From the IMG/VR virus record IMGVR_UViG_3300035547_000249: a DNA stretch of 64,000 nt, one strand, 5' to 3'. A model generated the notes under the pieces. It made no database searches. It was not told the DNA's origin and was given only the letters and a program-made list of their open reading frames with translations. The DNA is from a virus. Its lineage: Duplodnaviria > Heunggongvirae > Uroviricota > Caudoviricetes. Made by a program: the position numbers and the translations under genes. Of the stretch, positions 1-64,000 are shown one piece after another (position 1 is the stretch's first letter; each line of letters starts with the position of its first letter).

Positions 1-219
1 ATTATATTATAATCTACTTTGACATTATATTATAATCTACCTTGATTATATTATAATCTACTTTGACATTATATTATAATCTACCTTGATTATATTATAA
101 TCTACTTTGACATTATATTATAATCTACCTTGATTATATTATAATCTACTTTGACATTATATTATAATCTACTTTGACATTATATTATAATCTACCTTGA
201 TTATATTATAATCTACTTT
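1..219. repeat. Tandem direct repeats alternating a 23-bp unit (ATTATATTATAATCTACTTTGAC) and a 21-bp unit (ATTATATTATAATCTACCTTG), about 10 units
   Basis: Repeats read directly in the sequence. Each 23-bp unit contains TTGACA. The array ends just before an AAGGAG RBS and the ATG at 234. Confidence 0.9.
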
Positions 220-233
220 TAAGGAGAATAAAC

Positions 234-428
234 ATGTATTTCTTTGGTGACGACTATGAAGAGGAAGAATACTATACGTTGTTAGGTGTAAATCCCCATT
301 ATGGAGGATCATCCATAAAGGTTGAGGAACTAAAAGACCCTGAAATAACGCTCATATATAGTGATGGTATGAAAGAGACAATAGATTTAGTTCAAGAAAG
401 GAGCAAGGAAAATGTCGGAAAAGATTGA
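234..428 (+). CDS. hypothetical small acidic protein
   Basis: ORF with AAGGAG 7-8 nt upstream of the ATG; no recognisable motif. Confidence 0.4.
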   Translation: MYFFGDDYEEEEYYTLLGVNPHYGGSSIKVEELKDPEITLIYSDGMKETIDLVQERSKENVGKD

Positions 429-1155
429 TGTATCAAAACATAAAGTAATTATAGTAAACCATTCTAACGGTGTCAATGCACCTGTAGATATTGAGGGTAT
501 AATACTATATATATCTATTCTTAAAGATACCCCTACAGTTACAAGTAAACGTATAGTAACCCTTATAAACGAAGGGCAGATTGATAAAGTCATTACCTCT
601 CCATTTGTATCAAAAAGAATAAAACTTCATGTACGTTGGGGGAATGATACTAAGACAACATTTAAACCTTCTGATATTCTTATTAGAAGTAAGGTAGTAT
701 TATGTAATAATATATGGGGCAGTGATAGTGAAGACGATGACTGTCTCAAATATTCGATAGACGTCAGAGAATACCATGAACTAATGCCCTCTACTGCTTA
801 CATGGGAAATAAAATAGTATTACGTAGTTTATTCGATTACAAAGATCATATTGACAAAATAACTACCGGTTGGAGAAAAATTAATGGACCTAATGGGGAA
901 ATTAGCGAAGTCTGTTTTAGTGGAGATGTAACAATAGATACTGTAGAGGGAACAAGAAAACATAGTAAAAAATCCAGAATAGAAGAACTTTCCAATGAAT
1001 ATGGTAATTATAATGAAGTAATAGGAAGAGATTATAGTACAGTCGCATATAATACATTTTCAAGCAGTAATCCTTGTGGCGAGAGTTTTACAACCACTAT
1101 GTCTCATGAAATACCTACATATTTTTCATATACTATAGCAAACAATCAAGATTAG
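412..1155 (+). CDS. hypothetical protein (247 aa)
   Basis: Long ORF with AAGGAAA upstream; overlaps the end of the previous ORF; no motif recognised. Confidence 0.5.
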   Translation: MSEKIDVSKHKVIIVNHSNGVNAPVDIEGIILYISILKDTPTVTSKRIVTLINEGQIDKVITSPFVSKRIKLHVRWGNDTKTTFKPSDILIRSKVVLCNNIWGSDSEDDDCLKYSIDVREYHELMPSTAYMGNKIVLRSLFDYKDHIDKITTGWRKINGPNGEISEVCFSGDVTIDTVEGTRKHSKKSRIEELSNEYGNYNEVIGRDYSTVAYNTFSSSNPCGESFTTTMSHEIPTYFSYTIANNQD

Positions 1156-1427
1156 CCCTTAATAGCCCAGATTACCTAACAAAATTCCTTTTCCCGCGCA
1201 AAAAAGCCCACTTTCAGCAACAAAACACCTTAAACAGTTTATTTTTTTGATTGATTAAGCAACAAAATCACCTATATTACCCAAATATAGTATAAAACAA
1301 GTAGTATTAAGGTAAACCCCATATACCCCTCCTTTTCCCTAAATAACTAAAAAATAAGTATAAGTAGTATTAATACTGTATAATATACCAAAGTTCTTAT
1401 GGAGTTTGAACACTTATTGGAGTAATA

Positions 1428-1500
1428 GTATATTATATTATACTCTACTTTGACATTATATTATAATCTACTCTATAGTATATTATATTATACTCTACTA
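1428..1500. repeat. Partial copies of the 1-219 repeat unit (…CTACTTTGACATTATATTATAATCTAC…)
   Basis: Sequence identity to the unit of the first array. Confidence 0.7.
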
Positions 1501-1747
1501 TAGTATGAAGGTATCCGTATACGGACGGTTGTGTGCTGGAGCACTATTATATAGATACTATTTATGCTATGTGGGGTCGATGCTGGTTATGTGAGAGATT
1601 GATACTTCTTTATCATGGTTATATAATTATTACTACTATAGATTTCGAAAGAATTCGAAACAATTTCAATACGAATGAATTCGAGGTGAATTCGAGCCAC
1701 CCTTTATTGGTAAGGTTCTTGTGTTAAATAGTTAATAAATAATAAAT

Positions 1748-2215
1748 AAAGTAGTATTAATCTATACAATATCATAGTATTAATCTATACAATATCATAG
1801 TATTAATCTATACAGTATCATAGCATTAATCTATACAGTATCATAGCATTAATCTATACAGTATCATAGCATTAATCTATACAGTATCATAGCATTAATT
1901 GTATAAATAAAGTAGTATTAATCTATACAGTATCATAGCATTAATTAACACAGTATAGTAGTATTAATCTATACAGTATCGTAGTATTAATCTATACAGT
2001 ATCATAGTATTAATTGTATAAATAAAGTAGTATTAATCTATATAGTATCGCAGTATTAATCTATACAGTATCATAGTATTAATCCATACAGTATCATAGT
2101 ATTAATTGTATAAATATAGTAGTATTAATCCATACAGTATCATAGCATTAATCTATACAGTATCGTAGTATTAATCTATAAGCACCGTAGTATTAATCCC
2201 TATAGTATCATAGCA
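1748..2215. repeat. About 20 tandem copies of a 23-bp direct repeat (AGTATTAATCTATACAGTATCAT with variants); iteron-like array
   Basis: Read directly. The units are contiguous with no spacers. Punctuating variants such as AGCATTAATTGTATAAATAAAGT recur every 6-7 units. Confidence 0.9.
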
Positions 2216-2552
2216 CCAATTAAACCAATGACACAGTATCAATTAAGATAGTAGCGTATATCATTAAATCACAGAATTTGTTTGTTATGTTTGGATTGTA
2301 TAGTATATTATATTATGGGTGTTGATTATAGTATAATTGAATAGTATATTATATTATAATGTTATTATTGTTTGTTTATGGTGTTCTTGAAGGGTTTTTA
2401 TTATTGTTTGTTATATTATTGGTGTTTACATTAGAACAGTTGATATACTTGCTTCTTCAGACCTTGGGAAACGTTTATTCGCGCGGGCTGTAAAATTGTA
2501 TGTGTAGGTGTTACAGGTAGTGATAGTGGCGGTGTTGGTGAAAACCGCGTAT

Positions 2553-2591
2553 ACCAATGCTTTTGCGTGTGTTTTTTGTAAGAGCATTGGT
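2553..2591 (+). other. Stem-loop with a 9-bp perfect stem (ACCAATGCT/AGCATTGGT) and a 21-nt loop, inside a G/T-rich non-coding stretch
   Basis: Inverted repeat read directly; it sits in the 2240-2660 non-coding region upstream of the first gene of the array. Confidence 0.4.
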
Positions 2592-2675
2592 ATAAGCTGT
2601 TTTCTCTAAAATGGGTATAGTAGTATAGTAATTAAATAGTATTAAATAGCATTAAATACAAGGAGTTTTGATAAA

Positions 2676-3035
2676 ATGAGTAGTATGTATTCAATTAGAG
2701 AAATAAAAGAAAGTGCTATGGCTTATGCTAATGAGGATATAGATATTAAGGATACTTATATATATAATAGAAAAGTTTCTGTTTATAATTTTAAGCTTTT
2801 TTTGGATTCTTATATAATGACTAAAAGAAAACATGGGGCACATATCTTTCTCAGTGAAATTGGTTTAATGGTTGGAAAGACTTCTAATGCCGGCGAATTG
2901 ATTGATCATGCCATTTCATTTATATCACAAAGGATTAGTTGTGGAATGCCTTCGGTTGGAAACTATGATGATATAATAAAATGGTATCATGCATCTAAAG
3001 ATAGTACTGACAATAATATTAATAGTATATGGTGA
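2676..3035 (+). CDS. NS[IV]W-tail family, subfamily A (119 aa), ends …NNINSIW
   Basis: RBS AAGGAG. Shares an N-terminal S(I/P)REI(K/M)ESA(M/I)(A/S)YA…D(T/A)(Y/F)IYN…YDIG(I/V)LL(S/G)Y core with neighbouring genes. C-terminal N-S-I-W followed by TGA. Confidence 0.6.
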   Translation: MSSMYSIREIKESAMAYANEDIDIKDTYIYNRKVSVYNFKLFLDSYIMTKRKHGAHIFLSEIGLMVGKTSNAGELIDHAISFISQRISCGMPSVGNYDDIIKWYHASKDSTDNNINSIW

Positions 3036-3039
3036 TAAT

Positions 3040-3411
3040 ATGAGTTATCCAATTAGAGAAATAATGGAAAGTGCTATATCTTATGCTCATAGAGATATTA
3101 GAATAAGAGACACTTTTATATATAATAATGCTGTTACTTTTGCTAATCTTAAGATCTTTATTGATAATTATATAAGGGTTAGGAATGAAATAAGTAATAA
3201 GAAAGCTGAATTTTATGATATTGGTATTTTGCTAGGATATATTAGTAATGGTGAATTTATGCTTGGATCTGTTGTTTCATACTTATTAAAGAAACGTTCG
3301 AATGGGCTTATAATAAACGGAGAGCCAGAAGATACAAAAAAGGGTTTCTGTTTCTTGCGCAAGCTTACTTCTTCTTCAAGAAACCGTACAAAATTAAAAA
3401 GTATATGGTGA
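3040..3411 (+). CDS. NS[IV]W-tail family, subfamily A paralogue, ends …KLKSIW
   Basis: Start chosen at ATG 3040 (MSYPIREIMESAISYAH…), which parallels the previous gene's N-terminus. The tracked ORF from 2989 is the same frame extended upstream. Confidence 0.6.
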   Translation: MSYPIREIMESAISYAHRDIRIRDTFIYNNAVTFANLKIFIDNYIRVRNEISNKKAEFYDIGILLGYISNGEFMLGSVVSYLLKKRSNGLIINGEPEDTKKGFCFLRKLTSSSRNRTKLKSIW

Positions 3412-3415
3412 TAAT

Positions 3416-3820
3416 ATGGGAACATATAGCGGTATTATAGAAAGCAGTTGGTCAGGCATAAGAGGTTTTAAGGATGGCAAAAGATATGGCAGCAGACTTG
3501 TCCATATCGGTGAGACTTTTATATATAAAAAAGAAGTAACCAGACATGAGTTTAGAAGTTTCATGAATGGTTATGTTAATGCAAGATATAGAAATGAAGA
3601 TAACCGAGCCTCGTTTAATGATATAGGTGTTCTATTATCATATACTACTAATGGAAAAGCCTTGATTGAAGACATCATAATTTATGCAAAAATTTCATTT
3701 TGGATGAATGAAAAAGTGAGTGGTAATTATGGTGATATCAGGGCTGGCTTTAATATGGCGTCTAATAATATTAAAGAATATAAGGCTGAAGAAATAAACA
3801 AATTTAATAGTATATGGTGA
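3416..3820 (+). CDS. NS[IV]W-tail family, subfamily A paralogue, ends …KFNSIW
   Basis: Conserved F(I/L)Y…F…Y…(F/Y)(N/Y)DIGVLLSYTTNG core and C-terminal NSIW. Confidence 0.6.
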   Translation: MGTYSGIIESSWSGIRGFKDGKRYGSRLVHIGETFIYKKEVTRHEFRSFMNGYVNARYRNEDNRASFNDIGVLLSYTTNGKALIEDIIIYAKISFWMNEKVSGNYGDIRAGFNMASNNIKEYKAEEINKFNSIW

Positions 3821-3824
3821 TATT

Positions 3825-4211
3825 ATGAATTGCATATGGACAACAGGTAAGGCAGCTAACAATGGAAGAAATTATGCTTTAGGCAAGATTAGCTTAAAAG
3901 AAACCTATTTATTTAATAATACTGTCTCCACTAATTGTACTAGAATATTTATCAATAACTATGTATTTTACAGCAGCCACAAGAAAAAAGTATCATATTA
4001 TGATATAGGAATTCTTATTTCATATACCAAGAACAATCTAGAATTTGTTAACAGTGTTTATGTATATTTGAATAATAAATATACTAGAACTCCTAATCCT
4101 GTTATTCGTGATATGTTGATTGGTAAACTTGATGACTTCATAGATGGGTATAACAACAGCATTCAACATGGTTGTGGTTATAATACACCAGAAAGGGTGA
4201 ATAGTATATGA
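3825..4211 (+). CDS. NS[IV]W-tail family, subfamily A variant ending …RVNSI-stop (terminal Trp lost)
   Basis: Same core (YYDIGILISYTKNN) but the 3' end reads AATAGTATATGATAA instead of AATAGTATATGGTGA. It could equally be annotated as a decaying copy. Confidence 0.45.
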   Translation: MNCIWTTGKAANNGRNYALGKISLKETYLFNNTVSTNCTRIFINNYVFYSSHKKKVSYYDIGILISYTKNNLEFVNSVYVYLNNKYTRTPNPVIRDMLIGKLDDFIDGYNNSIQHGCGYNTPERVNSI

Positions 4212-4430
4212 TAAATTCAATGACGTCAGAGAAATGGTTTTGGATAATGGACTATTGTAAAAGAAAACATATTTCGCCCGCGAGAGAATGGGCATGGAGA
4301 GAAGCTGAAGAAGAATATGACAAAATAGTTAGAAAGAAAACTAATAAAAATAACAATATGAAAAGTGTGTGGTAAATACAAATGTTTTTATTTAATAGAC
4401 AATAAACACCAAAGAAAGGAAAAGAAAAAA

Positions 4431-4712
4431 ATGATTAAATGGGGGTTATACACAATAATTGTAGTATATAACATACTAGATGTGTGGCAGACTCACTTAT
4501 TGTTGATGTTAGGAGCAAAAGAATTAAACCCAATATTCAATTTCTTGGGTCAATATTTTGGTATTATTCCGTCTATTATATATGTTAAGGTAATTTTGTT
4601 AGGGTTTTTAGGTGTATTGCTCTACAACTATAAGACAGTAAAATATATCAAAGAGATCGATAAAGATATAATGTCAATGAAAAAAGACTTATTTGAAATG
4701 GAAAAACTATAA
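4431..4712 (+). CDS. small integral membrane protein (about 3 TM segments)
   Basis: Hydrophobic segments; start taken at ATG 4431 after AAGGAAAAG. Confidence 0.5.
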   Translation: MIKWGLYTIIVVYNILDVWQTHLLLMLGAKELNPIFNFLGQYFGIIPSIIYVKVILLGFLGVLLYNYKTVKYIKEIDKDIMSMKKDLFEMEKL

Positions 4713-4730
4713 AAAGATTAGGAGGTATAT

Positions 4731-5198
4731 ATGGGCTTTATTATAATATTAATAATTATTAGTGCAGTTGCTGGAATTATAACTGGACTTTATGATGAGA
4801 AAAAAGAAGATCCGTTTTGGAATGGGTTTGTTTGTTCTGGAGGGGCATGTATGGCGGTAAGTGTATTTATATGTCTTTTTATATTCACTATATCATATTT
4901 TAATTATGTAGGATTGATGCAGTGGAAAACAGAGATCGAAAGTGTTCAAAATCAGGCATTAAGCGTATATATTTCATATGCAAACACTCCTCTGGGTGCA
5001 GAAGGTAAAATTGTATCAGATCTTAATGATAAGAAATATGAAAATTTCCAAAACAACCTGTTCTCAATGATAAAAGATTTAAAGAACACTATAACAAAGT
5101 ATAATGATAGACTTATCTCCAAACGTGTTTACAAGAATACCTGGTTTTGGGGGGCTTTAATTGTATTGCCTGAAGATCCTGGTATTTATGAACTTTAA
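4731..5198 (+). CDS. membrane protein with two N-terminal TM segments
   Basis: RBS AGGAGG; hydrophobic N-terminus. Confidence 0.5.
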   Translation: MGFIIILIIISAVAGIITGLYDEKKEDPFWNGFVCSGGACMAVSVFICLFIFTISYFNYVGLMQWKTEIESVQNQALSVYISYANTPLGAEGKIVSDLNDKKYENFQNNLFSMIKDLKNTITKYNDRLISKRVYKNTWFWGALIVLPEDPGIYEL

Positions 5199-5351
5199 TA
5201 ATTATAAGTAAAAAGAATATTATGATATTGTTTATACTTATAATTTTAAACATAGTTGCATTTATTGCAGCGGCTGATGTACTATTTGCTATTGCATATT
5301 TAGGTTGGTTTCAATTTATAGGAATAAAAAAAATTATAAAGGAGTATTACC

Positions 5352-5810
5352 ATGAAAAAGTTATCAAGTATTAACCACAGCTTAATTTTGTCTTTAATCG
5401 TTGCCCTCATCGCATTCAGTGTAATTTGTTCCACTGCATGGGCTGAGACAATTGGAGAATCAAAATCATCAGGTCTTTTGCTTAAGGATACAATAAGTGT
5501 AAATGCTTTCGATGATCCTGATTATTCAAGTATAGTATGTTATACAACAAATGTTGAAATTGGGGGACCCAACCTTGAAAATCCCTCTAATTCGTCAATT
5601 TCATGCAGGATGATTGATCATTTTAAGGGAACTCCAAAATCAAGGAATGATGTGTTCTCTAAGGCAAAGAGTCCGTTCTTTAAGAAGTTAACAGTGGATA
5701 GGTTTTATGATAAGAAACGCAATGTTCTGGTATACCTGTCCTATACAAAAAAGATGTCAGGGAGTAACGCGTCACATTCAGTGAGTGTGGTTCCTCTAGG
5801 GATAAAATAA
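5352..5810 (+). CDS. secreted protein with an N-terminal signal peptide (…TAWA/ET)
   Basis: RBS AAGGAG; N-terminal basic-hydrophobic segment with an AxA-like cleavage motif. Confidence 0.5.
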   Translation: MKKLSSINHSLILSLIVALIAFSVICSTAWAETIGESKSSGLLLKDTISVNAFDDPDYSSIVCYTTNVEIGGPNLENPSNSSISCRMIDHFKGTPKSRNDVFSKAKSPFFKKLTVDRFYDKKRNVLVYLSYTKKMSGSNASHSVSVVPLGIK

Positions 5811-5826
5811 TAGGAGAAAATAGACA

Positions 5827-6156
5827 ATGATACAGTTTTTATTTGCAACATTAGGTGCGTGGGTAATTTGGGTAATATATATCGTTATCAATACCCTGGC
5901 ATGGGCAATTTGTATGGAACACTGGGATGATATGATTTCTAACCTCGCAGATGAGGAAGAAATTGATGTCGGTGAATTTATTTTCGCGGCGGGCTCTTGG
6001 TTATTCTTTCCGATTATACTGGTAGTGATATTGTTTTGCAAAATATCGGTATTTATTATAAACCAAATCGTTGAGCCAGGTTTCAAAAAGTTCCTTAAGG
6101 CATTGCTGAAAATTATCCCAAAGTTTGAATTCAAAGTTAAATTTAAAGGAGATTAA
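5827..6156 (+). CDS. small membrane protein
   Basis: Three hydrophobic segments. Confidence 0.45.
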   Translation: MIQFLFATLGAWVIWVIYIVINTLAWAICMEHWDDMISNLADEEEIDVGEFIFAAGSWLFFPIILVVILFCKISVFIINQIVEPGFKKFLKALLKIIPKFEFKVKFKGD

Positions 6157-6322
6157 TACGGATTTTGAATCTGAGGTCACCAAAATTGTTGAAGAATACG
6201 GAGCACCTGAAGATATCACAAACGAAATAGTTGAATTTCTTATTAATAGTGGGAACATATATACTATTATAGAAATCGCAAAAGAAATGGATATCTAAGT
6301 AAAATTAAAAAGGAGTATTACC

Positions 6323-7039
6323 ATGAAGATAGGAATTACAGAGCGTGGAGATGCAGCATTGGATATGTCGTGGGTCAATAAGATGGATACTGTTGATGGG
6401 GCGATATTGATTACGAAAGCGGTGTCATCCAAAGAGTTTCAGAATGCTGTAAAAGAATTCAAAGACAAGGTTATTATCCATGCTACTATTACTGGTTATG
6501 GCGGTACTCCTATTGAACCAAATGTTCCAAGTCACGAAGAAACGATGGATAGTTTGTATGAACTAGAATCTTTTATGCCTGAGGGGCATGTTGTTCTTCG
6601 TATTGATCCTGTTATACCAAACGATGCTGGTAGAACTTGGATACCTTATTTGATAAACAAGTTGCCTACCTCAATCAAAAGAGTAAGATTTAGCATAATT
6701 GACAATTATAAACATCTTTCTGCGCGGGGGCTGGAATTGCCTTGGAAGACGTTCCATGCCCCACCTCAATTAATATCTAATGTTGTCAATGACTTTATGA
6801 AATTTTCACATACACATAGTATAGAATGCTGTGGTGAAGATCACCCATTAATACCAATGGTGTGGAAAAAAGGATGTATATCAGATTGGGATTTGATACT
6901 TCTTGGATTAGATTTCATGCAAGTTCCAAAAGTCACATCAAATCAACGTAAATCGTGCAGATGTTTGTCTGTAAAAACAGAATTATTAACCAGAAGAAAA
7001 CAATGCCGCCATGGCTGTTTATATTGTTATTGGAGATAA
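6323..7039 (+). CDS. Cys-rich putative Fe-S protein (DUF1848-like C-terminal CxC…CxxGCxYCY cluster)
   Basis: RBS AAGGAG; C-terminus …CRCLSV…CRHGCLYCYWR. The family assignment is from memory only. Confidence 0.35.
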   Translation: MKIGITERGDAALDMSWVNKMDTVDGAILITKAVSSKEFQNAVKEFKDKVIIHATITGYGGTPIEPNVPSHEETMDSLYELESFMPEGHVVLRIDPVIPNDAGRTWIPYLINKLPTSIKRVRFSIIDNYKHLSARGLELPWKTFHAPPQLISNVVNDFMKFSHTHSIECCGEDHPLIPMVWKKGCISDWDLILLGLDFMQVPKVTSNQRKSCRCLSVKTELLTRRKQCRHGCLYCYWR

Positions 7040-7045
7040 TAAACT

Positions 7046-7501
7046 ATGGACACTAAAACTAATAAAAAATACAGACCGTCAACCATTGTAAACAGTAAAG
7101 AGTATATATCACTAGACTTAGATACCTTAAGGCATGTTGATAACGGAGGTATGTTTGCTATAGGTTTAATTAATATAGAAGGAACTATTATATATCGAAA
7201 AGATATGGACAGCTATAAAGCTGCTTATTTTATTATTGGGTATATAAACACATCAGCACACTACTGTATCAATCTAAATGATGAAGAGGAACTTCCGGGT
7301 CTTTATGAGGTTGGAACTATTCTATCTTATACTGCAAACTGCGACGATATTATGACAGAAGTAGCAAATACCTTAATAAACTATTATAGCAATCCATCAA
7401 GGCATAATTTGTTAGGAACAATGATTGATTTTCATAAAGGTGTCATAGATGGTAGCAATAAACATTTTAACAAAGAAATCGAACTAAACAGTATATGGTA
7501 A
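7046..7501 (+). CDS. NS[IV]W-tail family, subfamily A paralogue, ends …LNSIW
   Basis: Core …YRKDMDSYKAAYFIIGYINT…VGTILSYTANCDD…; C-terminal NSIW then TAA. Confidence 0.6.
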   Translation: MDTKTNKKYRPSTIVNSKEYISLDLDTLRHVDNGGMFAIGLINIEGTIIYRKDMDSYKAAYFIIGYINTSAHYCINLNDEEELPGLYEVGTILSYTANCDDIMTEVANTLINYYSNPSRHNLLGTMIDFHKGVIDGSNKHFNKEIELNSIW

Positions 7502-7520
7502 TAATTGGGAGAATAGGAGT

Positions 7521-7904
7521 ATGGGTAATATTACTAAATCAAAAATGTCAATGGTTACTACAAGCATGCTTGGGGACCTTGGGGCATATTTATATTACAA
7601 CAAAAGATTTCCTGGTGATACATCCAACGATATACAAAGAAAATGTTTTTGTTTAGATGATTTTATTAAATTACTTAATGGTTACATATTATGTAAAAAC
7701 ACAGACAGTAATTATACCAATAGTATAAGTTATATTGAGATTGGAGAGGTATTATCACATATAAAAAACGGAGAAGACTTAATTAACAGACTAGAAGGTT
7801 ATTTTATGGTAATTGGTGAGGTGCTAGCTATAAAAGGTTCTATTGATGATATTACTGTAGGATTTAATAATAAAAAACAAGACAGTATAAACAGTATATG
7901 GTGA
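7521..7904 (+). CDS. NS[IV]W-tail family, subfamily A paralogue, ends …INSIW
   Basis: RBS GGAG; core …IEIGEVLSHIKNGED…; the stop TGA lies in the conserved 3' context. Confidence 0.6.
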   Translation: MGNITKSKMSMVTTSMLGDLGAYLYYNKRFPGDTSNDIQRKCFCLDDFIKLLNGYILCKNTDSNYTNSISYIEIGEVLSHIKNGEDLINRLEGYFMVIGEVLAIKGSIDDITVGFNNKKQDSINSIW

Positions 7905-7909
7905 ACAAT

Positions 7910-8299
7910 ATGAAAGAAAAAACCAACACAAAACGTAGTTTGTGCCGCCGCACAATCGGCAAAAGTTCTTTTGATGAAGGTATGGATCTGTATAAAAAGT
8001 ATTTATATAATCAACCAGTCAAAAGACAAGAAGAACCAATACCATTTACAGAACTTTTATCTATAATTAATGGATTTAGAATCGCCAAAATATCAAATCT
8101 AAGGATGTCTGGACATGATGGCCCAGAATTGAAAACTCTGTGCGCTATAAATTACGAAGAAATAAAATTTATGATAAACATATTTCCGAACAGAGATGCT
8201 TTGTTTATTGAATTGGTTAAAAAAAGTGTTATCGATGTTAATGATGAATTAGAAATAATAGATAAACAAACACAACCCCCAATTAACAGTGTATGGTGA
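7910..8299 (+). CDS. NS[IV]W-tail protein (divergent body), ends …INSVW
   Basis: Start taken at ATG 7910 in the recurrent TGA-ACAATATG junction; C-terminal N-S-V-W. Confidence 0.55.
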   Translation: MKEKTNTKRSLCRRTIGKSSFDEGMDLYKKYLYNQPVKRQEEPIPFTELLSIINGFRIAKISNLRMSGHDGPELKTLCAINYEEIKFMINIFPNRDALFIELVKKSVIDVNDELEIIDKQTQPPINSVW

Positions 8300-8425
8300 A
8301 TAATATGGATAATATAAAAATAACTGTTCTATTATTAGCAATACCTATTGTCGGTGGGCTATTGGTTATCAAATATGTAATACCAATAGTAAACAGACTA
8401 TTTTTGCTGTTGTAAGGAATGTAAT

Positions 8426-8791
8426 ATGAGTATTGCTTCATACGTATTAAAAGGATGGGAATATCACAAAGGAATAGCTTCTGTTGAAAACTTAAACATT
8501 ACCAACAAAGAATTGAATGACCTTGAAATAGAAAGCTTTCTAACAGGTTATTTTGACAACGAAGATATAATTCCTGTTAAAACCAACAAACTACGTGAAT
8601 CAGTAAGAAACCTTTCTCCTGTAGTAGATGTTGTTGGAAACAAATTAACATTTATTAGTATGACACTAAAATTCATTATAACGAAAATAGTAAAAGGAAA
8701 ACTAACTTACGCAGAATATATGGAGCTGTATGAAATAATGAACAAAAGATATGAGGAGATAAACGATGGGACATTCAACAGTATATGGTAG
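8426..8791 (+). CDS. NS[IV]W-tail protein, ends …FNSIW (TAG stop)
   Basis: C-terminal NSIW; the body is divergent. Confidence 0.55.
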   Translation: MSIASYVLKGWEYHKGIASVENLNITNKELNDLEIESFLTGYFDNEDIIPVKTNKLRESVRNLSPVVDVVGNKLTFISMTLKFIITKIVKGKLTYAEYMELYEIMNKRYEEINDGTFNSIW

Positions 8792-8947
8792 TAACATATT
8801 TGTCAATTTTTGTCATATATATGCTGTATTTCTAATTGTAGTAATGATGATCAGAAATATTGTTGCTATATATCATGTAGTATATGAAAAAGTTCCTGAT
8901 TCAGAAGCATGTGTTGGTATATATGGAAGGGACTGTATAGGAATAAT

Positions 8948-9433
8948 ATGGATAGCCGCAGCGATAATATCATGATGACTGACAATTTTGATGAAAACAA
9001 ACAAATTTTCTTTAAAAAGGGTAAAGAGTTTTATAGAAGATATACTTTCAATAAAACGCTACCTAAATTTGGAGATATATCAATAAAAGATTTTACACAG
9101 TTTACTAAAGGATTTGAAAAGGCTAAAGCTAATAGTTTAAGAATGACTGGTCACAGTGAAAAGAGTGTTAGAATATTATCTATTTTAAATTTTGAAGAAA
9201 AAGGCATCATTATAAACTCTTTTTCAAATAAATTGTATCTTATAAGGTCTATTTCTTCAGAAGAAGGTAATCCTATAGAATTAGCAAAATTCATCAGAAA
9301 AAGCTTGGCAAAATCCATTAAAAAAGCACAATTAAAAAGAAATTACTACAGAGATAATACTTTACCTTATGAGGCAACTGAAGAAGGCCCTTATGAGATA
9401 ACCGAAGAAGGAACAATAAAAAGTATATGGTAA
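8948..9433 (+). CDS. NS[IV]W-tail protein, ends …IKSIW
   Basis: Start taken at ATG 8948 in the AATAATATGGATA context shared with other array members. The tracked ORF from 8909 is the same frame. Confidence 0.5.
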   Translation: MDSRSDNIMMTDNFDENKQIFFKKGKEFYRRYTFNKTLPKFGDISIKDFTQFTKGFEKAKANSLRMTGHSEKSVRILSILNFEEKGIIINSFSNKLYLIRSISSEEGNPIELAKFIRKSLAKSIKKAQLKRNYYRDNTLPYEATEEGPYEITEEGTIKSIW

Positions 9434-9460
9434 TATAACTATATACAAAAGGAGGTCACC

Positions 9461-9793
9461 ATGAATTTAGTATTTAGTTCTGTACATGATTGGGAAAATG
9501 ATCCTGCAGTTAAACAAGTTCTTGTTTTTTCATGTAATAAAGCGGTAGATCACTTCAATGAAAAGTATAAAAAGCGGGAAATCGAAACCATACCTGCACT
9601 CAGGTTATCGATAGATAGTGATTGCGGCGCAATATTCAAACTTAGAGCAGTGAAACTGTCTGATGATAAATATATGCCATTATTGAGATGCGGTGTAACT
9701 GGATACCTACTATCACAAAACCACACAGAGTTTGATGATTTTGAAGAAGCCATAGAAGCTGCCAAAGAATTATTGATTAATTATTTAAAATAA
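9461..9793 (+). CDS. hypothetical protein (110 aa)
   Basis: Strong RBS AAGGAGG. Confidence 0.55.
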   Translation: MNLVFSSVHDWENDPAVKQVLVFSCNKAVDHFNEKYKKREIETIPALRLSIDSDCGAIFKLRAVKLSDDKYMPLLRCGVTGYLLSQNHTEFDDFEEAIEAAKELLINYLK

Positions 9794-9820
9794 AAACCAA
9801 CAATACAGGAGATAAGAAAA

Positions 9821-10507
9821 ATGAGTTTATATCAATGTAGTAAATGTAATGAATTTTATACTAAATCAGCAGTTCAAGAAAACTATGACATAGATATGGC
9901 TAAGAAATATCAAACCAGTGTCTCAGTAATAATTTGTTCTTGTGGAGCAAAACATGTTTGTGGTTATGAGAAAATGGAAGATGGTTATTATAGTTGGGGA
10001 AATTCATATAATAACTACAACGGTGATAAGAACAATTTATTAAGATTTAAGGCAATTATGTTAAAAGAAGTAGGAGAAAATGATTTTCATACAGCAAAAA
10101 CAATAGAAGGGAGTATATATGACCCAAAAAGAAAAAGTAGGCCCCTATTCTTGTCTATTGATACAGATAAGTATATATTAAATAATACTGTTGAATGTTA
10201 TAACACAAGAGACGTAATGGAAAGCTTTGGACTAGGTCAAATAAGAATTGGTAACATTCATAAAATGGTGGCGTGTTCTATTAAGAACAGTATACAGTTT
10301 CGTTTTGCTAAACGTGTGATAGCCATAGACAACGAGACTTGGGGAACACGCAACATTAAAGCTGACCACGACAAATTATTTGTATTTATTATGCACAACA
10401 TATTTCCATCAAAAGTGCCAGAATATAGAATGGAAAAATTATGGAAAGAGGTAGATGGTATGAAAAAAATAAATGCTAACACAAAAAATCAAAATGATAT
10501 TAAATAA
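9821..10507 (+). CDS. hypothetical protein with an N-terminal CxxC…CxC zinc-ribbon-like motif
   Basis: RBS AGGAG; N-terminus CSKCNEF…CSCGAKHVC. Confidence 0.5.
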   Translation: MSLYQCSKCNEFYTKSAVQENYDIDMAKKYQTSVSVIICSCGAKHVCGYEKMEDGYYSWGNSYNNYNGDKNNLLRFKAIMLKEVGENDFHTAKTIEGSIYDPKRKSRPLFLSIDTDKYILNNTVECYNTRDVMESFGLGQIRIGNIHKMVACSIKNSIQFRFAKRVIAIDNETWGTRNIKADHDKLFVFIMHNIFPSKVPEYRMEKLWKEVDGMKKINANTKNQNDIK

Positions 10508-10519
10508 GGAGTAAAAAAA

Positions 10520-11038
10520 ATGAAAAATAAAAGTATTATTATAATTTTAATCGTAGGATTGTCCTTGTTGTTTACAACAGCTTATGCCAACACAACAGAG
10601 GATAATACCGTAGCAGAAAACGTAAGCGACATTAGTAAAAGTGTGGCTACCAAGATAGGAGAAGTCGCAAAAGTTCTAAATGTGGAAGTAAATGAATTTG
10701 TAAAGAGTCCGGTAGGCTTAGGGGCATCGATACTTATCATATACAAACTTATTGGCGATGAAGCCATCGGTGCAATTAAGATGATCATATGGGTGCCGAT
10801 ATATTTAATACTGGTGTTTTCAATTGGAATGATGGCAAAAACAGTTTATGTAGGAAAGAAAATAGCATTCACTGCTAAAAGTTATATTCGTGACGGCACA
10901 GAATATAAAGACGTTACTGGAAAAAAGTATACTGAACCGTTGGTAAAAATAGATAGCGAAGCAGGATTTCTTACAGCTGTAGGTTTTATTATTGTACTAT
11001 CCATATTATCCATTCCAACATTTATAATGTTTGCATGA
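10520..11038 (+). CDS. membrane/secreted protein (signal peptide plus C-terminal TM segments)
   Basis: RBS AAGGAG; hydrophobic N-terminus and two C-terminal hydrophobic stretches. Confidence 0.5.
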   Translation: MKNKSIIIILIVGLSLLFTTAYANTTEDNTVAENVSDISKSVATKIGEVAKVLNVEVNEFVKSPVGLGASILIIYKLIGDEAIGAIKMIIWVPIYLILVFSIGMMAKTVYVGKKIAFTAKSYIRDGTEYKDVTGKKYTEPLVKIDSEAGFLTAVGFIIVLSILSIPTFIMFA

Positions 11039-11046
11039 TAAATAAA

Positions 11047-11244
11047 AGTGTCGGTAGCTCAAACGGATAGAGCGCACGTAAAACGGAACGTGTAAGGAGT
11101 AAAATCCGGCAATGAAACAATATTTTGTATGGTTGCAGAAGCACCGAACCTGCCAGTAAGGGCTTAGTAGGGAAGCGCGTTTCCAAGAAATATTGTACTT
11201 GGGAGTAATGCCCCAAGCAATTGCTTTGTGGGTTCGAGTCCCAC
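11047..11244 (+). tRNA. Non-canonical tRNA-like gene. It has a perfect 7-bp acceptor stem (GTGTCGG/CCGACAC), a D arm (GCTC-AAACGGATA-GAGC) and a T arm (GTGGG-TTCGAGT-CCCAC), but carries about 140 nt inserted between the anticodon-arm region and the T arm
   Basis: Base pairing read directly. The region is locally GC-rich (about 50%) against a 30% background. Two internal hairpins have 8-nt loops and no U33-like anticodon loop. No 3'-CCA is encoded. The anticodon is indeterminate. Confidence 0.5.
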
Positions 11245-11267
11245 CCGACACACAAATAACATAAGGA

Positions 11268-11975
11268 ATGATTATGATAGTAATGATTGAAGTCACAAGA
11301 CAATGCAACCTTAAGTGTGATCATTGTTTAAGAGGTAAGCAAGAAAATATATCAATAAACCCTTATGATGTTGATACTCTATTCTCACAAATTAAATATA
11401 TTGAAGTACTGGTATTAACGGGAGGAGAGCCAGCACTGCACCCACATAGGATAAGAGCTATAACATCTATAGCTAGAAGGAAAGGGGTCACAATAAATAA
11501 CTTCTATATTTCTACGAATGGCACAATATCAACAAATGATTTTCTGAGTAGTATATTCGACTTGTGGATGTATTGTAGCGTTAATGATGAATCATGTCTA
11601 GAGATATCTAATGATGTGTTCCATGATATGAAAAAGATACATCAAAACATTGGCAGATTGTCTGTATTTTCATTTACCAGATTCAGGTATAGACCAAACG
11701 AATTTGAATTGTCAGATAAATTTCCGGGGTATGTTTATGATTATGAAGGTAAAAAGGATATCATAAGCGAAGGAAGAGGAAAAAAGTATAATGACTTCCA
11801 AATACCAGTACCAAACTTCAAGAGAACAATTGAAAGAGGGGAATCTTTTGATATATATTTAAACAGTAAGGGTAATATAGTTCTTGGGTGCGATTGGTCG
11901 TATGAAACACAGGATAAAAACTACTTATGTCATGTATCAGAGTTAAGGTCATACTTGGAAAGACAGAAAAAATGA
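11268..11975 (+). CDS. radical SAM enzyme (CNLKCDHC = CxxxCxxC)
   Basis: N-terminal …TRQCNLKCDHCLRG… and a glycine-rich …VLTGGEPALHP… SAM-binding motif. Confidence 0.7.
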   Translation: MIMIVMIEVTRQCNLKCDHCLRGKQENISINPYDVDTLFSQIKYIEVLVLTGGEPALHPHRIRAITSIARRKGVTINNFYISTNGTISTNDFLSSIFDLWMYCSVNDESCLEISNDVFHDMKKIHQNIGRLSVFSFTRFRYRPNEFELSDKFPGYVYDYEGKKDIISEGRGKKYNDFQIPVPNFKRTIERGESFDIYLNSKGNIVLGCDWSYETQDKNYLCHVSELRSYLERQKK

Positions 11976-12826
11976 AAACAAAATGCAATTGTTGTGACGG
12001 TATTTATAATTCTTTTGATGTACATTTTACCAGTGCTTGTGATAATAAATGTGCCCATTGTGTTGATCTTTGTTATAATGGTTTAGGAATTAATAAACCA
12101 GATATTAGTGCAATTATTAATACAATTATAGAAAATGAAGACGGTGTTGATGATGTTCTTTTTCTGGGTGGAGAACCTTGTTTATACTTAAATGAATTAA
12201 TATCGTGTATAATTCAAATAAAAAAGAAAACAAATCTTAAGGTGTATGTAACAACCTCTATACCAAAGACCTGTTATACTGATAGAAATAAATTCATCAG
12301 ATTAATAGAAGAGGTAGATGGAATCAATCTATCTGTACAACACTATCGAGAGGATATAGCAGATCAGATAAGAAGAACAGTTTCAAAGTATGACAGACAA
12401 AGTTTCTATTCAGGTCTTCCTCACAAAGAAAAGATCAGAATCAATATAAATATTGTTAAACCCTTTCTTTATACTAAAAGAGATATATCTAATTGTTTAA
12501 GGCATTATGATAAAATGGGGTTTAATTCAATAAAGCTATCAGAGATACAACACGGAAAGGATGTGTATGTATCATTCTGTGATATTTTTGGTATAAAAAT
12601 GGGGTCTGCTTATTCTAATGGGTGTCAATCTTATTTAGAGATGGATAAAATATTGCCCGGATTTGTGACACCGGTATTGCTTAAGAGATCTTGTTTTTTG
12701 TGTGAAGACAGTCTAAAAGCATCAATTTTCGATGGTATTAAAATGTTATCAAAATTAATTAATACACCAGATAACAAATATGGTGTAATATATGAAAATG
12801 GACAATTAATGAAAGGATGGATATAA
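11972..12826 (+). CDS. radical SAM enzyme (CDNKCAHC)
   Basis: Start taken at ATG 11972 overlapping the upstream stop (ATGA). Motifs …FTSACDNKCAHCVD… and …LFLGGEPCLY…. Confidence 0.65.
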   Translation: MKTKCNCCDGIYNSFDVHFTSACDNKCAHCVDLCYNGLGINKPDISAIINTIIENEDGVDDVLFLGGEPCLYLNELISCIIQIKKKTNLKVYVTTSIPKTCYTDRNKFIRLIEEVDGINLSVQHYREDIADQIRRTVSKYDRQSFYSGLPHKEKIRININIVKPFLYTKRDISNCLRHYDKMGFNSIKLSEIQHGKDVYVSFCDIFGIKMGSAYSNGCQSYLEMDKILPGFVTPVLLKRSCFLCEDSLKASIFDGIKMLSKLINTPDNKYGVIYENGQLMKGWI

Positions 12827-12869
12827 ATGTTTACTACACTTTTGAGAAAATTAAATAAGTTTTTGATTA

Positions 12870-13391
12870 TTGTATCAGGGCATTGCGGATCTGGGCATTG
12901 CTCATAAAAAAAAGAAACATCTCATGGATTTAAAAGATAAAATAGAAAAAATTATACAGATTGAAACGAATGTAATAAAGGAAGCCGCCAAACAAATAAT
13001 TAAGTATTGTGAAGAAGATGAAAGTATAAATGAATTTGTTGAAATAATTACTGACACCAAAGAATATGGTGAAAGTTTTTATGAATACAAACGAAGTTTC
13101 CTAAACATGGTTCTTTATAAACTTGGCTACCAGTTCCACATAAATGAATTCCATGATACTGATTCGCTTAGCAATCTAGCATCTTTTATAGGAAATTATT
13201 GTTATGATGACGCTTATTATGTTATATACGATGATGATTATTTCTATGGCGGAATAAAACATCCTGATAATGATGATGAAAAACAGCTTCAGGGGGTAGA
13301 ACATCTATTAAAATTAGCAGAAAAGAAAGCAAAAAGAGAAATAGAAAGATTTAACAAACTTAGAAATCTACTTAATAACGAGGAGAAGTAA
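12870..13391 (+). CDS. hypothetical acidic protein
   Basis: ORF only. The start is uncertain; the alternative ATG at 12924 is in frame. Confidence 0.4.
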   Translation: MYQGIADLGIAHKKKKHLMDLKDKIEKIIQIETNVIKEAAKQIIKYCEEDESINEFVEIITDTKEYGESFYEYKRSFLNMVLYKLGYQFHINEFHDTDSLSNLASFIGNYCYDDAYYVIYDDDYFYGGIKHPDNDDEKQLQGVEHLLKLAEKKAKREIERFNKLRNLLNNEEK

Positions 13392-13392
13392 A

Positions 13393-14355
13393 GTGAAAAT
13401 AAAAGACGTATTGTATCTTCCAAGTGGCAGGGTCTTTATCCAGGAAATGCATGATGGCTACATCATAGAATCAACGGAAATGAGAGATGTAGCTGTAGAT
13501 GGTAAGTTACATGCAGAAGTAAGAGAAACACAAAATCCTCAGAAAGTATGGAAACATCTTGTGCCATACGAGAAGAAATGGTTATTAACAGTTAGCACAC
13601 AAAAGGGCTGTGTACATAACTGTAAATTCTGTGATGTTGCCAACCTACCCTTTAAAGGAAATCTGGAACAACATGAAATTGAAAAACAGGTATTTAACCT
13701 GTTAACATCAAGCCCATATGTAACAAAAAGCAATAAAGTTAAAATTGGGTTCGCAAGAATGGGAGAGCCTGCATGGAATATTGAAAATGTTCTTGGTGCT
13801 ATGAAGAATCTTCCTTCAATATCTGATTTAATGGGAATGAGTTTTAAATGGCTGCCCTGCTTTAACAGTATATTGCCAAGAAAAGCCAATGTTTTGGAAG
13901 AAGTGATAGATTTTAAAGAAAGCGTTTATGATGGTGTGTTGCATTTTCAAATATCCTGTAATTCAACAAACGAAGAAAAGAGACAGGAGCTTTTTGGCGG
14001 GGCTGATGTTCTTTCGCTAGATGAAATAATTCCAATAGTAAATAAGCAAAAAATTACAAACAGAACTATTACCCTTAACTTTATTGTTATGAAAGGGGTA
14101 GAAGTTTCAGTAGAAAAACTCAGAAAAATGGGCTTAAACGGAGATAAGTTCACAGTAAAATTAATACCACTCAACAACACAAAAAACGCAGAAAACAATG
14201 AACTCGAAACATTCGCTAACTATTCAAATTACGAAGATTTAATTAAGTTAGGCGAAGAATTCAATAAAAACGGTGTTCCTGTAGTAATTGACGCAATAGC
14301 TAAATGCGAGGAGGCTGGATTATGCTGCGGACAACTTGCCCAAATATATCTGTAA
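13393..14355 (+). CDS. radical SAM enzyme with an RlmN/Cfr-like cluster motif (…VSTQKGCVHNCKFCDVANLPFKGNL…)
   Basis: GTG start after AGGAGAAG. The motif closely parallels the RlmN/Cfr …SSQVGCxxxCxFC…G(F/L)xRNL… segment. At 320 aa the protein is shorter than RlmN. Confidence 0.6.
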   Translation: MKIKDVLYLPSGRVFIQEMHDGYIIESTEMRDVAVDGKLHAEVRETQNPQKVWKHLVPYEKKWLLTVSTQKGCVHNCKFCDVANLPFKGNLEQHEIEKQVFNLLTSSPYVTKSNKVKIGFARMGEPAWNIENVLGAMKNLPSISDLMGMSFKWLPCFNSILPRKANVLEEVIDFKESVYDGVLHFQISCNSTNEEKRQELFGGADVLSLDEIIPIVNKQKITNRTITLNFIVMKGVEVSVEKLRKMGLNGDKFTVKLIPLNNTKNAENNELETFANYSNYEDLIKLGEEFNKNGVPVVIDAIAKCEEAGLCCGQLAQIYL

Positions 14356-14951
14356 TAACTAATTTCGGGTGTCGTGCTAATTGTTGGTACTGTATTTGGA
14401 AAGGTCACAAACTGCAGAATATAAATGACCCAACTGATTGGGTAAAACTAAGAAAATTCCTTCATGATAATAAGAGCAAGGGCAAGGTTTCAGTATCAGG
14501 AGGAGGCGATTGTTTGTATAGATTTGATGAGTATTATGAATGGTGGGTAAATTTCTTTAAAATTACTCGCGAATTGAATATGTTGGTTGATATACATTCA
14601 AGGGAAAAATTTCTAAATAGTTTATTCTGGAAAGGCAGCGTCAACAGAAGTGTTTTTTCAAGCGATAGGTTGGAGGATGATGTAGATTATTTGCGTTATT
14701 TAAGAAAGTTTACGCAAGTTAGAATAACTCATTTAGTCACATTTGATACTACATTTAACATGATAGACGACTATTTAAAATTTCAGAAAGAAATAGATTG
14801 TCAGTTCACTATTAAAGAATTAATAGGGTATGATGATGGAGGTATGTATAAGAAAATAAGGGAAAAGTATCCAGATATATATCATTTGGATGAAGGTGAC
14901 TATAATATATACTATATGCCAAACAACACAGTAACCGACAGTTTTCTTTAA
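14322..14951 (+). CDS. small radical SAM enzyme (…GCRANCWYC…; …VSVSGGGDCLY…)
   Basis: Start taken at ATG 14322 after GAGGAGG. CxxxCxxC plus a glycine-rich SAM motif. Similar in size to QueE or activase-type radical SAM proteins. Confidence 0.6.
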   Translation: MLRTTCPNISVITNFGCRANCWYCIWKGHKLQNINDPTDWVKLRKFLHDNKSKGKVSVSGGGDCLYRFDEYYEWWVNFFKITRELNMLVDIHSREKFLNSLFWKGSVNRSVFSSDRLEDDVDYLRYLRKFTQVRITHLVTFDTTFNMIDDYLKFQKEIDCQFTIKELIGYDDGGMYKKIREKYPDIYHLDEGDYNIYYMPNNTVTDSFL

Positions 14952-14981
14952 AGGAACTAAGCAAATACGGAGAATAAAAGA

Positions 14982-15260
14982 ATGGATAATCAACCAAATA
15001 TTAAAATAAATAACTTCAATTACAGAACTTGTATGGGAAAAGCTGCAGGACAACTTACAGCACAGTTACCATTTCTATCTAAAGAAGAGCATAAAGAGAT
15101 GGACCTTATAGGATATACAGGAAAAAATTCTTCAGGCGTAAGAACATCGTTTGAAAAATATTTAAATACATTAGGTAAAGGTAAATTTAGTGTAGTACAA
15201 ACTAAATTTGGCTCAGACGACTTCATAGAAAAATACATGATAACCAGGGCCTGGGCATAA
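14982..15260 (+). CDS. hypothetical protein
   Basis: RBS ACGGAGAA; ORF only. Confidence 0.45.
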   Translation: MDNQPNIKINNFNYRTCMGKAAGQLTAQLPFLSKEEHKEMDLIGYTGKNSSGVRTSFEKYLNTLGKGKFSVVQTKFGSDDFIEKYMITRAWA

Positions 15261-15283
15261 TTAATATAAAAGGGACACATATA

Positions 15284-15493
15284 ATGAGTGATAAAAATTC
15301 AAAATTTGTAGTGCTTGAAGGATTAGAACATGGAAATGTGTTTTATACAAGCAATGATTCCAACGAACCTGAACCAGAAAAAGTAAAATCTGCCCATGGC
15401 GATGTCTGGTATAAGATAGTTGGTTATGCTGATACCAGCAAAGAAGCACTGAGTAAAATAAACAAGAGAATATCAAAAAGTATGTTCTTTTAA
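15284..15493 (+). CDS. hypothetical protein
   Basis: ORF only. Confidence 0.4.
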   Translation: MSDKNSKFVVLEGLEHGNVFYTSNDSNEPEPEKVKSAHGDVWYKIVGYADTSKEALSKINKRISKSMFF

Positions 15494-15546
15494 TCAATAA
15501 GAAAGGAAAATAAAATAAATAATAATACTGAAATAATGAGGTAGAA

Positions 15547-15699
15547 ATGGAACATATTTGTAAAAATTGTAAGGAAGAAGAGTATAAATTAATTTGTGGA
15601 GAAGTTATAGGTAGATGCAAAGAATGTGTCTGTTATACGCAAAATGAAAAAGACTTGGACTATTTCGTAGCAAAAGAACCTATTATAAAAAATAGGTGA
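15547..15699 (+). CDS. small zinc-ribbon protein (CxxC…CxxC), 50 aa
   Basis: Translated by eye: MEHICKNCKEEEYKLICGEVIGRCKECVCY…; RBS GAGGTAG. It is below the ORF-track size cutoff. Confidence 0.4.
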   Translation: MEHICKNCKEEEYKLICGEVIGRCKECVCYTQNEKDLDYFVAKEPIIKNR

Positions 15700-15754
15700 C
15701 TAAAGCTATAATAGAAAGATTCAACAAATTAAGAGAACTAGTTAGGAGTTTGAA

Positions 15755-16033
15755 ATGAATATGGATATGAATATAGTAGAAAAAATAATTTATGGCGACA
15801 TCAATGAAACACCTCTCAAAACACTGGGCGGGCACTATAGAGAAAACATGTTGTATGATGACGAGCAGACGCTAAGGTTACACATTGCCGCAACAGTAAA
15901 GAAAATGACAGATAAAATCATATCAATAATAGAAACAGCCCAAGGAAAAGATAGAACAAAAAGGGATCTTACGGATCTGTCAATCAACTATAATGCTTTA
16001 AGAGATGTTGTAAAAGTAATAAATAAACAATAA
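15755..16033 (+). CDS. hypothetical protein
   Basis: RBS AGGAG; ORF only. Confidence 0.45.
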   Translation: MNMDMNIVEKIIYGDINETPLKTLGGHYRENMLYDDEQTLRLHIAATVKKMTDKIISIIETAQGKDRTKRDLTDLSINYNALRDVVKVINKQ

Positions 16034-16053
16034 AAAATAGGATAATATTAAGT

Positions 16054-16305
16054 ATGTATAAAAAATTCTATAGAGAGGATTATGAATCTCTGAATGATAT
16101 GGGAAACCAGGCAGATAAAGAAATTTACGATGCTTTGGAGCCCATCATTAAAAAATGGGTAGATGCTAACTATTCTACTATCGAACTGGAAAGTCTAATT
16201 GGTGGTACTGTTAGTTGTATTATTTTGTCAAGCAGACTTTCAAGGGCTTGTAATCTTTCTAAATTAAGAAGAAAGAAAAAAAACAATAGGGGAGGTATAA
16301 AATGA
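16054..16305 (+). CDS. hypothetical protein
   Basis: ORF only. Confidence 0.4.
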   Translation: MYKKFYREDYESLNDMGNQADKEIYDALEPIIKKWVDANYSTIELESLIGGTVSCIILSSRLSRACNLSKLRRKKKNNRGGIK

Positions 16306-16544
16306 AAAACTTTTTTAGAACATTAAAAATGGAACTGTGTTTTTTCATCAAGGGGTATCTTCACGTTATATTCGTTTTATTAGCAGTACCGATTGGGGTA
16401 TGGACACCATATTTCTTTCACAAAATATTTAACCTTGATATAAATTGTGATTATGGCATATTCTTGGCAATTACTTATACCTGGTTTTGGGTAGCATATG
16501 TCTTTATTATTTCAAAGATAGCAAATAGTATAAGAGAGAGATAA
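16302..16544 (+). CDS. small membrane protein
   Basis: RBS GGGAGG; the start overlaps the upstream stop (ATGA); two TM segments. Confidence 0.45.
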   Translation: MKNFFRTLKMELCFFIKGYLHVIFVLLAVPIGVWTPYFFHKIFNLDINCDYGIFLAITYTWFWVAYVFIISKIANSIRER

Positions 16545-16547
16545 ATT

Positions 16548-16787
16548 ATGGAAAAGTTATTGATAGAAGGAAAAGAAGTTGAAGTTAGCAAAACATTAAG
16601 TGCTACGGTGGGAGAGTATGTAGTATTCGGTGGAAGATTACTCCGCTGCACTGGCAGCGAAGGTTATGGTAGGGACTTTTCTCTAAAATTAGAAAAAGAG
16701 TCCACCGGCGAAACCGTCTGGGTTAAAAGACCTTGGACGAGATATGTTAGACCAATAATGAGACCAAAAGGATATATTAAAACATGA
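16548..16787 (+). CDS. hypothetical protein
   Basis: ORF only. Confidence 0.4.
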   Translation: MEKLLIEGKEVEVSKTLSATVGEYVVFGGRLLRCTGSEGYGRDFSLKLEKESTGETVWVKRPWTRYVRPIMRPKGYIKT

Positions 16788-16951
16788 AAAAATTATTCTT
16801 AATATCTGTGTGTTTTATATTGTTAAAGTTATTTGGTATCATTAATTCGCCATGGTGGATAGTATTTCTTCCAATATGGGCAATAATTATACCAGTAATA
16901 ATTTATTCAATAGGAATTGTTCTTTACCTAGACACAGGAGACAACCCATGA
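16784..16951 (+). CDS. small membrane protein (55 aa)
   Basis: Translated by eye: MKKLFLISVCFILLKLFGIINSPWWIVFLPIW…; ATGA overlaps on both ends. Confidence 0.35.
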   Translation: MKKLFLISVCFILLKLFGIINSPWWIVFLPIWAIIIPVIIYSIGIVLYLDTGDNP

Positions 16952-17457
16952 CACCTGAATACATAACAGCAGCAGCAGTTAAAAGAAATGATGGAGTAAT
17001 AGTTGAGGATAAAGACCACTCAAGATGTATAAACAAATCACCAAAAGGTACTTGCGTCGGAAAGACTGTTGAGCAGGGTTTCATGACATCTGAAGGAAGG
17101 TTTGTAAACAGAAGAGAGGCGGGAAAGATAGCTTTTTGTGAAAAACAGATTAAAAATGATCCCAAAGGCGGTGTTATATTTTCTGAAGAAATATGGGTAA
17201 CAGGAAATTGTAAATGGTCAGACACTTCTAAAAAATACATATTTACCAAAAACATTGATCTTATAGAGTGGTTTGATCCGTATAACGAAAAACATATAAC
17301 CGCCTACAAACACTTGAACAAACACGGAGTGTGGCCCAAGGGATTTATACCAGAATATGTAACTGTAGAACCAAATTGGAACTTGCTAATTATTAATAAA
17401 TTGGCAGACTGTTGGATTAAGCATTTTGATTTTACAAATTTTATAAAAGGAAATTGA
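16948..17457 (+). CDS. hypothetical protein
   Basis: Start taken at ATG 16948 after GGAGACAACCC. The tracked ORF from 16852 lacks an RBS and overlaps the small membrane ORF. Confidence 0.45.
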   Translation: MTPEYITAAAVKRNDGVIVEDKDHSRCINKSPKGTCVGKTVEQGFMTSEGRFVNRREAGKIAFCEKQIKNDPKGGVIFSEEIWVTGNCKWSDTSKKYIFTKNIDLIEWFDPYNEKHITAYKHLNKHGVWPKGFIPEYVTVEPNWNLLIINKLADCWIKHFDFTNFIKGN

Positions 17458-17786
17458 CCATGTTTCAATTTAAAGCAGAACCAGGACCGCACGATGGTCA
17501 AATGTGTATTCAAATTAGAAATCCGCCAGAAGAAATAAGAGAAATAGTGAAAATCATAGTTGGATGTAGTTGGATAGACTCAAAAGAATATAAAGTGTCT
17601 CGAAAAGCTGGAGCCTTTCTTCAGTGTGACTATAAGGATTATATACTTGTTGAGTTTTGGAAAAAGGATTATCAGGACTTTATTAATTTTGTAAATACAC
17701 AATTAAAGAGGTTGACTGAATGCCCCAATTGTGGAAAGAAAACATTGCCTGGTATATATTGTATGAAATGTTTTAATAACTTTTGA
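17454..17786 (+). CDS. hypothetical protein with a C-terminal zinc ribbon (CPNCG…CMKC)
   Basis: Cys motifs; the start overlaps the upstream stop. Confidence 0.45.
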   Translation: MTMFQFKAEPGPHDGQMCIQIRNPPEEIREIVKIIVGCSWIDSKEYKVSRKAGAFLQCDYKDYILVEFWKKDYQDFINFVNTQLKRLTECPNCGKKTLPGIYCMKCFNNF

Positions 17787-17802
17787 AAGAAGAATATATT
17801 AA

Positions 17803-18483
17803 ATGTATGTAATAAAAGCTTTCGATAACTATTTTATAAGAGATGATGGAGATAAATTATCTGAGACATATAACTTATATAATGCCACCAAATTTAAAAC
17901 AAAAGAAGAAGCTGAAGATGTGTGCGCATCATGTAATATATCAGAATATTTTAAGATAATTCCTTTTTCATCTGCTAAAATAAAATATGACAAATGGGCA
18001 GAAGAAGGTATGGTAAGGAGAAAAATAAACAAAATAGATAGAAAAATATCTAAGAAATATGAAGGAGGAGGACTAAAAGAAGTATTAAATTTTCGAGTTC
18101 AACACATTAAAAACGAAAATCTAATTGCTTATAGCGACTACAAAACATGGCCACAGTTATATGGTGTAAGTGAGTATTTGAATAATGTGTCATCATACAC
18201 TGATGGTAGATTAACTGTTGAAATACAGATTAAAAAAGATGGTGTATTTAAAGATTTCTACAAAGAAATTATAATCTGTATACCATTCATAACTCACATC
18301 GAAAGCAATTATTATGTGTTACCAATAGTTGACCATGAGTTAAGTGAATTTGAATCAAGGTACCTTTGTATTCATAAGGATTTAAAACACGGTCTCATAA
18401 GAAATAGCAGAAAAGTTCTAATTCATGAAGAGGACAAATTAGAAAATTGTTTTGAATATATAAAAAAATATTTCTGGTATTAA
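17803..18483 (+). CDS. hypothetical protein (226 aa)
   Basis: ORF only. Confidence 0.5.
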   Translation: MYVIKAFDNYFIRDDGDKLSETYNLYNATKFKTKEEAEDVCASCNISEYFKIIPFSSAKIKYDKWAEEGMVRRKINKIDRKISKKYEGGGLKEVLNFRVQHIKNENLIAYSDYKTWPQLYGVSEYLNNVSSYTDGRLTVEIQIKKDGVFKDFYKEIIICIPFITHIESNYYVLPIVDHELSEFESRYLCIHKDLKHGLIRNSRKVLIHEEDKLENCFEYIKKYFWY

Positions 18484-18518
18484 TAAATTTTTATAACGTA
18501 ACTAAAGGAGAATCAAAT

Positions 18519-19544
18519 ATGAAAACTTTAATAGTTGGTGGAGATATTAACAAAAGAAAATCAAAAATCATTTCAATGATTTCAAAAAGTCTTAATGCTG
18601 TTGAAGCAAACGGTATTCTTCCAAGTAGTATAAAAGGATTTGATTTGACAATATGGATGCCAAACATTGGAAACGATAAAGAAAAAGTATATCCAGCAAA
18701 AAATAAAGGAAGTGTATTAATCTGTTCAAAAGTAATGAGAGAGGGGTATACAAGAATTGATTCAGTGTCTCGTATATTCAAAACTCATGCTAATGCCGTA
18801 ATCGAAGTATATAAAGAGGAAAACAGAGTTCGTTTCCAGCTGGTTGATGCTTTGGGGAATGAATGGGGAAAAACAACGGAAGATATAGACATCTTGTGTA
18901 AAAATATAATGTCTCTATATAAGTGGACAAAAGGTAGTATAAGAAAAAGTTTGACGCAGGTGTCTGAAATTAACTCAATTATGTATATTCATGGCTTCAA
19001 CATAAATATGCTTGAGGATTTCATGGTAATTAACAACAGAATAGCACAAAAATGTGCTGTTAGCTGCGGTAACAGGTACTTCGGTAATTATTCTACAAGG
19101 TGTACTAAGCTGTTCCCATCAATGAGAAACAAGGGAACTTGTTACTTCCTTTTTTCACCAAGAAACACAGATAAGAGGTATGTAACTTCATCTGACATGG
19201 TGGTTGTTAATGATCTAAATCAGTTTTATGGAAATAAGCCAAGTGTTGATACACCAGTACAACTTGAAGTATATAAAACATTTAAGAATATCAATTTCAT
19301 GATTCATGGACATGCTTATATAAAAGGTGAAATAAAACCACTAATAGATCCAAGTGCAGTCAGTAATGCTCCATTCACTAAAAACTATTATCCGTGCGGA
19401 GATCTCAGAGATGTAGATGAAATATGTAAATTGGTATCTAAAGGACACAAAGTTATAAACCTTATAAATCACGGGTTTTTAATTTTGGCCGAAGAATTAG
19501 AAGAATTTGACAAACCTATGACTTTCTTACCATTAAACAGATAG
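18519..19544 (+). CDS. hypothetical protein (341 aa)
   Basis: RBS AAGGAG; contains one copy of a 48-bp segment that is duplicated at 25405. Confidence 0.5.
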   Translation: MKTLIVGGDINKRKSKIISMISKSLNAVEANGILPSSIKGFDLTIWMPNIGNDKEKVYPAKNKGSVLICSKVMREGYTRIDSVSRIFKTHANAVIEVYKEENRVRFQLVDALGNEWGKTTEDIDILCKNIMSLYKWTKGSIRKSLTQVSEINSIMYIHGFNINMLEDFMVINNRIAQKCAVSCGNRYFGNYSTRCTKLFPSMRNKGTCYFLFSPRNTDKRYVTSSDMVVVNDLNQFYGNKPSVDTPVQLEVYKTFKNINFMIHGHAYIKGEIKPLIDPSAVSNAPFTKNYYPCGDLRDVDEICKLVSKGHKVINLINHGFLILAEELEEFDKPMTFLPLNR

Positions 19545-19553
19545 GAGAATAAC

Positions 19554-19790
19554 ATGTTTAATTCAATAGGTATTAATTTCGGCAAGAAATCAGATGTAAA
19601 TAATATATTTAAAAACTTGGTGCCTTTAAATGAATGCCCAGCAGACCTAAATATGGTGAGTTTATGTCCTTATTGTGGAATAAAGAAAAACCGCCAATCA
19701 ACAATAGGTTTTAATAAAAACGGGTCTATATTGTATACAAACATAATTGATACATGTGGCTGTGGTTCTGAAGAAATGGTTAATTTTTAA
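19554..19790 (+). CDS. small zinc-finger protein
   Basis: RBS AGGAGAA; CPYCG…CGCG. Confidence 0.45.
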   Translation: MFNSIGINFGKKSDVNNIFKNLVPLNECPADLNMVSLCPYCGIKKNRQSTIGFNKNGSILYTNIIDTCGCGSEEMVNF

Positions 19791-19802
19791 GGGGTATTAA
19801 AT

Positions 19803-19988
19803 ATGGAATCAATTATTATAGAGGAAAAGAAAAATTTGGCAGAAGAATACATTAAGTATATTACTGAAAATGAAATAAAAGATAAAACATGGAACGACTT
19901 TTTTGAATATGCAAAGGTGCCAATGAAACATAGAACAGATTTTGCTATAGCATCTATACTTAAACAAGTAATGGAGAAAAATAAATGA
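19803..19988 (+). CDS. hypothetical protein
   Basis: ORF only. Confidence 0.4.
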   Translation: MESIIIEEKKNLAEEYIKYITENEIKDKTWNDFFEYAKVPMKHRTDFAIASILKQVMEKNK

Positions 19989-21139
19989 AATTAAGTGAAT
20001 TATATGCGTTGTTGCTGATGGTAATGTGTTTAGTAATTGCAGTGTATGCTATAATTTACTTAGTATATACTGCAATAATAGAAACCAAAGAAATAATCAA
20101 AAAAGATTGTGTGAGAGAAGATGAGAATGAGGGGGAGCTAATATCTATAATCAGAAATTTGGAAAAGACAAACGACATGAAAGTTGTTTACCTGTCTATT
20201 GTTGGTTCTAAGTTATTTGGAACTGATACTAAGGACTCGGATACTGATTACAGAGGAATTTTTATACCTTCGGTCAATTCATGTATAACAAAAACATGTG
20301 AAGACAATATAATATTTAAAACAAAGAATGACGACAGCAAAAACAACTCAGAAGATTTAGATGTACAATTATGGTCAATACAACATTTCCTTAGCTTGTT
20401 GTCTTTTGGAGATGTTAATGCTATAGATCTACTGTTTTCTTATACAAAAAAGGATGCTGTGGTTATAAATACTAAAGAATTCAATAAAATAATAGAAAAC
20501 AGAAATATTTTGTTTAATATGAAGGATGCTGCTAATTATCTTGGTTTCTCCAGACAACAAGCCATAAAATATGGTTTAAAAGGTAGAAGGTATGGCAAAA
20601 TAAAAGATGTACACAACTATGTTAAATCTCTCAATACGAAGAATGACTCCAAACTGAAAGATGTCATGTTTGATATAGTTAATAAATTCGGGGAATACCC
20701 ATTGTGTTTCATTAAAAAACAAAAAGACTATTTAAATAGAGAAAATACTTTTATAGAAATATGCGGAGTTATGCATCAGGATACAATATCTATAAAAGAA
20801 TTTCTTAATAGAATGGAACCAAAAAGAGATGGGTATGGAGAAAGAGCTAAATTAGCAGAAGTAAATGAGGGTGAAGACTATAAAGCTCTGTCACATTCTA
20901 TCAGATGTATTTATCAAGTAGAAATGTTATTTAAAACTGGAAAAATAATCTTTCCTTTACTTCAAGCAGATTATTTAAGAGACATAAAGCTTGGAAAAAT
21001 AAGTAAAGAAGATATTAACAAAGAATTCAACAGTAAAATAGACGTACTCACACACAAAGCGGCCAATATGGGCGATTATCCAGTTAATAAGGGTACAATC
21101 AATAATTTTATAATGATGTTTTACAAGGATATCACATAA
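19985..21139 (+). CDS. predicted nucleotidyltransferase (pol-beta superfamily; …YLSIVGSKLFGTDTKDSDTDYRGIFIPS…) with an N-terminal TM segment
   Basis: The GS-x-L-F/Y-G-x-D-x-D-S-D-x-D-x-R-G motif resembles the RNA-ligase-associated 'predicted nucleotidyltransferase' family; assignment from memory. Confidence 0.5.
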   Translation: MKLSELYALLLMVMCLVIAVYAIIYLVYTAIIETKEIIKKDCVREDENEGELISIIRNLEKTNDMKVVYLSIVGSKLFGTDTKDSDTDYRGIFIPSVNSCITKTCEDNIIFKTKNDDSKNNSEDLDVQLWSIQHFLSLLSFGDVNAIDLLFSYTKKDAVVINTKEFNKIIENRNILFNMKDAANYLGFSRQQAIKYGLKGRRYGKIKDVHNYVKSLNTKNDSKLKDVMFDIVNKFGEYPLCFIKKQKDYLNRENTFIEICGVMHQDTISIKEFLNRMEPKRDGYGERAKLAEVNEGEDYKALSHSIRCIYQVEMLFKTGKIIFPLLQADYLRDIKLGKISKEDINKEFNSKIDVLTHKAANMGDYPVNKGTINNFIMMFYKDIT

Positions 21140-21161
21140 CGTCGGTAGATATAGGTGATAA

Positions 21162-21482
21162 ATGCATGAATTAATTATGGGATTGATTTTTATATCAATA
21201 GCAATTATTGTGATATTGGTAGTTATATTAATAAAATACCTAAATATAGATTATATAGATTGTGCTAATCAAAGCAATAGTTTTATATATAAACACTCAA
21301 ACATAAATGATAATTATCAAGGTACATACATGTCCAAATCAAGCAGAAAAAGATCAAGAAGAAGAAGAAAAAAAGAGAAACTAGAAAAAATAAGCAAGGG
21401 TTTAGTTACAAATAATATGTTTAGAAAAATAGGCATATTAACGGAAATAGATGATAAGGAGAACACAGATGGAAAGAATTAA
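21162..21482 (+). CDS. membrane-anchored protein with a highly basic stretch (KSSRKRSRRRRKKEK)
   Basis: TM N-terminus; Arg/Lys run. Confidence 0.4.
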   Translation: MHELIMGLIFISIAIIVILVVILIKYLNIDYIDCANQSNSFIYKHSNINDNYQGTYMSKSSRKRSRRRRKKEKLEKISKGLVTNNMFRKIGILTEIDDKENTDGKN

Positions 21483-21723
21483 AATAAAAAATATCGCCGA
21501 AGTACTTTTTGAAAGTAATTATATAAGTGTGGATGAATACCATAAAATAAATGGGTTTATTAACAGAAATAGATTTAATGCTGTAATAGGGGCACTGTCT
21601 ATGATCGGAATTAAAATAAAACAGAGTAATTTTCCTATTTCAGGACCGGCCAAGCTAACAGCTGATTCCGAACTAATTGTTCCTGGAATAAACACTAAAA
21701 AATACATCAATAATATGAGATAG
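21469..21723 (+). CDS. hypothetical protein
   Basis: Start taken at ATG 21469 after AAGGAGAA. Confidence 0.4.
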   Translation: MERIKIKNIAEVLFESNYISVDEYHKINGFINRNRFNAVIGALSMIGIKIKQSNFPISGPAKLTADSELIVPGINTKKYINNMR

Positions 21724-21735
21724 GAGATAATTATT

Positions 21736-21915
21736 ATGAAAAGAAGAGCATTAACTCCAAACGTCAGTTCTAGTATACTTAAATCAGTAGAAAAAAGCAC
21801 TATGTGTAAATGTAACAGTTTAAACATAGAACTGTTTCCAATAAGCAGGTTTAGCAAACATTCTACCATTTGTCCTGTACATATAAGATATATGGAGAAA
21901 ATAAAGAAAGGTTAA
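21736..21915 (+). CDS. small Cys-containing protein (59 aa)
   Basis: Translated by eye: MKRRALTPNVSSSILKSVEKSTMCKCNSL…ICPVH…; RBS AGGAGA. Confidence 0.35.
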   Translation: MKRRALTPNVSSSILKSVEKSTMCKCNSLNIELFPISRFSKHSTICPVHIRYMEKIKKG

Positions 21916-21919
21916 TAGC

Positions 21920-22315
21920 ATGAATAAATACCTTAGAAGAATGGCAAAGACAGCTACAAAAATAAACGAAACAGAACAAGGCATAATAAAAGAAAATAAA
22001 GAAATAAAAAACGGTAGATTGCTTTACAATGATAGTTACGCTGAATCAGTTGTTATAAAAAGTCTGAACAAAGGTGTTTATGTAGTAATACATGGTAACA
22101 ACATTATTATTCCTGAAGATGATGAGCACCTGCAAAAGATTTGCAAAAACAGTAAAATAGCTACTATACACAACGTTAAATTCATACAAAAAAATAAAGT
22201 AGTGCATATAAAAAGTGTGATAGTCTCAGTGGACAACATGCTAATAGAATATGAATCTGATGATGTCATACATTTTTTCGAAGAACCAAAAACAAAATAT
22301 AACAGTATATGGTAA
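21920..22315 (+). CDS. NS[IV]W-tail protein, ends …KYNSIW
   Basis: C-terminal NSIW-TAA followed by GGAGAA and the next ATG. Confidence 0.55.
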   Translation: MNKYLRRMAKTATKINETEQGIIKENKEIKNGRLLYNDSYAESVVIKSLNKGVYVVIHGNNIIIPEDDEHLQKICKNSKIATIHNVKFIQKNKVVHIKSVIVSVDNMLIEYESDDVIHFFEEPKTKYNSIW

Positions 22316-22325
22316 GGAGAATTGT

Positions 22326-22544
22326 ATGTTGATAGCTAAAGCAGTAAAAAGTGATAGTGGTTTAAAGAAGAACAAAAAATACTATATTGGCGGAATGGTG
22401 CAAGGTAGTAGAAATCTTGTTTTAATGGATATGAAATTTAATATAGTTCCTGGAAATTTTTCAACAGAGCTGTTTGATTCTACACCTGAAGAAGTTTTAA
22501 AAGCCATAGAAGAAGGAAAGTATGAATTAAAACAAAAGGATTAA
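22326..22544 (+). CDS. hypothetical protein
   Basis: Start taken at ATG 22326 after AAGGAGAA. Confidence 0.45.
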   Translation: MLIAKAVKSDSGLKKNKKYYIGGMVQGSRNLVLMDMKFNIVPGNFSTELFDSTPEEVLKAIEEGKYELKQKD

Positions 22545-22548
22545 TATT

Positions 22549-23076
22549 ATGAATAAAGAGGAAGTTTATGTAACAAATGATTTTATTGTAGAAACTGGAA
22601 ACAAAAATGTGTATGGTTTATTTTTTAGGAGTCCGATACAAAAGGTAGTATATGAACACAATGATGTTTCAAACTATTCACCATCTTCTGCAACTAAGTG
22701 GTTGTTTTGGGCCAGAATATTAATAATTCCATACCTATTAAATTTTAAGTCTTTTAGTAATAAAAGAGATTTTATCCACAACAGAAGAAACGCAGCAGGT
22801 ATAATAGTAAATGAACTAGCTATGCCCATATATTTCAGAAGAAATATTAGATATATGGAGTGCTGCATAAATAATGAAAATATAAATATATCTAAAATAA
22901 CATCAAAAGGATACGGTAAATATAAAAGTGATGATATAGGTATGTGTCATAAAGAAATAACTAAATTACATTTCAGAAACGGAAAGACAAAAAAGATAGT
23001 AAGAAGAGAAACATATTATTTCACTTATACTCACATAATGAAAAAGGTGATAAACGACATTGATTACTATCAATAA
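22549..23076 (+). CDS. hypothetical protein
   Basis: ORF only. Confidence 0.45.
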   Translation: MNKEEVYVTNDFIVETGNKNVYGLFFRSPIQKVVYEHNDVSNYSPSSATKWLFWARILIIPYLLNFKSFSNKRDFIHNRRNAAGIIVNELAMPIYFRRNIRYMECCINNENINISKITSKGYGKYKSDDIGMCHKEITKLHFRNGKTKKIVRRETYYFTYTHIMKKVINDIDYYQ

Positions 23077-23181
23077 AAAAGAGATAAAAAAGTGGCTAAT
23101 TTCTGTAGTAGTTTTTGTATTATTGCAGTTAATTATGTTCTCTATAATTAAACCATAATAGTAAATGAGGAGATATATAAA

Positions 23182-24288
23182 GTGTACACACAAGAATTAA
23201 TAAAAGAAAAAGGCATAGAGGCTCTAAAGGATCTCGATATAATTATCAAAGAGTATAATGATAGGTTATGTCTAAAATACACACTAATGTCTCCTAAATT
23301 TAATCCTGTAGTTAAAGAATGTAGAGGATTAATATTATCCCTCCCTGATCTTAATATTATAAGCAGACCTTTCGATAAATTTTTTAATTATGGAGAAGAT
23401 CCGGACGGCCAGTCATTTTTTGATTGGGAAAATTCAATAGTGTTTGAGAAAAGAGATGGTACTCTTATACATGTCTATAATTATAAAAATAAATGGTTTG
23501 CAGGTACAACTGGCACAGCATACGCAGAAGGAAGTCCTCAGCTCACAATAGAAACTGGTAACAAAGAAACATTTTATAATTTGTTTTTAGAGGCATTGAA
23601 CCTTTCTGGTTGTGATGGTATAGACGATCTTATGGTAAATCAACCAAAAGAATTTACCTATCTTTTTGAATTAACAAGCCCAAAAAACAGAATTGTTACC
23701 AGATATGATAAGACAGAACTTAGATTATTAGCTATAAGGAATAACAGAACCGGTAAATACATTGATTATAACTTTATTGCTAAAAACGGATTCAGTGAAA
23801 TAACTGACTTTTGTCCGCTGGTAAAAATTTATGATCTAAAAAACCTTAAAGACATAGAAGAATTTATATCCTCTTTACAAAACACAGAAGAAGGTGTGGT
23901 TTGTTATGACTATATTAATCAAATGAGGATAAAAATTAAAAATCCAGAGTATGTAAAACTTCATTATTTAAGAGGTAATTCTTTAAATAGAAAGTCAGTC
24001 ATAAGCTTACTTGTTAGCGGAGAGATTGATGAGTACTTATCATATTTTCCTGAAGATATAGAAATATTGAATTCATATATCAACAGGTATAACAATATGG
24101 TTGATGAAATAATGAAAGTATATGAAAATTTAAAAGAAATAAAAAATCAAAAAGAGTTTGCAAGAGAAGCAATAAAATATAAGTTTCAAAGTGCATTATT
24201 TTCTCTCAGGAGAGGTAATACCTTGAAAGATTTTTTTAGCTACAACGAAATGAATTATGTAAGGAAACTTTTCTATGATCATTATTGA
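23182..24288 (+). CDS. rnlA: ATP-dependent RNA ligase, T4 RnlA (Rnl1)-like
   Basis: GTG start after GAGGAG. Motifs …KECRGLIL…RPFDKFFNYGEDP…EKRDGTLI… parallel T4 Rnl1 …ECRGIMFE…RPMEKFFNLNENP…TKEDGSLV…, including the KxDG adenylylation lysine. Confidence 0.7.
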   Translation: MYTQELIKEKGIEALKDLDIIIKEYNDRLCLKYTLMSPKFNPVVKECRGLILSLPDLNIISRPFDKFFNYGEDPDGQSFFDWENSIVFEKRDGTLIHVYNYKNKWFAGTTGTAYAEGSPQLTIETGNKETFYNLFLEALNLSGCDGIDDLMVNQPKEFTYLFELTSPKNRIVTRYDKTELRLLAIRNNRTGKYIDYNFIAKNGFSEITDFCPLVKIYDLKNLKDIEEFISSLQNTEEGVVCYDYINQMRIKIKNPEYVKLHYLRGNSLNRKSVISLLVSGEIDEYLSYFPEDIEILNSYINRYNNMVDEIMKVYENLKEIKNQKEFAREAIKYKFQSALFSLRRGNTLKDFFSYNEMNYVRKLFYDHY

Positions 24289-24562
24289 TTCGGGCGTAGA
24301 AGTAAAATTAAACGAAAAGGTCAAACTTCTTGACAGAGATCATAAATATAAACCTTCAACAGTCAATCCAATTATGAAAAGTAAATATGAATGTATAGGA
24401 CGAATAACTTCAATTAGCACAACTTCGTCATTCGAAAGTCAAACCGTTAATACTAATAGAGGTTTTGTGGTTTACTGGGAAAACGGTAAAAGTAATATTT
24501 ACTTTGAAGGAGACTTAGTTAAATACAGAGACACATTAGATTCTATAAACAGTATCTGGTAG
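24275..24562 (+). CDS. NS[IV]W-tail family, subfamily B (95 aa), ends …INSIW
   Basis: Shares a K(Y/F)EC(I/C/S)G…(I/V)…W(E/D)NG…N(I/T)Y core with the next two genes; the Ile is encoded ATC here, ATA elsewhere. Confidence 0.55.
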   Translation: MIIIDSGVEVKLNEKVKLLDRDHKYKPSTVNPIMKSKYECIGRITSISTTSSFESQTVNTNRGFVVYWENGKSNIYFEGDLVKYRDTLDSINSIW

Positions 24563-24572
24563 GAGAAAAGAT

Positions 24573-24806
24573 ATGACTATATTCAGAGTTAATGATAGAG
24601 TGTTTTTGGCTAGTAAAAATGAATTGGGCAGGTCTCCAAATAATCCAAAAATTGGATCTGAATATGAGTGTTGTGGGACAGTAGCAGAAATAGGAAGACG
24701 TTCGGCTTTACCAATAATAGTCGAATGGGACAATGGAACTCATAACACTTATGCAGCCAGACATTTGATTAAAAAAGAAGAAACCACTTTAAATAGTATA
24801 TGGTAA
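24573..24806 (+). CDS. NS[IV]W-tail family, subfamily B (77 aa), ends …LNSIW
   Basis: R-N-D-x-V…NPKIGSEYECCG…VEWDNG…HLIKK core. Confidence 0.55.
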   Translation: MTIFRVNDRVFLASKNELGRSPNNPKIGSEYECCGTVAEIGRRSALPIIVEWDNGTHNTYAARHLIKKEETTLNSIW

Positions 24807-24810
24807 TAAT

Positions 24811-25053
24811 ATGGATAAATTTAAACGTAATGATAAAGTACGTCTTGACTCTTTTTCAAACTTTGTTGCATCATCACGTAATCCAAAAATGGGCACTATT
24901 TATGAATGTTCTGGAAAAGTAATAAATATTATAGGTACGCCCTATAAAAAAATAATAGCTGTCGAATGGAAAAACGGAGCTATTAATAATTATATGTCCA
25001 ATCATTTGATAAAAGATGATGAATCGGAACCAAATATAAATAGTGTATGGTAA
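24811..25053 (+). CDS. NS[IV]W-tail family, subfamily B (80 aa), ends …INSVW
   Basis: R-N-D-x-V…NPKMGTIYECSG…VEWKNG…HLIKD core. Confidence 0.55.
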   Translation: MDKFKRNDKVRLDSFSNFVASSRNPKMGTIYECSGKVINIIGTPYKKIIAVEWKNGAINNYMSNHLIKDDESEPNINSVW

Positions 25054-25072
25054 TTCATAGGAGACTTAAAAA

Positions 25073-25423
25073 ATGATGAGCAAAAAATATAATAATATTG
25101 TTGAACACACAGAAGAACTTTGTGATTTTGTAATAACACTGGTCGCGTTTATACTGCCTTTTTATATCATATTTTTTATGTTTGGTGTTATGGGTATAGT
25201 TTTTTTACAGGAAATATTTGGCCCAGCCACAGGTTATCATATATTGCTACCTTTTTGGTCCTCTCTTACTATAATCAGTATTTTTATAATTAGAATTAGA
25301 AAAAAGTATTTTAAAGAAGATATTATTTTTAAAACTTTTTATACTCTAATTGGATTATATAACTTATTTCACACTCTTAAAAAACTAAATGACTATATTG
25401 TATCAGGTGAAATAAACCACTAA
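25073..25423 (+). CDS. membrane protein (3 TM segments), apparently truncated by a 1-nt indel inside a 48-bp duplicated segment
   Basis: Hydrophobic segments; the 3' end lies inside the repeat shared with 19323-19372. Confidence 0.45.
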   Translation: MMSKKYNNIVEHTEELCDFVITLVAFILPFYIIFFMFGVMGIVFLQEIFGPATGYHILLPFWSSLTIISIFIIRIRKKYFKEDIIFKTFYTLIGLYNLFHTLKKLNDYIVSGEINH

Positions 25424-25584
25424 TAGATCCAAGTACAGTTAATAATGTCTATGGTTTTGGAGAAAAAATAATAGTGGTGTTAATTATTATAGCAATATTG
25501 TTTTTAATGATAGAAGGTATGATACATATATGGTATACATGGGGAAATAAAAAACGTTTATTCATAAAAATTTAAGGGGGAAAA

Positions 25585-25917
25585 ATGGGATATATAAGAA
25601 AATTAAAATCGTATTTTAGCTTAACCAAAATTATAAATAAAAGAAATAAAAAATTTGAAGAAAAAGTAGAATTCTTGAACCAGCTGATAAAATCAATAAA
25701 TAAAAGTTTTGGTTATACTGTATTATTCCTAAGAGTAAGAGATGATAAATCATTATTTTTAATGCATAAACAAAAGGATAATTTAGTGGTTTCAATATGT
25801 CAAGGAAGAATAGATATAATTGAAAGCACTATAATTGGAATAATGATAGGTCTCTCGTGGGCTTCTGAGAGAACCAGAAAAAATTTTGATAAAAAAGTAA
25901 TAAACATGGAGAAATAA
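25585..25917 (+). CDS. hypothetical protein
   Basis: RBS GGGGGAAAAATG; ORF only. Confidence 0.45.
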   Translation: MGYIRKLKSYFSLTKIINKRNKKFEEKVEFLNQLIKSINKSFGYTVLFLRVRDDKSLFLMHKQKDNLVVSICQGRIDIIESTIIGIMIGLSWASERTRKNFDKKVINMEK

Positions 25918-25918
25918 T

Positions 25919-26296
25919 ATGTCATATGAAGGAGCAAAACAAAGGTTTAAAAAAGAATTACACGAATATATGGAAAAAAATCCTTCGCTAAGAAAAGGGC
26001 AAGCAACATTTAATTTGATGTATATGAAATACCCAAATTTTGTTGACAATAAAACAGACCCTTTTTATCACGATGAACTTACCAATGACTTCATAGATGA
26101 ATGCTTCAGAAACATGAGCATGAAGCTTTATTGCCCAGAGTGTGGTACATATGATAATTCCATACATTGTGTAATATACCATAAGGACGGTTGTATTAAA
26201 ACTCAGTGTTTAGTGTGTGGAAAAGTGTTTGAGATAAAAGTAGTTAAAGATTTTGATGCTGAGAAAGAGTTAGAAGAAATGACAAAAGGAGAATAG
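25919..26296 (+). CDS. zinc-ribbon protein (CPECG…CLVCG)
   Basis: Cys motifs. Confidence 0.45.
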   Translation: MSYEGAKQRFKKELHEYMEKNPSLRKGQATFNLMYMKYPNFVDNKTDPFYHDELTNDFIDECFRNMSMKLYCPECGTYDNSIHCVIYHKDGCIKTQCLVCGKVFEIKVVKDFDAEKELEEMTKGE

Positions 26297-26300
26297 TTAA

Positions 26301-27368
26301 ATGTCTTATAACATGGCTTTGGAAACACTAAAATTATTCCACCAGTTCGAAAATGGTGAGATAGTTAAATTAATGAACGATACTTCACATCATGACGGTA
26401 TAAATTATATATCCGAAAACCACACAGAGGGCAGTGTGTGGGCTCATACTATGATGTGTTTAAACTATTTCTTAACTACCAATAAAAAGGTATATTATAA
26501 TGATGATGTGTTTATAGCCATTGTTATATCAATACTTTGTCATGACATAGGAAAAGTTTACACGAGAGAAGTAAAAGACAGCGGAAAAGTAACATTTCAT
26601 AATCATCCAGCCAACTCTATATTCAAAACAATAGATTTTATGTATTTTATAAGGAATGCTGGAATTATATCAAACTTCGATTACACTATTAATTTGGTTC
26701 TGCCGGCGGTATCAAATCATATTAATTTGTACAATGACAGCAAAAACAAACACTTATACTTTAACAATAATCAAGATCTTTATGAAGTGAGTTTACAATT
26801 AGGTATGAGTGATTCAATGGGGTCACTAAGTAAAAATAGAAAATTTAAGTTAGTAGATTATAAAGAGAAGGATAAGAAGAAAGAATATGATAGAACATGT
26901 TATGTGTTTTGTGGCCTTCCTGGAGTAGGAAAAGATTATTTGGCTGCAAAAAAAGGTCTTCTTATATTATCTTTTGATGATGAGAGGCTTGATATATATA
27001 AGAATTCATCACACTATGTAGACGGATTAAGTGAACTTGAAACTTATAGAAAAGCGCACGAATATTGTGACGAAAGAAAAATCAATTTATTAAAACTGAT
27101 AGCCAGAAGAGCTAAAGGGTGGGTTGGTAATATAGCAGTTTGCAATAAAAATCTTAGTGCTAAGGCAAGAAGATCTATTATTAACTCATTCGGAAACTAC
27201 AATTTTGAATGCATTTATGTGGTATCTGATATGGACACCATTATAGATAGAAATAATAAAAGAAAAAGTAGATCAATAGGTAAAGATATAATATTAAATA
27301 CTGCTATGAAACAAACAATTCCCTCTATAAGAGAAGGATTTGATACAATAAACATAGTAGCAAACTAA
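26301..27368 (+). CDS. HD-domain phosphohydrolase fused to a P-loop kinase (polynucleotide kinase-like)
   Basis: N-terminal …H…ILCHDIGK… (HD motif); C-terminal …CYVFCGLPGVGKDYLA… (Walker A). This is a Pnk-like domain combination found next to RNA ligases. Confidence 0.55.
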   Translation: MSYNMALETLKLFHQFENGEIVKLMNDTSHHDGINYISENHTEGSVWAHTMMCLNYFLTTNKKVYYNDDVFIAIVISILCHDIGKVYTREVKDSGKVTFHNHPANSIFKTIDFMYFIRNAGIISNFDYTINLVLPAVSNHINLYNDSKNKHLYFNNNQDLYEVSLQLGMSDSMGSLSKNRKFKLVDYKEKDKKKEYDRTCYVFCGLPGVGKDYLAAKKGLLILSFDDERLDIYKNSSHYVDGLSELETYRKAHEYCDERKINLLKLIARRAKGWVGNIAVCNKNLSAKARRSIINSFGNYNFECIYVVSDMDTIIDRNNKRKSRSIGKDIILNTAMKQTIPSIREGFDTINIVAN

Positions 27369-27381
27369 GGAGTTTGAAAAT

Positions 27382-27981
27382 ATGATAGTCATAGGAGATG
27401 TACACGGGGATTATGAAGCATTAATGGATTTAATGGAAATACTTCCACAAACAGAAAAAATTTGTTTTGTAGGGGATCTAATAGATAGGGGTCCTAAATC
27501 AAAAGAAGTTTTACAGTTTGTTATGGATAATAAATTTAAGTCTGTTTTAGGAAACCACGAAGACATGATGCTTTACGATAGAAGGTTGTGGCACAGCAAT
27601 GGTGCTAGAGAAACAATAAAATCATTTGGCTCAATGGAAGAATTGCTAAAATCAAAAGCATATAAATGGGTAGAAAAATTACCTATAATGATAGAACATA
27701 AAAACTTTCTTATTACCCATAGCTATGCTTATGATGGAGAAATAACTCCTCCAATAGACATATTGTGGGGAAGAAGAATAATAAAAGATCTTCCTCCAAG
27801 TGTGACAAATATATTCGGTCATACCCCATTTAAGGAAGTTAAAAAAGTATACGACAGGCACTATTGTATTGACACTGGATCTGTTTATGGAAATAAATTG
27901 TCTGCCATAGATCTTAAAAATATGAAAATATACAGTGTTCCTGGCGGAAAATTTAGAAATGTAGGAGGACTAAGCCAATAA
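27382..27981 (+). CDS. calcineurin-like metallophosphoesterase (lambda-phosphatase/ApaH-like)
   Basis: GDVHGD…GDLIDRGP…GNHE motif triad; RBS AAGGAG. Confidence 0.7.
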   Translation: MIVIGDVHGDYEALMDLMEILPQTEKICFVGDLIDRGPKSKEVLQFVMDNKFKSVLGNHEDMMLYDRRLWHSNGARETIKSFGSMEELLKSKAYKWVEKLPIMIEHKNFLITHSYAYDGEITPPIDILWGRRIIKDLPPSVTNIFGHTPFKEVKKVYDRHYCIDTGSVYGNKLSAIDLKNMKIYSVPGGKFRNVGGLSQ

Positions 27982-28095
27982 AGAATTATAAATAAGTGAG
28001 AAATCAAAAATAATATGATGGAGGGTGTGGAGCTATTAGTGCTCAAAACGCTAATTAATTACTAATATATATAGTAAACCATAAAGGATTATAAA

Positions 28096-28374
28096 ATGGA
28101 TTTGGCTGAAATAAATATAAAACAAATAAGTGTGGAAAACTCGCCAAATAATGATAAATCTGTAGAAATAATTTGTGAAGTAATCATTAAAGATATTGAT
28201 GATAACGTAACCGTTATAGACGTTGTTTTCGAAAATGAAAGATTAATAACGGTAAGTAGAGAAGCCACTACAACAGTATCTAAGAGTGTATTTAATAAGA
28301 TAAGAGAATCACTTATAATATACTCAAACGGACTCATTGGTAAGAGCAAAATAACATTAAATATTAAGGATTAA
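28096..28374 (+). CDS. hypothetical protein
   Basis: RBS AAGGA; ORF only. Confidence 0.45.
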   Translation: MDLAEINIKQISVENSPNNDKSVEIICEVIIKDIDDNVTVIDVVFENERLITVSREATTTVSKSVFNKIRESLIIYSNGLIGKSKITLNIKD

Positions 28375-28381
28375 GCTCATC

Positions 28382-28645
28382 ATGGTAAAAATGAAAAAGA
28401 TGTTAACTTATATGACAGATAACGGAAAAGTAAATAAAATTATAGAGATTGCAAATATAGTGACTTGTGATAGTTGTGGAAATGAGATGAGATTTACTGT
28501 CACATCTCCGTCAACTTGTCATAAGTGTTTTGCTACTATAGTAGCAGATGATTTTATATTTTCCAATAAAAAGAGTAGGTTGGAATACCATGATAACTAT
28601 GGTTTTGGTTGCGGAGAGAGTTTTCCTGGATATTATTATTTATAA
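28382..28645 (+). CDS. zinc-ribbon protein (CDSCG…CHKC)
   Basis: Cys motifs. Confidence 0.45.
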   Translation: MVKMKKMLTYMTDNGKVNKIIEIANIVTCDSCGNEMRFTVTSPSTCHKCFATIVADDFIFSNKKSRLEYHDNYGFGCGESFPGYYYL

Positions 28646-28744
28646 GAAAAAAAACAGGCAAAAAAATTATTGTAACGTGCTGACTGCCTGTTAAATATAA
28701 AGATAGCCAAGACCCCAATTCTTGGTTATCAAAAGGAGGTAAAA

Positions 28745-28942
28745 ATGATGGAAAATTACACAAAGTCTATTATGAGAGATAACTTTACCAGTACTACAAC
28801 TGAGTCTCATAAAAATTTATCGGAATGTATGGAAAGTGTTATAAAAGGAATAGATGCTGCCAAAGATCCGGAAAATATAGACATCATAAAGTTGAAAATG
28901 ATAAAAGGTAACATTATAGATGAAGGAGTTGAAATATGCTAA
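28745..28942 (+). CDS. hypothetical protein
   Basis: RBS AAGGAGG. Confidence 0.45.
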   Translation: MMENYTKSIMRDNFTSTTTESHKNLSECMESVIKGIDAAKDPENIDIIKLKMIKGNIIDEGVEIC

Positions 28943-29178
28943 AAAACTCAGTTTTATATGTATTTGTAACTTTATCCGTATTTCTGGTTATATATGTTGT
29001 TGGAGCACTAACACCAGAGCTAATAAGTGCTAAAGATACATTAACAGTGGTTATTGGATTTATTACACTGTCTGTTTTGGTGCCAATTTATATAGCTTTT
29101 GTAGTAAAAATTGTATTGGGCGTATTAAAAACAAAAAACAACAAAAAAGGAGTAGAAGAAAATGAAATTCAGAATTAA
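28936..29178 (+). CDS. small membrane protein (2 TM segments)
   Basis: Hydrophobic segments; basic C-terminus. Confidence 0.45.
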   Translation: MLKNSVLYVFVTLSVFLVIYVVGALTPELISAKDTLTVVIGFITLSVLVPIYIAFVVKIVLGVLKTKNNKKGVEENEIQN

Positions 29179-30037
29179 AAATTATGTTATGTTAGTATTG
29201 ATGATTGTAATGTTGGTAATGTCAGGTTATGGTTGTTCAAAGGTACCAGCAGGTAATGTAGGTGTAAAGGTATATCTGCTCGGAACAGAAAAAGGTGTGG
29301 ACGACACTGAAGTTCTTGAGCCAGGAAGATACTTTATTGGATGGAATAGAGATCTATTCATCTTTCCTACATTTACTCAGAACTATACATGGACAAAAAG
29401 TATTGATGAACAATCTACTACTGATGAATCAATTACATTTCAAACAATGGAAGGATTAGATGTAAATACAGATATCGGTATCACTTATAGAATTGAAAAA
29501 TCCAAAGTTACCGAGGTGTTTCAAAAATATAGAAAAGGTGTTGATGAAATTACCAGTGTTTATCTAAGAAACATGGTAAGAGATTCTTTTATCAAAGTAG
29601 GTTCAATGTATCCGGTTGAATATGTATACGGTAAAGGAAAAAATGAGCTGATTACAAAAATTACAGAAGAAACAAAGAAGCAGGTAGAAGATATTGGTAT
29701 TATTGTAGAAAAAATCTATTTGGTTGGATCTATGAGGCTACCTGGCGAAGTAATTAAAGCTCTTAATGCAAAGATTTCGGCAACACAAAAAGCCCAGCAA
29801 AGAGAAAATGAACTTAGAGAAGCAGAAGCAAATGCCAAGAAAAAAGTGGCAGAAGCTGAAGGCGAGGCTCTATCAATTATCACAAAAGCAAAAGCTCAGG
29901 CAGAGGCAAATATTTTACTGTCAAGATCAATCACTACTGAGCTAGTTCAGTATGAAGCTATCAAGAAGTGGGATGGTATTCTTCCGAAAGTCGGTTCTAC
30001 TGCAGGAATTATTCCAATGGTTGACCTCAAAGAATAA
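29162..30037 (+). CDS. SPFH/band-7 (HflK/C/prohibitin-like) domain protein with an N-terminal membrane anchor and a C-terminal coiled coil
   Basis: N-terminal hydrophobic segment; Ala/Glu/Lys-rich heptad-like stretch (…AQQRENELREAEANAKKKVAEAEGEAL…); overall architecture. Confidence 0.55.
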   Translation: MKFRIKNYVMLVLMIVMLVMSGYGCSKVPAGNVGVKVYLLGTEKGVDDTEVLEPGRYFIGWNRDLFIFPTFTQNYTWTKSIDEQSTTDESITFQTMEGLDVNTDIGITYRIEKSKVTEVFQKYRKGVDEITSVYLRNMVRDSFIKVGSMYPVEYVYGKGKNELITKITEETKKQVEDIGIIVEKIYLVGSMRLPGEVIKALNAKISATQKAQQRENELREAEANAKKKVAEAEGEALSIITKAKAQAEANILLSRSITTELVQYEAIKKWDGILPKVGSTAGIIPMVDLKE

Positions 30038-30052
30038 ATAGTTATAGTTATT

Positions 30053-30080
30053 GGCAGTGTTGTGTAAAAGCAGCACTGCC
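30053..30080 (+). other. Hairpin with a 7-bp stem (GGCAGTG…CACTGCC), intergenic; candidate terminator or processing site
   Basis: Inverted repeat read directly. It is followed by an A-rich tract and the AAGGAG RBS of the next gene. Confidence 0.35.
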
Positions 30081-30101
30081 ACAAAAATAAAAGGAGAGAT
30101 A

Positions 30102-30500
30102 ATGACAAATAAGTTTTTTGTTTATGGCACTCTGAAGGTTGGAGGAAGATTTTCTCATTATTTTAATAATGTTAGAAAAAATGTTTCAAAGGCAAAAGTA
30201 AAAGGATTTGATCTATATGAAGTAGCTAATGGATCATCTGGATTTCCTGGAATAGTAAAAGGTGATGGCACAGTAATTGGAGAGGTACATGAGTTTGGTA
30301 ATGATGTCTTAGAAGACATCGTAGATGCCATGGATCAAATAGAGGGCTGCGACCCAAGATATCCTGAAAGAGGATTATATAGAAGAGAAATTGCCAAAGT
30401 TGAATTAGAAAATGGAGAAGAAATTGATGCTAATATCTACATCTATAATGGTGTAACTTATAAAGCATCAAAAATAAAAAACGGAAACTGGGAAATATAA
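30102..30500 (+). CDS. gamma-glutamyl cyclotransferase-like (AIG2/GGCT fold) protein
   Basis: N-terminal …FFVYGTLKVGG… signature; start taken at ATG 30102 after AAGGAG. The tracked ORF begins at an upstream TTG. Confidence 0.6.
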   Translation: MTNKFFVYGTLKVGGRFSHYFNNVRKNVSKAKVKGFDLYEVANGSSGFPGIVKGDGTVIGEVHEFGNDVLEDIVDAMDQIEGCDPRYPERGLYRREIAKVELENGEEIDANIYIYNGVTYKASKIKNGNWEI

Positions 30501-30532
30501 CAAATATAATAATAGTTCTAGGAGGAAGTAAA

Positions 30533-32164
30533 ATGAAATACAACAAACACATAAATTTAAGAAGTACACCTCAAACAGAACCGATCTTAGGAAAAAATAT
30601 GAAGCCCAATAACTCTGGTGGTTATGGGTTTGAAATTACCGATAAAATGACATTGGATCGTTTTCTAATATTGGGAACCGAAGGCGGAACATACTATGTT
30701 GGAGAAAGAAAATTAACAGTTGACAGTGTAAAAAGTGTCATTAAGTTAATCAAAGAAGACGGTCAGTATGTAGTAGACAGGGTTGTAGAAATATCAAGTC
30801 AAGGAAGAGCTGCGAAGAATGGTCCTGCTTTATTCGTACTATCCTTATGTACAGCACCAAGTTTCGCAGATGTCGATACTAGGAAAAAAGCATTTGATTG
30901 CTTACCAAAAGTAGCTAGAATTCCAACCCATCTTTTCGAATTCTTAGAATATATGAAATCATTCAGGGGTTGGGGTAGAATGGCTAAAAATGGAATTCAA
31001 AACTGGTATCAAAGTAAACCTGTAAAACAATTAGAATTCCATATGGTAAAATACAGACAAAGAGACGGATGGACGCATAACGATGTCTTGAGGCTGGCCA
31101 AACCAATCCCTGTAGACATTGAGCACGATATGTTGTATGAATTCGCAAAAAAGGATAGAATTGACAGAGAAAACAACTTCAAATTAATTGAAGGTTATAT
31201 AAAAGCTAAAGAAGCCAAAACAGAAAAAGAAGTAGTTTCATTAATTAATGAATATAATATTCCGATTGAAACAATTCCTACTCAATTCAAGAACTCTAAA
31301 ATGGTATGGGAGGCAATGTTACCAAATCTTCCAATAACAGCAACTATTAGAAATCTAAAAAATATGGCTGTTTATGGATTGTTAAAACCGTTCAGTGACT
31401 CTTCTAAAATGGTAGCTGACAAAATTAGCAATAAAGAAGTCATAGAAAAAGGAAGAGTACATCCAATTCAGTTTTTGAATGCAATTATGACGTATCCTAA
31501 AGGAAGAGATAGAATTTTCCAAGGCGCGTTTGGTGCATTTGCGAACAAAAACAACAAACCATTAGAATGGGTAGTGGATAAAGATATTGTAGAAGCTTTA
31601 AACGCAGGGTTTTACCATGGATTCAGAAATGTAATTCCATCCAATAAAAGAATACTGGTTGCATTAGATGTTTCTGGTAGTATGGGATGGCAGCCGTGTT
31701 TGGGGATGAAAACAGTTAATCCAAGAGAAGCATCAGCAGCCTTGGCATTAACAACAGTGAACACGGAGCCTAATCACCTTATAGGGGTATTTACCAGAGA
31801 GTTTGAGCAATTCAATGGTATAAAGCAAGGTATGGATATAAATTCTGCTATTAAAACAATATCAAATTTAAAGTTTGGTTCAACTGACATATCATCGCCA
31901 ATTCATTGGTTAGAAAAACACAAAATAGAGGTAGATGCTATAGTGTGTTATACTGACAATGAAACTTATTGGAAACAAAGTGACCATCCGTGTCAAGCTT
32001 TAAGCAAATACAGACAAAAATTTGGCTTAAACACCAAACTGGTATCTGTATCAATGTGTGCAAATAAAACAACTGTTGCAGATCCTGAAGACCCAAATAT
32101 GTTGGATATAGTGGGTTTTGATACTGCTACACCAAAAGCCATTTCAGAATTCTTAAATATGTAG
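30533..32164 (+). CDS. rsr: Ro60/Rsr orthologue (TROVE domain + vWA domain)
   Basis: …DRFLILGTEGGTYYVGERKLT… and …GRAAKNGPALFVLSLC… parallel Ro60 TROVE motifs. C-terminal …ILVALDVSGSMGW… is a vWA MIDAS motif. RBS GGAGG. Confidence 0.75.
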   Translation: MKYNKHINLRSTPQTEPILGKNMKPNNSGGYGFEITDKMTLDRFLILGTEGGTYYVGERKLTVDSVKSVIKLIKEDGQYVVDRVVEISSQGRAAKNGPALFVLSLCTAPSFADVDTRKKAFDCLPKVARIPTHLFEFLEYMKSFRGWGRMAKNGIQNWYQSKPVKQLEFHMVKYRQRDGWTHNDVLRLAKPIPVDIEHDMLYEFAKKDRIDRENNFKLIEGYIKAKEAKTEKEVVSLINEYNIPIETIPTQFKNSKMVWEAMLPNLPITATIRNLKNMAVYGLLKPFSDSSKMVADKISNKEVIEKGRVHPIQFLNAIMTYPKGRDRIFQGAFGAFANKNNKPLEWVVDKDIVEALNAGFYHGFRNVIPSNKRILVALDVSGSMGWQPCLGMKTVNPREASAALALTTVNTEPNHLIGVFTREFEQFNGIKQGMDINSAIKTISNLKFGSTDISSPIHWLEKHKIEVDAIVCYTDNETYWKQSDHPCQALSKYRQKFGLNTKLVSVSMCANKTTVADPEDPNMLDIVGFDTATPKAISEFLNM

Positions 32165-32371
32165 GTGGAGAAAATGACAATTAAAATTACCAAAAGCGGT
32201 ATGACAAAAACAGATGTATTAAAATCGTTAACACTAGGCATTCAACAACTATCATTCGAAGGAAAAGATTCAGAAACATATGTAGCTGAAACAAAACAGA
32301 CAAAGGATGGCATTGTTGTAGAATGTGTAGATGGTACCGTGATAGAATTGGAATTGAAAAAACTTGAATAA
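32165..32371 (+). CDS. hypothetical small protein
   Basis: RBS GGTGGAGAA; ORF only. Confidence 0.4.
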   Translation: MEKMTIKITKSGMTKTDVLKSLTLGIQQLSFEGKDSETYVAETKQTKDGIVVECVDGTVIELELKKLE

Positions 32372-32390
32372 TTGATATTATGATTGGTAT

Positions 32391-32412
32391 ATGCCCACCT
32401 AAGTGTGGGCAT
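32391..32412 (+). other. Hairpin with an 8-bp perfect stem (ATGCCCAC-CTAAGT-GTGGGCAT)
   Basis: Read directly; it lies between the 32165 ORF and the likely start of the next gene. Confidence 0.4.
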
Positions 32413-32431
32413 TACCAAAAAGGGCAGAATA

Positions 32432-32869
32432 ATGTATAAACCAATAGATGAAAAAACCCCACAACAAATGGTTGATAATGATAACATCAAAATAATTCCT
32501 ATGAATAATATTCATGGAGAACATTTTTTATCATTAAGTAATGAAAAAGTAATGTTAAAGTTATTCAATTTCAAGCTTAATGGTTTCAGAAACAATTACA
32601 TGTGTCTGAATTTGAAGGCAAGTAGTTATGTCAATACACAGGAAAAGTTTGAATTGTATATGTTATCATTAATACATATATTAAAAGGAATGGTGTCTTC
32701 AGAAGATGGTAGAGGTTTTATAAGCATAAAAAGTAAAGACGAAAGGGTCCTCGAAGCATTGTATGAAAGTGGATTCAGTAAGATAAGGGCTGGTAAAAAC
32801 CTTAGCTCGGGGGAAACAGACACAATTTATTCAGGAATGGGGTTTTTCGGAGATAAGGGGGTAGTATGA
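32432..32869 (+). CDS. hypothetical protein
   Basis: Start taken at ATG 32432, downstream of the hairpin. The tracked ORF from 32384 would translate through the hairpin. Confidence 0.4.
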   Translation: MYKPIDEKTPQQMVDNDNIKIIPMNNIHGEHFLSLSNEKVMLKLFNFKLNGFRNNYMCLNLKASSYVNTQEKFELYMLSLIHILKGMVSSEDGRGFISIKSKDERVLEALYESGFSKIRAGKNLSSGETDTIYSGMGFFGDKGVV

Positions 32870-34044
32870 TTGTACCTTCAATAATGAGTGTAATGGCTGA
32901 TTCACTAAATATTGATGATTTATATATTAAATTGAGTAGAAACGACAATTTAATTGTAAACAACGCATGGCTGGTGGGGGATAATGGATCTTTATTCATA
33001 ACTAGAAAACCAGAAGCAAACCCCATCGATTCTATAGCAGATGAATGCAGTATGATGATGATATCAGAAGATAACGTCGGTAATATAAATATAATAGCTA
33101 AATCCATGGATAGGATGTATGAATTTGGCGGAGAATTCAGCTCAATCAACATCATAAATCATTCAAATCCTGTTATGGTAGAAGAATGGCTGCCAGGAAA
33201 ATGTGCAATGTGTTACATTGTTGAAGATGTTACATATGTATCAACTAAAGACAGTGTATATGGCAATGAAGAGATAGGAGAAAACAAACGTTCTATTAGT
33301 TCATTGGTATCGAGTAAGCTAACTTCAAACAAAAACCTGAAGTATCAAAACATGAAGTCAGCATTAAAAAACCAATCTCTAATATTGAATATAACACCAA
33401 ACAATGATAGTTCTGACTTTGATATCTATTTAATAGATGTTATTGATATGGACGATTTTTCATCAGTAACAGATATTAGATTGAAGATTATAGCCAAAGA
33501 GTTAGGATTAAAAACACCTAACAAAATAGTTATAAAAAGCGAAAATAGATTGACAAAGGCGATAGGTGATCTGATATATAGAAACCCATCCATAAAAGGT
33601 GTAATATTAAAAAATAAATTTGGAGAAAGAGATAAGATATCCATAAAGGGGTATGATGTCTCTAGCTACATTACACCGTTTTCTAAGAAATATATAAGTA
33701 CAGCTATAAACTGTATCATGAAAGAAGTTTATTTTGGAATAGATAATGAGCTGACAACACTGCTTAGAAAATCTGTAAAAGAAATTGAATTAGAGGCACA
33801 AAGTAAATATGATTCTGTGAGAGGAATTAAGTTAAAAAGACACTTTTATCATAGAATAAAAGATTTTCCAGCCCCATATCTATTAATATGGATGAGGGAA
33901 AACAGTGTAAATAACGTAAGTGAAGCTCTAAAGAATGTAGATGCCTCTAAAGTAATAAAACATATTATGAAAATTAAAAAAGAAGAAATAACAAAAGCTG
34001 TTAATATATTGGAAAGGAGAAGTGATGAGTCTAAGAAAAGTTGA
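32866..34044 (+). CDS. hypothetical protein (392 aa)
   Basis: RBS GGGGG; ORF only. Confidence 0.5.
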   Translation: MIVPSIMSVMADSLNIDDLYIKLSRNDNLIVNNAWLVGDNGSLFITRKPEANPIDSIADECSMMMISEDNVGNINIIAKSMDRMYEFGGEFSSINIINHSNPVMVEEWLPGKCAMCYIVEDVTYVSTKDSVYGNEEIGENKRSISSLVSSKLTSNKNLKYQNMKSALKNQSLILNITPNNDSSDFDIYLIDVIDMDDFSSVTDIRLKIIAKELGLKTPNKIVIKSENRLTKAIGDLIYRNPSIKGVILKNKFGERDKISIKGYDVSSYITPFSKKYISTAINCIMKEVYFGIDNELTTLLRKSVKEIELEAQSKYDSVRGIKLKRHFYHRIKDFPAPYLLIWMRENSVNNVSEALKNVDASKVIKHIMKIKKEEITKAVNILERRSDESKKS

Positions 34045-34816
34045 ATGGTTAAAAAGTACATCACCTTTATCAGAAATCTATCAAGATGTAGCTATGAAGT
34101 TTTCATTGGCTAATGAGATAGATGGTAGAATAAAACAATGTCATCCATGGGTAAAATGTAGAGATTTCATCCATGATGTTATAAGAGGAAGTTTAACAAA
34201 AAGTACTGTATCTATTTATGGCCTGAAATATGTTCCAAGTAAGCATCCTGAGGTTAGTGTAGAAAAATCCATGATGTTAATTACTATGGACGGTATTGAA
34301 CCTATTGGTTTCAGGAAAAAACTAAACAGTGCGATGATGATGATAAATAGATATGAGAATTTGGTTGGACAAAATTTAAGCAAATTGTCCAAGGTTGCTG
34401 GAAGTAACACTTATAAACATGTATGGCTTTTCTCAGGGCCAAAGATGTGGATTGCACAACCTCACATGATATCACTATTAACCCTTTTATTCAGGCTTCC
34501 GATTGAGTTTGGAAAGGAAAAATATTCTAATAGAAGCAATGAAGAAATATTTAACAGTATCGTAAAAAATAACGAGGGGCTTAAAGACACTAACAACCTT
34601 AAATATATTAAGGCAATAAAAAGCAGAGTAGAAAATGTTGTAAAACACATTAACATGTTTCCAGTGGATGAAAAAGGAATGTCAACTGCATATAAAGACG
34701 CAAACATCAATTTAGGATCATTTCATGATAGACTTGGAATAGTCAGTGTTTGTTCAATGTGTTCAGGAAGTGAAAAAATTAACGAAGTGGTTAACGAAAT
34801 AAATAAGGAGAAGTAA
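34022..34816 (+). CDS. hypothetical protein, paralogue of the next gene
   Basis: Shared segments …HVWLFSGPKMWIAQPHMISLLTLLFR… versus …CFLLTGSKNWMAAPQLISMVGLIMR…. Confidence 0.5.
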   Translation: MMSLRKVEWLKSTSPLSEIYQDVAMKFSLANEIDGRIKQCHPWVKCRDFIHDVIRGSLTKSTVSIYGLKYVPSKHPEVSVEKSMMLITMDGIEPIGFRKKLNSAMMMINRYENLVGQNLSKLSKVAGSNTYKHVWLFSGPKMWIAQPHMISLLTLLFRLPIEFGKEKYSNRSNEEIFNSIVKNNEGLKDTNNLKYIKAIKSRVENVVKHINMFPVDEKGMSTAYKDANINLGSFHDRLGIVSVCSMCSGSEKINEVVNEINKEK

Positions 34817-34819
34817 ATT

Positions 34820-35608
34820 ATGACCAAAAAATTAATTAGATTAAAACCAGCTTCAGAATATGCAGATTCTGCTGGATACAACATGTCATTTGGAATGGCA
34901 GGAGAAAACACAGGCACAATTAAAGATAGTTATAAGTACAGACAACTTATAACCAGCCTCACTACATGTAGAGAATCGCTTGTACACTCACTTAGAAATG
35001 CTATGCTTGCTAACGATGAAAGTAGAAAGCCAGATGTAAACAACTTAAGGCTTGTGATGGCTTTTAGTTCAAAAGACAACGATCATATAAAAGAAATAAT
35101 TTTCTATGCCAAGCAAGCATTAAATATGATGGAAACGAAGGTTGGGTGGGAAAATTCTGTAATAACAACAGCTAAATACATTGGAAATGACAATATTACT
35201 TGTTTTTTACTGACAGGAAGTAAGAATTGGATGGCTGCTCCCCAATTAATTTCCATGGTGGGATTGATAATGAGATCTATATATCTTTATATTAAAAGTG
35301 AAGACAGGGGTCAATTGGAGGTAGAGCTAAATAATATAGAAGATGTAAGAGCCTTGTTTAATAAAATTGCAAAAGGAGACGAAAGAGACGCAGAGTATAT
35401 TGGAATCTGTAGAAAGCATTTTTACAATATAATGGAAAATTACAATAAAATCTTTGAAGAAGGACCAGATTTTTTCTTTGATATTAATAGAAAAGATGCG
35501 GACAGAAAAGTATACAACTATAATTCTGGATATGGTGGAATTGCCTCATTTTGTCAGAATTCCAGCGGTAGTCTTTTAGAAAAAAGATTCTCAATGTTTG
35601 TTAAATAG
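34820..35608 (+). CDS. hypothetical protein, paralogue of the previous gene
   Basis: See previous entry; RBS AAGGAGAAG. Confidence 0.5.
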   Translation: MTKKLIRLKPASEYADSAGYNMSFGMAGENTGTIKDSYKYRQLITSLTTCRESLVHSLRNAMLANDESRKPDVNNLRLVMAFSSKDNDHIKEIIFYAKQALNMMETKVGWENSVITTAKYIGNDNITCFLLTGSKNWMAAPQLISMVGLIMRSIYLYIKSEDRGQLEVELNNIEDVRALFNKIAKGDERDAEYIGICRKHFYNIMENYNKIFEEGPDFFFDINRKDADRKVYNYNSGYGGIASFCQNSSGSLLEKRFSMFVK

Positions 35609-35619
35609 GAGATAAAGAA

Positions 35620-36549
35620 ATGTCAAAAAGAAAAATCATGATTGGAACAGATCCTGAGTATTTTATGGCTAGACGAGATTCTAAAAAATTGGTATCAGCC
35701 ATTCCGTTTATAAAAGGCGGTAAACATGACCCGATTAAATTACCGTCAGGAGCAAGCCTTCAATCAGATAATGTTGCAGTAGAATTTGCAACCCAACCTG
35801 CAAATGACAGCAAAGATTTCATTAATAAACTTAAGACGGCGTTGACAGAAACATATAAGTCAATTCCAGCAGGATACGATCTTATTGCTACACCGTCAGC
35901 CAAGTTTGATCCAGAAGAGCTAAAAGATCCCAAAGCATGTGAATTTGGATGTATGCCTGACTATTGTGCTTGGGAGATGAAAGTGAATGAACCTCCGATG
36001 CATGAAGATGCAACATTTAGATCCTGCGGTGGTCATATCCATGTAGGTTGTCTTGATGAAAATGGAGAATTAATTAGCGAAGACACTTCTTTCCTTCTGG
36101 AAGTAGAAGGAAAAGTAAAAATGGTAAAGGGAATGGATCTTTTCCATGGTATTATTTCTACAGTATTGGACAGTTCTCCTGAAGCTGTAGAAAGAAGAAC
36201 TCTTTATGGAAAGGCTGGATGCCATAGACCTACTGAATATGGCGTTGAATACAGAGCTCTAAGCAACTATTGGACTAAAACACCTTATTCTTCTATGCTT
36301 ATGTCAAGCCTGACAGATGATGTTATAGATGTAATTTTGACTGGAGAACTTGATGGGTTGATCGAAGAAGTTGGTTCCGAAGACATTAGAAGGATTATTA
36401 ACACAGGTAATGTCGAAGACGCCAAAGCAGTGATTGAAAAAGTTTTGTATAAATTTATGAGTAAAGACTCTAAATTTTATTTTGATGAGTGTATAGAAAA
36501 ACTTAACAAAGCAACAGACATGGCCAAAGAATGGTCAATTTCTATTTAA
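35620..36549 (+). CDS. amidoligase (glutamine-synthetase/GCS2-fold carboxylate-amine ligase), paralogue 1
   Basis: N-terminal strand …IGTDPEYFM… (G-x-D/E-x-E-x-F), a central …GGHIHVG… and a C-terminal …GVEYRAL… (E-x-R). This parallels the GCS2/YbdK motifs GxExE, HVHVG and E…R. RBS AGGAGA. Confidence 0.55.
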   Translation: MSKRKIMIGTDPEYFMARRDSKKLVSAIPFIKGGKHDPIKLPSGASLQSDNVAVEFATQPANDSKDFINKLKTALTETYKSIPAGYDLIATPSAKFDPEELKDPKACEFGCMPDYCAWEMKVNEPPMHEDATFRSCGGHIHVGCLDENGELISEDTSFLLEVEGKVKMVKGMDLFHGIISTVLDSSPEAVERRTLYGKAGCHRPTEYGVEYRALSNYWTKTPYSSMLMSSLTDDVIDVILTGELDGLIEEVGSEDIRRIINTGNVEDAKAVIEKVLYKFMSKDSKFYFDECIEKLNKATDMAKEWSISI

Positions 36550-36568
36550 TAAAGGAGATATAATTATT

Positions 36569-37465
36569 ATGAATATTGCAGTTCCCACAAACAACGTAGC
36601 AGATAATACAGAAACGCCCAAAAGATCTCAGAACGCAGCATATTGTAAATATTTAAAGGCTGCCGGTCTGAACCCAATCCTTATTCCTATGGAAGCGGAT
36701 ACCAAAGATGTGGCCAAGATTTGTGACGGCTTACTGTTGGCAGGTGGGATTGATATTGATCCCATTTATTATGGTGTAAGTAATTCAATGTCAATGTCAG
36801 TAGACCCTGAAAAAGATGCTCATGAAAGACACCTGTTTCACAGTTTCAGAATGCTGAAGAAACCTGTGTTTGGTATTTGCAGAGGATTTCAGTTGATTGC
36901 AAGAGAGCTACTCTTCTATAATAAAGATGTAAATAGGTATATCTTCTACATGGAGAATATTGAAAGACATACACAAACTGGAGGGCTTAATGTTCCGAGA
37001 AGATTTCCCTCTCATATGGTGAAGTCAAACACAGGTTCATTGTACAGCGGTAAAGATGACAAGGATTTTACCATTCATCCGGTGAACAGTATGCATCATC
37101 AGGCTGTGTGTTTTATGTTTAATAAACTGGCAAAAGATGCAATTCAGGAAGAATACAAAAAGAAAGATTTCGATAAAGGAGAGCCTTCCGTAAGCAGATT
37201 TAAAATTGGAAAACTCGATATTGATATCGTTTCATGGACTATGAGGGGAGTTAAATATCCCAGCAATGTGTCCAAAGAGGCTCAATGGGCGATCGTAGAA
37301 GGAATTAAAATCGGTAATTGGGGCTCTAGTATTATGGGGGTCCAATGGCACCCAGAAGAAATGATGGACGTCTCTTTGGTGAGAAATTTCTTTGAAAACA
37401 ACAAAACAAAACCAAAGAATGATGAAAAGGTGAAACAAAATGAGAATGTCGCTGGAAACGGATGA
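36569..37465 (+). CDS. class-I glutamine amidotransferase-like / gamma-glutamyl hydrolase (peptidase C26) family protein
   Basis: Nucleophile elbow …GICRGFQL… and …VQWHPE… (His of the triad). RBS AAGGAG. Confidence 0.6.
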   Translation: MNIAVPTNNVADNTETPKRSQNAAYCKYLKAAGLNPILIPMEADTKDVAKICDGLLLAGGIDIDPIYYGVSNSMSMSVDPEKDAHERHLFHSFRMLKKPVFGICRGFQLIARELLFYNKDVNRYIFYMENIERHTQTGGLNVPRRFPSHMVKSNTGSLYSGKDDKDFTIHPVNSMHHQAVCFMFNKLAKDAIQEEYKKKDFDKGEPSVSRFKIGKLDIDIVSWTMRGVKYPSNVSKEAQWAIVEGIKIGNWGSSIMGVQWHPEEMMDVSLVRNFFENNKTKPKNDEKVKQNENVAGNG

Positions 37466-37667
37466 TGGAGATAGAATATCAACAATATTAAAAACAAGTG
37501 ATATAAAAAAAATAATCGAATCTCAGGATGTTTCTGATGAGGAGAAACTAACGTGGACTGATAACAAAATCGGTTTATTGACCAAATATCTCATGAAATT
37601 GGATGAATCTCTCAGTATGGATGATGTGTCCTATATAAAAATGGATGGGTCTAAGTTAATAAAATGA
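37440..37667 (+). CDS. hypothetical small acidic protein
   Basis: ORF only. Confidence 0.4.
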   Translation: MRMSLETDDGDRISTILKTSDIKKIIESQDVSDEEKLTWTDNKIGLLTKYLMKLDESLSMDDVSYIKMDGSKLIK

Positions 37668-37680
37668 AATGGAGATTAAA

Positions 37681-38421
37681 ATGTTATATGGCTCTATCAT
37701 AAGTAACACCAAAAAAGTAAACTCTATACACATTCCTTGGATGATGGAGGTTATAGAGGAAAAATTTGACGATATAATGTCAATTATAGACAGTCGTTGT
37801 GTAATTTATGGCGGCGCCGTAAGAGACATTGTAGCTGGCAAAAAAATAATGGGTGACATAGACATACTTGTTAGAAGAGAAGATCTAAAAAGTATCACCC
37901 AAATATTCGAAAACTGTTCCAGATGGGTGAAATCCAACAAAAAGTTGGTAAATGAAGAATATGAAAGATTGGCTATTATAAATGGCACTATTTCATATGA
38001 GAACCCAAGCGGAAACATAGCGCAATTGATAATTCCTGATAATAGGTCCAATAAAATTAGGCAAAAGCTGCTAAATAAAAGCAGAAAAAATCTACCACCC
38101 TCAATAACAAATGGAAAGGATCAGTACTCAATAGGTCCGGCACAGCCAGAGTTTACAGTTATATTAGAAAATACAGACATAGTTTGCTGTGGTTTATTTT
38201 CTGATATTTTCGGTAATGTTTATGAAGTAGTTGAAGGTGCTATAGACGATTGTAAAAGCGGTATCATAAGACTAAATGAAAATTCAATTTTCTTGAAAAG
38301 CACAAGAAAGTTAGCTATTAACAGAGTTAATAAGCTTATCGAAAGAGGATGGATTTGGTCTTATGATGAAAGTATTGAAAACAAAATAGATGAAAGAATA
38401 AAGGAGAGCAACAATGGCTAA
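37681..38421 (+). CDS. pol-beta-type nucleotidyltransferase domain protein (…IYGGAVRDIVAGKKIMGDIDILV…)
   Basis: GG-x-VRD…GD-x-D motif as in CCA-adding/poly(A) polymerase heads and minimal NTases. Start taken at ATG 37681 after GGAG. Confidence 0.5.
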   Translation: MLYGSIISNTKKVNSIHIPWMMEVIEEKFDDIMSIIDSRCVIYGGAVRDIVAGKKIMGDIDILVRREDLKSITQIFENCSRWVKSNKKLVNEEYERLAIINGTISYENPSGNIAQLIIPDNRSNKIRQKLLNKSRKNLPPSITNGKDQYSIGPAQPEFTVILENTDIVCCGLFSDIFGNVYEVVEGAIDDCKSGIIRLNENSIFLKSTRKLAINRVNKLIERGWIWSYDESIENKIDERIKESNNG

Positions 38422-38752
38422 GAAAACAATCATTAATTCGATTCTTGCAAGTGACATTCCCTATGACTTTGCAGCTGTATATTTTACAGTAGGCGGAGTT
38501 CCATTAAAGAAAGACGGTCAACCGTGTATTGATGCAAATGGAGAACCTCTTTTTCCGCCGGTAAAAGAAATTAAACACTGTAGAGATAGGTTTGGAACTG
38601 GCGCATACGTAGATCAGCCCTGTTATGACATTCATTTTGAGGATAATCCGCAGAGAATTCTGGTTCCTGTAAAGAAGTGTTCTCAGATCGGTATTGTTGT
38701 AGTTGAGGAAGAACAAGAAAACAATACTCCAGAATTACCTGAAGCAGATTAA
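38414..38752 (+). CDS. hypothetical protein
   Basis: RBS AAGGAG; ORF only. Confidence 0.45.
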   Translation: MAKKTIINSILASDIPYDFAAVYFTVGGVPLKKDGQPCIDANGEPLFPPVKEIKHCRDRFGTGAYVDQPCYDIHFEDNPQRILVPVKKCSQIGIVVVEEEQENNTPELPEAD

Positions 38753-38768
38753 TTAAAAAGGGAAATAA

Positions 38769-39425
38769 ATGAAAAATAAGATATTGGTTGTCAATGGAAT
38801 GTGCTGCAATGGCATTATGTCAGAAATTGGTGATGTAACAAACGAGGTTGAAGAATTTACCAGAAACCCGAAAAATTTTAAACTGGTACTATTTACTGGT
38901 GGAGAAGACGTAACACCGAAACTTTATGGACACAAAAGCCCAAAAGGCCTGTGTAGATCTAGTTTATCAAGAGATATGGAAGAAATGGAGATATTCTCTA
39001 CTGCTCTGTTGGGCGAAGTATTGTGTGCAGGTATTTGTAGAGGATTTCAGTTTCTTAATGTCATGGCTGGTGGTACATTAATCCATCATGCATCGAACCA
39101 CGGAGGTTCTGTTCATGACGTTACTACCGTTTATGGTGAAAATTTTGAGGTGAATTCTCTACATCATCAAATTGTAGTACCAACAGAAGAGAACAGTGAT
39201 GTAATAGCTTGGAGCAAAAATAAGATTTCAAGTTATTATTATGGCGACATGGATGAGAAGATCGAAGATCCTGATAAAGAAGTTGAAGCAGCTGTATTCA
39301 AGAAAATCAATTCTATTGGTGTGCAATGGCACCCAGAGTTTTTAAGAAGGGGTTCAGAAGGATACAACTGGTTTCTCGAATTTGTAGATAGCTTTTTAGG
39401 AAACAAAACAGTAACAGCAAAATAA
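38769..39425 (+). CDS. class-I glutamine amidotransferase-like / peptidase C26 family protein (second copy)
   Basis: …CAGICRGFQFLNV… and …VQWHPE…. Confidence 0.6.
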   Translation: MKNKILVVNGMCCNGIMSEIGDVTNEVEEFTRNPKNFKLVLFTGGEDVTPKLYGHKSPKGLCRSSLSRDMEEMEIFSTALLGEVLCAGICRGFQFLNVMAGGTLIHHASNHGGSVHDVTTVYGENFEVNSLHHQIVVPTEENSDVIAWSKNKISSYYYGDMDEKIEDPDKEVEAAVFKKINSIGVQWHPEFLRRGSEGYNWFLEFVDSFLGNKTVTAK

Positions 39426-39446
39426 TTATTAAGGGGTGATGTATTA

Positions 39447-39869
39447 ATGGAATATGCCAATATAGCCCTAATTGATACAATAGGTAGGGTATGCGTTCAT
39501 AAAACTGATAGAGTCAATGATTCTATGTATTCAGTAACTACTGATTTGTTTATAGACAAAGAAGGGCATGCATTAGATGAGGCAATAAAAGAATTATCTA
39601 CTGTGGTTGGTATAAGTCCTTCAGCATTGCTCAACAGTTCGAAGATAACTAAACGCAAAGAGGTGGAGAACTTTTGTAGAATACTGAGAAACAAAAGAAT
39701 TCACCTCTTTGTGTGTCAAATAATGAAAAATACAAGTATAAAAATAGACAAATCTGTAGGTGATATAAGGTTCGTTCATGTGGATGTTGTTAGTAATATG
39801 TTGAAAGAAAACAAAATAAACATGAACATGTATGGTAAAGAAATGATTAAATTCATTAAACAAAAATAG
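39447..39869 (+). CDS. hypothetical protein
   Basis: RBS AAGGGG; ORF only. Confidence 0.45.
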   Translation: MEYANIALIDTIGRVCVHKTDRVNDSMYSVTTDLFIDKEGHALDEAIKELSTVVGISPSALLNSSKITKRKEVENFCRILRNKRIHLFVCQIMKNTSIKIDKSVGDIRFVHVDVVSNMLKENKINMNMYGKEMIKFIKQK

Positions 39870-39878
39870 GAAATCGAC

Positions 39879-40451
39879 ATGTCAAAAGAAGTATATTTAG
39901 TTGTATTAAACTATATAGAGCCGACAGAATTTGATATGACTGGAGACAAAGAAGAATATGATGAATTAACATTCTCTTCAGATCAGTCAGAGGTTTATGT
40001 ATATAACACACTTGAGGAAGTAAACGAACATGTGGTAACAGAATCATTTGGAGAACCTTCATTAGATGGAGACTATATAAAAGTTTTCCATGGGGTTATA
40101 GTTCCTGCAAGCTATATACCTGAAACATTCAATGGGTGTACCCCTTTCTTATATGTGAAACACCCCCTAAGGTATACTGAAGATTTACATAAACATGAGG
40201 CTTATTTCAGAAAAATATCAGAAGGCACAGATGTTCTTGTTAAAGTAATAGAAGAACTGATGACTTATCATGTTTATGACTCTTTAAAGGGTAGGTCATA
40301 TAAACTCATTATTAAGGACGCAAACATATTTCTTGGTTATGAGCTCCAAATGGCTTTACACTGTCCAGAACAAAGCTCTGATGAAGAGGCTATATACAGA
40401 ATTAAAAAATTGAGAGACAAGATATTATCAAACAATAATCAGGAGAAATGA
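39879..40451 (+). CDS. hypothetical acidic protein
   Basis: ORF only. Confidence 0.45.
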   Translation: MSKEVYLVVLNYIEPTEFDMTGDKEEYDELTFSSDQSEVYVYNTLEEVNEHVVTESFGEPSLDGDYIKVFHGVIVPASYIPETFNGCTPFLYVKHPLRYTEDLHKHEAYFRKISEGTDVLVKVIEELMTYHVYDSLKGRSYKLIIKDANIFLGYELQMALHCPEQSSDEEAIYRIKKLRDKILSNNNQEK

Positions 40452-40876
40452 TAATGACAACAAATGTAAAATTAAAGATATATGAAGATGATGATAAAAA
40501 AGAAAAGCATGTTCTTATCGGAAGATTGCTTGGAGCAGTAAGCACTGAAGAAGCAAAACATTTGGTAGGTAACCTAAAAATAGCAGCAAAGGTATCCACT
40601 GCTGAGTCAAAAAGTATAGAAGATGTCCAAAAAGCACTGCTTAAAGGCATTAACACAAAAGAAAATGATGACGGTACAGACAGAATTGTTTTGGCTATAA
40701 AACAAATTTCATCTCCCGAAACCAATATTATGTTGGATACTTTTACCAGACAATTGTTTGTAAGCGACAGAGTAAGTATGGTAAAAGAATCTCATATAAA
40801 ACCAGGAAGAAACGGGTCTAGGATGACGTTGTGGTGCAGAAAAGAATCGCTCATAATCTGTGAAGAGGAGGAATAA
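40448..40876 (+). CDS. hypothetical protein
   Basis: RBS CAGGAGAA; ATGA overlap. Confidence 0.45.
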   Translation: MIMTTNVKLKIYEDDDKKEKHVLIGRLLGAVSTEEAKHLVGNLKIAAKVSTAESKSIEDVQKALLKGINTKENDDGTDRIVLAIKQISSPETNIMLDTFTRQLFVSDRVSMVKESHIKPGRNGSRMTLWCRKESLIICEEEE

Positions 40877-40878
40877 CA

Positions 40879-41811
40879 ATGAGTATTAAAGTAACAAGTA
40901 ATATCAGAAGACCTGGTACAGATTTTTCCGTCATTGATGGAATGAACAATACGTCTCTACTTACAGGTTCAAAAGGAGTAATTTCCTACGTACTTGGTTC
41001 TGATCATGGATGCCCTAATGTGTTATTCCAAAACTGTGTTGTGTCAAGAAGAGGAAAAGGCGGAAAAGACAGAATGGAACAAGTATCGTTAATTAGTCCT
41101 TTGATTAACGTAAACTGCTTACCGATGGATATATTAATACCAGATCATGATAAATACAAACAACTTGTCACAATCGAATCAAACTTTGATTCTGTTGATT
41201 TAGACCATATGAGTGTTAATGGTTATATAAACTGGTTATTTGCCAATTTATTGTTTGTAAGAGAACTGGCAAACGTCAAATTAAATAAAAACAGCAAACT
41301 TCCCATGAAGCTGCCAATCAACCAAGACAGAATGATTCGTTTATGGAGAATTGATGATGGAAATGAGCTCATAATGTCTTTCATGGAAAACATAGTAGAC
41401 CTGTTTGAGAGCGGCGGTGATGAGGATTTAAAATATATTTATAACAACTATATTAACCACAATTCAGCATTAACTTCTATGCTGAGAGAGTTGTATCATA
41501 GAACTACTTTAGTTAATATAGAGTATAGAACCAAAACCATGGCGCTTGAGATTAGTGCATTAGAATACATTATGAAAGTAGTGGCGTCTAAGAAAGAATC
41601 TTTAAAGGGCGTTGATGTAGATGATTTGTTTGGCAAATTGAAAGATAAAAAAGAATTGATAAAAACCATGAAAAGCGGTTTGGATAAAAAACTGGATAGA
41701 AAGCTTTCTATGTTTAGTAAAAATATGTCCAATTATGCAAAAAATAAGGAAAAAATTATGGGTTTAAAAGTAAATAAGCCCATGATGGCAACAGCAACAT
41801 TTGACCTATAA
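40879..41811 (+). CDS. hypothetical protein (310 aa)
   Basis: RBS GAGGAGG. Confidence 0.5.
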   Translation: MSIKVTSNIRRPGTDFSVIDGMNNTSLLTGSKGVISYVLGSDHGCPNVLFQNCVVSRRGKGGKDRMEQVSLISPLINVNCLPMDILIPDHDKYKQLVTIESNFDSVDLDHMSVNGYINWLFANLLFVRELANVKLNKNSKLPMKLPINQDRMIRLWRIDDGNELIMSFMENIVDLFESGGDEDLKYIYNNYINHNSALTSMLRELYHRTTLVNIEYRTKTMALEISALEYIMKVVASKKESLKGVDVDDLFGKLKDKKELIKTMKSGLDKKLDRKLSMFSKNMSNYAKNKEKIMGLKVNKPMMATATFDL

Positions 41812-42670
41812 ATACAAAGTTGGGATGGTTATGATATTTCAAGGAGAAAAGGTGGAAGTAATAGCGTCTTATACAAACGGTAAAGGCGCTAAAATAAGAG
41901 TAGGCAGTAAAGGATACATAACTAAAACTCACCCAAATGTAACACATTTAACAAATAATAGGGGAAATCGCATAATTCTGATTCCTGCTGAAATAGTTTT
42001 TTCCAGGTATGGTTTTGAAAAAAGAAGTAGAAGCGAAAGAAAGCTTGTAGATCTTATATATCCTGGATACAGGGGTATTGGGAATAATAACATAACCAAT
42101 ATGAAAAAGTTTCTTGATTCCTCTATAAATTTTGCTATGTCAGCTAGTTCTGGTGACAAAAAGAAGGTAGTTGCGATAAGAAAAAGTCAAGAGCCAATAA
42201 ATCTATTATACAGTAGATCAGAAAGAGTGTCTTGGTTAAAAAGTGTTACAACCAAAGATTTAAGTAAATATACATATCCTATGGAATTAAGAGATAAGCT
42301 AAAATTTACAAGCGAAGTAGAGAGAGTGGACAAGAATGCTTTAGTTATTATAGAAGATCTTGTTAACTCAGTAATAAACTGGGATCATAAAAGAGAAATG
42401 CTATTAATTAATTGTGTTGCTGATGATATGGATATGTTCAAAAGTATATACATAATTATTAAGTCGCTCTTATCAAATACGGCTAGGCACTCAATTATAA
42501 ACATCAACAAAAGAAAAAGAAACAGGATTAGCACCGATGCAATTTACTCTTCATATCTACAGTTGGCTATGAATGGGTTATACAAATATCTGAGCATAGG
42601 TAATGCCAATGGTAAAATGAAAGATTACGCTTATAGGATTGCCAATATTTACAAAAAAATGGAAATTTGA
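41801..42670 (+). CDS. hypothetical protein (289 aa)
   Basis: ORF only. Confidence 0.45.
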   Translation: MTYKYKVGMVMIFQGEKVEVIASYTNGKGAKIRVGSKGYITKTHPNVTHLTNNRGNRIILIPAEIVFSRYGFEKRSRSERKLVDLIYPGYRGIGNNNITNMKKFLDSSINFAMSASSGDKKKVVAIRKSQEPINLLYSRSERVSWLKSVTTKDLSKYTYPMELRDKLKFTSEVERVDKNALVIIEDLVNSVINWDHKREMLLINCVADDMDMFKSIYIIIKSLLSNTARHSIININKRKRNRISTDAIYSSYLQLAMNGLYKYLSIGNANGKMKDYAYRIANIYKKMEI

Positions 42671-42688
42671 CAAGATTGGAGTGAATTT

Positions 42689-45600
42689 ATGGGCTTTGTG
42701 TCGGAAATGCAGAAGTTGGCGAATTTGGTAAAATCTCAATTTGAATCCAGAACAATCACTCAATCAAAAAGAACTGGACGAGATTTTAGAGATGTTTTAA
42801 TGACTAATAGTATTTCAAACAATATGCTAACCATAGAAGTAACTACAAACAACTCTAATCATGTTCTAACTATACCAGTACCGTACACTAAGAATAATGT
42901 AACACTAATTAAGAATAATGAAATAGAAAGAGCTGTTTGTAACTATTTTGATGTTAAAGCAGATAGAATTATTTCGTATACAGATATTATGTATGAAATA
43001 TTCATGGGAGATTTTTCTACTTTTGTTAAGGAAATAAAGAAAAAGAAAGTTGTTTTTGTACAACAACTTGCTTATTCTATTATTAATGATAATATATCAG
43101 TTATCATGTATAATCTTCAAAAGGCAATAAATGAAGTAGTAAATAAAATGCCTCTACATGAAACAGATATGTTGAGTTGGGTCATGAACAGTAGACTCAT
43201 GATGTTAGATTATGACTTTGATAAATTAAATGACCCAGAGCAAAAACTGTACTATCAGATAGATAAAAATAGAAAATACTTCAATAGGGGGTGGACATCT
43301 ATTGGATTATCAGACGGAACTCTCTCGGACAAGAATTATATTTTAACTGATAACATAAGAAAATACAGCCCCTTTGGATTAAAATATCATAACCCTCAAA
43401 GAAACCTTTACTCTACTTTATGTATGAAAGGAGACGAAGATCAAGCTATAAGAACTTGTTCTTATCAAGATCTTGTAGATAAAGGCACAAAGAGAAAGGG
43501 CTGGAATTGGTTTACTGCTTATGTTGATGTACCAGACACTTTTGAAGACCAAATATTGGTTAGCAAAAGACATTCAGATAAATATATTACGTCATACAGA
43601 AGAATTTTCTGTTATGGTGATGTTTTAGTAAAAGTCGGTCAACACATAAAGTTTGGGCAGAAATTATGTAAATCCATAGACGGAAAAGTAACAAGATATG
43701 AAATAAGAGCAGATAACTCTAAAGTTATTAATATAAAGTCAGAAAAAGTGGTAATAGGGGGAAAAGATAAACAGGCTTGGTCAATAAAGGTCAGACTGAG
43801 AAGAAATCTAAAGGATGCCACTAAAATAACCAATACCCATGGAAATAAAGGTGTAATCAGGCTGATGGACCTCGGTTACGCTATAGACCCTGTAACAGGT
43901 AAAAAGAGAGACATAGATGTAATTGTATCAGCTAAGACTATACCAAAAAGAGAGAATTTTGGTCAATTGTTAGAAGCCCTAACCAATGACATCATTGAAA
44001 GAACACACAAGAATAGAAAAGTACACCGTACCGGAAGTTCTTGGACTTCTTCAGATCAAAGTATTGGAGTAACACACAGGTGTGAACATGAGAGAAAACA
44101 TGTAGTGATCCAAGATGACTTTGATCCAGGAGTAGAAAACATAAAAAGAAACCTTACCTCTTTAGGTTTTAATGAAACCTTGAGTTGGAAATGCAATACC
44201 TATATAGGAGAAGTAAATGCCTGTTGTGGTAATGTTTTCTGGGGAGTATCAAAAGAAGCAGAGGATCAGTTGTGGGAAAAAGGAGATTCCCTTAGAAAGA
44301 ACAATCAGGACTTAAGGACTGCTGGATTAAAACTATCCACAGTAGAATTTAAAGCGCTTGAAACTAATTTCGGGAAAGATAATTCCATTATAAGAGAGGT
44401 GTTATCTCATACTCAGGGATCTGATATATTATCAGAAAAGATGAGAATAACCAAAAGTAAATTGGGAGAATTCCCATCAAACACTCCTGTTGTAGATATT
44501 AGGGACGTTAAAACAATAGATCAAACCAACGGCACCATGTTTGATGAATCAGAAATAGTAAACACTGTTGCAGATGAGAATTACTTCGAAAATGGGTTTT
44601 TAATAAGTCTCCCATTAAAATATCAGACAGCCGTTGGAGTAGATAAGTCCTTAGATCACGAAGGCGGTGTTGTTTTATATGAAGGAGGGTTTGACCCGGA
44701 GTTATACAAACACATATTCTTAACTGACAAAATATATGTACCATATGGTATACTAAGAAGGTGTTGGAGACATAGTTCAGGCATGTATGGCATGAACCCT
44801 ATAACAACACTTATTAATAATGTAGTGGTTATGGCAAACAAGTATATTAATGACCCAGAAGACCCAATTAATATTTCAATGTATTATATGGCTCTTAGAT
44901 CTTACTTTAATAGGGTATTAAAATCCTTAGTAGGAAAGTCTGGAGATATTAATAACTATGCTCTGTCAGTAAGATACCCGTTTTCTGCTAAAGCAGTAGC
45001 TACTTTAAGTAGTACTCTTCCTGATAACACAATACAAATACACAGAAACATGGCAGAAATATTGGGAGCCAATGAGGGAGATTTCTTGTTAGTAGAAAGA
45101 TTCCCGTGCTTGGGTTTCATGGGTGTAAGATCACAAAAAGTTACTATTACCGACGATCCTATGTGCAAATATACTATACGAGTGAGTGGTAATAGCTTGG
45201 TATCTCAAAACCTGGATTTTGATGGTGATGTTATATATGTAGCGTCGTTTAAGACAAAGGAAGCTAACTCTTTATTAAAGAAAGAATGGGAAAATCCTAA
45301 TCAAGCATATTGGAGGCATGTAGATTGGTTGAATAATAGAAAAGGTAAACCTACGGTCAATTGTTTCAATTTTGATGATTATAAAGTCAAAGCGTTTGAG
45401 GATTTAGACGCTAATAGCCATTCAGAGATAATAAGTAAATCTACTGGTGTAAAAGCGTTGACGGGTCCAATGATGGCAATGGCTTATAATTTGATGAGGA
45501 TAACAGAAACAGTAGGTGGTCAAGTAGATCAGTATATGCAAACGGACATAGAAATGTTCATTGAAAAAGCTGGTCAGTCTGTATTTGAACAGAAACATGG

Positions 45601-45967
45601 TGGAGTATCATTACACGAAATTGTAATAGATGCAATCTGTACTGGTAATGTGGAATTACTGGTTAAAAGCGGTTTCAACGAGAATGTATCAAGATTTATA
45701 TGTGACGTTATAAAGATGAAAGCATTATCTCTTGGTATAAAAGACCTATCTTCATACCATGCTAAATGTAAAGAGTTAGGATGTTCAAATATAGTAAACA
45801 AGATAGTAAAGAACGAAAATAAATTATATTTTGCCAGCAGATCTAATATTGATTTGATCAGTTTATTGAATACAATAAACATCCCTTCTGTGGATTTGCC
45901 TAGCAGGATATTCAAATTAACAACTTTCGATAAATTCGAACAAGGAGAAAATTATTATGGCTATTGA
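42689..45967 (+). CDS. single-chain two-barrel (multisubunit-type) RNA polymerase: a beta-like DPBB (…ITNTHGNKGVIRL…) followed by a beta-prime-like DPBB (…QNLDFDGDVIYVA…)
   Basis: HGNKGV matches the RpoB …RHGNKGV… lysine motif and DFDGD matches the RpoB' NADFDGD catalytic motif, both in one 1092-aa polypeptide in beta then beta-prime order. This is the YonO-like arrangement; RBS TGGAG. Confidence 0.65.
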   Translation: MGFVSEMQKLANLVKSQFESRTITQSKRTGRDFRDVLMTNSISNNMLTIEVTTNNSNHVLTIPVPYTKNNVTLIKNNEIERAVCNYFDVKADRIISYTDIMYEIFMGDFSTFVKEIKKKKVVFVQQLAYSIINDNISVIMYNLQKAINEVVNKMPLHETDMLSWVMNSRLMMLDYDFDKLNDPEQKLYYQIDKNRKYFNRGWTSIGLSDGTLSDKNYILTDNIRKYSPFGLKYHNPQRNLYSTLCMKGDEDQAIRTCSYQDLVDKGTKRKGWNWFTAYVDVPDTFEDQILVSKRHSDKYITSYRRIFCYGDVLVKVGQHIKFGQKLCKSIDGKVTRYEIRADNSKVINIKSEKVVIGGKDKQAWSIKVRLRRNLKDATKITNTHGNKGVIRLMDLGYAIDPVTGKKRDIDVIVSAKTIPKRENFGQLLEALTNDIIERTHKNRKVHRTGSSWTSSDQSIGVTHRCEHERKHVVIQDDFDPGVENIKRNLTSLGFNETLSWKCNTYIGEVNACCGNVFWGVSKEAEDQLWEKGDSLRKNNQDLRTAGLKLSTVEFKALETNFGKDNSIIREVLSHTQGSDILSEKMRITKSKLGEFPSNTPVVDIRDVKTIDQTNGTMFDESEIVNTVADENYFENGFLISLPLKYQTAVGVDKSLDHEGGVVLYEGGFDPELYKHIFLTDKIYVPYGILRRCWRHSSGMYGMNPITTLINNVVVMANKYINDPEDPINISMYYMALRSYFNRVLKSLVGKSGDINNYALSVRYPFSAKAVATLSSTLPDNTIQIHRNMAEILGANEGDFLLVERFPCLGFMGVRSQKVTITDDPMCKYTIRVSGNSLVSQNLDFDGDVIYVASFKTKEANSLLKKEWENPNQAYWRHVDWLNNRKGKPTVNCFNFDDYKVKAFEDLDANSHSEIISKSTGVKALTGPMMAMAYNLMRITETVGGQVDQYMQTDIEMFIEKAGQSVFEQKHGGVSLHEIVIDAICTGNVELLVKSGFNENVSRFICDVIKMKALSLGIKDLSSYHAKCKELGCSNIVNKIVKNENKLYFASRSNIDLISLLNTINIPSVDLPSRIFKLTTFDKFEQGENYYGY

Positions 45968-46292
45968 TATAAACGAGTGTATTTTAAGTGGAACAGTAGT
46001 TGAAGACCCACAAATTGTAGGAGAGGCACCTAATGCCTGGGTATTTATGAGACTTATGACAAGTTATGTAAAACAAAACCCTGATGGTTCTTATTCAGAT
46101 CACGAACAGCCAGTATTGATAGCTTCTGATATCCAGAGGCACGTCACTACAGCACAAAAATATATCAAACAGGGTAAAGCTTTGGCTGTAACATGTTACT
46201 ATAGAACCTGGGTAGCAGACGGAGTAGAACAACATGGTATGTTTGTTAAGAAATTCATTTTTGCTAAAGCAAATTATGGATCAAATCAGTAA
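45957..46292 (+). CDS. hypothetical protein
   Basis: ATGG overlap with the RNAP stop; ORF only. Confidence 0.45.
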   Translation: MAIDINECILSGTVVEDPQIVGEAPNAWVFMRLMTSYVKQNPDGSYSDHEQPVLIASDIQRHVTTAQKYIKQGKALAVTCYYRTWVADGVEQHGMFVKKFIFAKANYGSNQ

Positions 46293-46624
46293 TGGTAGGA
46301 GACCTTAGCAAAATAGAGGTGGGCAAAAAAGCCCTAATAACAACCGACTCTTGGTTTTTTGCTCCTGATGGAGATCAATACAGAGCTATTTTTGGAACTG
46401 TTCATGGTATAGAAACAGATGACCAGCTTCTTGGTGTTAAAACCAATGAAAGGTCAACAAATTGGTATGTTATTATAGGAAACATGACAATTGCTGGGTG
46501 TCAAATACACTATGCCATTAGAACAGATAATGTTTTCAAACATGCACCTACTGTAGAGATAAAACATGAAGATAAATTGGTAGAGGTAAAGTCAAATAAA
46601 AAGACTATTTATATAGCTGATTAA
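46292..46624 (+). CDS. hypothetical protein
   Basis: ORF only. Confidence 0.45.
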   Translation: MVGDLSKIEVGKKALITTDSWFFAPDGDQYRAIFGTVHGIETDDQLLGVKTNERSTNWYVIIGNMTIAGCQIHYAIRTDNVFKHAPTVEIKHEDKLVEVKSNKKTIYIAD

Positions 46625-46677
46625 AATAATAGTGCTCATCCAAGAATTTTTTTGGGTGAGCACTAAAAGGAATAATT

Positions 46678-46947
46678 ATGAGTAAAATAAATAAAGACGG
46701 TATACCGATAGGAACAAATTTACATTCTGCAATTAAATTTCCAGACGGTAAAGTTCCTGTAACAATAACTGCTTATAGAAAATTTTACAAACTCACAGAA
46801 GTGGGAGGCACTGATATAACGCAAGGTAAAGAGTTCAATTCTTTGTCTTCTGCAGCAGAATTTTTCAGTAGAGTAAAAAGAATTAATGGTTGGAATTATT
46901 GGAAATTAAAATCAGGAAATACAGCTAAAGAGGAGTTTAGGGGATAA
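46678..46947 (+). CDS. hypothetical protein
   Basis: RBS AAGGAA; ORF only. Confidence 0.45.
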   Translation: MSKINKDGIPIGTNLHSAIKFPDGKVPVTITAYRKFYKLTEVGGTDITQGKEFNSLSSAAEFFSRVKRINGWNYWKLKSGNTAKEEFRG

Positions 46948-47396
46948 TGCTAAGTAAAGAGGATTTCTTCAGATTTTATTGCTGCTCTTGTTTAGGGTGT
47001 AGAGCCTATTCAGCACTAAACTTTTGCTATAGGGGTTATTTAGTTTCTCCAGAAGCCTTTAATGTGTCTATTTTTACAAAAATAAAAATGAATAGGGGAG
47101 ACTTACTTTCAATAATCCAAGGTGATTATAGTATAAAAAACATAAGGAAACGTAAAGTATTTAAAATGGTATTTTGCGATAATCTTAATTGTCCAAGATG
47201 TTTTGCTGATGACATAGATATTGACTTATGTGCTTATGATTTTGGCGGAAAAACAATTAATCAAGAAGAACAATATGATGAGGTTGAAGATGAAAAAAAC
47301 GAAATTTGTTTAATACTTAGCGACAACGATGATTTTAAAAAGGAGTTTTATAAAATAATTGAAGATAATAATAAACAACGAGATAAGGATAATTGA
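46947..47396 (+). CDS. Cys-rich (zinc-binding) hypothetical protein
   Basis: CCSCLGC…CPRC motifs. Confidence 0.4.
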   Translation: MLSKEDFFRFYCCSCLGCRAYSALNFCYRGYLVSPEAFNVSIFTKIKMNRGDLLSIIQGDYSIKNIRKRKVFKMVFCDNLNCPRCFADDIDIDLCAYDFGGKTINQEEQYDEVEDEKNEICLILSDNDDFKKEFYKIIEDNNKQRDKDN

Positions 47397-48768
47397 TTGC
47401 CCTGAGATATTAACAAAGAGACTTGTGGAAACATTAACACACGATAACCCGGAATATGTGAATGCAAAAAAGTATGGTAACAGTGTTTATGGAGTACCAA
47501 AACTAATATATAATTTCAGATTCGATAATCAGAAAAACATAGTGATACCAAGAGGTATGATGGATGAATTACTCTATATTTGCAAAGAATTAGGTATAGA
47601 TGTATCTAATATTGATGATAATAGATCAGTAGTTGATACTAAATATATATCTGATAAAAATCTTGCTTATAGAAATTATCAACTTGATGCTATGGTAGAA
47701 TTGGTAACTAATCACGATTATGGTATATTAGTGTCACCTGCTGGAAGCGGAAAAACTATAATGGGTTTAAGTCTTCTTCCAATACTTATGCAATCTACAC
47801 TATGGTTAACACATACAGATGCGCTGCTGAATCAAAGTATGGCTAGATATAAAGAGGTATTCCCAGATTTTGAAGAGGAAGATATAGGCATAATTGGTTC
47901 AGGAGAATGGACTATAGGTAAAGTTATAACCTTTGGAATGATTCCTACATTAATCAGAAATCTTGAAAAACTGTCAGAAATAAAAAATTCTTTCGGATTA
48001 ATGATATTGGACGAAGCCCATCATAGTCCAGCTTCTACATTTAAACATATTATTAATCAGATAAACTCAAGGTATTTTTATGGATTAACAGCTACTGCTT
48101 ATAGACTAGACGGATTAGAAAGTGTTATGTTTCAATGTATAGGACCAATAAGGTACGAAATACCTAAGGAAGAGGTAGTATCTCATGGAGGTATTATTCA
48201 ACCAAAAGTAATAGTAAAACAGATATCTTTTGGACCTATAGTTGATGACAACAATGTACATAGAATATCCAAAAACTACATAATAAACAATAATGAGAGA
48301 AATAACTATATAGCAAACGATGTAGTTGAGGAAGCCAAAAAAGGTAACTTTTGTATTGTTGCGTGTGGGACTAGAAGGCACTGCGACATACTATACAAAA
48401 TAATTAAAAAAGATTGGGTGAGGATTGGGGTAGCCACTGGTAAATACAATAAGAAAATAATAAACTCTGTTATAGAAGAACTAACTAAAAAGAGTATAAC
48501 TGTGTTAGTTACAACAGCTGAATTGTTAGGAGAAGGTTTTGATGTTGACTTTTTAAACAGATTATTTATGGCTACTTCATTAAGATCAGAAGCAAAGGTT
48601 GAGCAGTTGGTGGGCAGAATTCAGAGAACCCACGAAGATAAAAAAGACGCATTGATCTATGATTATGTTGATAAGAATATAGGAATTTATAATAATCAAT
48701 TCAGAAGCAGGTTTGGCAATTGTAGATATAATGTGTATAAAAGATTGGGGCTTAAAGTAGTAATATAA
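47359..48768 (+). CDS. superfamily-2 DEAH-box helicase
   Basis: Walker A …SPAGSGKTIMGL…, DEAH box …MILDEAHHSP…, and a C-terminal helicase motif VI-like …QLVGRIQR…. The start is uncertain because the ORF overlaps the upstream gene. Confidence 0.65.
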   Translation: MKIIINNEIRIIDCPEILTKRLVETLTHDNPEYVNAKKYGNSVYGVPKLIYNFRFDNQKNIVIPRGMMDELLYICKELGIDVSNIDDNRSVVDTKYISDKNLAYRNYQLDAMVELVTNHDYGILVSPAGSGKTIMGLSLLPILMQSTLWLTHTDALLNQSMARYKEVFPDFEEEDIGIIGSGEWTIGKVITFGMIPTLIRNLEKLSEIKNSFGLMILDEAHHSPASTFKHIINQINSRYFYGLTATAYRLDGLESVMFQCIGPIRYEIPKEEVVSHGGIIQPKVIVKQISFGPIVDDNNVHRISKNYIINNNERNNYIANDVVEEAKKGNFCIVACGTRRHCDILYKIIKKDWVRIGVATGKYNKKIINSVIEELTKKSITVLVTTAELLGEGFDVDFLNRLFMATSLRSEAKVEQLVGRIQRTHEDKKDALIYDYVDKNIGIYNNQFRSRFGNCRYNVYKRLGLKVVI

Positions 48769-48804
48769 AATTAACAACTCAGAAGTCAGCACGGAAAGGC
48801 TTCT

Positions 48805-49989
48805 ATGTCTAGTATTAAAATAAAGAAATCATATCTCATGACATCTAATTCTGGTAAATATCAAAATGAGAATGGTTTAATAAGAATTCCAGAAAAACTA
48901 ATGTCCAGTATAGGATTGTCTGTAGGAAAATATGTCAAATTAATGTCAACCAATGGCAGAATTATTCCGCTTATGGTTGACTTCGCGTATAAAGAGGACG
49001 AAGAAATAGACAATTATATATGTTATGTCACAGACAGCGTGTTTGGGGACGTAAATATAGACGGTACAAATTACTCGAAAATAGAAAAAACACGAGAAAT
49101 CACTCTTGGTTGCGATCCAGAATTCTTTTTCGTAGATAAGAACAATGGTAACTTATTAAGAGCTAACTCGTTTTTACATAAATATGGTGAAGTTGGAAAT
49201 GATGGTATATTGGTTGAAATAAGACCAAGACCAAGCACAACTCCAATTGGCTTATACAAAAACATAAAAAAATTACTATTATCGACAAGGGAAATAATAA
49301 GCCATAATACCATATATAATCACGAAGATATCATGTTATATGGAGCGTCATCATATAAGAATATAGAGGCAGGTTTCCATTTACATTTTGGATTACCAAA
49401 CAGATTATTAGGCAAAAAGCCAACAAGCATAGCTGTATTAAGACAAGTAGCGAAAGTTATGGACTATTATATAGGTATGTTATCTGTGATATCTGAAGGA
49501 AGTAGTGATTGTAAAAGAAGAACTTCAATGTATGTTAATTATGGAAAACCAAGCGATTTTAGAGTAGATAACAGAACTATGGAATACAGAGTTGTAGGTG
49601 GAAATCTATTAAGACATCCAACGCTAACTCTTGGAATAATAACTGTTGGGGCAATAGTGGTCCAAGATATAGTGGATAAGTTTAATTCTTTGACACATGG
49701 TTTTAAAGATCTACATTGGGCCATGAATGACAGGAGGTTATTAGATGTATACCCAAACATAACTAATACAATAAATACTTATAATCTCATATGTAGTCCA
49801 ACTGATTATAACGCTAGATCAGTTCTTGGAAACATAATTAAGGATATAAGATTAATGAGTAAATATAAAGAAAACATGCAACAAACAGAAAACTTTTTTA
49901 CATCTTTAGTAGAAAATTACCAATATTCTAACAATATAGAAGAAAACTGGGGGAGTATCCATCATGGAAAATCAAGTTGTTTTTATTAA
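48805..49989 (+). CDS. amidoligase (GS/GCS2-fold), paralogue 2
   Basis: …ITLGCDPEFFF…, …GFHLHFG…, …TMEYRVVGG…. Confidence 0.55.
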   Translation: MSSIKIKKSYLMTSNSGKYQNENGLIRIPEKLMSSIGLSVGKYVKLMSTNGRIIPLMVDFAYKEDEEIDNYICYVTDSVFGDVNIDGTNYSKIEKTREITLGCDPEFFFVDKNNGNLLRANSFLHKYGEVGNDGILVEIRPRPSTTPIGLYKNIKKLLLSTREIISHNTIYNHEDIMLYGASSYKNIEAGFHLHFGLPNRLLGKKPTSIAVLRQVAKVMDYYIGMLSVISEGSSDCKRRTSMYVNYGKPSDFRVDNRTMEYRVVGGNLLRHPTLTLGIITVGAIVVQDIVDKFNSLTHGFKDLHWAMNDRRLLDVYPNITNTINTYNLICSPTDYNARSVLGNIIKDIRLMSKYKENMQQTENFFTSLVENYQYSNNIEENWGSIHHGKSSCFY

Positions 49990-51688
49990 CGATAAGAGAA
50001 GAAAAAATCTTACTGCACAAGAGGTTAACTACTGGAAATTAAATCTTAACAGAATTCTGAAGGTTGGCGCCGAATTTGAATTTAATCTTCCAGAAAAATC
50101 GTCTGGTTCATGTGAAGGAAATAGTTATGTTTGTTCTTGTAAAAACTACAGGAATAATGAAATGACTTGTTGGAAAGAATGTCAAACGAAAGAAATATGC
50201 GCAAAAATTCCTAACAAGAATACATGTGCTATTAACTTGTCTGGTAAATGTAAGAAGCAGGAGTGCGATAATTGTAAAGATTATAAATTTGTATGTCATG
50301 GAGAAATGTGCTCATCTTTCTCATCACCTTGTCTGGTATGCGACTCCTTTGAACCAGACTGTGATGTATGTAAATACAAGTCCGATCCTAAGAAAAATCC
50401 TGATGCAATTAGAACTATGTGTAGTAATTATTTTAATCCCAGTGGATCATATGGTATTATGAGCTCCTCAGGTGTTCATAATGTTACAACAGACGGATCT
50501 CTTCTTGGCAAAAAAGGAATGGAAGTTATTACTACTGGAAGAAGAATTGATTACTGGGAATTTTTCAATATGTCAAAAAACATTATTGAGAATTCAGTAA
50601 ACAAAGGAGCATATGTTAACGAAAGATGTAGCATTCATATGCATGTTCTTGCCAGCTACTACGGAAAAGTTGTAGGAACTGGAACAGCAAACAATCCTTT
50701 TACAAGTAATCAAGGCCATCCTACCAGAGTTAGCGAACTTGAGAAATCAATGCCAGAAATTATTATGATCAATTTACATCAGTTGGTCAGAAAATATCAA
50801 AACGCTATTACATGGATGACTTCCGGGCTTAGTGATACAGACAAACTAACCAGATGGGAAAAGTTTAGAGTATCTGTTCTTAAAGTGTCTCCTAACAATA
50901 AAAGCATGAGAAGCGTCATCCAGAGCGTTATTGACACATGTGGTGGAAGTAAATACAGCTGGATTAACTATAAGTTCTGTGAGTTTGACGAAAATGATTG
51001 GTTAAAGAGACTCCATGTTGAATTTAGAACTATGGACGGACTTCTTTCTCCGAGTGCGGTATCGGCTTTTGCTTGCCTATACTATGCTTTAATGATAAAG
51101 GCTGTAGAGTTATCAAGATATGGAGTAATTGATATTGATAATTCTGAGGGCGGAAAATGGTTAGAAAGATCCACCATTATCAAAAAAGCTTTGATGAATA
51201 ACTGTTCCAATTGGCAAGAAGGCAATAAATATGGCAGGTTTAGTGATACGTCTGAATTAGGTCCCTTTGTTGAAAAGTTGGTGGCTGAGTCATACGAACT
51301 TATTTCTAACCTTAAACATATTCTGGCCCCAGTAGGTCCTGCATATGAGGTATTGGAAAAACTGGCAGAATCTCCTTGCTCAGTAAGAAGATGTAATGGT
51401 GACTCTTGGGAAAAGATCGAGAGAGACCTAATGGTTGAACTTACTGAAGAAGGCGTGTTCGAATACGAACTCAATAAGCTCATTGACACAAGAGCAGTCA
51501 CAGGTACAAAGAGTGTATCCGACTGGTTAAGTAATGTGTCAGATATTATTGCTGGAATGAATCAGGTTAATACATCTAAAATGAAAAAACAAGAAATCAT
51601 GAACATGATTAACAACTATGTTTGTGAAAAACAATCTAATGGTAAGATGATTTGGGCTGACAAAATTGGGTCTGTCATTTCTATCTAA
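49964..51688 (+). CDS. amidoligase (GS/GCS2-fold), paralogue 3, with a Cys-rich N-terminal domain of about 120 aa
   Basis: …KVGAEFEFNL…, …CSIHMHVLA…, …HVEFRTMDGLL…. The N-terminus has more than 20 Cys in CxC/CxxC spacing. Confidence 0.5.
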   Translation: MENQVVFINDKRRKNLTAQEVNYWKLNLNRILKVGAEFEFNLPEKSSGSCEGNSYVCSCKNYRNNEMTCWKECQTKEICAKIPNKNTCAINLSGKCKKQECDNCKDYKFVCHGEMCSSFSSPCLVCDSFEPDCDVCKYKSDPKKNPDAIRTMCSNYFNPSGSYGIMSSSGVHNVTTDGSLLGKKGMEVITTGRRIDYWEFFNMSKNIIENSVNKGAYVNERCSIHMHVLASYYGKVVGTGTANNPFTSNQGHPTRVSELEKSMPEIIMINLHQLVRKYQNAITWMTSGLSDTDKLTRWEKFRVSVLKVSPNNKSMRSVIQSVIDTCGGSKYSWINYKFCEFDENDWLKRLHVEFRTMDGLLSPSAVSAFACLYYALMIKAVELSRYGVIDIDNSEGGKWLERSTIIKKALMNNCSNWQEGNKYGRFSDTSELGPFVEKLVAESYELISNLKHILAPVGPAYEVLEKLAESPCSVRRCNGDSWEKIERDLMVELTEEGVFEYELNKLIDTRAVTGTKSVSDWLSNVSDIIAGMNQVNTSKMKKQEIMNMINNYVCEKQSNGKMIWADKIGSVISI

Positions 51689-51703
51689 GGAGATAAATAA
51701 AAA

Positions 51704-52543
51704 ATGTGTGGAATTTTTGGAATAGCTGTTTTCGAACACAGCGAAGTTAGGGCTACTGTTCTTAGAGTAATTCTAAGATCTTTAGCCCTAAAGAATGAGA
51801 TAAGAGGTACAAATTCAACTGGTTATGCTTTTACATCCAAAGAAGGGGTAAAAATTTTTAAGTCCCCAGACAAAGCATCTGATTTTGTTAAGATTTCAAA
51901 CTATAGAAAAACATTCAGAGATATGGTAAAATCGGAGTTTGGTAATCCTTACTCAGTAATTGGTCATACAAGACAACAGACTAAGGGCAGTTATCTGATA
52001 AATGTAAATAATCATCCCATTAAGGCTGGATCAATTGTGGGAGTTCACAACGGATATATATCAAACGATGATGAAATATTCGAGTGGTTAAAAACAAAAC
52101 AAGACTATTATAGGAAAAGGGCAGGGCAGGTAGACAGTGAGGCCATTTTCGCTTTAGTAGACTATTTATCCAAAACATCACGTTTCGACAAAGAAGGTTT
52201 TGGATTAAATAAGAACAAATGTGATAACCCAACAACAACAGCTATTATTGATGCAGCTGATAAAATAACAGGCAGTTATGCTTATGCGATGGTAGACTCT
52301 TGCAATGCTAAAATGCTATGGCTTGTGAGAAACCAAGGCCCTATCTCAATTAATTATTACAAAAAAGAAGGTATACTAATATTTTCTTCTATAGCTAGCC
52401 ATATCGAAGAATCTACCAGCATAGCTGGCTTCTCTGACCCAGAGGAAATTAGTTTAGACCCTTTATCAGTAATGAGTGTGAACATAAAAGAGTGTTCATA
52501 TAATATTGATAAATTAGAAAAGAATGTTAATCAAATAAGATAA
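51704..52543 (+). CDS. class-II (Ntn) glutamine amidotransferase, N-terminal Cys nucleophile (MCGIFG…)
   Basis: Met-Cys-Gly-Ile start, …HTRQQTKG… and …NHPI…GVHNGYISN… fit the GATase-2 pattern. RBS AAGGAGA. Confidence 0.6.
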   Translation: MCGIFGIAVFEHSEVRATVLRVILRSLALKNEIRGTNSTGYAFTSKEGVKIFKSPDKASDFVKISNYRKTFRDMVKSEFGNPYSVIGHTRQQTKGSYLINVNNHPIKAGSIVGVHNGYISNDDEIFEWLKTKQDYYRKRAGQVDSEAIFALVDYLSKTSRFDKEGFGLNKNKCDNPTTTAIIDAADKITGSYAYAMVDSCNAKMLWLVRNQGPISINYYKKEGILIFSSIASHIEESTSIAGFSDPEEISLDPLSVMSVNIKECSYNIDKLEKNVNQIR

Positions 52544-52609
52544 TGTGTGGGTGTTGGTATAAGATATACTTACAAAAATCCAATCTTAACACTAGGAGAT
52601 AAATAAAAA

Positions 52610-54565
52610 ATGTGTGGAATTATCGGTGTCTTAAATTATGGAAGTAATGAGGATGAAAACAGAGAATCAGCTCTATATCTTACATCCACTTTAGTAGAAT
52701 TTACAGAACCTCGTGGAAAAGACGCTACAGGGGTAGCAGCTCTTTTTGATGATGGTAACTTTGTCTGCCAAAAAGGTGCAATTAGTGCATCAAAGTTTGT
52801 TGCAAGGTTCGGAAAAGAACCTACAGACTTTAACGGTTTCTTATCTGTGCTTAGACTAAGAGAAGAACCACTTAGAACAGTAATTGGCCATTGCAGAAAG
52901 AAGTCTGTTGGCAGATCGGCCAATAATGCAAACAATCATCCAATTAAAGCTGGAAATATTGTTGGTGTTCATAACGGTACTTTAAAGAACGACGATATCA
53001 TCTTCGAAAAGCTAAAGTGCGCTAGGGACGGACAAGTTGATAGCGAAGCTATTTTCAGATTGTTCGATCATTACACCAAAAATGGTAAAGAACCTTTTAC
53101 CATGGAAATGGTAGAAGAAGTCATAAAAAGGCTTGAAGGCTCATTTAGTATTCTTACATTTAATGCCAACAATCCTAACCAAGTTATTGCGGCAAGGGAT
53201 CAGAGGCCGGCAGAATTTTGCTTTATTAAGCCCCTAAAGCTTATGTTGGTAGCATCAGAAAAGAAGTTTATTGAAAATTCAATTTGGAACTACAATAAAC
53301 TTGCGTATCATTTTAACATGAATGGGTTTATTCAGCTTAAATATGGAGACGTAGAATACTCTACGTTAAAAGATGACGGGGCTGCAATATTTTACTTAAA
53401 TAGAGAGATCAAAGAAGATACAAAAATAGAAGATCTCTATGAAGCCAAAGATATGCCAAAATCTGTAAATAGAATCTGGAAAACTCCAGTTCAAACATAC
53501 AACTATGGTAATACTTACGGCAATAATTATAGACAAAACAATTATGCAAACAGAAACAACACAAACACCACACAAACAAATGTGAATTCGAACGTTAATA
53601 CAAATAAAACCAATGTGAGCACTGATAAAAAAGAAGATTCGAATGATAAAGCTCCCACTGATTTTGTTGGAAGAGTTTGGAGTGCAACTATCCATAAATT
53701 TGTGAAAACTCAAAGCCCTGCTAGACCTGTACTTAATGTTGGAAAAAGCCATACTGTAGTAGATACCGAAAAAAAAGTAATTATGTCGTTGTCTGAGGCT
53801 GCAAAGGAGAATGAGGAAGACAATATTGTAACCACAGAAAATTTTTCTGATATTGACGAAACAAATTTAGAAGATAAATACAAAGAACTGACTGTATCAG
53901 GAAAGTCGGTGGAAAATTGTAAAGATAGTTGTTTCGTTCCAATTTCTTCTATAGAGGCCGTAAGATCAAATAACAGCAAAGTAACAGAAGAAAAAGAAGA
54001 GAGGGAAGAAGAAAATATCCTGCCAAAAAAAGGACAAAACGTACTTTTATTAGAGCATATAAAAAAAGGAGCAAAAAAGGGCAAAGACACTATGTCGGAT
54101 GAGATGAATTTACACAAAGAGTCTAATGAGGCTCTATCTGAATTTGAAAAATTTGAGACAGCAGATGAAGTAGCTGAGTTGTGTAACACAGACAGAAATA
54201 GTTTGGAATCTTTACCTGTCCAATTTCTAGCTAATAGAGTAGTTAGACATGTGTTCAATAAGATATTTGCACTTGGTTGGCTCTCTAAGAAAAAAGATGT
54301 GTATGATTCTGGCATAAACAGCCATAAATACATTATTGCACTGAAAAACGTAGCTTATGCTCTTGATAAGCTAATAGAACATAGATCTGGAGCTCCAATT
54401 GATCACAATGATGTTAAGAAAGTGATAAATGAACTAGGTATATGTAATAAAACAGAAATGGAGCATATTAGTTCGTTATTCAGTAAGGGTGATTTATTAA
54501 ACAATAAAAACATAAAACATATAGTAAATCATTATATTCAAAGCGTCTCAGAAAATGAACGTTAG
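52610..54565 (+). CDS. class-II (Ntn) glutamine amidotransferase domain (MCGIIG…) plus a roughly 400-aa low-complexity/unknown C-terminal extension
   Basis: N-terminal 250 aa parallels the previous gene (…NHPIKAGNIVGVHNGTLKND…). Its 28-nt leader, including the RBS, is identical to that of 51704. Confidence 0.55.
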   Translation: MCGIIGVLNYGSNEDENRESALYLTSTLVEFTEPRGKDATGVAALFDDGNFVCQKGAISASKFVARFGKEPTDFNGFLSVLRLREEPLRTVIGHCRKKSVGRSANNANNHPIKAGNIVGVHNGTLKNDDIIFEKLKCARDGQVDSEAIFRLFDHYTKNGKEPFTMEMVEEVIKRLEGSFSILTFNANNPNQVIAARDQRPAEFCFIKPLKLMLVASEKKFIENSIWNYNKLAYHFNMNGFIQLKYGDVEYSTLKDDGAAIFYLNREIKEDTKIEDLYEAKDMPKSVNRIWKTPVQTYNYGNTYGNNYRQNNYANRNNTNTTQTNVNSNVNTNKTNVSTDKKEDSNDKAPTDFVGRVWSATIHKFVKTQSPARPVLNVGKSHTVVDTEKKVIMSLSEAAKENEEDNIVTTENFSDIDETNLEDKYKELTVSGKSVENCKDSCFVPISSIEAVRSNNSKVTEEKEEREEENILPKKGQNVLLLEHIKKGAKKGKDTMSDEMNLHKESNEALSEFEKFETADEVAELCNTDRNSLESLPVQFLANRVVRHVFNKIFALGWLSKKKDVYDSGINSHKYIIALKNVAYALDKLIEHRSGAPIDHNDVKKVINELGICNKTEMEHISSLFSKGDLLNNKNIKHIVNHYIQSVSENER

Positions 54566-54610
54566 AATGGTGGAAATTAATTGCTAAAATTTAGGAGATG
54601 ATCTACCAAA

Positions 54611-55897
54611 ATGGGAAAATTGTTATTAGTTGTGTCTGATAAAATGGACACGAACAAAAAACCTGATCGGGAGGAAAATATCTTGATCAGGTTGCCGAAA
54701 AAAGCGAGAGAAAGTGTAAATCTCCCTTTAATAAATCTGGGTGTAGGTAAACCAAGATTAAAGGTGTTTGAAGCTTTCTCTCAAGATATAAAATCTGTAA
54801 TTAACAAAGGTATTTGTGACAAAGAAACCATTGGCAACGTAGCTTTTGTTACATCAACTACTTTTAAGAAAGTATTTCCTAATTCTAACGACACATTTGG
54901 GGAAATAAATTACCTTAAAACAACAGATACAGATGAAGTAAATATAACAATAGGTGCCGATCCTGAATTTTTGTTATTTAACGATGAAGGAAATGTCATA
55001 AGAGCAAACAATATTATGGCCAAAGGCGGAAAAATAGGCTCTGATGGAGCAATGGCTGAAGTTAGACCAGATCCATCAGATGACCCTGTCGTGGTATCAA
55101 ATAATATATCAGATATCTTCTCCAATACAGAGCTAATTAAGCCAATTGAAAACTTTATCTGGAAAGCTTCTGTATATTTTAAGGATGTTCAAAGAGACTA
55201 TCCAGTTGGAGGACACATACATCTTGGAAACACTCAATTTGTTGATGGTATTCCTATGCCTACCAGAAACATTTTGTTTTCTACAATGAATAAAATTCTT
55301 GATGAACTTTTGGCGCTTCCTATGATTAAGATAGACGGTAAAGATGAGGGGAAGAACAGAAGGTCAAATTGTCAAATGGCGTTGGGAAATCAGGGCTATG
55401 GATATTATGGAGAATGGAGAATGTGTTCTGGCAGATTAGAGCATAGAACTCTTAGCGGCTTGTGGTTAATGCATCCAACGATTGCGTCTGGTGTATTAGC
55501 AGCTGCAAAAACTATAACAGAGGAGGCTCATAGATTTCTTCTTAGTGGTGGTTATAATCCTAAATTATTTACACACCGCGAGGTTAATACCAAGAATTAC
55601 AGGATTATGTATAACGATGAGTTTGATGGTTGGTCATCAATACCATTGGCCAAAGAAATGGGATGCATTAAATCATCTTCATACATGAAAAACGTACTTA
55701 ATAACTCTACATCTTCATCCATAAATGCCAAATTTTTAAAGAGTTGGTATAACAAGATGAAAAACATGGCTGGTTATAAAAAGTACCCTGATCAGATAGA
55801 TGCTTTACATGAAATATTGTCTATGCCCAGAAAAGAAGTAGTCAAGGTTGGTATGGATATTAAGGAAAACTGGTTAAACAAAAAAGAATTATTATAA
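54611..55897 (+). CDS. amidoligase (GS/GCS2-fold), paralogue 4
   Basis: …ITIGADPEFLLF…, …GGHIHLG…, …RLEHRTLSGLW…. Confidence 0.55.
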   Translation: MGKLLLVVSDKMDTNKKPDREENILIRLPKKARESVNLPLINLGVGKPRLKVFEAFSQDIKSVINKGICDKETIGNVAFVTSTTFKKVFPNSNDTFGEINYLKTTDTDEVNITIGADPEFLLFNDEGNVIRANNIMAKGGKIGSDGAMAEVRPDPSDDPVVVSNNISDIFSNTELIKPIENFIWKASVYFKDVQRDYPVGGHIHLGNTQFVDGIPMPTRNILFSTMNKILDELLALPMIKIDGKDEGKNRRSNCQMALGNQGYGYYGEWRMCSGRLEHRTLSGLWLMHPTIASGVLAAAKTITEEAHRFLLSGGYNPKLFTHREVNTKNYRIMYNDEFDGWSSIPLAKEMGCIKSSSYMKNVLNNSTSSSINAKFLKSWYNKMKNMAGYKKYPDQIDALHEILSMPRKEVVKVGMDIKENWLNKKELL

Positions 55898-55920
55898 CAC
55901 AACAAAAAGGAAATAAAAAG

Positions 55921-57054
55921 ATGAACAAAAAAGACATTTATATTTATTACAGCGGAGCAACTGACATCACCGGCCAAAAGCTTGTAGAAACATTAGGAGT
56001 AAATGGTGGAAAAACAGCACCCAAATCAGGTACCAAAATGGTTATTGGTTGGGGAGCTAAAACCAAGGATAAAACAAATTTCGTAAAATCTGTTACTGAG
56101 GTACTCAATCATCCTGATGCAATCAGGGACAATAGGAATAAGCTTAAGTCAAGCCAAATCATGCTTGAAAAAATTGGAGACAAACATGTGGCTAAGATCG
56201 TTGAAGCCAAGGACGTGTTAGCTAATTTGTCAAGTAAATCAATCAGCCTTCCTCTTATCGGAAGAACAAAATATCATCAAGGCGGAAAAGGCTTCTGGAG
56301 CTGTCCTACCATTGTTCAGGTAAATGAAGCAATTAATTCAGGCGCTAATTACTTTCAAGAAATTGTACCTGTCAGAGATGAATACAGACTTCATGTTTTT
56401 TGCGGCGAGGTAATTCATGCTGTTAAGAAAGTTAAAAGAACTGATGCTGAATTCGAAAAAGCATTCATCGAGGACGAACTTGCTAGACAGAAGTCATTGT
56501 CTTCTAAGAATGGCGATGCGTTTGATGAAGACACTGCAATCAGGTTTCTTAAAAGACAGGCCAAAAGTGCTACTGCTGGTGGAGCCAATATGCTACTCAG
56601 AAGCAATCGTCTTGGATGGAAGTTCTCAATCGTAAAGAAATACGATGATGGATTATCAAAAGTCGCTATCGATGCTGTGGAAGCCATTGGTCTTAATTTC
56701 GGTGCGGTTGACTGTTGTACTGATATTAATGGTAATCATGTTGTTTTTGAAGTTAACTCTGGACCTGGTCTTGAGGCCACTACGTTTGATAAGTATATTG
56801 AAGCATTTAAGGGCTACTTTGAGATACTAGAACTTAAAACTGTAAGCAAAACAGCAACTGCTCAGAAGAATGGTGGTCTTATTAAAAAGACAGAAAAAGA
56901 AAACAAAACTGTTGATAAAGATAAGAAAGTAAGTGAAAAAGAATTCATGAAAATACAAATTTCAAGATTTCAGGACATTTTGGAAGAAACATCTGATGAA
57001 AATATTGAGATTGTCAAGAGACTTGGTAACAAACTCATCTTTGGCGGCCAATAG
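55921..57054 (+). CDS. ATP-grasp ligase (RimK/glutathione-synthetase-like)
   Basis: C-terminal …GLNFGAVDCCTDINGNHVVFEVNSGPGLE… ATP-grasp signature; …YHQGGKGF… glycine-rich loop. Confidence 0.65.
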   Translation: MNKKDIYIYYSGATDITGQKLVETLGVNGGKTAPKSGTKMVIGWGAKTKDKTNFVKSVTEVLNHPDAIRDNRNKLKSSQIMLEKIGDKHVAKIVEAKDVLANLSSKSISLPLIGRTKYHQGGKGFWSCPTIVQVNEAINSGANYFQEIVPVRDEYRLHVFCGEVIHAVKKVKRTDAEFEKAFIEDELARQKSLSSKNGDAFDEDTAIRFLKRQAKSATAGGANMLLRSNRLGWKFSIVKKYDDGLSKVAIDAVEAIGLNFGAVDCCTDINGNHVVFEVNSGPGLEATTFDKYIEAFKGYFEILELKTVSKTATAQKNGGLIKKTEKENKTVDKDKKVSEKEFMKIQISRFQDILEETSDENIEIVKRLGNKLIFGGQ

Positions 57055-57484
57055 AAACAACAAGTTTAACATAGCATTGGGTAGCTGTACTATAGCCAAT
57101 CAAATAGCACAGTTACTCAATCAAAACAACAAATTAAATATCATACACAGTGATAGGTCAATAATAAGTAACAACGTTAAGTATTTTGTAGAATTCAATG
57201 GTAAACAAATAATAGGTTGTGTGGGATTAATAGACTTCCATACTATTGATAAAATAGTTCATTTAAGTGTAGACAGTAAGTTTAGAAATATGGGGATAGG
57301 AAATGAATTATTAAAAACTGCTGTCAATAAATCTGATAAATTAGAATTGTTTATGCAAATAAGATCAGATAATCAAAGCAGTATGAAATTATCTATTAAA
57401 AACGGATTTATGCCCATAGCCTATATTCCAAAGAAGTTCTATAATATAATAACACTACATTTTGATAGGAGAAAAAATGTTTGA
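56996..57484 (+). CDS. GNAT-family acetyltransferase
   Basis: …IIGCVGLID… and …FRNMGIGNELL… (motif A, R/Q-x-x-G-x-G/A). The start is uncertain: the tracked ATG overlaps the upstream gene by 58 nt. Confidence 0.5.
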   Translation: MKILRLSRDLVTNSSLAANRNNKFNIALGSCTIANQIAQLLNQNNKLNIIHSDRSIISNNVKYFVEFNGKQIIGCVGLIDFHTIDKIVHLSVDSKFRNMGIGNELLKTAVNKSDKLELFMQIRSDNQSSMKLSIKNGFMPIAYIPKKFYNIITLHFDRRKNV

Positions 57485-58160
57485 TAATGTTAAAAAACTG
57501 GATTATGTTTCAGTAGAGGTCATTAAGAAGAATTCTGATAATAAACTGGATTTGAATGTTGGTCTGTTTTCAGGATATTATAGAAGAGAGTCTGATGTTA
57601 GGGTAGTAAGCCCAATTAAAAACACAGCTTTTGATAAAATTCTTTTCCTATTAGCATTGACATGTAAAAGAGATGCTATATGTTATTTTGACATGATGTC
57701 TTATACAATAGTATCTATTGAATATGTAATTGATAAGGTTAAACACATCACCGTATTTAATAAGGATAAGGAAGACCAGCTGGCTGCTTTGAGGCTGCTT
57801 GAGAGAATTACCAGATCTATGGTAGAGCATAAAATGGCTAGAGAAATTAACGGAACTCTAGGCAAGTCCATAGTCATCGAGCCAACCAAATATGAAAATT
57901 ACCCTACTGATGTTATAGACAGTGATAACAATAAAAACAATAACAACAGTGATAGTAAATCATATAGTTACAATAATAATAACAATAACAAATCATACAC
58001 ACCAAAAGAGGAAGTTACTGTTATTAATAGAAAGGGGAAATTACCGTCAAAGAAATTCTTGAATGAAATGAAGAAAAAGGTAGAATTGGTGTCAAAAGGT
58101 GAGTTAAAAGTAAAATTACCAAAAATAGAAGAAGATGAAATTGCGAAGGAGCATTACTAA
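57462..58160 (+). CDS. hypothetical protein with an Asn-rich low-complexity stretch
   Basis: ORF only; poly-N region. Confidence 0.45.
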   Translation: MIGEKMFDNVKKLDYVSVEVIKKNSDNKLDLNVGLFSGYYRRESDVRVVSPIKNTAFDKILFLLALTCKRDAICYFDMMSYTIVSIEYVIDKVKHITVFNKDKEDQLAALRLLERITRSMVEHKMAREINGTLGKSIVIEPTKYENYPTDVIDSDNNKNNNNSDSKSYSYNNNNNNKSYTPKEEVTVINRKGKLPSKKFLNEMKKKVELVSKGELKVKLPKIEEDEIAKEHY

Positions 58161-58174
58161 TATAAGGAGGTTAA

Positions 58175-59161
58175 ATGACCCCAATAGGTAATGATAATAC
58201 AAAAAATAGAATAAATATGGCAGTTAAATCTGCAATGCACAGAAATACTTGTGTTCCTCACATGCTATTATCTGGTGCTGCTGGATGTGGTAAAACCACG
58301 ACAGCTGGGTGGATTGCTGGTATAGGACAATATGATTATATTCCAGCATCTCCTCTTGAAATGAAAACAAAAAAAAGTGTTTATTCTTTGCTTGAAAAAT
58401 TAAATACGGTAGGGTATAATGAAAAAGGTGATAGAGTAGGAAAAATTAAACCCACTATCGTATTTTTTGATGAAATACATCAGATGCCAATTATAGGTCA
58501 AGAAATACTTGGATTGGCCATGGAAAGATTTATATTGGATTCTGATCTACCAAACAAAATGATATGGTTACCATATTTCACCATAATTGGTGCTACCACA
58601 GACGATGGTAAATTAACCAAACCGTTTAGAGATAGGTTTAAGATGAGGTTCATATTCGAACCTTACAAAAAAGAAGAAATATGTAAAATGGTAAGATTAC
58701 ATGCTTACAAAAACAAGATACAAATAAATGATGAAGGTATCTTCAGTATAGCTAAAAGGAGTAGAGGGGTTCCTAGAGTAATGGTTAGTTACTTAGAAAA
58801 TATAAGGGATTTCATGATAAACTCTGGAAGTTGTATAATAACAGAAAAAATAGCAGAAGAAGCGTTTAAAATTATGGGCATAGATGACACAGGACTAACC
58901 AACGTGGAAATAAAAATATTAAAAACACTTATGAATAGTAAAGGTCCGATAGGGTTGGATAATTTGTCTATAGTAACAAATGAGTCTCCAAAAGCTATTA
59001 CACAGTCAATAGAGCCGTTTTTGATAAGAAGGGGTCTAATACTGAGAACTGGTAAAGGTAGGGAGTTAACAGAGGATGGAAGAAGATATTTGGAAGATAG
59101 AAATCATGTGAGCAATAACTCCGATAAAAAGTTTATAGATGCAAATTATACAAGAGGGTAA
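58175..59161 (+). CDS. RuvB-like AAA+ ATPase
   Basis: Walker A …LLSGAAGCGKTTTA…; Walker B …IVFFDEIH…; C-terminal winged helix …EPFLIRRGLILRTGKGRELT… parallels RuvB …EPYLIQQGF(L/I)xRTPRGR…. RBS AAGGAGG. Confidence 0.55.
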   Translation: MTPIGNDNTKNRINMAVKSAMHRNTCVPHMLLSGAAGCGKTTTAGWIAGIGQYDYIPASPLEMKTKKSVYSLLEKLNTVGYNEKGDRVGKIKPTIVFFDEIHQMPIIGQEILGLAMERFILDSDLPNKMIWLPYFTIIGATTDDGKLTKPFRDRFKMRFIFEPYKKEEICKMVRLHAYKNKIQINDEGIFSIAKRSRGVPRVMVSYLENIRDFMINSGSCIITEKIAEEAFKIMGIDDTGLTNVEIKILKTLMNSKGPIGLDNLSIVTNESPKAITQSIEPFLIRRGLILRTGKGRELTEDGRRYLEDRNHVSNNSDKKFIDANYTRG

Positions 59162-59162
59162 T

Positions 59163-59960
59163 ATGAAAAAAGATTTATACGATGTAGTAGACATCAAAGA
59201 AGTAAAAAAGGACAATAATAAGTCGAATTACCCAAAACATTTGCTAGGAGAAAGTGCAAAAGAAGCACAAGAAACATTTGAAGAGTTTAAGGGTATGATT
59301 AACAATATGGTTAGATCATACTCAAAAGCGACAGGAGTTCATAGAGAAGATTTATTTAATGAATGTATTTTTGCGTTAGCAAAGGCAAAGAGGGACTATG
59401 ATAAAAGCAAAGGTAATTCATTAAAAACTTATGCCAAATATAGTATGGTAGACGCTATATGTGATTATATAAGAAAGAATGTATCACAAGTAAATATACC
59501 GTCTTATATAAATAAGGCTCATAGGTTAATTAATAGAATAAAATTTATCACCAAAAATAGAGAAGATTGGTTAGATTTTATTCTAAATAATGAAATTAAA
59601 AATGATGAATTGAATAATTGCATAAATTCTCTAAAAAATATGTCAATTAGGTGTGGTATAAGCTGCAAAGATCTGGTTGAAAGATCTGAGTTCATGCCCA
59701 CCCACTTGAATGAATGTGATGTAGACAGTATAGAATCAGATAGAAGTAATGTAATCACGAAAATACTAGTAAATGATATTCTATCTAACTTATCTGATGA
59801 GGAAAAATTAGTATCAAAAATGATCATGGAGGATATGAACTATACAGAAATGGCAAGAAAATTAAATAAATCTGATTCATATATTAAATCTAAAGTGAAC
59901 TCAATTAGGGATAAAGCAATAAAAATAATTAAAAAGGATATTGTGAATGAATTCGATTGA
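59163..59960 (+). CDS. sigma-70-family sigma factor
   Basis: Region 2-like …LKTYAKYSMVDAICDYIRKN… and region 4.2 HTH-like …YTEMARKLNKSDSYIKSKVNSIRDKAIK…. Start taken at ATG 59163 after GAGGGTAAT. Confidence 0.6.
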   Translation: MKKDLYDVVDIKEVKKDNNKSNYPKHLLGESAKEAQETFEEFKGMINNMVRSYSKATGVHREDLFNECIFALAKAKRDYDKSKGNSLKTYAKYSMVDAICDYIRKNVSQVNIPSYINKAHRLINRIKFITKNREDWLDFILNNEIKNDELNNCINSLKNMSIRCGISCKDLVERSEFMPTHLNECDVDSIESDRSNVITKILVNDILSNLSDEEKLVSKMIMEDMNYTEMARKLNKSDSYIKSKVNSIRDKAIKIIKKDIVNEFD

Positions 59961-61347
59961 GATACTGAAAAAATTAGAAAAAGACACTAAGAAAAAATAC
60001 GGAACTGAGGTTTTTATAACTGGAGGTTTTGTAAGAGATTTTCTTAGAAAAAAGAAAAATAATGATTTAGATGTTATAGTTAGGTTTATGCCTATGGACA
60101 AAGTTGAAAACTTTTTGTCTAAATATGGAAAAACCAAATCTATTAGCATACATAAAAACAATCCTATAGATATAATCATATTTCAATCTCCAACTGATGA
60201 TTTTGAAGTTCAGGTCATGCCGCCAAAAGGAAGAAAGAAAGGGCAAGACTCTGTTTTAAATACTCTAAAACAAGACAGTAAAGAAAGGGATTTTACAATA
60301 AACTCTATGTATGTTTCAGTGAACAACATATCTTACAAGAGCGTTATTGATTATTGGGGAGGAAAAGATAGTATAAAAAGTAGAATAATAATTACTGTTG
60401 GTAATCCAAACACTGTTATTAAGAAATCCCCAATAAGGATGCTAAGAGCTTTTTCTTTAGCAAGCAGAATTAGATATACTATATCTAAGGAGTTGTTTGA
60501 TTCTATAAAAAAGAATAAAGAACTCATAAGGAATTCATCGTTTGATGAAATCAGAAATGAATTTGTGGAGATTTTGTTATCTAAAGAGCCTTCCAAATAT
60601 ATAAAACTTATGCAAAAATCTGGGTTGTTGAAAATTATAATTCCAGAATTGGAAGACTGTGTAAAATGTTCCCAAGATAACAGATTTCATAAATATTCTG
60701 TGTTTAATCACTTAGTATATACATGTGATAATACAGAACCTGATGTAGTAATGAGGCTTGCTGGTCTATTTCATGATATAGGAAAGCCAGTTATAAAAGG
60801 TCACAAAGGAAACAAAATGACTTTTCATAAACATGAAGTTGTTGGAGCTAGAATTGCAGCTGTAATTATGAAAAGGCTTAGATTTAGTAATGAAATAATC
60901 TCCAAAGTCACCCACCTAATCAGAATGCATATGTATCATTACACAAGGGAGTATTCTGATGCCGGTGTTAGAAGATTTATTAATTCTTCTGGTGTCACTA
61001 AACAAGATTTGGACAATTTGAGTGAATTTCCACTATTCAAACTTAGAGTAGCAGATCGTCTTGGAAACGGTTATAAAAGTAAACCAGTAACAGCAAGACA
61101 GATTGATTTTGAAGAAAGGATAAAAAGAGTATACATTGAAAGTAATGGCCTAACGTTATCAGATCTTGCTGTTGATGGAAATGACATAATGACTACATTT
61201 TCAATTAAACCTTCAAAAAAGGTCGGCAACATACTCAAATATTTACTTGAACGTGTAATGGAAAATCCAAAACTTAATAACAGAAACGATTTATTACACT
61301 TAACGTTAGATTTGTTGGAGAAAGAAAGTGGTGATGAAAACAAATGA
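59947..61347 (+). CDS. cca: CCA-adding enzyme / tRNA nucleotidyltransferase with a C-terminal HD domain
   Basis: Head motif …VFITGGFVRDFLRKKKNNDLDVIV…; HD motif …GLFHDIGKP…. Confidence 0.7.
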   Translation: MNSIEILKKLEKDTKKKYGTEVFITGGFVRDFLRKKKNNDLDVIVRFMPMDKVENFLSKYGKTKSISIHKNNPIDIIIFQSPTDDFEVQVMPPKGRKKGQDSVLNTLKQDSKERDFTINSMYVSVNNISYKSVIDYWGGKDSIKSRIIITVGNPNTVIKKSPIRMLRAFSLASRIRYTISKELFDSIKKNKELIRNSSFDEIRNEFVEILLSKEPSKYIKLMQKSGLLKIIIPELEDCVKCSQDNRFHKYSVFNHLVYTCDNTEPDVVMRLAGLFHDIGKPVIKGHKGNKMTFHKHEVVGARIAAVIMKRLRFSNEIISKVTHLIRMHMYHYTREYSDAGVRRFINSSGVTKQDLDNLSEFPLFKLRVADRLGNGYKSKPVTARQIDFEERIKRVYIESNGLTLSDLAVDGNDIMTTFSIKPSKKVGNILKYLLERVMENPKLNNRNDLLHLTLDLLEKESGDENK

Positions 61348-61349
61348 AG

Positions 61350-62170
61350 AATCAAAAATGGTTTTTGTGGAGGGTTTGGGAGTTGGTAGTAACAAGAACT
61401 GATATCGTGTGACGTTTTACGGTATTAGTCTTTATATAGTGTGTTAAGTTTCATAATAAAGACATTAAAAAGTATCATCAAATATACTTCTTGGCTCATG
61501 CCAATAAAATGGAGTATGATGAAGAACATAATGTAAATTATTATGTAAAACAGCTTCAAAGCATATACCAGGTGTTGATGCAACAATGTTTAATGTTTAT
61601 CCGGCTAGGAATTATTCTTTAGTTCGCGGGGTGGATTGGATTATATCGCTCCGATATAATTTAATGAAAACTGCGTGGGTCTTGAAATTGAACATTGTGA
61701 AATATGGTTCGAATCCATTTTGAAGTAAAATAATACACACAAAGAGGAATAGCGGTCATCCTGTTATTCCTCAAAAGTATCTCACATCTAATTTTATAAT
61801 CAATAGCCTACACCGAAAGATCTCGCAAACGAGTAGCACTATGTGAAAGTAACCGACATCGAATAAGTAAAAGTGCGTTATTATACTAGTTAGAGAGAGC
61901 TTAAGAACGAGTGGGTAGGTGGGTGGGAAAGTGCCGTTGTATGAGATATTATACATTCGGCACAAAAGACCTCTACATAGGGTAGAGTGATTATACATAC
62001 ATTACTTCTCCTTTTAAAGTGTATGGGTAGGATGCTTTTCACGATTTAGTATCCTACCAAAAGATAAAAAAATGGGGCCACAACATAAAAACAATCAAAA
62101 ATACTGTTTATGGGAGTTATAATGTTGTCTCCCTTAAAGGCCCCAACAAAAATATAAAATGTAGGAGTGG
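61350..62170 (+). other. 820-bp non-coding, highly structured region (several strong hairpins and a T-loop-like GGTTCGAATCC); candidate ncRNA or regulatory hub
   Basis: No ORF with an RBS. Perfect stems include AGGAATA/TATTCCT (61749-61775), GGTAGGAT/ATCCTACC (62018-62050) and nested GGGGCC…GGGAG/CTCCC…GGCCCC (62075-62150). Confidence 0.45.
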
Positions 62171-62174
62171 TATT

Positions 62175-62516
62175 ATGTTATATGAATATATGTTTGAAAA
62201 CGAAGATTTTTTCGATGATGAAGAACACCAAGAATCTTTTGATGACAACGAAAAATATCAAATAGATGAAAATAATGAAATTGATTACCCAGACGATATC
62301 GATCCATTTATAATAGGTGGTATTGTTGGTGGTATGATAAGCGACGAGCTACAAGACAATATTCCAAAAAGAAAAAGTATTTCTCTAAAGGAAGAAAGAG
62401 ATATATTGGAAGAAAAAAATGTAAATTCCAATAGAAGCAAGAAACTAAGACCTTTTGAACAATATGTTAAAGATGTAACATCTGGAAAAGTGAAATTGGA
62501 TAAACCGTATGATTAG
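62175..62516 (+). CDS. hypothetical acidic protein
   Basis: RBS GTAGGAG. Confidence 0.45.
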   Translation: MLYEYMFENEDFFDDEEHQESFDDNEKYQIDENNEIDYPDDIDPFIIGGIVGGMISDELQDNIPKRKSISLKEERDILEEKNVNSNRSKKLRPFEQYVKDVTSGKVKLDKPYD

Positions 62517-63261
62517 CATATATGGTAGACCAGGCTCACACGCAGTAAAAGAAATAGTAAAAGGCACAAGTCTGGTTAGATACAGAAAAGAGTGTACAAC
62601 TGTTGTAAATTACGGACTTGCTGGAAAAAGATTGGATTTTTTCAGAAAAAAATTTCCTAGTTCTATAAATAAACCAACAATTAATAGAAATATAGGAATA
62701 TCAAAATATAAAATGGTGAAGAGTGTAGAATCTATTGGATTACCTGTTCCAGATTCATATATAAAATTGCCAAACAGTCTTGATTATAATGAGTTCATAA
62801 TAAAGAAATTTAATTCTCAAGGCGGAAAAGGTATTAAGTATGCAACCAAAAGATCTCAAACAACAGGCTATTATTACCAGAGGTTCATAAATGAAAGACA
62901 ATACGAGTTAAGAGTACATGCTTTCTCATGGATAAGTGAAGATGGTTGGTTAGTACAAAAAAGGATTGGTGATAGAGATAAAATAGCGTGGAATTTTTCT
63001 GAGGGCGGAAAATTTTATACTATAACCAACAAAAAAACAAAGATTATAAAAGAAGCTATAAATATAACAGCAAAAGTATTAAAAAAGATGGATATGGGGT
63101 TTGGAGCTGCTGATTTTATATTGGACAACAATAACAGATTGTTTTTTATAGAAATTAATTCCGCTCCAGGATTTGAAAACTTAAGCAGACCTTATTACAT
63201 AGATGTGTTTAATCACCTGTGTAAACTTGATAAAAATAAGGTCCTATTTTATGCGACATAA
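62509..63261 (+). CDS. ATP-grasp ligase (second copy)
   Basis: …KFNSQGGKGIKY… and C-terminal …GFGAADFILDNNNRLFFIEINSAPGFENL…. Confidence 0.6.
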   Translation: MISIYGRPGSHAVKEIVKGTSLVRYRKECTTVVNYGLAGKRLDFFRKKFPSSINKPTINRNIGISKYKMVKSVESIGLPVPDSYIKLPNSLDYNEFIIKKFNSQGGKGIKYATKRSQTTGYYYQRFINERQYELRVHAFSWISEDGWLVQKRIGDRDKIAWNFSEGGKFYTITNKKTKIIKEAINITAKVLKKMDMGFGAADFILDNNNRLFFIEINSAPGFENLSRPYYIDVFNHLCKLDKNKVLFYAT

Positions 63262-63278
63262 TCGCACAGGAGTGTTAA

Positions 63279-64000
63279 ATGGATAAAAAAGATGAAAAAA
63301 TGATAATCGGGGCTCCGAGAAAAGGTAGCACATACAAAGCCTCTTTCGGCATGGCATTTGTGTCTGAAAGAAATGTTCAAGTTTGTGGTAGTACTAGCTG
63401 TAGAGACTATCTACATGACACCATTAGAACCTTTCTAAACAACAAAACAAGGACTGGTGCAGATGGACACCCATATTACCCAAAATTGGGTGATCCAGAC
63501 CTTTGTATGGATAAGTTGAGACTCCTTATTGAAATAGGCTCCAAGGAAAAAGATTCAGAAAAAAGAATGAACAGAGCTCTGAAGATGATTAACATCTTAG
63601 AGGATCTTGGAGAAATTCAAAAAACGACCATGTCAGTTGTAGATTTGGAAAAAATGCAAAACAAAAAAGGCATAAATTTTCTATTCGAAGGAAGTAAGGA
63701 GTATATGTACAATCCTCATCTACTTTCTTTATTGACTTTGATTATTAGGTTTATGTACCACAACAATATAGAGGTTACTGATGAAAACTCACTGTTCAAC
63801 TCCCACATTAATGCTGGTAAGGACAAATTGTTAATGGAGAGTTGTCATGATATTATCCATTTAATACTTAAAAACAGAAAAGAATTATTTAAAGATGTAG
63901 AAGTAAAAGATTTATTTCCTACCAGTATTGGATACTCTTTTCATTCTCAAGGCGGAATTCAGTCACTTTGTAGTATGAAAACGCCAAATACGGTTGTAAA
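63279..64000 (+). CDS. hypothetical protein (3'-partial at the window edge)
   Basis: RBS CAGGAG; the ORF continues past the window. Confidence 0.45.
   Translation, partial: MDKKDEKMIIGAPRKGSTYKASFGMAFVSERNVQVCGSTSCRDYLHDTIRTFLNNKTRTGADGHPYYPKLGDPDLCMDKLRLLIEIGSKEKDSEKRMNRALKMINILEDLGEIQKTTMSVVDLEKMQNKKGINFLFEGSKEYMYNPHLLSLLTLIIRFMYHNNIEVTDENSLFNSHINAGKDKLLMESCHDIIHLILKNRKELFKDVEVKDLFPTSIGYSFHSQGGIQSLCSMKTPNTVV

Follow-up and report, generated by a model that had tools for sequence, protein, structure and literature searches.

What occupies the long interval downstream of the CCA-adding enzyme gene in a phage genome that otherwise leaves little space between its genes? The window analysed here is the whole 64,000-nt stretch of the IMG/VR record IMGVR_UViG_3300035547_000249, and its remainder is dense with genes on the + strand, in agreement with the tight packing noted earlier. 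The gap under study (61348-62174) extends from the stop (61347) of the CCA-adding enzyme gene (59947-61347) to the ATG at 62175 and measures 827 nt. The ORF listing contains only short frames in it, which bears out the earlier description of a long gene-free region. Neither frame nor length of these ORFs is kept in the closest relative, locus L001, with the single exception of a 31-codon frame (61441-61536). This frame was rejected as a gene, since it lies inside a covarying hairpin, carries W-to-R changes, has no RBS and is missing from the other relatives. At the 5′ border, the DNA matches the 3′ end of an ORF of 59-68 aa (...FKKDFGEELL vs SKMVFVEGLG) which is intact after or overlapping the CCA gene in L008, L136-L139 and L141, while its N-terminal part is missing from the window. 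Judged from this alignment, the first segment listed in Table 1 is likely a remnant of the ORF C-terminus, and it probably lies outside the RNA described below.

The earlier note had called the gap hairpin-dense and proposed, among other readings, that it encodes an ncRNA. The minimum free energy (MFE) of the gap is -230.6 kcal/mol, compared with -180.2 ± 7.0 kcal/mol in shuffles (z = -7.25), and the folding is thus far beyond chance. In the consensus of the window and L001, whose CCA-adding enzymes are 86% identical, the energy amounts to -140.05 kcal/mol on the + strand, -86.15 kcal/mol on the - strand and -77.7 ± 6.2 kcal/mol in column shuffles; the excess structure is confined to the + strand. 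A comparative alignment for covariation, as the earlier note had suggested, showed that the stems are kept in L001: the two sequences have 190 consensus pairs in common, 23 with compensatory double changes (10.3 ± 2.8 in shuffles) and none broken. Furthermore, identity of the window to L001 is 75% over the gap, compared with 55-61% at the third codon positions of four flanking genes, and a segment of 50 nt (61973-62022) is 100% identical. L001 is the only close relative available, and the more distant alignments were made partly by eye. Taken together, structure limited to one strand, the compensatory changes, the signs of purifying selection and the shared gene order strongly support an ncRNA gene as the general reading of the gap. 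Our best explanation, with a probability of roughly 0.6, is that a structured + strand ncRNA of ~700 nt, processed to tRNA mimics, is encoded in the gap by one gene or by an array of tightly linked genes. This RNA would be a reduced member of a modular family situated between the CCA-adding enzyme gene and a tRNA/Y-RNA island in a clade of large phages.

Table 1. Features of the gap, in window coordinates.
Feature	Position	Strand	Basis or remark
Likely C-terminal remnant of a ~60-codon ORF	61348..61394	+	alignment to relatives' ORF
Hairpin H1, 13 bp, 8-nt loop, then CUUUAUAUA	61395..61431	+	terminator scan
5′ strands of P1 (UAUAUA) and P2 (GUGUGUUA)	61433..61446	+	RNAalifold consensus
P3, long interrupted hairpin, five helical segments	61448..61551	+	RNAalifold
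tRNA-like element 1, full cloverleaf	61553..61727	+	MFE fold and conservation in 12 loci
Element 1 acceptor stem, 7 bp, GCTTCAA with TTGAAGT	61553-61559 with 61720-61726	+	
Element 1 D arm, loop AUACCAGGUGUUG	61561-61581	+	
Element 1 anticodon-type stem	61583-61590 with 61691-61698	+	
Element 1 insert replacing the anticodon loop		+	106 nt, structured
Element 1 T arm, loop UUCGAAU	61703-61719	+	
Element 1 discriminator A	61727	+	CCA not encoded
P2 3′ strand UAAUACAC	61731..61738	+	closes domain with P3 and element 1
Element 2, 12-bp minihelix (7-bp acceptor-like and 5-bp T-stem-like), loop UCAUC, then AAAAG	61744..61777	+	
Central subdomain closed by P5 (61780-61793 with 61888-61898)	61780..61898	+	RNAalifold, compensatory changes vs L001
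ACCGAAAG within the central subdomain	61812-61819	+	small hairpins also in subdomain
Invariant (U/A)CGAGUGGG, then G-tracts with free linkers	61907..61927	+	family signature motif
Two hairpins, 61931-61963 (then AAAAG) and 61971-61987	61931..61987	+	site of relatives' 1-3 Y-RNA-type modules
C/U-rich motif CUUCUCCUUUU and P1 3′ strand	62005..62025	+	conserved block in all relatives
P1 3′ strand UGUAUG	62020-62025	+	RNAalifold consensus, pairs with UAUAUA
11-bp hairpin GGUAGGAUGCU with AGUAUCCUACC, then AAAAG	62026..62063	+	alternative pairing noted
3′-terminal pseudoknotted element	62074..62144	+	covariation in 9 loci
Helix A, GGGGCC with GGCCCC	62074-62079 with 62139-62144	+	
Helix B, ACAACAT with ATGTTGT	62080-62086 with 62122-62128	+	makes pseudoknot
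Helix C, GGGAG with CTCCC	62112-62116 with 62129-62133	+	
Conserved ACUGU in the pseudoknot	62102-62106	+	

Compared with L001, hairpin H1 has two pairs changed on both sides, five changed on one side and none broken. Its G-U pairs exist on the + strand only, and analogous hairpins are present in L006 and L008. H1 either closes the CCA transcription unit in the manner of a terminator or opens the RNA as its first helix. The scan for sigma-70-type promoters gave 9 sites vs 10 expected, none of which stands out. As a repeated promoter, TTTATATAGTRGT before P2 was discarded, since it shows no enrichment (14 matches vs 11.8 expected). Helix P2 is found at a fixed position with wholly different sequences in 10 other loci, for example GTAGTAAATTTTTC/GAAAAATTTACTAC in L008 and TACAGTATACCTT/AAGGTATATTGTA in L069. 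The sequence of P1 is invariant, and this helix therefore has no covariation support. P3 carries three double and two single compensatory changes relative to L001; more distant relatives possess a short hairpin at this site, with different sequences in L008, L067 and L069.

A tRNA T-loop-like sequence had been recognized in the gap earlier, supposedly without a matching acceptor stem. The T-loop is confirmed, as GGTTCGAATCC (61706-61716, + strand) is the sole match to GGTTCRAWTCC in the 64 kb, with 0.06 expected. The lack of an acceptor stem is not, because a 7-bp acceptor stem, a D arm and an anticodon-type stem accompany it. Element 1 thus has the acceptor, D, anticodon and T stems of a canonical tRNA in the normal order, with an open acceptor stem whose strands are 165 nt apart, and carries its long insert instead of the canonical 7-nt anticodon loop. 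All four cloverleaf stems occur in 12 loci (the window and 11 relatives), in which the insert measures 78-223 nt. The cloverleaf test on the acceptor, D and T stems showed 92.7% of cells paired and 10 of 15 pairs changed on both sides, a pairing count that is somewhat inflated because segment offsets were picked within ±2 nt to maximise pairing. None of 500 shuffles reached the observed value, and slid controls gave 38-52%. ARAGORN with default settings returned nothing on the window, nor did the Rfam tRNA model match the gap at E ≤ 10.

These observations bear on the earlier idea of an attP-like tRNA-fragment site, according to which the T-arm region would be a copy of the 3′ half of a host tRNA used for integration. 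The perfect T-loop consensus is the one observation that speaks for it. However, this T arm is one part of a cloverleaf that is complete and covaries, and the exact 22 nt of T arm and acceptor 3′ half were found once in 185,579 species genomes, in an unrelated, non-tRNA context with dissimilar flanks. In addition, there was no integrase among the 30 proteins scanned, and we give an attP site practically no chance of being correct.

Element 2 displays three double and four single compensatory changes in 11 pairs relative to L001. The same position holds a genuine tRNA-Tyr(GUA) in L094, class-II tRNA-like genes with aberrant anticodon loops in L088 and L093, and an acceptor stem combined with a hairpin and a T arm in L057, L058, L067, L069 and L071. 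It could be argued that the gap consists of decaying tRNA pseudogenes, or of an intron-containing decoder tRNA from which the 106-nt insert is spliced out. Real tRNA genes do lie in the gap of some relatives, element 2 resembles a shrunken tRNA-Tyr, and L001 has a 126-nt tRNA with a 59-nt insert in the anticodon loop. The gap is nevertheless not decaying, because many compensatory changes maintain the pairing and it evolves more slowly than synonymous sites. Moreover, no conserved anticodon-loop sequence adjoins the anticodon-type stem of element 1, where the insert varies in both length and sequence, and ARAGORN found nothing in the gap with introns allowed, in tmRNA mode or with lowered thresholds. 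The enclosing P2 and the 3′ domain are likewise not features of a tRNA. Both the pseudogene and the intron explanation are consequently very improbable, and the non-decoding, structured ncRNA remains the preferred reading.

In the central subdomain, P5 is complementary with different sequences in L006, L008, L058 and L067, as judged by eye. The core of the signature motif, UCGAGUGGG, is kept in ~20 loci whose CCA enzymes share only 45-57% identity. For the G-tract motif, no constant or covariation-backed pairing partner was found; a G-quadruplex and a fixed helix partner were both considered and set aside. The hairpin at 61931-61963 folds with z = -6.0, and the hairpin pair to which it belongs shows one double compensatory change relative to L001. 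Relatives carry CCUCCUU as the counterpart of CUUCUCCUUUU, a motif that is anti-Shine-Dalgarno-like. The 5′ strand of the following 11-bp hairpin is a near-repeat of the G-tract motif. This hairpin has two one-sided, G-U-compatible changes compared with L001, and equivalent hairpins followed by A(U/A/C)AAG are present in all relatives.

Near the 3′ end, the earlier note had reported a nested two-helix element. Both of its helices (A and C) are real; the 12-nt loop, on the other hand, is not a plain one, since seven of its bases pair in helix B. Across nine loci, 97.4% of the cells of this pseudoknot are paired and 11 of 17 pairs changed on both sides, a value reached by none of 500 shuffles and compared with 32-52% in slid controls. 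Model R2 identifies a single copy in the window (62071-62148, 70 bits), and 17 loci, distant ones included, have one copy each at the 3′ terminus of the RNA. In the window, GGCCCC is followed by AACAAAAAUAU with no U-tract, and the terminator scan makes no call there. In the window, the terminal element thus does not show the GC-rich stem with a directly following U-tract that marks an intrinsic terminator or attenuator.

The same region is relevant to the proposal that the gap acts in cis as a leader (a riboswitch or attenuator, as also suggested earlier, or a translational operator) for the 62175 ORF and the ATP-grasp operon. A leader would suit the position of the element, which stops 18 nt short of the AGGAG RBS and 30 nt short of the ATG, as well as the U-rich tracts present after helix A in several relatives and the potential of CUCCUU to pair with AGGAG-type RBS sequences. 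The missing U-tract in the window argues against it, as does L001, which is without the terminal element owing to a 78-nt indel and nonetheless keeps the downstream gene and its RBS. Furthermore, no Rfam riboswitch or leader matches the gap, other ORFs or tRNA genes stand between the RNA and the ATP-grasp gene in some relatives, and ~700 nt of tRNA-derived modules are unlike any known leader. We therefore consider a cis-acting leader unlikely and favor an RNA gene in its own right.

The family to which this RNA belongs is apparently undescribed; in a group of giant phages, its place is next to the gene for the CCA-adding enzyme. Dozens of metagenomic phage loci have the same gap, 0.5-1.9 kb long, bordered by the CCA enzyme gene on one side and by a small ORF with an ATP-grasp gene on the other. 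The order CCA gene, gap, small ORF, ATP-grasp gene is found in L001, L006, L008, L136-L139 and L141 and also in many of 80 JGI loci. Within this clade of large phages, at least two encode Ro60. The Infernal/Rfam scan, another suggestion of the earlier note, gave the gap no match: only tRNAs and noise were returned at the gathering score for the whole window and 19 relatives, and at E ≤ 5-10 for the gap and 9 relatives. BLAST of the gap against 50,697 phage records and tblastn of the RNAP-like protein yielded no match either, and the CCA enzyme has only distant phage matches. Looking for related loci in IMG/VR via the CCA enzyme and via Ro60 returned none. A G-tract pattern scan produced 46 IMG/VR loci, which were rejected as chance matches, mostly in high-GC DNA, none having the motif architecture of the family.

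Ro60 (rsr) is encoded in the window itself (30533-32164), on the same strand as the gap and 29 kb away. Covariance model R1, which describes Y-RNA-type modules, has 27 matches at E < 0.1 in relatives and downstream of the window, plus three in L141, whose RNA lies at 5607-6718. In L006, L008, L057, L069, L136, L137 and L141, one to three Y-RNA/sbRNA-like modules lie inside the homologous RNA, at the site equivalent to 61931-61987. The phage from which the window comes carries two modules of its own, situated ~2.7 and 3.2 kb downstream, past the window end and in the tRNA island (L002, 12919-13002 and 13422-13573). They contain GCCGAAG and GCCGAAAG, and the Y stem of one (13424-13572) encloses a T arm. 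A module matches Rfam family RF01656 (ceN72-3_ceN74-2) with 28.8 bits (E = 4e-4 in a 311-nt search; gathering score 38).

In the gap of the window, R1 with filters off detects no module and overlaps only the minihelix, at E = 2.9. A regular-expression search for GNCGAAN0-1G found none in 61340-62180, the nearest sequence being ACCGAAAG at 61812. In the hairpin at 61931-61963, which occupies the homologous site, CCG is fully paired, and both the bulge and UUAUC are missing; it was discarded as a Y module because R1 gives no match. The earlier thought of a Y-RNA-like partner for Ro60 would thus apply to the RNA of the relatives and to the downstream modules, but not to a module in this gap. Since the window copy is without a recognisable Ro60-binding module, the link between the gap and Ro60 is indirect here.

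The window RNA might even so be the Y RNA partner of the phage Ro60 itself, its tRNA-like domain recruiting an effector as in YrlA. The rsr gene in the window and the modules at equivalent positions in relatives are consistent with such a role, and ACCGAAAG comes near the module core ACCGAAG. YrlA joins a Ro-binding stem with a tRNA-like domain, and that of M. smegmatis is cut by RNase P and CCA-tailed (PMC4201824). Conversely, the three negative results for the gap, the clear modules elsewhere in the phage and the 29 kb to rsr, as opposed to YrlA genes lying within 4 kb, render this proposal rather unlikely.

According to the preferred reading of a reduced family member, the long-range helices P1, P2 and P5 and the invariant motifs (UCGAGUGGG with G-tracts, CUCCUU) would constitute a scaffold. 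It would bear non-decoding tRNA-derived modules, namely the cloverleaf with its folded insert, the 12-bp minihelix, several hairpins and the 3′ pseudoknot, and to this common scaffold relatives would add one to three Y-RNA-type modules of the Ro60-binding kind. Once transcribed, the RNA may be recognised by RNase P at the 7-bp acceptor stems, cut at N-N-AAG trailers by the 3′ endonuclease for the CCA-less tRNAs of the phage, and CCA-tailed by the enzyme encoded directly upstream. The phage tRNAs have no encoded CCA, and 16 of 25 have AAG directly after the discriminator + C. In the window, A-A-AAG follows the minihelix and two hairpins (61773, 61964 and 62059), and A(U/A/C)AAG follows the helices of relatives. 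After the acceptor 3′ strand of element 1, L001 and most relatives have AAG, but the window has AAAA in place of N-AAG.

From this we infer a tRNA-mimic RNA processed by tRNA enzymes. Its products would be stable tRNA mimics that serve as ligands, decoys or tethers in an RNA repair and quality-control set, and not in translation. This set would comprise Ro60, an Rnl1-type ligase, a kinase-like protein, RlaP and the CCA enzyme, all of which are encoded in the window; tRNA clusters lie downstream of the gap.

More speculatively, and with appreciably less confidence, the family could represent a new class of giant modular phage RNA, in which a scaffold displays interchangeable cargo modules and forms one hub particle for Ro60, CCA-adding and tRNA-processing or repair enzymes. 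The scaffold parts in such a particle would be P1/P2/P5, the UCGAGUGGG G-tracts, CCUCCUU and the 3′ pseudoknot, and the cargo would be tRNA mimics without an anticodon, minihelices of the acceptor type and as many as three Y-RNA stems of the metazoan type. By analogy with GOLLD or ROOL, the particle might even self-assemble. Under this reading, the anti-Shine-Dalgarno-like CCUCCUU beside RimK-like ligases might point to an action on ribosomes.

Few natural RNAs are as poorly understood as large structured phage RNAs of the GOLLD/ROOL type, and bacterial Y RNAs have been described in a small number of systems. At a single locus, the present family joins tRNA mimicry with Y-RNA/Ro60 biology and with the enzymes of the phage for tRNA repair (CCA enzyme, RNA ligase and kinase-like protein). 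Its members form a natural series, with a genuine tRNA-Tyr at one end and a bare minihelix at the other, and with Y modules numbering from none to three. It is therefore testable which module binds Ro60, which one receives a CCA tail and what the scaffold does. Y-RNA stems with metazoan and nematode hallmarks (bulged C, UUAUC) in phages also bear on the origin of Y RNA. In addition, annotators gain a model for gaps beside CCA-enzyme genes that gene callers and Rfam leave empty.

Several known systems can be compared with the gap RNA. The T4 stable RNAs C and D (species 1 and 2) are small, are co-transcribed and co-processed with phage tRNAs and have acceptor-stem-like termini. They may resemble the gap RNA in these respects, but are single units of ~120-140 nt with no known homology. 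Like element 1, tmRNA combines an acceptor stem and a T arm with a reduced D region, and a long helix takes the place of the anticodon arm; in L006-type relatives this helix leads to an H-type pseudoknot (GGGGG..GUCGAU..CCUCC..GCAAAAA..AUCGAC). However, no acceptor stem contains G3:U70 (the 3:70 pairs are U-A, C-G or A-U), there is no conserved tag frame, in-frame stops after GCA are at variable positions, and the element has 150-280 nt compared with ~360 nt for tmRNA. ARAGORN in tmRNA mode and the Rfam tmRNA models were silent. A tmRNA-like reading of GCAAAAA was rejected because the distances to in-frame stops are inconsistent and G3:U70 is absent.

The hallmarks of metazoan Y RNA and nematode sbRNA are a lower stem with a bulged C in ...CCGA(A/U)G... 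and CUUG on its 3′ strand, and an upper stem topped by a loop that has UUAUC at its 5′ edge (PMC4450293). They occur in the modules of relatives and downstream of the window, but the phage modules are tandem and either embedded in a larger RNA or placed between tRNA genes, and none is in the window gap. YrlA and the gap RNA both have a tRNA-like domain (D arm, T arm and acceptor stem) with no anticodon and come from Ro60-encoding genomes. The RNA of relatives also has Ro-binding-type stems, and in L002 the Y stem surrounds the T arm. In contrast, the window copy is without a Ro-binding module, and its RNA of ~700 nt far from rsr differs from the 100-130 nt of YrlA. Furthermore, YrlA is permuted: both of its ends lie in the Ro-binding stem, and a loop closes its acceptor stem. 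It runs from the 5′ strand of the Ro stem through the T arm, the closed acceptor hairpin and the D arm to the 3′ strand of the Ro stem. Element 1 does not follow this order and instead has normal tRNA topology, an open acceptor and an insert at the anticodon position.

Finally, the sequence motifs of GOLLD and ROOL are unlike those of the gap RNA, and their Rfam models gave no match at the gathering score or at E ≤ 5-10, either in the window or in 19 plus 9 relative loci. In their general design, however, these RNAs resemble the gap RNA, being phage-encoded, longer than 500 nt, highly structured with pseudoknots and placed beside tRNA islands. The present loci likewise combine a large RNA with a neighbouring tRNA island and, in some cases, embedded tRNAs, the gaps being 0.5-1.9 kb long and containing tRNA or tRNA-like modules. 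In GOLLD, the 3′ region is conserved, and the 5′ region varies and in some cases includes tRNAs (PMC12286853), a layout that fits the one seen in the gap RNA.

Between the stop of the CCA-adding enzyme open reading frame (ORF) at 61347 and the start of the next convincing ORF at 62175 lie 827 nt, in which all ORFs are 31-75 codons long. Elsewhere, the 64-kb window has hardly any gaps and carries nearly all its genes on the + strand, which bears out the long non-coding gap described in an earlier note. Its hairpin density was likewise confirmed, as the minimum free energy of the gap is -230.6 kcal/mol compared with -180.2 ± 7.0 for dinucleotide shuffles (z = -7.25). ARAGORN detected neither a tRNA nor a tmRNA in the window, and the gap DNA matched none of 50,697 phage records. 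An Rfam scan, also proposed in that note, gave no match at gathering score in the window and none at E <= 10 in the gap. One 31-codon GTG-initiated frame (61441-61536) corresponds to 5705-5800 of the closest relative, L001; the two frames differ at 7 of 31 residues, and two of these changes are W-to-R. It was judged non-coding, since it lies inside the covarying hairpin P3, lacks an RBS and is missing from other relatives.

Searches with the CCA enzyme protein retrieved the identical protein on several metagenome contigs (L002-L005), an 86% identical one in L001 and a tier at 53-57%. All fetched loci share the gene order GATase/COOH-NH2 ligase/ATP-grasp genes, GNAT, RuvB-like, sigma, CCA enzyme, gap, small ORF and ATP-grasp. 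A JGI metagenome scan with the downstream ATP-grasp protein yielded 80 loci (41-52% identity). In many of them, the 0.5-1.9 kb after a CCA-sized ORF contain no ORF. Related contigs reach 230-318 kb, and therefore these genomes are of jumbo-phage size. Genuine class-II tRNA genes lie inside the gap of some relatives (tRNA-Tyr in L073, L094 and L105; tRNA-Leu in L071), and tRNA clusters sit downstream of the ATP-grasp gene. No description of such an RNA family was found in Rfam 15 or the literature searched.

Gap identity between the window and L001 is ~75%, compared with only 55-61% for third codon positions in the four flanking genes; within the gap, the block 61973-62022 is 100% identical. 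Structure statistics were calculated with RNAalifold on this two-sequence alignment and compared with the - strand and column shuffles. The consensus energy was -140.05 kcal/mol on the + strand, -86.15 on the - strand and -77.7 ± 6.2 in the shuffles; the corresponding values were 23, 16 and 10.3 ± 2.8 for pairs changed on both sides, and 18.25, 10.25 and 9.95 ± 1.7 for the covariation term. The 190 pairs of the + strand comprise 23 double changes, 27 one-sided G-U-compatible changes and none broken, so the comparative alignment suggested earlier indeed finds the stems kept with covariation. Many maintained pairs are G-U, compatible with the + strand only. The gap harbors a strand-specific, selected and modular RNA structure, with a conserved family and synteny.

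Features of the gap RNA (window coordinates) and Y-RNA-type modules of the continuing contig L002
Feature	Position	Strand	Description
ORF remnant	61348-61394		looks like remnant of ~60-codon ORF, intact in L008, L136-L139, L141
H1	61395-61431	+	covarying, terminator-like hairpin
P1	61433-61438 with 62020-62025	+	long-range helix
P2	61439-61446 with 61731-61738	+	encloses P3 and element 1
P3	61448-61551	+	long hairpin within P2
Element 1	61553-61727	+	full cloverleaf; 106-nt insert in anticodon-loop position
Element 2	61744-61772	+	12-bp minihelix; 7 compensatory changes vs L001
P5	61780-61793 with 61888-61898	+
Signature UCGAGUGGG with G-tracts	61907-61927	+	invariant across loci with CCA enzymes ~45-57% identical
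Two hairpins	61931-61987	+
CUUCUCCUUUU	62005-62015	+	CCUCCUU in relatives
11-bp hairpin	62026-62058	+
Terminal element	62074-62144	+	GGGGCC...GGGAG-N12-CTCCC...GGCCCC; helices A, B, C
Y module 1	L002 12919-13002		R1 44 bits; exactly between tRNA-Leu and tRNA-Trp
Y module 2	L002 13422-13573		R1 29 bits; Y stem enclosing T arm (13424-13572), YrlA-like

Helix P2 recurs in 10 further loci at an equal relative position with 8-14 bp, its strands being unrelated in sequence but complementary. The RNA may work as a single particle or in processed pieces, and P2, P5 and the fixed module order at least favor an organized precursor. The T-loop consensus has a single match in the window (GGTTCGAATCC, 61706-61716; 0.06 expected). 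This T-loop had been thought to lack a matching acceptor stem; however, the acceptor (GCUUCAA with UUGAAGU) is present and forms a full cloverleaf with a D stem (GCAU with AUGC, GG in the loop), an anticodon-type stem (ACAAU(GUU) with (AAC)AUUGU) and a T arm (UAUGG-UUCGAAU-CCAUU). All four stems are kept in 12 loci despite sequence change, with an acceptor of mostly 6-7 bp (range 4-7), a D stem of 4/4, an anticodon-type stem of 5/5 in 11 of the 12 and an insert of 78-223 nt. In the trimmed alignment, with segment offsets picked within +/-2 nt for maximal pairing, 92.7% of cells are paired, 10 of 15 pairs changed on both sides and 0/500 shuffles were as good, while slid controls reached 38-52%. 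ARAGORN reported no tRNA at element 1 with introns allowed; together with covariation and selection, this contradicts an origin of the gap as tRNA pseudogenes or an intron-containing tRNA. An attP in the T-arm region, the tRNA-fragment site of the earlier note, is contradicted by a genome scan, in which the 22 nt of T arm and acceptor 3' half had a single exact match, the unrelated L140 1066-1087 (Crocinitomicaceae MAG, JBIIFU010000002.1). This site has no flank similarity and no tRNA, and the match is probably due to chance, although its taxon, Flavobacteriales, would suit a 32% GC phage. In L006, L008, L057, L067 and L069, an H-type pseudoknot (GGGGGUUU..GUCGAU..CCUCC..GCAAAAA..AUCGAC) is conserved as the insert of element 1; it recalls tmRNA PK1 but lacks a tag frame. 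The insert of the window and L001 is collapsed to a hairpin with CUC(C/U) in its loop.

At the position of element 2, relatives carry a true tRNA-Tyr (L094), class-II tRNA-like genes with abnormal anticodon loops (L088, L093) or, in L057-type loci, an acceptor stem, one hairpin and the T arm only. Judged by this position and the G/A-rich acceptor stems, element 2 appears to be a progressively reduced tRNA-Tyr. The gap RNA carries tRNA-derived modules that are unable to decode. A search for a constant pairing partner of the G-tract motif found none. The 5' strand of the last hairpin (GGGUAGGAUGC, 62025-62036) is a near-repeat of this motif (GAGUGGGUAGG, 61909-61919), also in relatives (GAGUGGGG, GAGUGGAG), so its 3' strand could pair with either copy, and a switch or a duplicated ligand site is possible. 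The conserved CCUCCUU motif resembles the anti-Shine-Dalgarno end of 16S rRNA and adjoins RimK-like ATP-grasp genes (62509-63261) and an acidic 113-aa ORF.

Helices A and C of the terminal element agree with the nested two-helix element recognized earlier, but its plain N12 loop does not hold, since helix B (ACAACAU with AUGUUGU) occupies this loop and creates a pseudoknot. Across nine loci, 97.4% of cells are paired, 11 of 17 pairs changed on both sides and 0/500 shuffles were as good. R2, the covariance model of this element, finds exactly one copy in the window and one at the RNA 3' end in 17 loci, including distant non-seed loci. The element is missing from L001 by a clean 78-nt indel and is therefore a dispensable module rather than a general regulatory element. 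The missing element in L001 and the fact that neither a terminator nor an Rfam match was found weaken the interpretation of the gap as a cis-regulatory leader, and the riboswitch or attenuator envisaged before was not substantiated.

In relatives, 1-3 tandem modules of the form stem-ACCGAAG-upper stem-UUAUC...CUUG-stem lie between the G-tract motif and CCUCCUU, and 13 of 18 pairs covary among 17 aligned copies. One copy matched Rfam RF01656 (nematode stem-bulge RNAs CeN72/CeN74-2) with 28.8 bits (E = 4e-4, 311-nt search; below the gathering score of 38), having the GGUCCG-type, UGGGUUAUC and CUUGACC motifs in common. Stem-bulge RNAs are homologues of Y RNAs; their defining features are an upper stem, a lower stem containing a bulged C, and UUAUC at the edge of the loop (PMC4450293, PMC4726728). 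R1, the covariance model of these modules, detected 27 copies across 51 loci, every one on the + strand, and a further three in tandem in L141, but gave no match in the window gap even with filters off. Y-type modules thus lie in the homologous RNA of relatives but not in the window gap, which weakens the earlier proposal of a Y-RNA-like Rsr partner, with the window RNA binding Ro60 directly. The window encodes Ro60 (30533-32164), an Rnl1-type ligase, RlaP and a kinase-like protein. Through L002, two Y-RNA-type modules of this phage were located downstream, past the window end (~64865-65519 in window coordinates). They contain GCCGAAG and GCCGAAAG, fitting the YrlA motif GNCGAAN0-1G (PMC4201824), and are likely the true partners of the phage Ro60. 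The tRNA-Leu/Y module/tRNA-Trp arrangement also occurs in L057 and L006. The data on L141 (ERZ27248007 k141_490408, 318,366 bp) suggest that CCA homologue P0016 and Ro60 homologue P0127 both lie on this jumbo-phage contig; L142 has no Y module <=3 kb from Ro60.

L001 also contains a 126-nt tRNA (12015-12140; Rfam tRNA model, 51.5 bits) whose 59-nt anticodon-loop insert includes the 5' half of a Y-type module (AAAAGACCGAAGUACGAGGUUAAUC) and which may be a tRNA/Y-RNA chimera. The best R1 match in the window (2535-2612, GAAAACCG...CCAAUGC/GCAUUGG...UGUUUUC, without UUAUC) is weak (16.8 bits, E = 0.12) and could reflect either a degenerate Y-like hairpin or a chance similarity. Nearby, at 1750-2250, a ~22-nt unit (GTATTAATCTATACAGTATCATA and variants) is repeated in tandem ~20 times; this array, in an ORF-poor 1.5-kb region (1155-2676), may represent iterons/origin, a promoter array or a genome-end repeat.

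Phage tRNA genes without encoded CCA occur in L001, L006, L008, L057 and other loci, which fits the phage's own CCA-adding enzyme. Sixteen of 25 have C and then AAG directly after the discriminator, and this conserved trailer is presumably a 3'-processing signal. A-A-AAG follows the window minihelix and two hairpins (61773, 61964, 62059), and A(U/A/C)AAG follows helices in relatives. Behind the acceptor 3' strand of element 1, most relatives have U-AAG and L001 has A-AAG. Mainly from these shared trailers, we infer that one 3'-processing activity acts on both the tRNAs and the RNA modules. The transcript would be cleaved by RNase P and a 3' endonuclease, and the processed modules would become substrates of the CCA-adding enzyme encoded directly upstream. 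Within phage RNA repair/quality control, the gap RNA may then serve as a tRNA-mimicking ligand, decoy or tether.

We rate the gap RNA as a phage tRNA-like/Y-RNA-type non-coding RNA. By their testable membership criteria, it falls outside tRNA, YrlA, Y RNA, GOLLD/ROOL and tmRNA. It is similar in size and setting to the large phage RNAs GOLLD and ROOL, and its closest likeness in mode of working would be with YrlA, the tRNA-mimicking Y RNAs.
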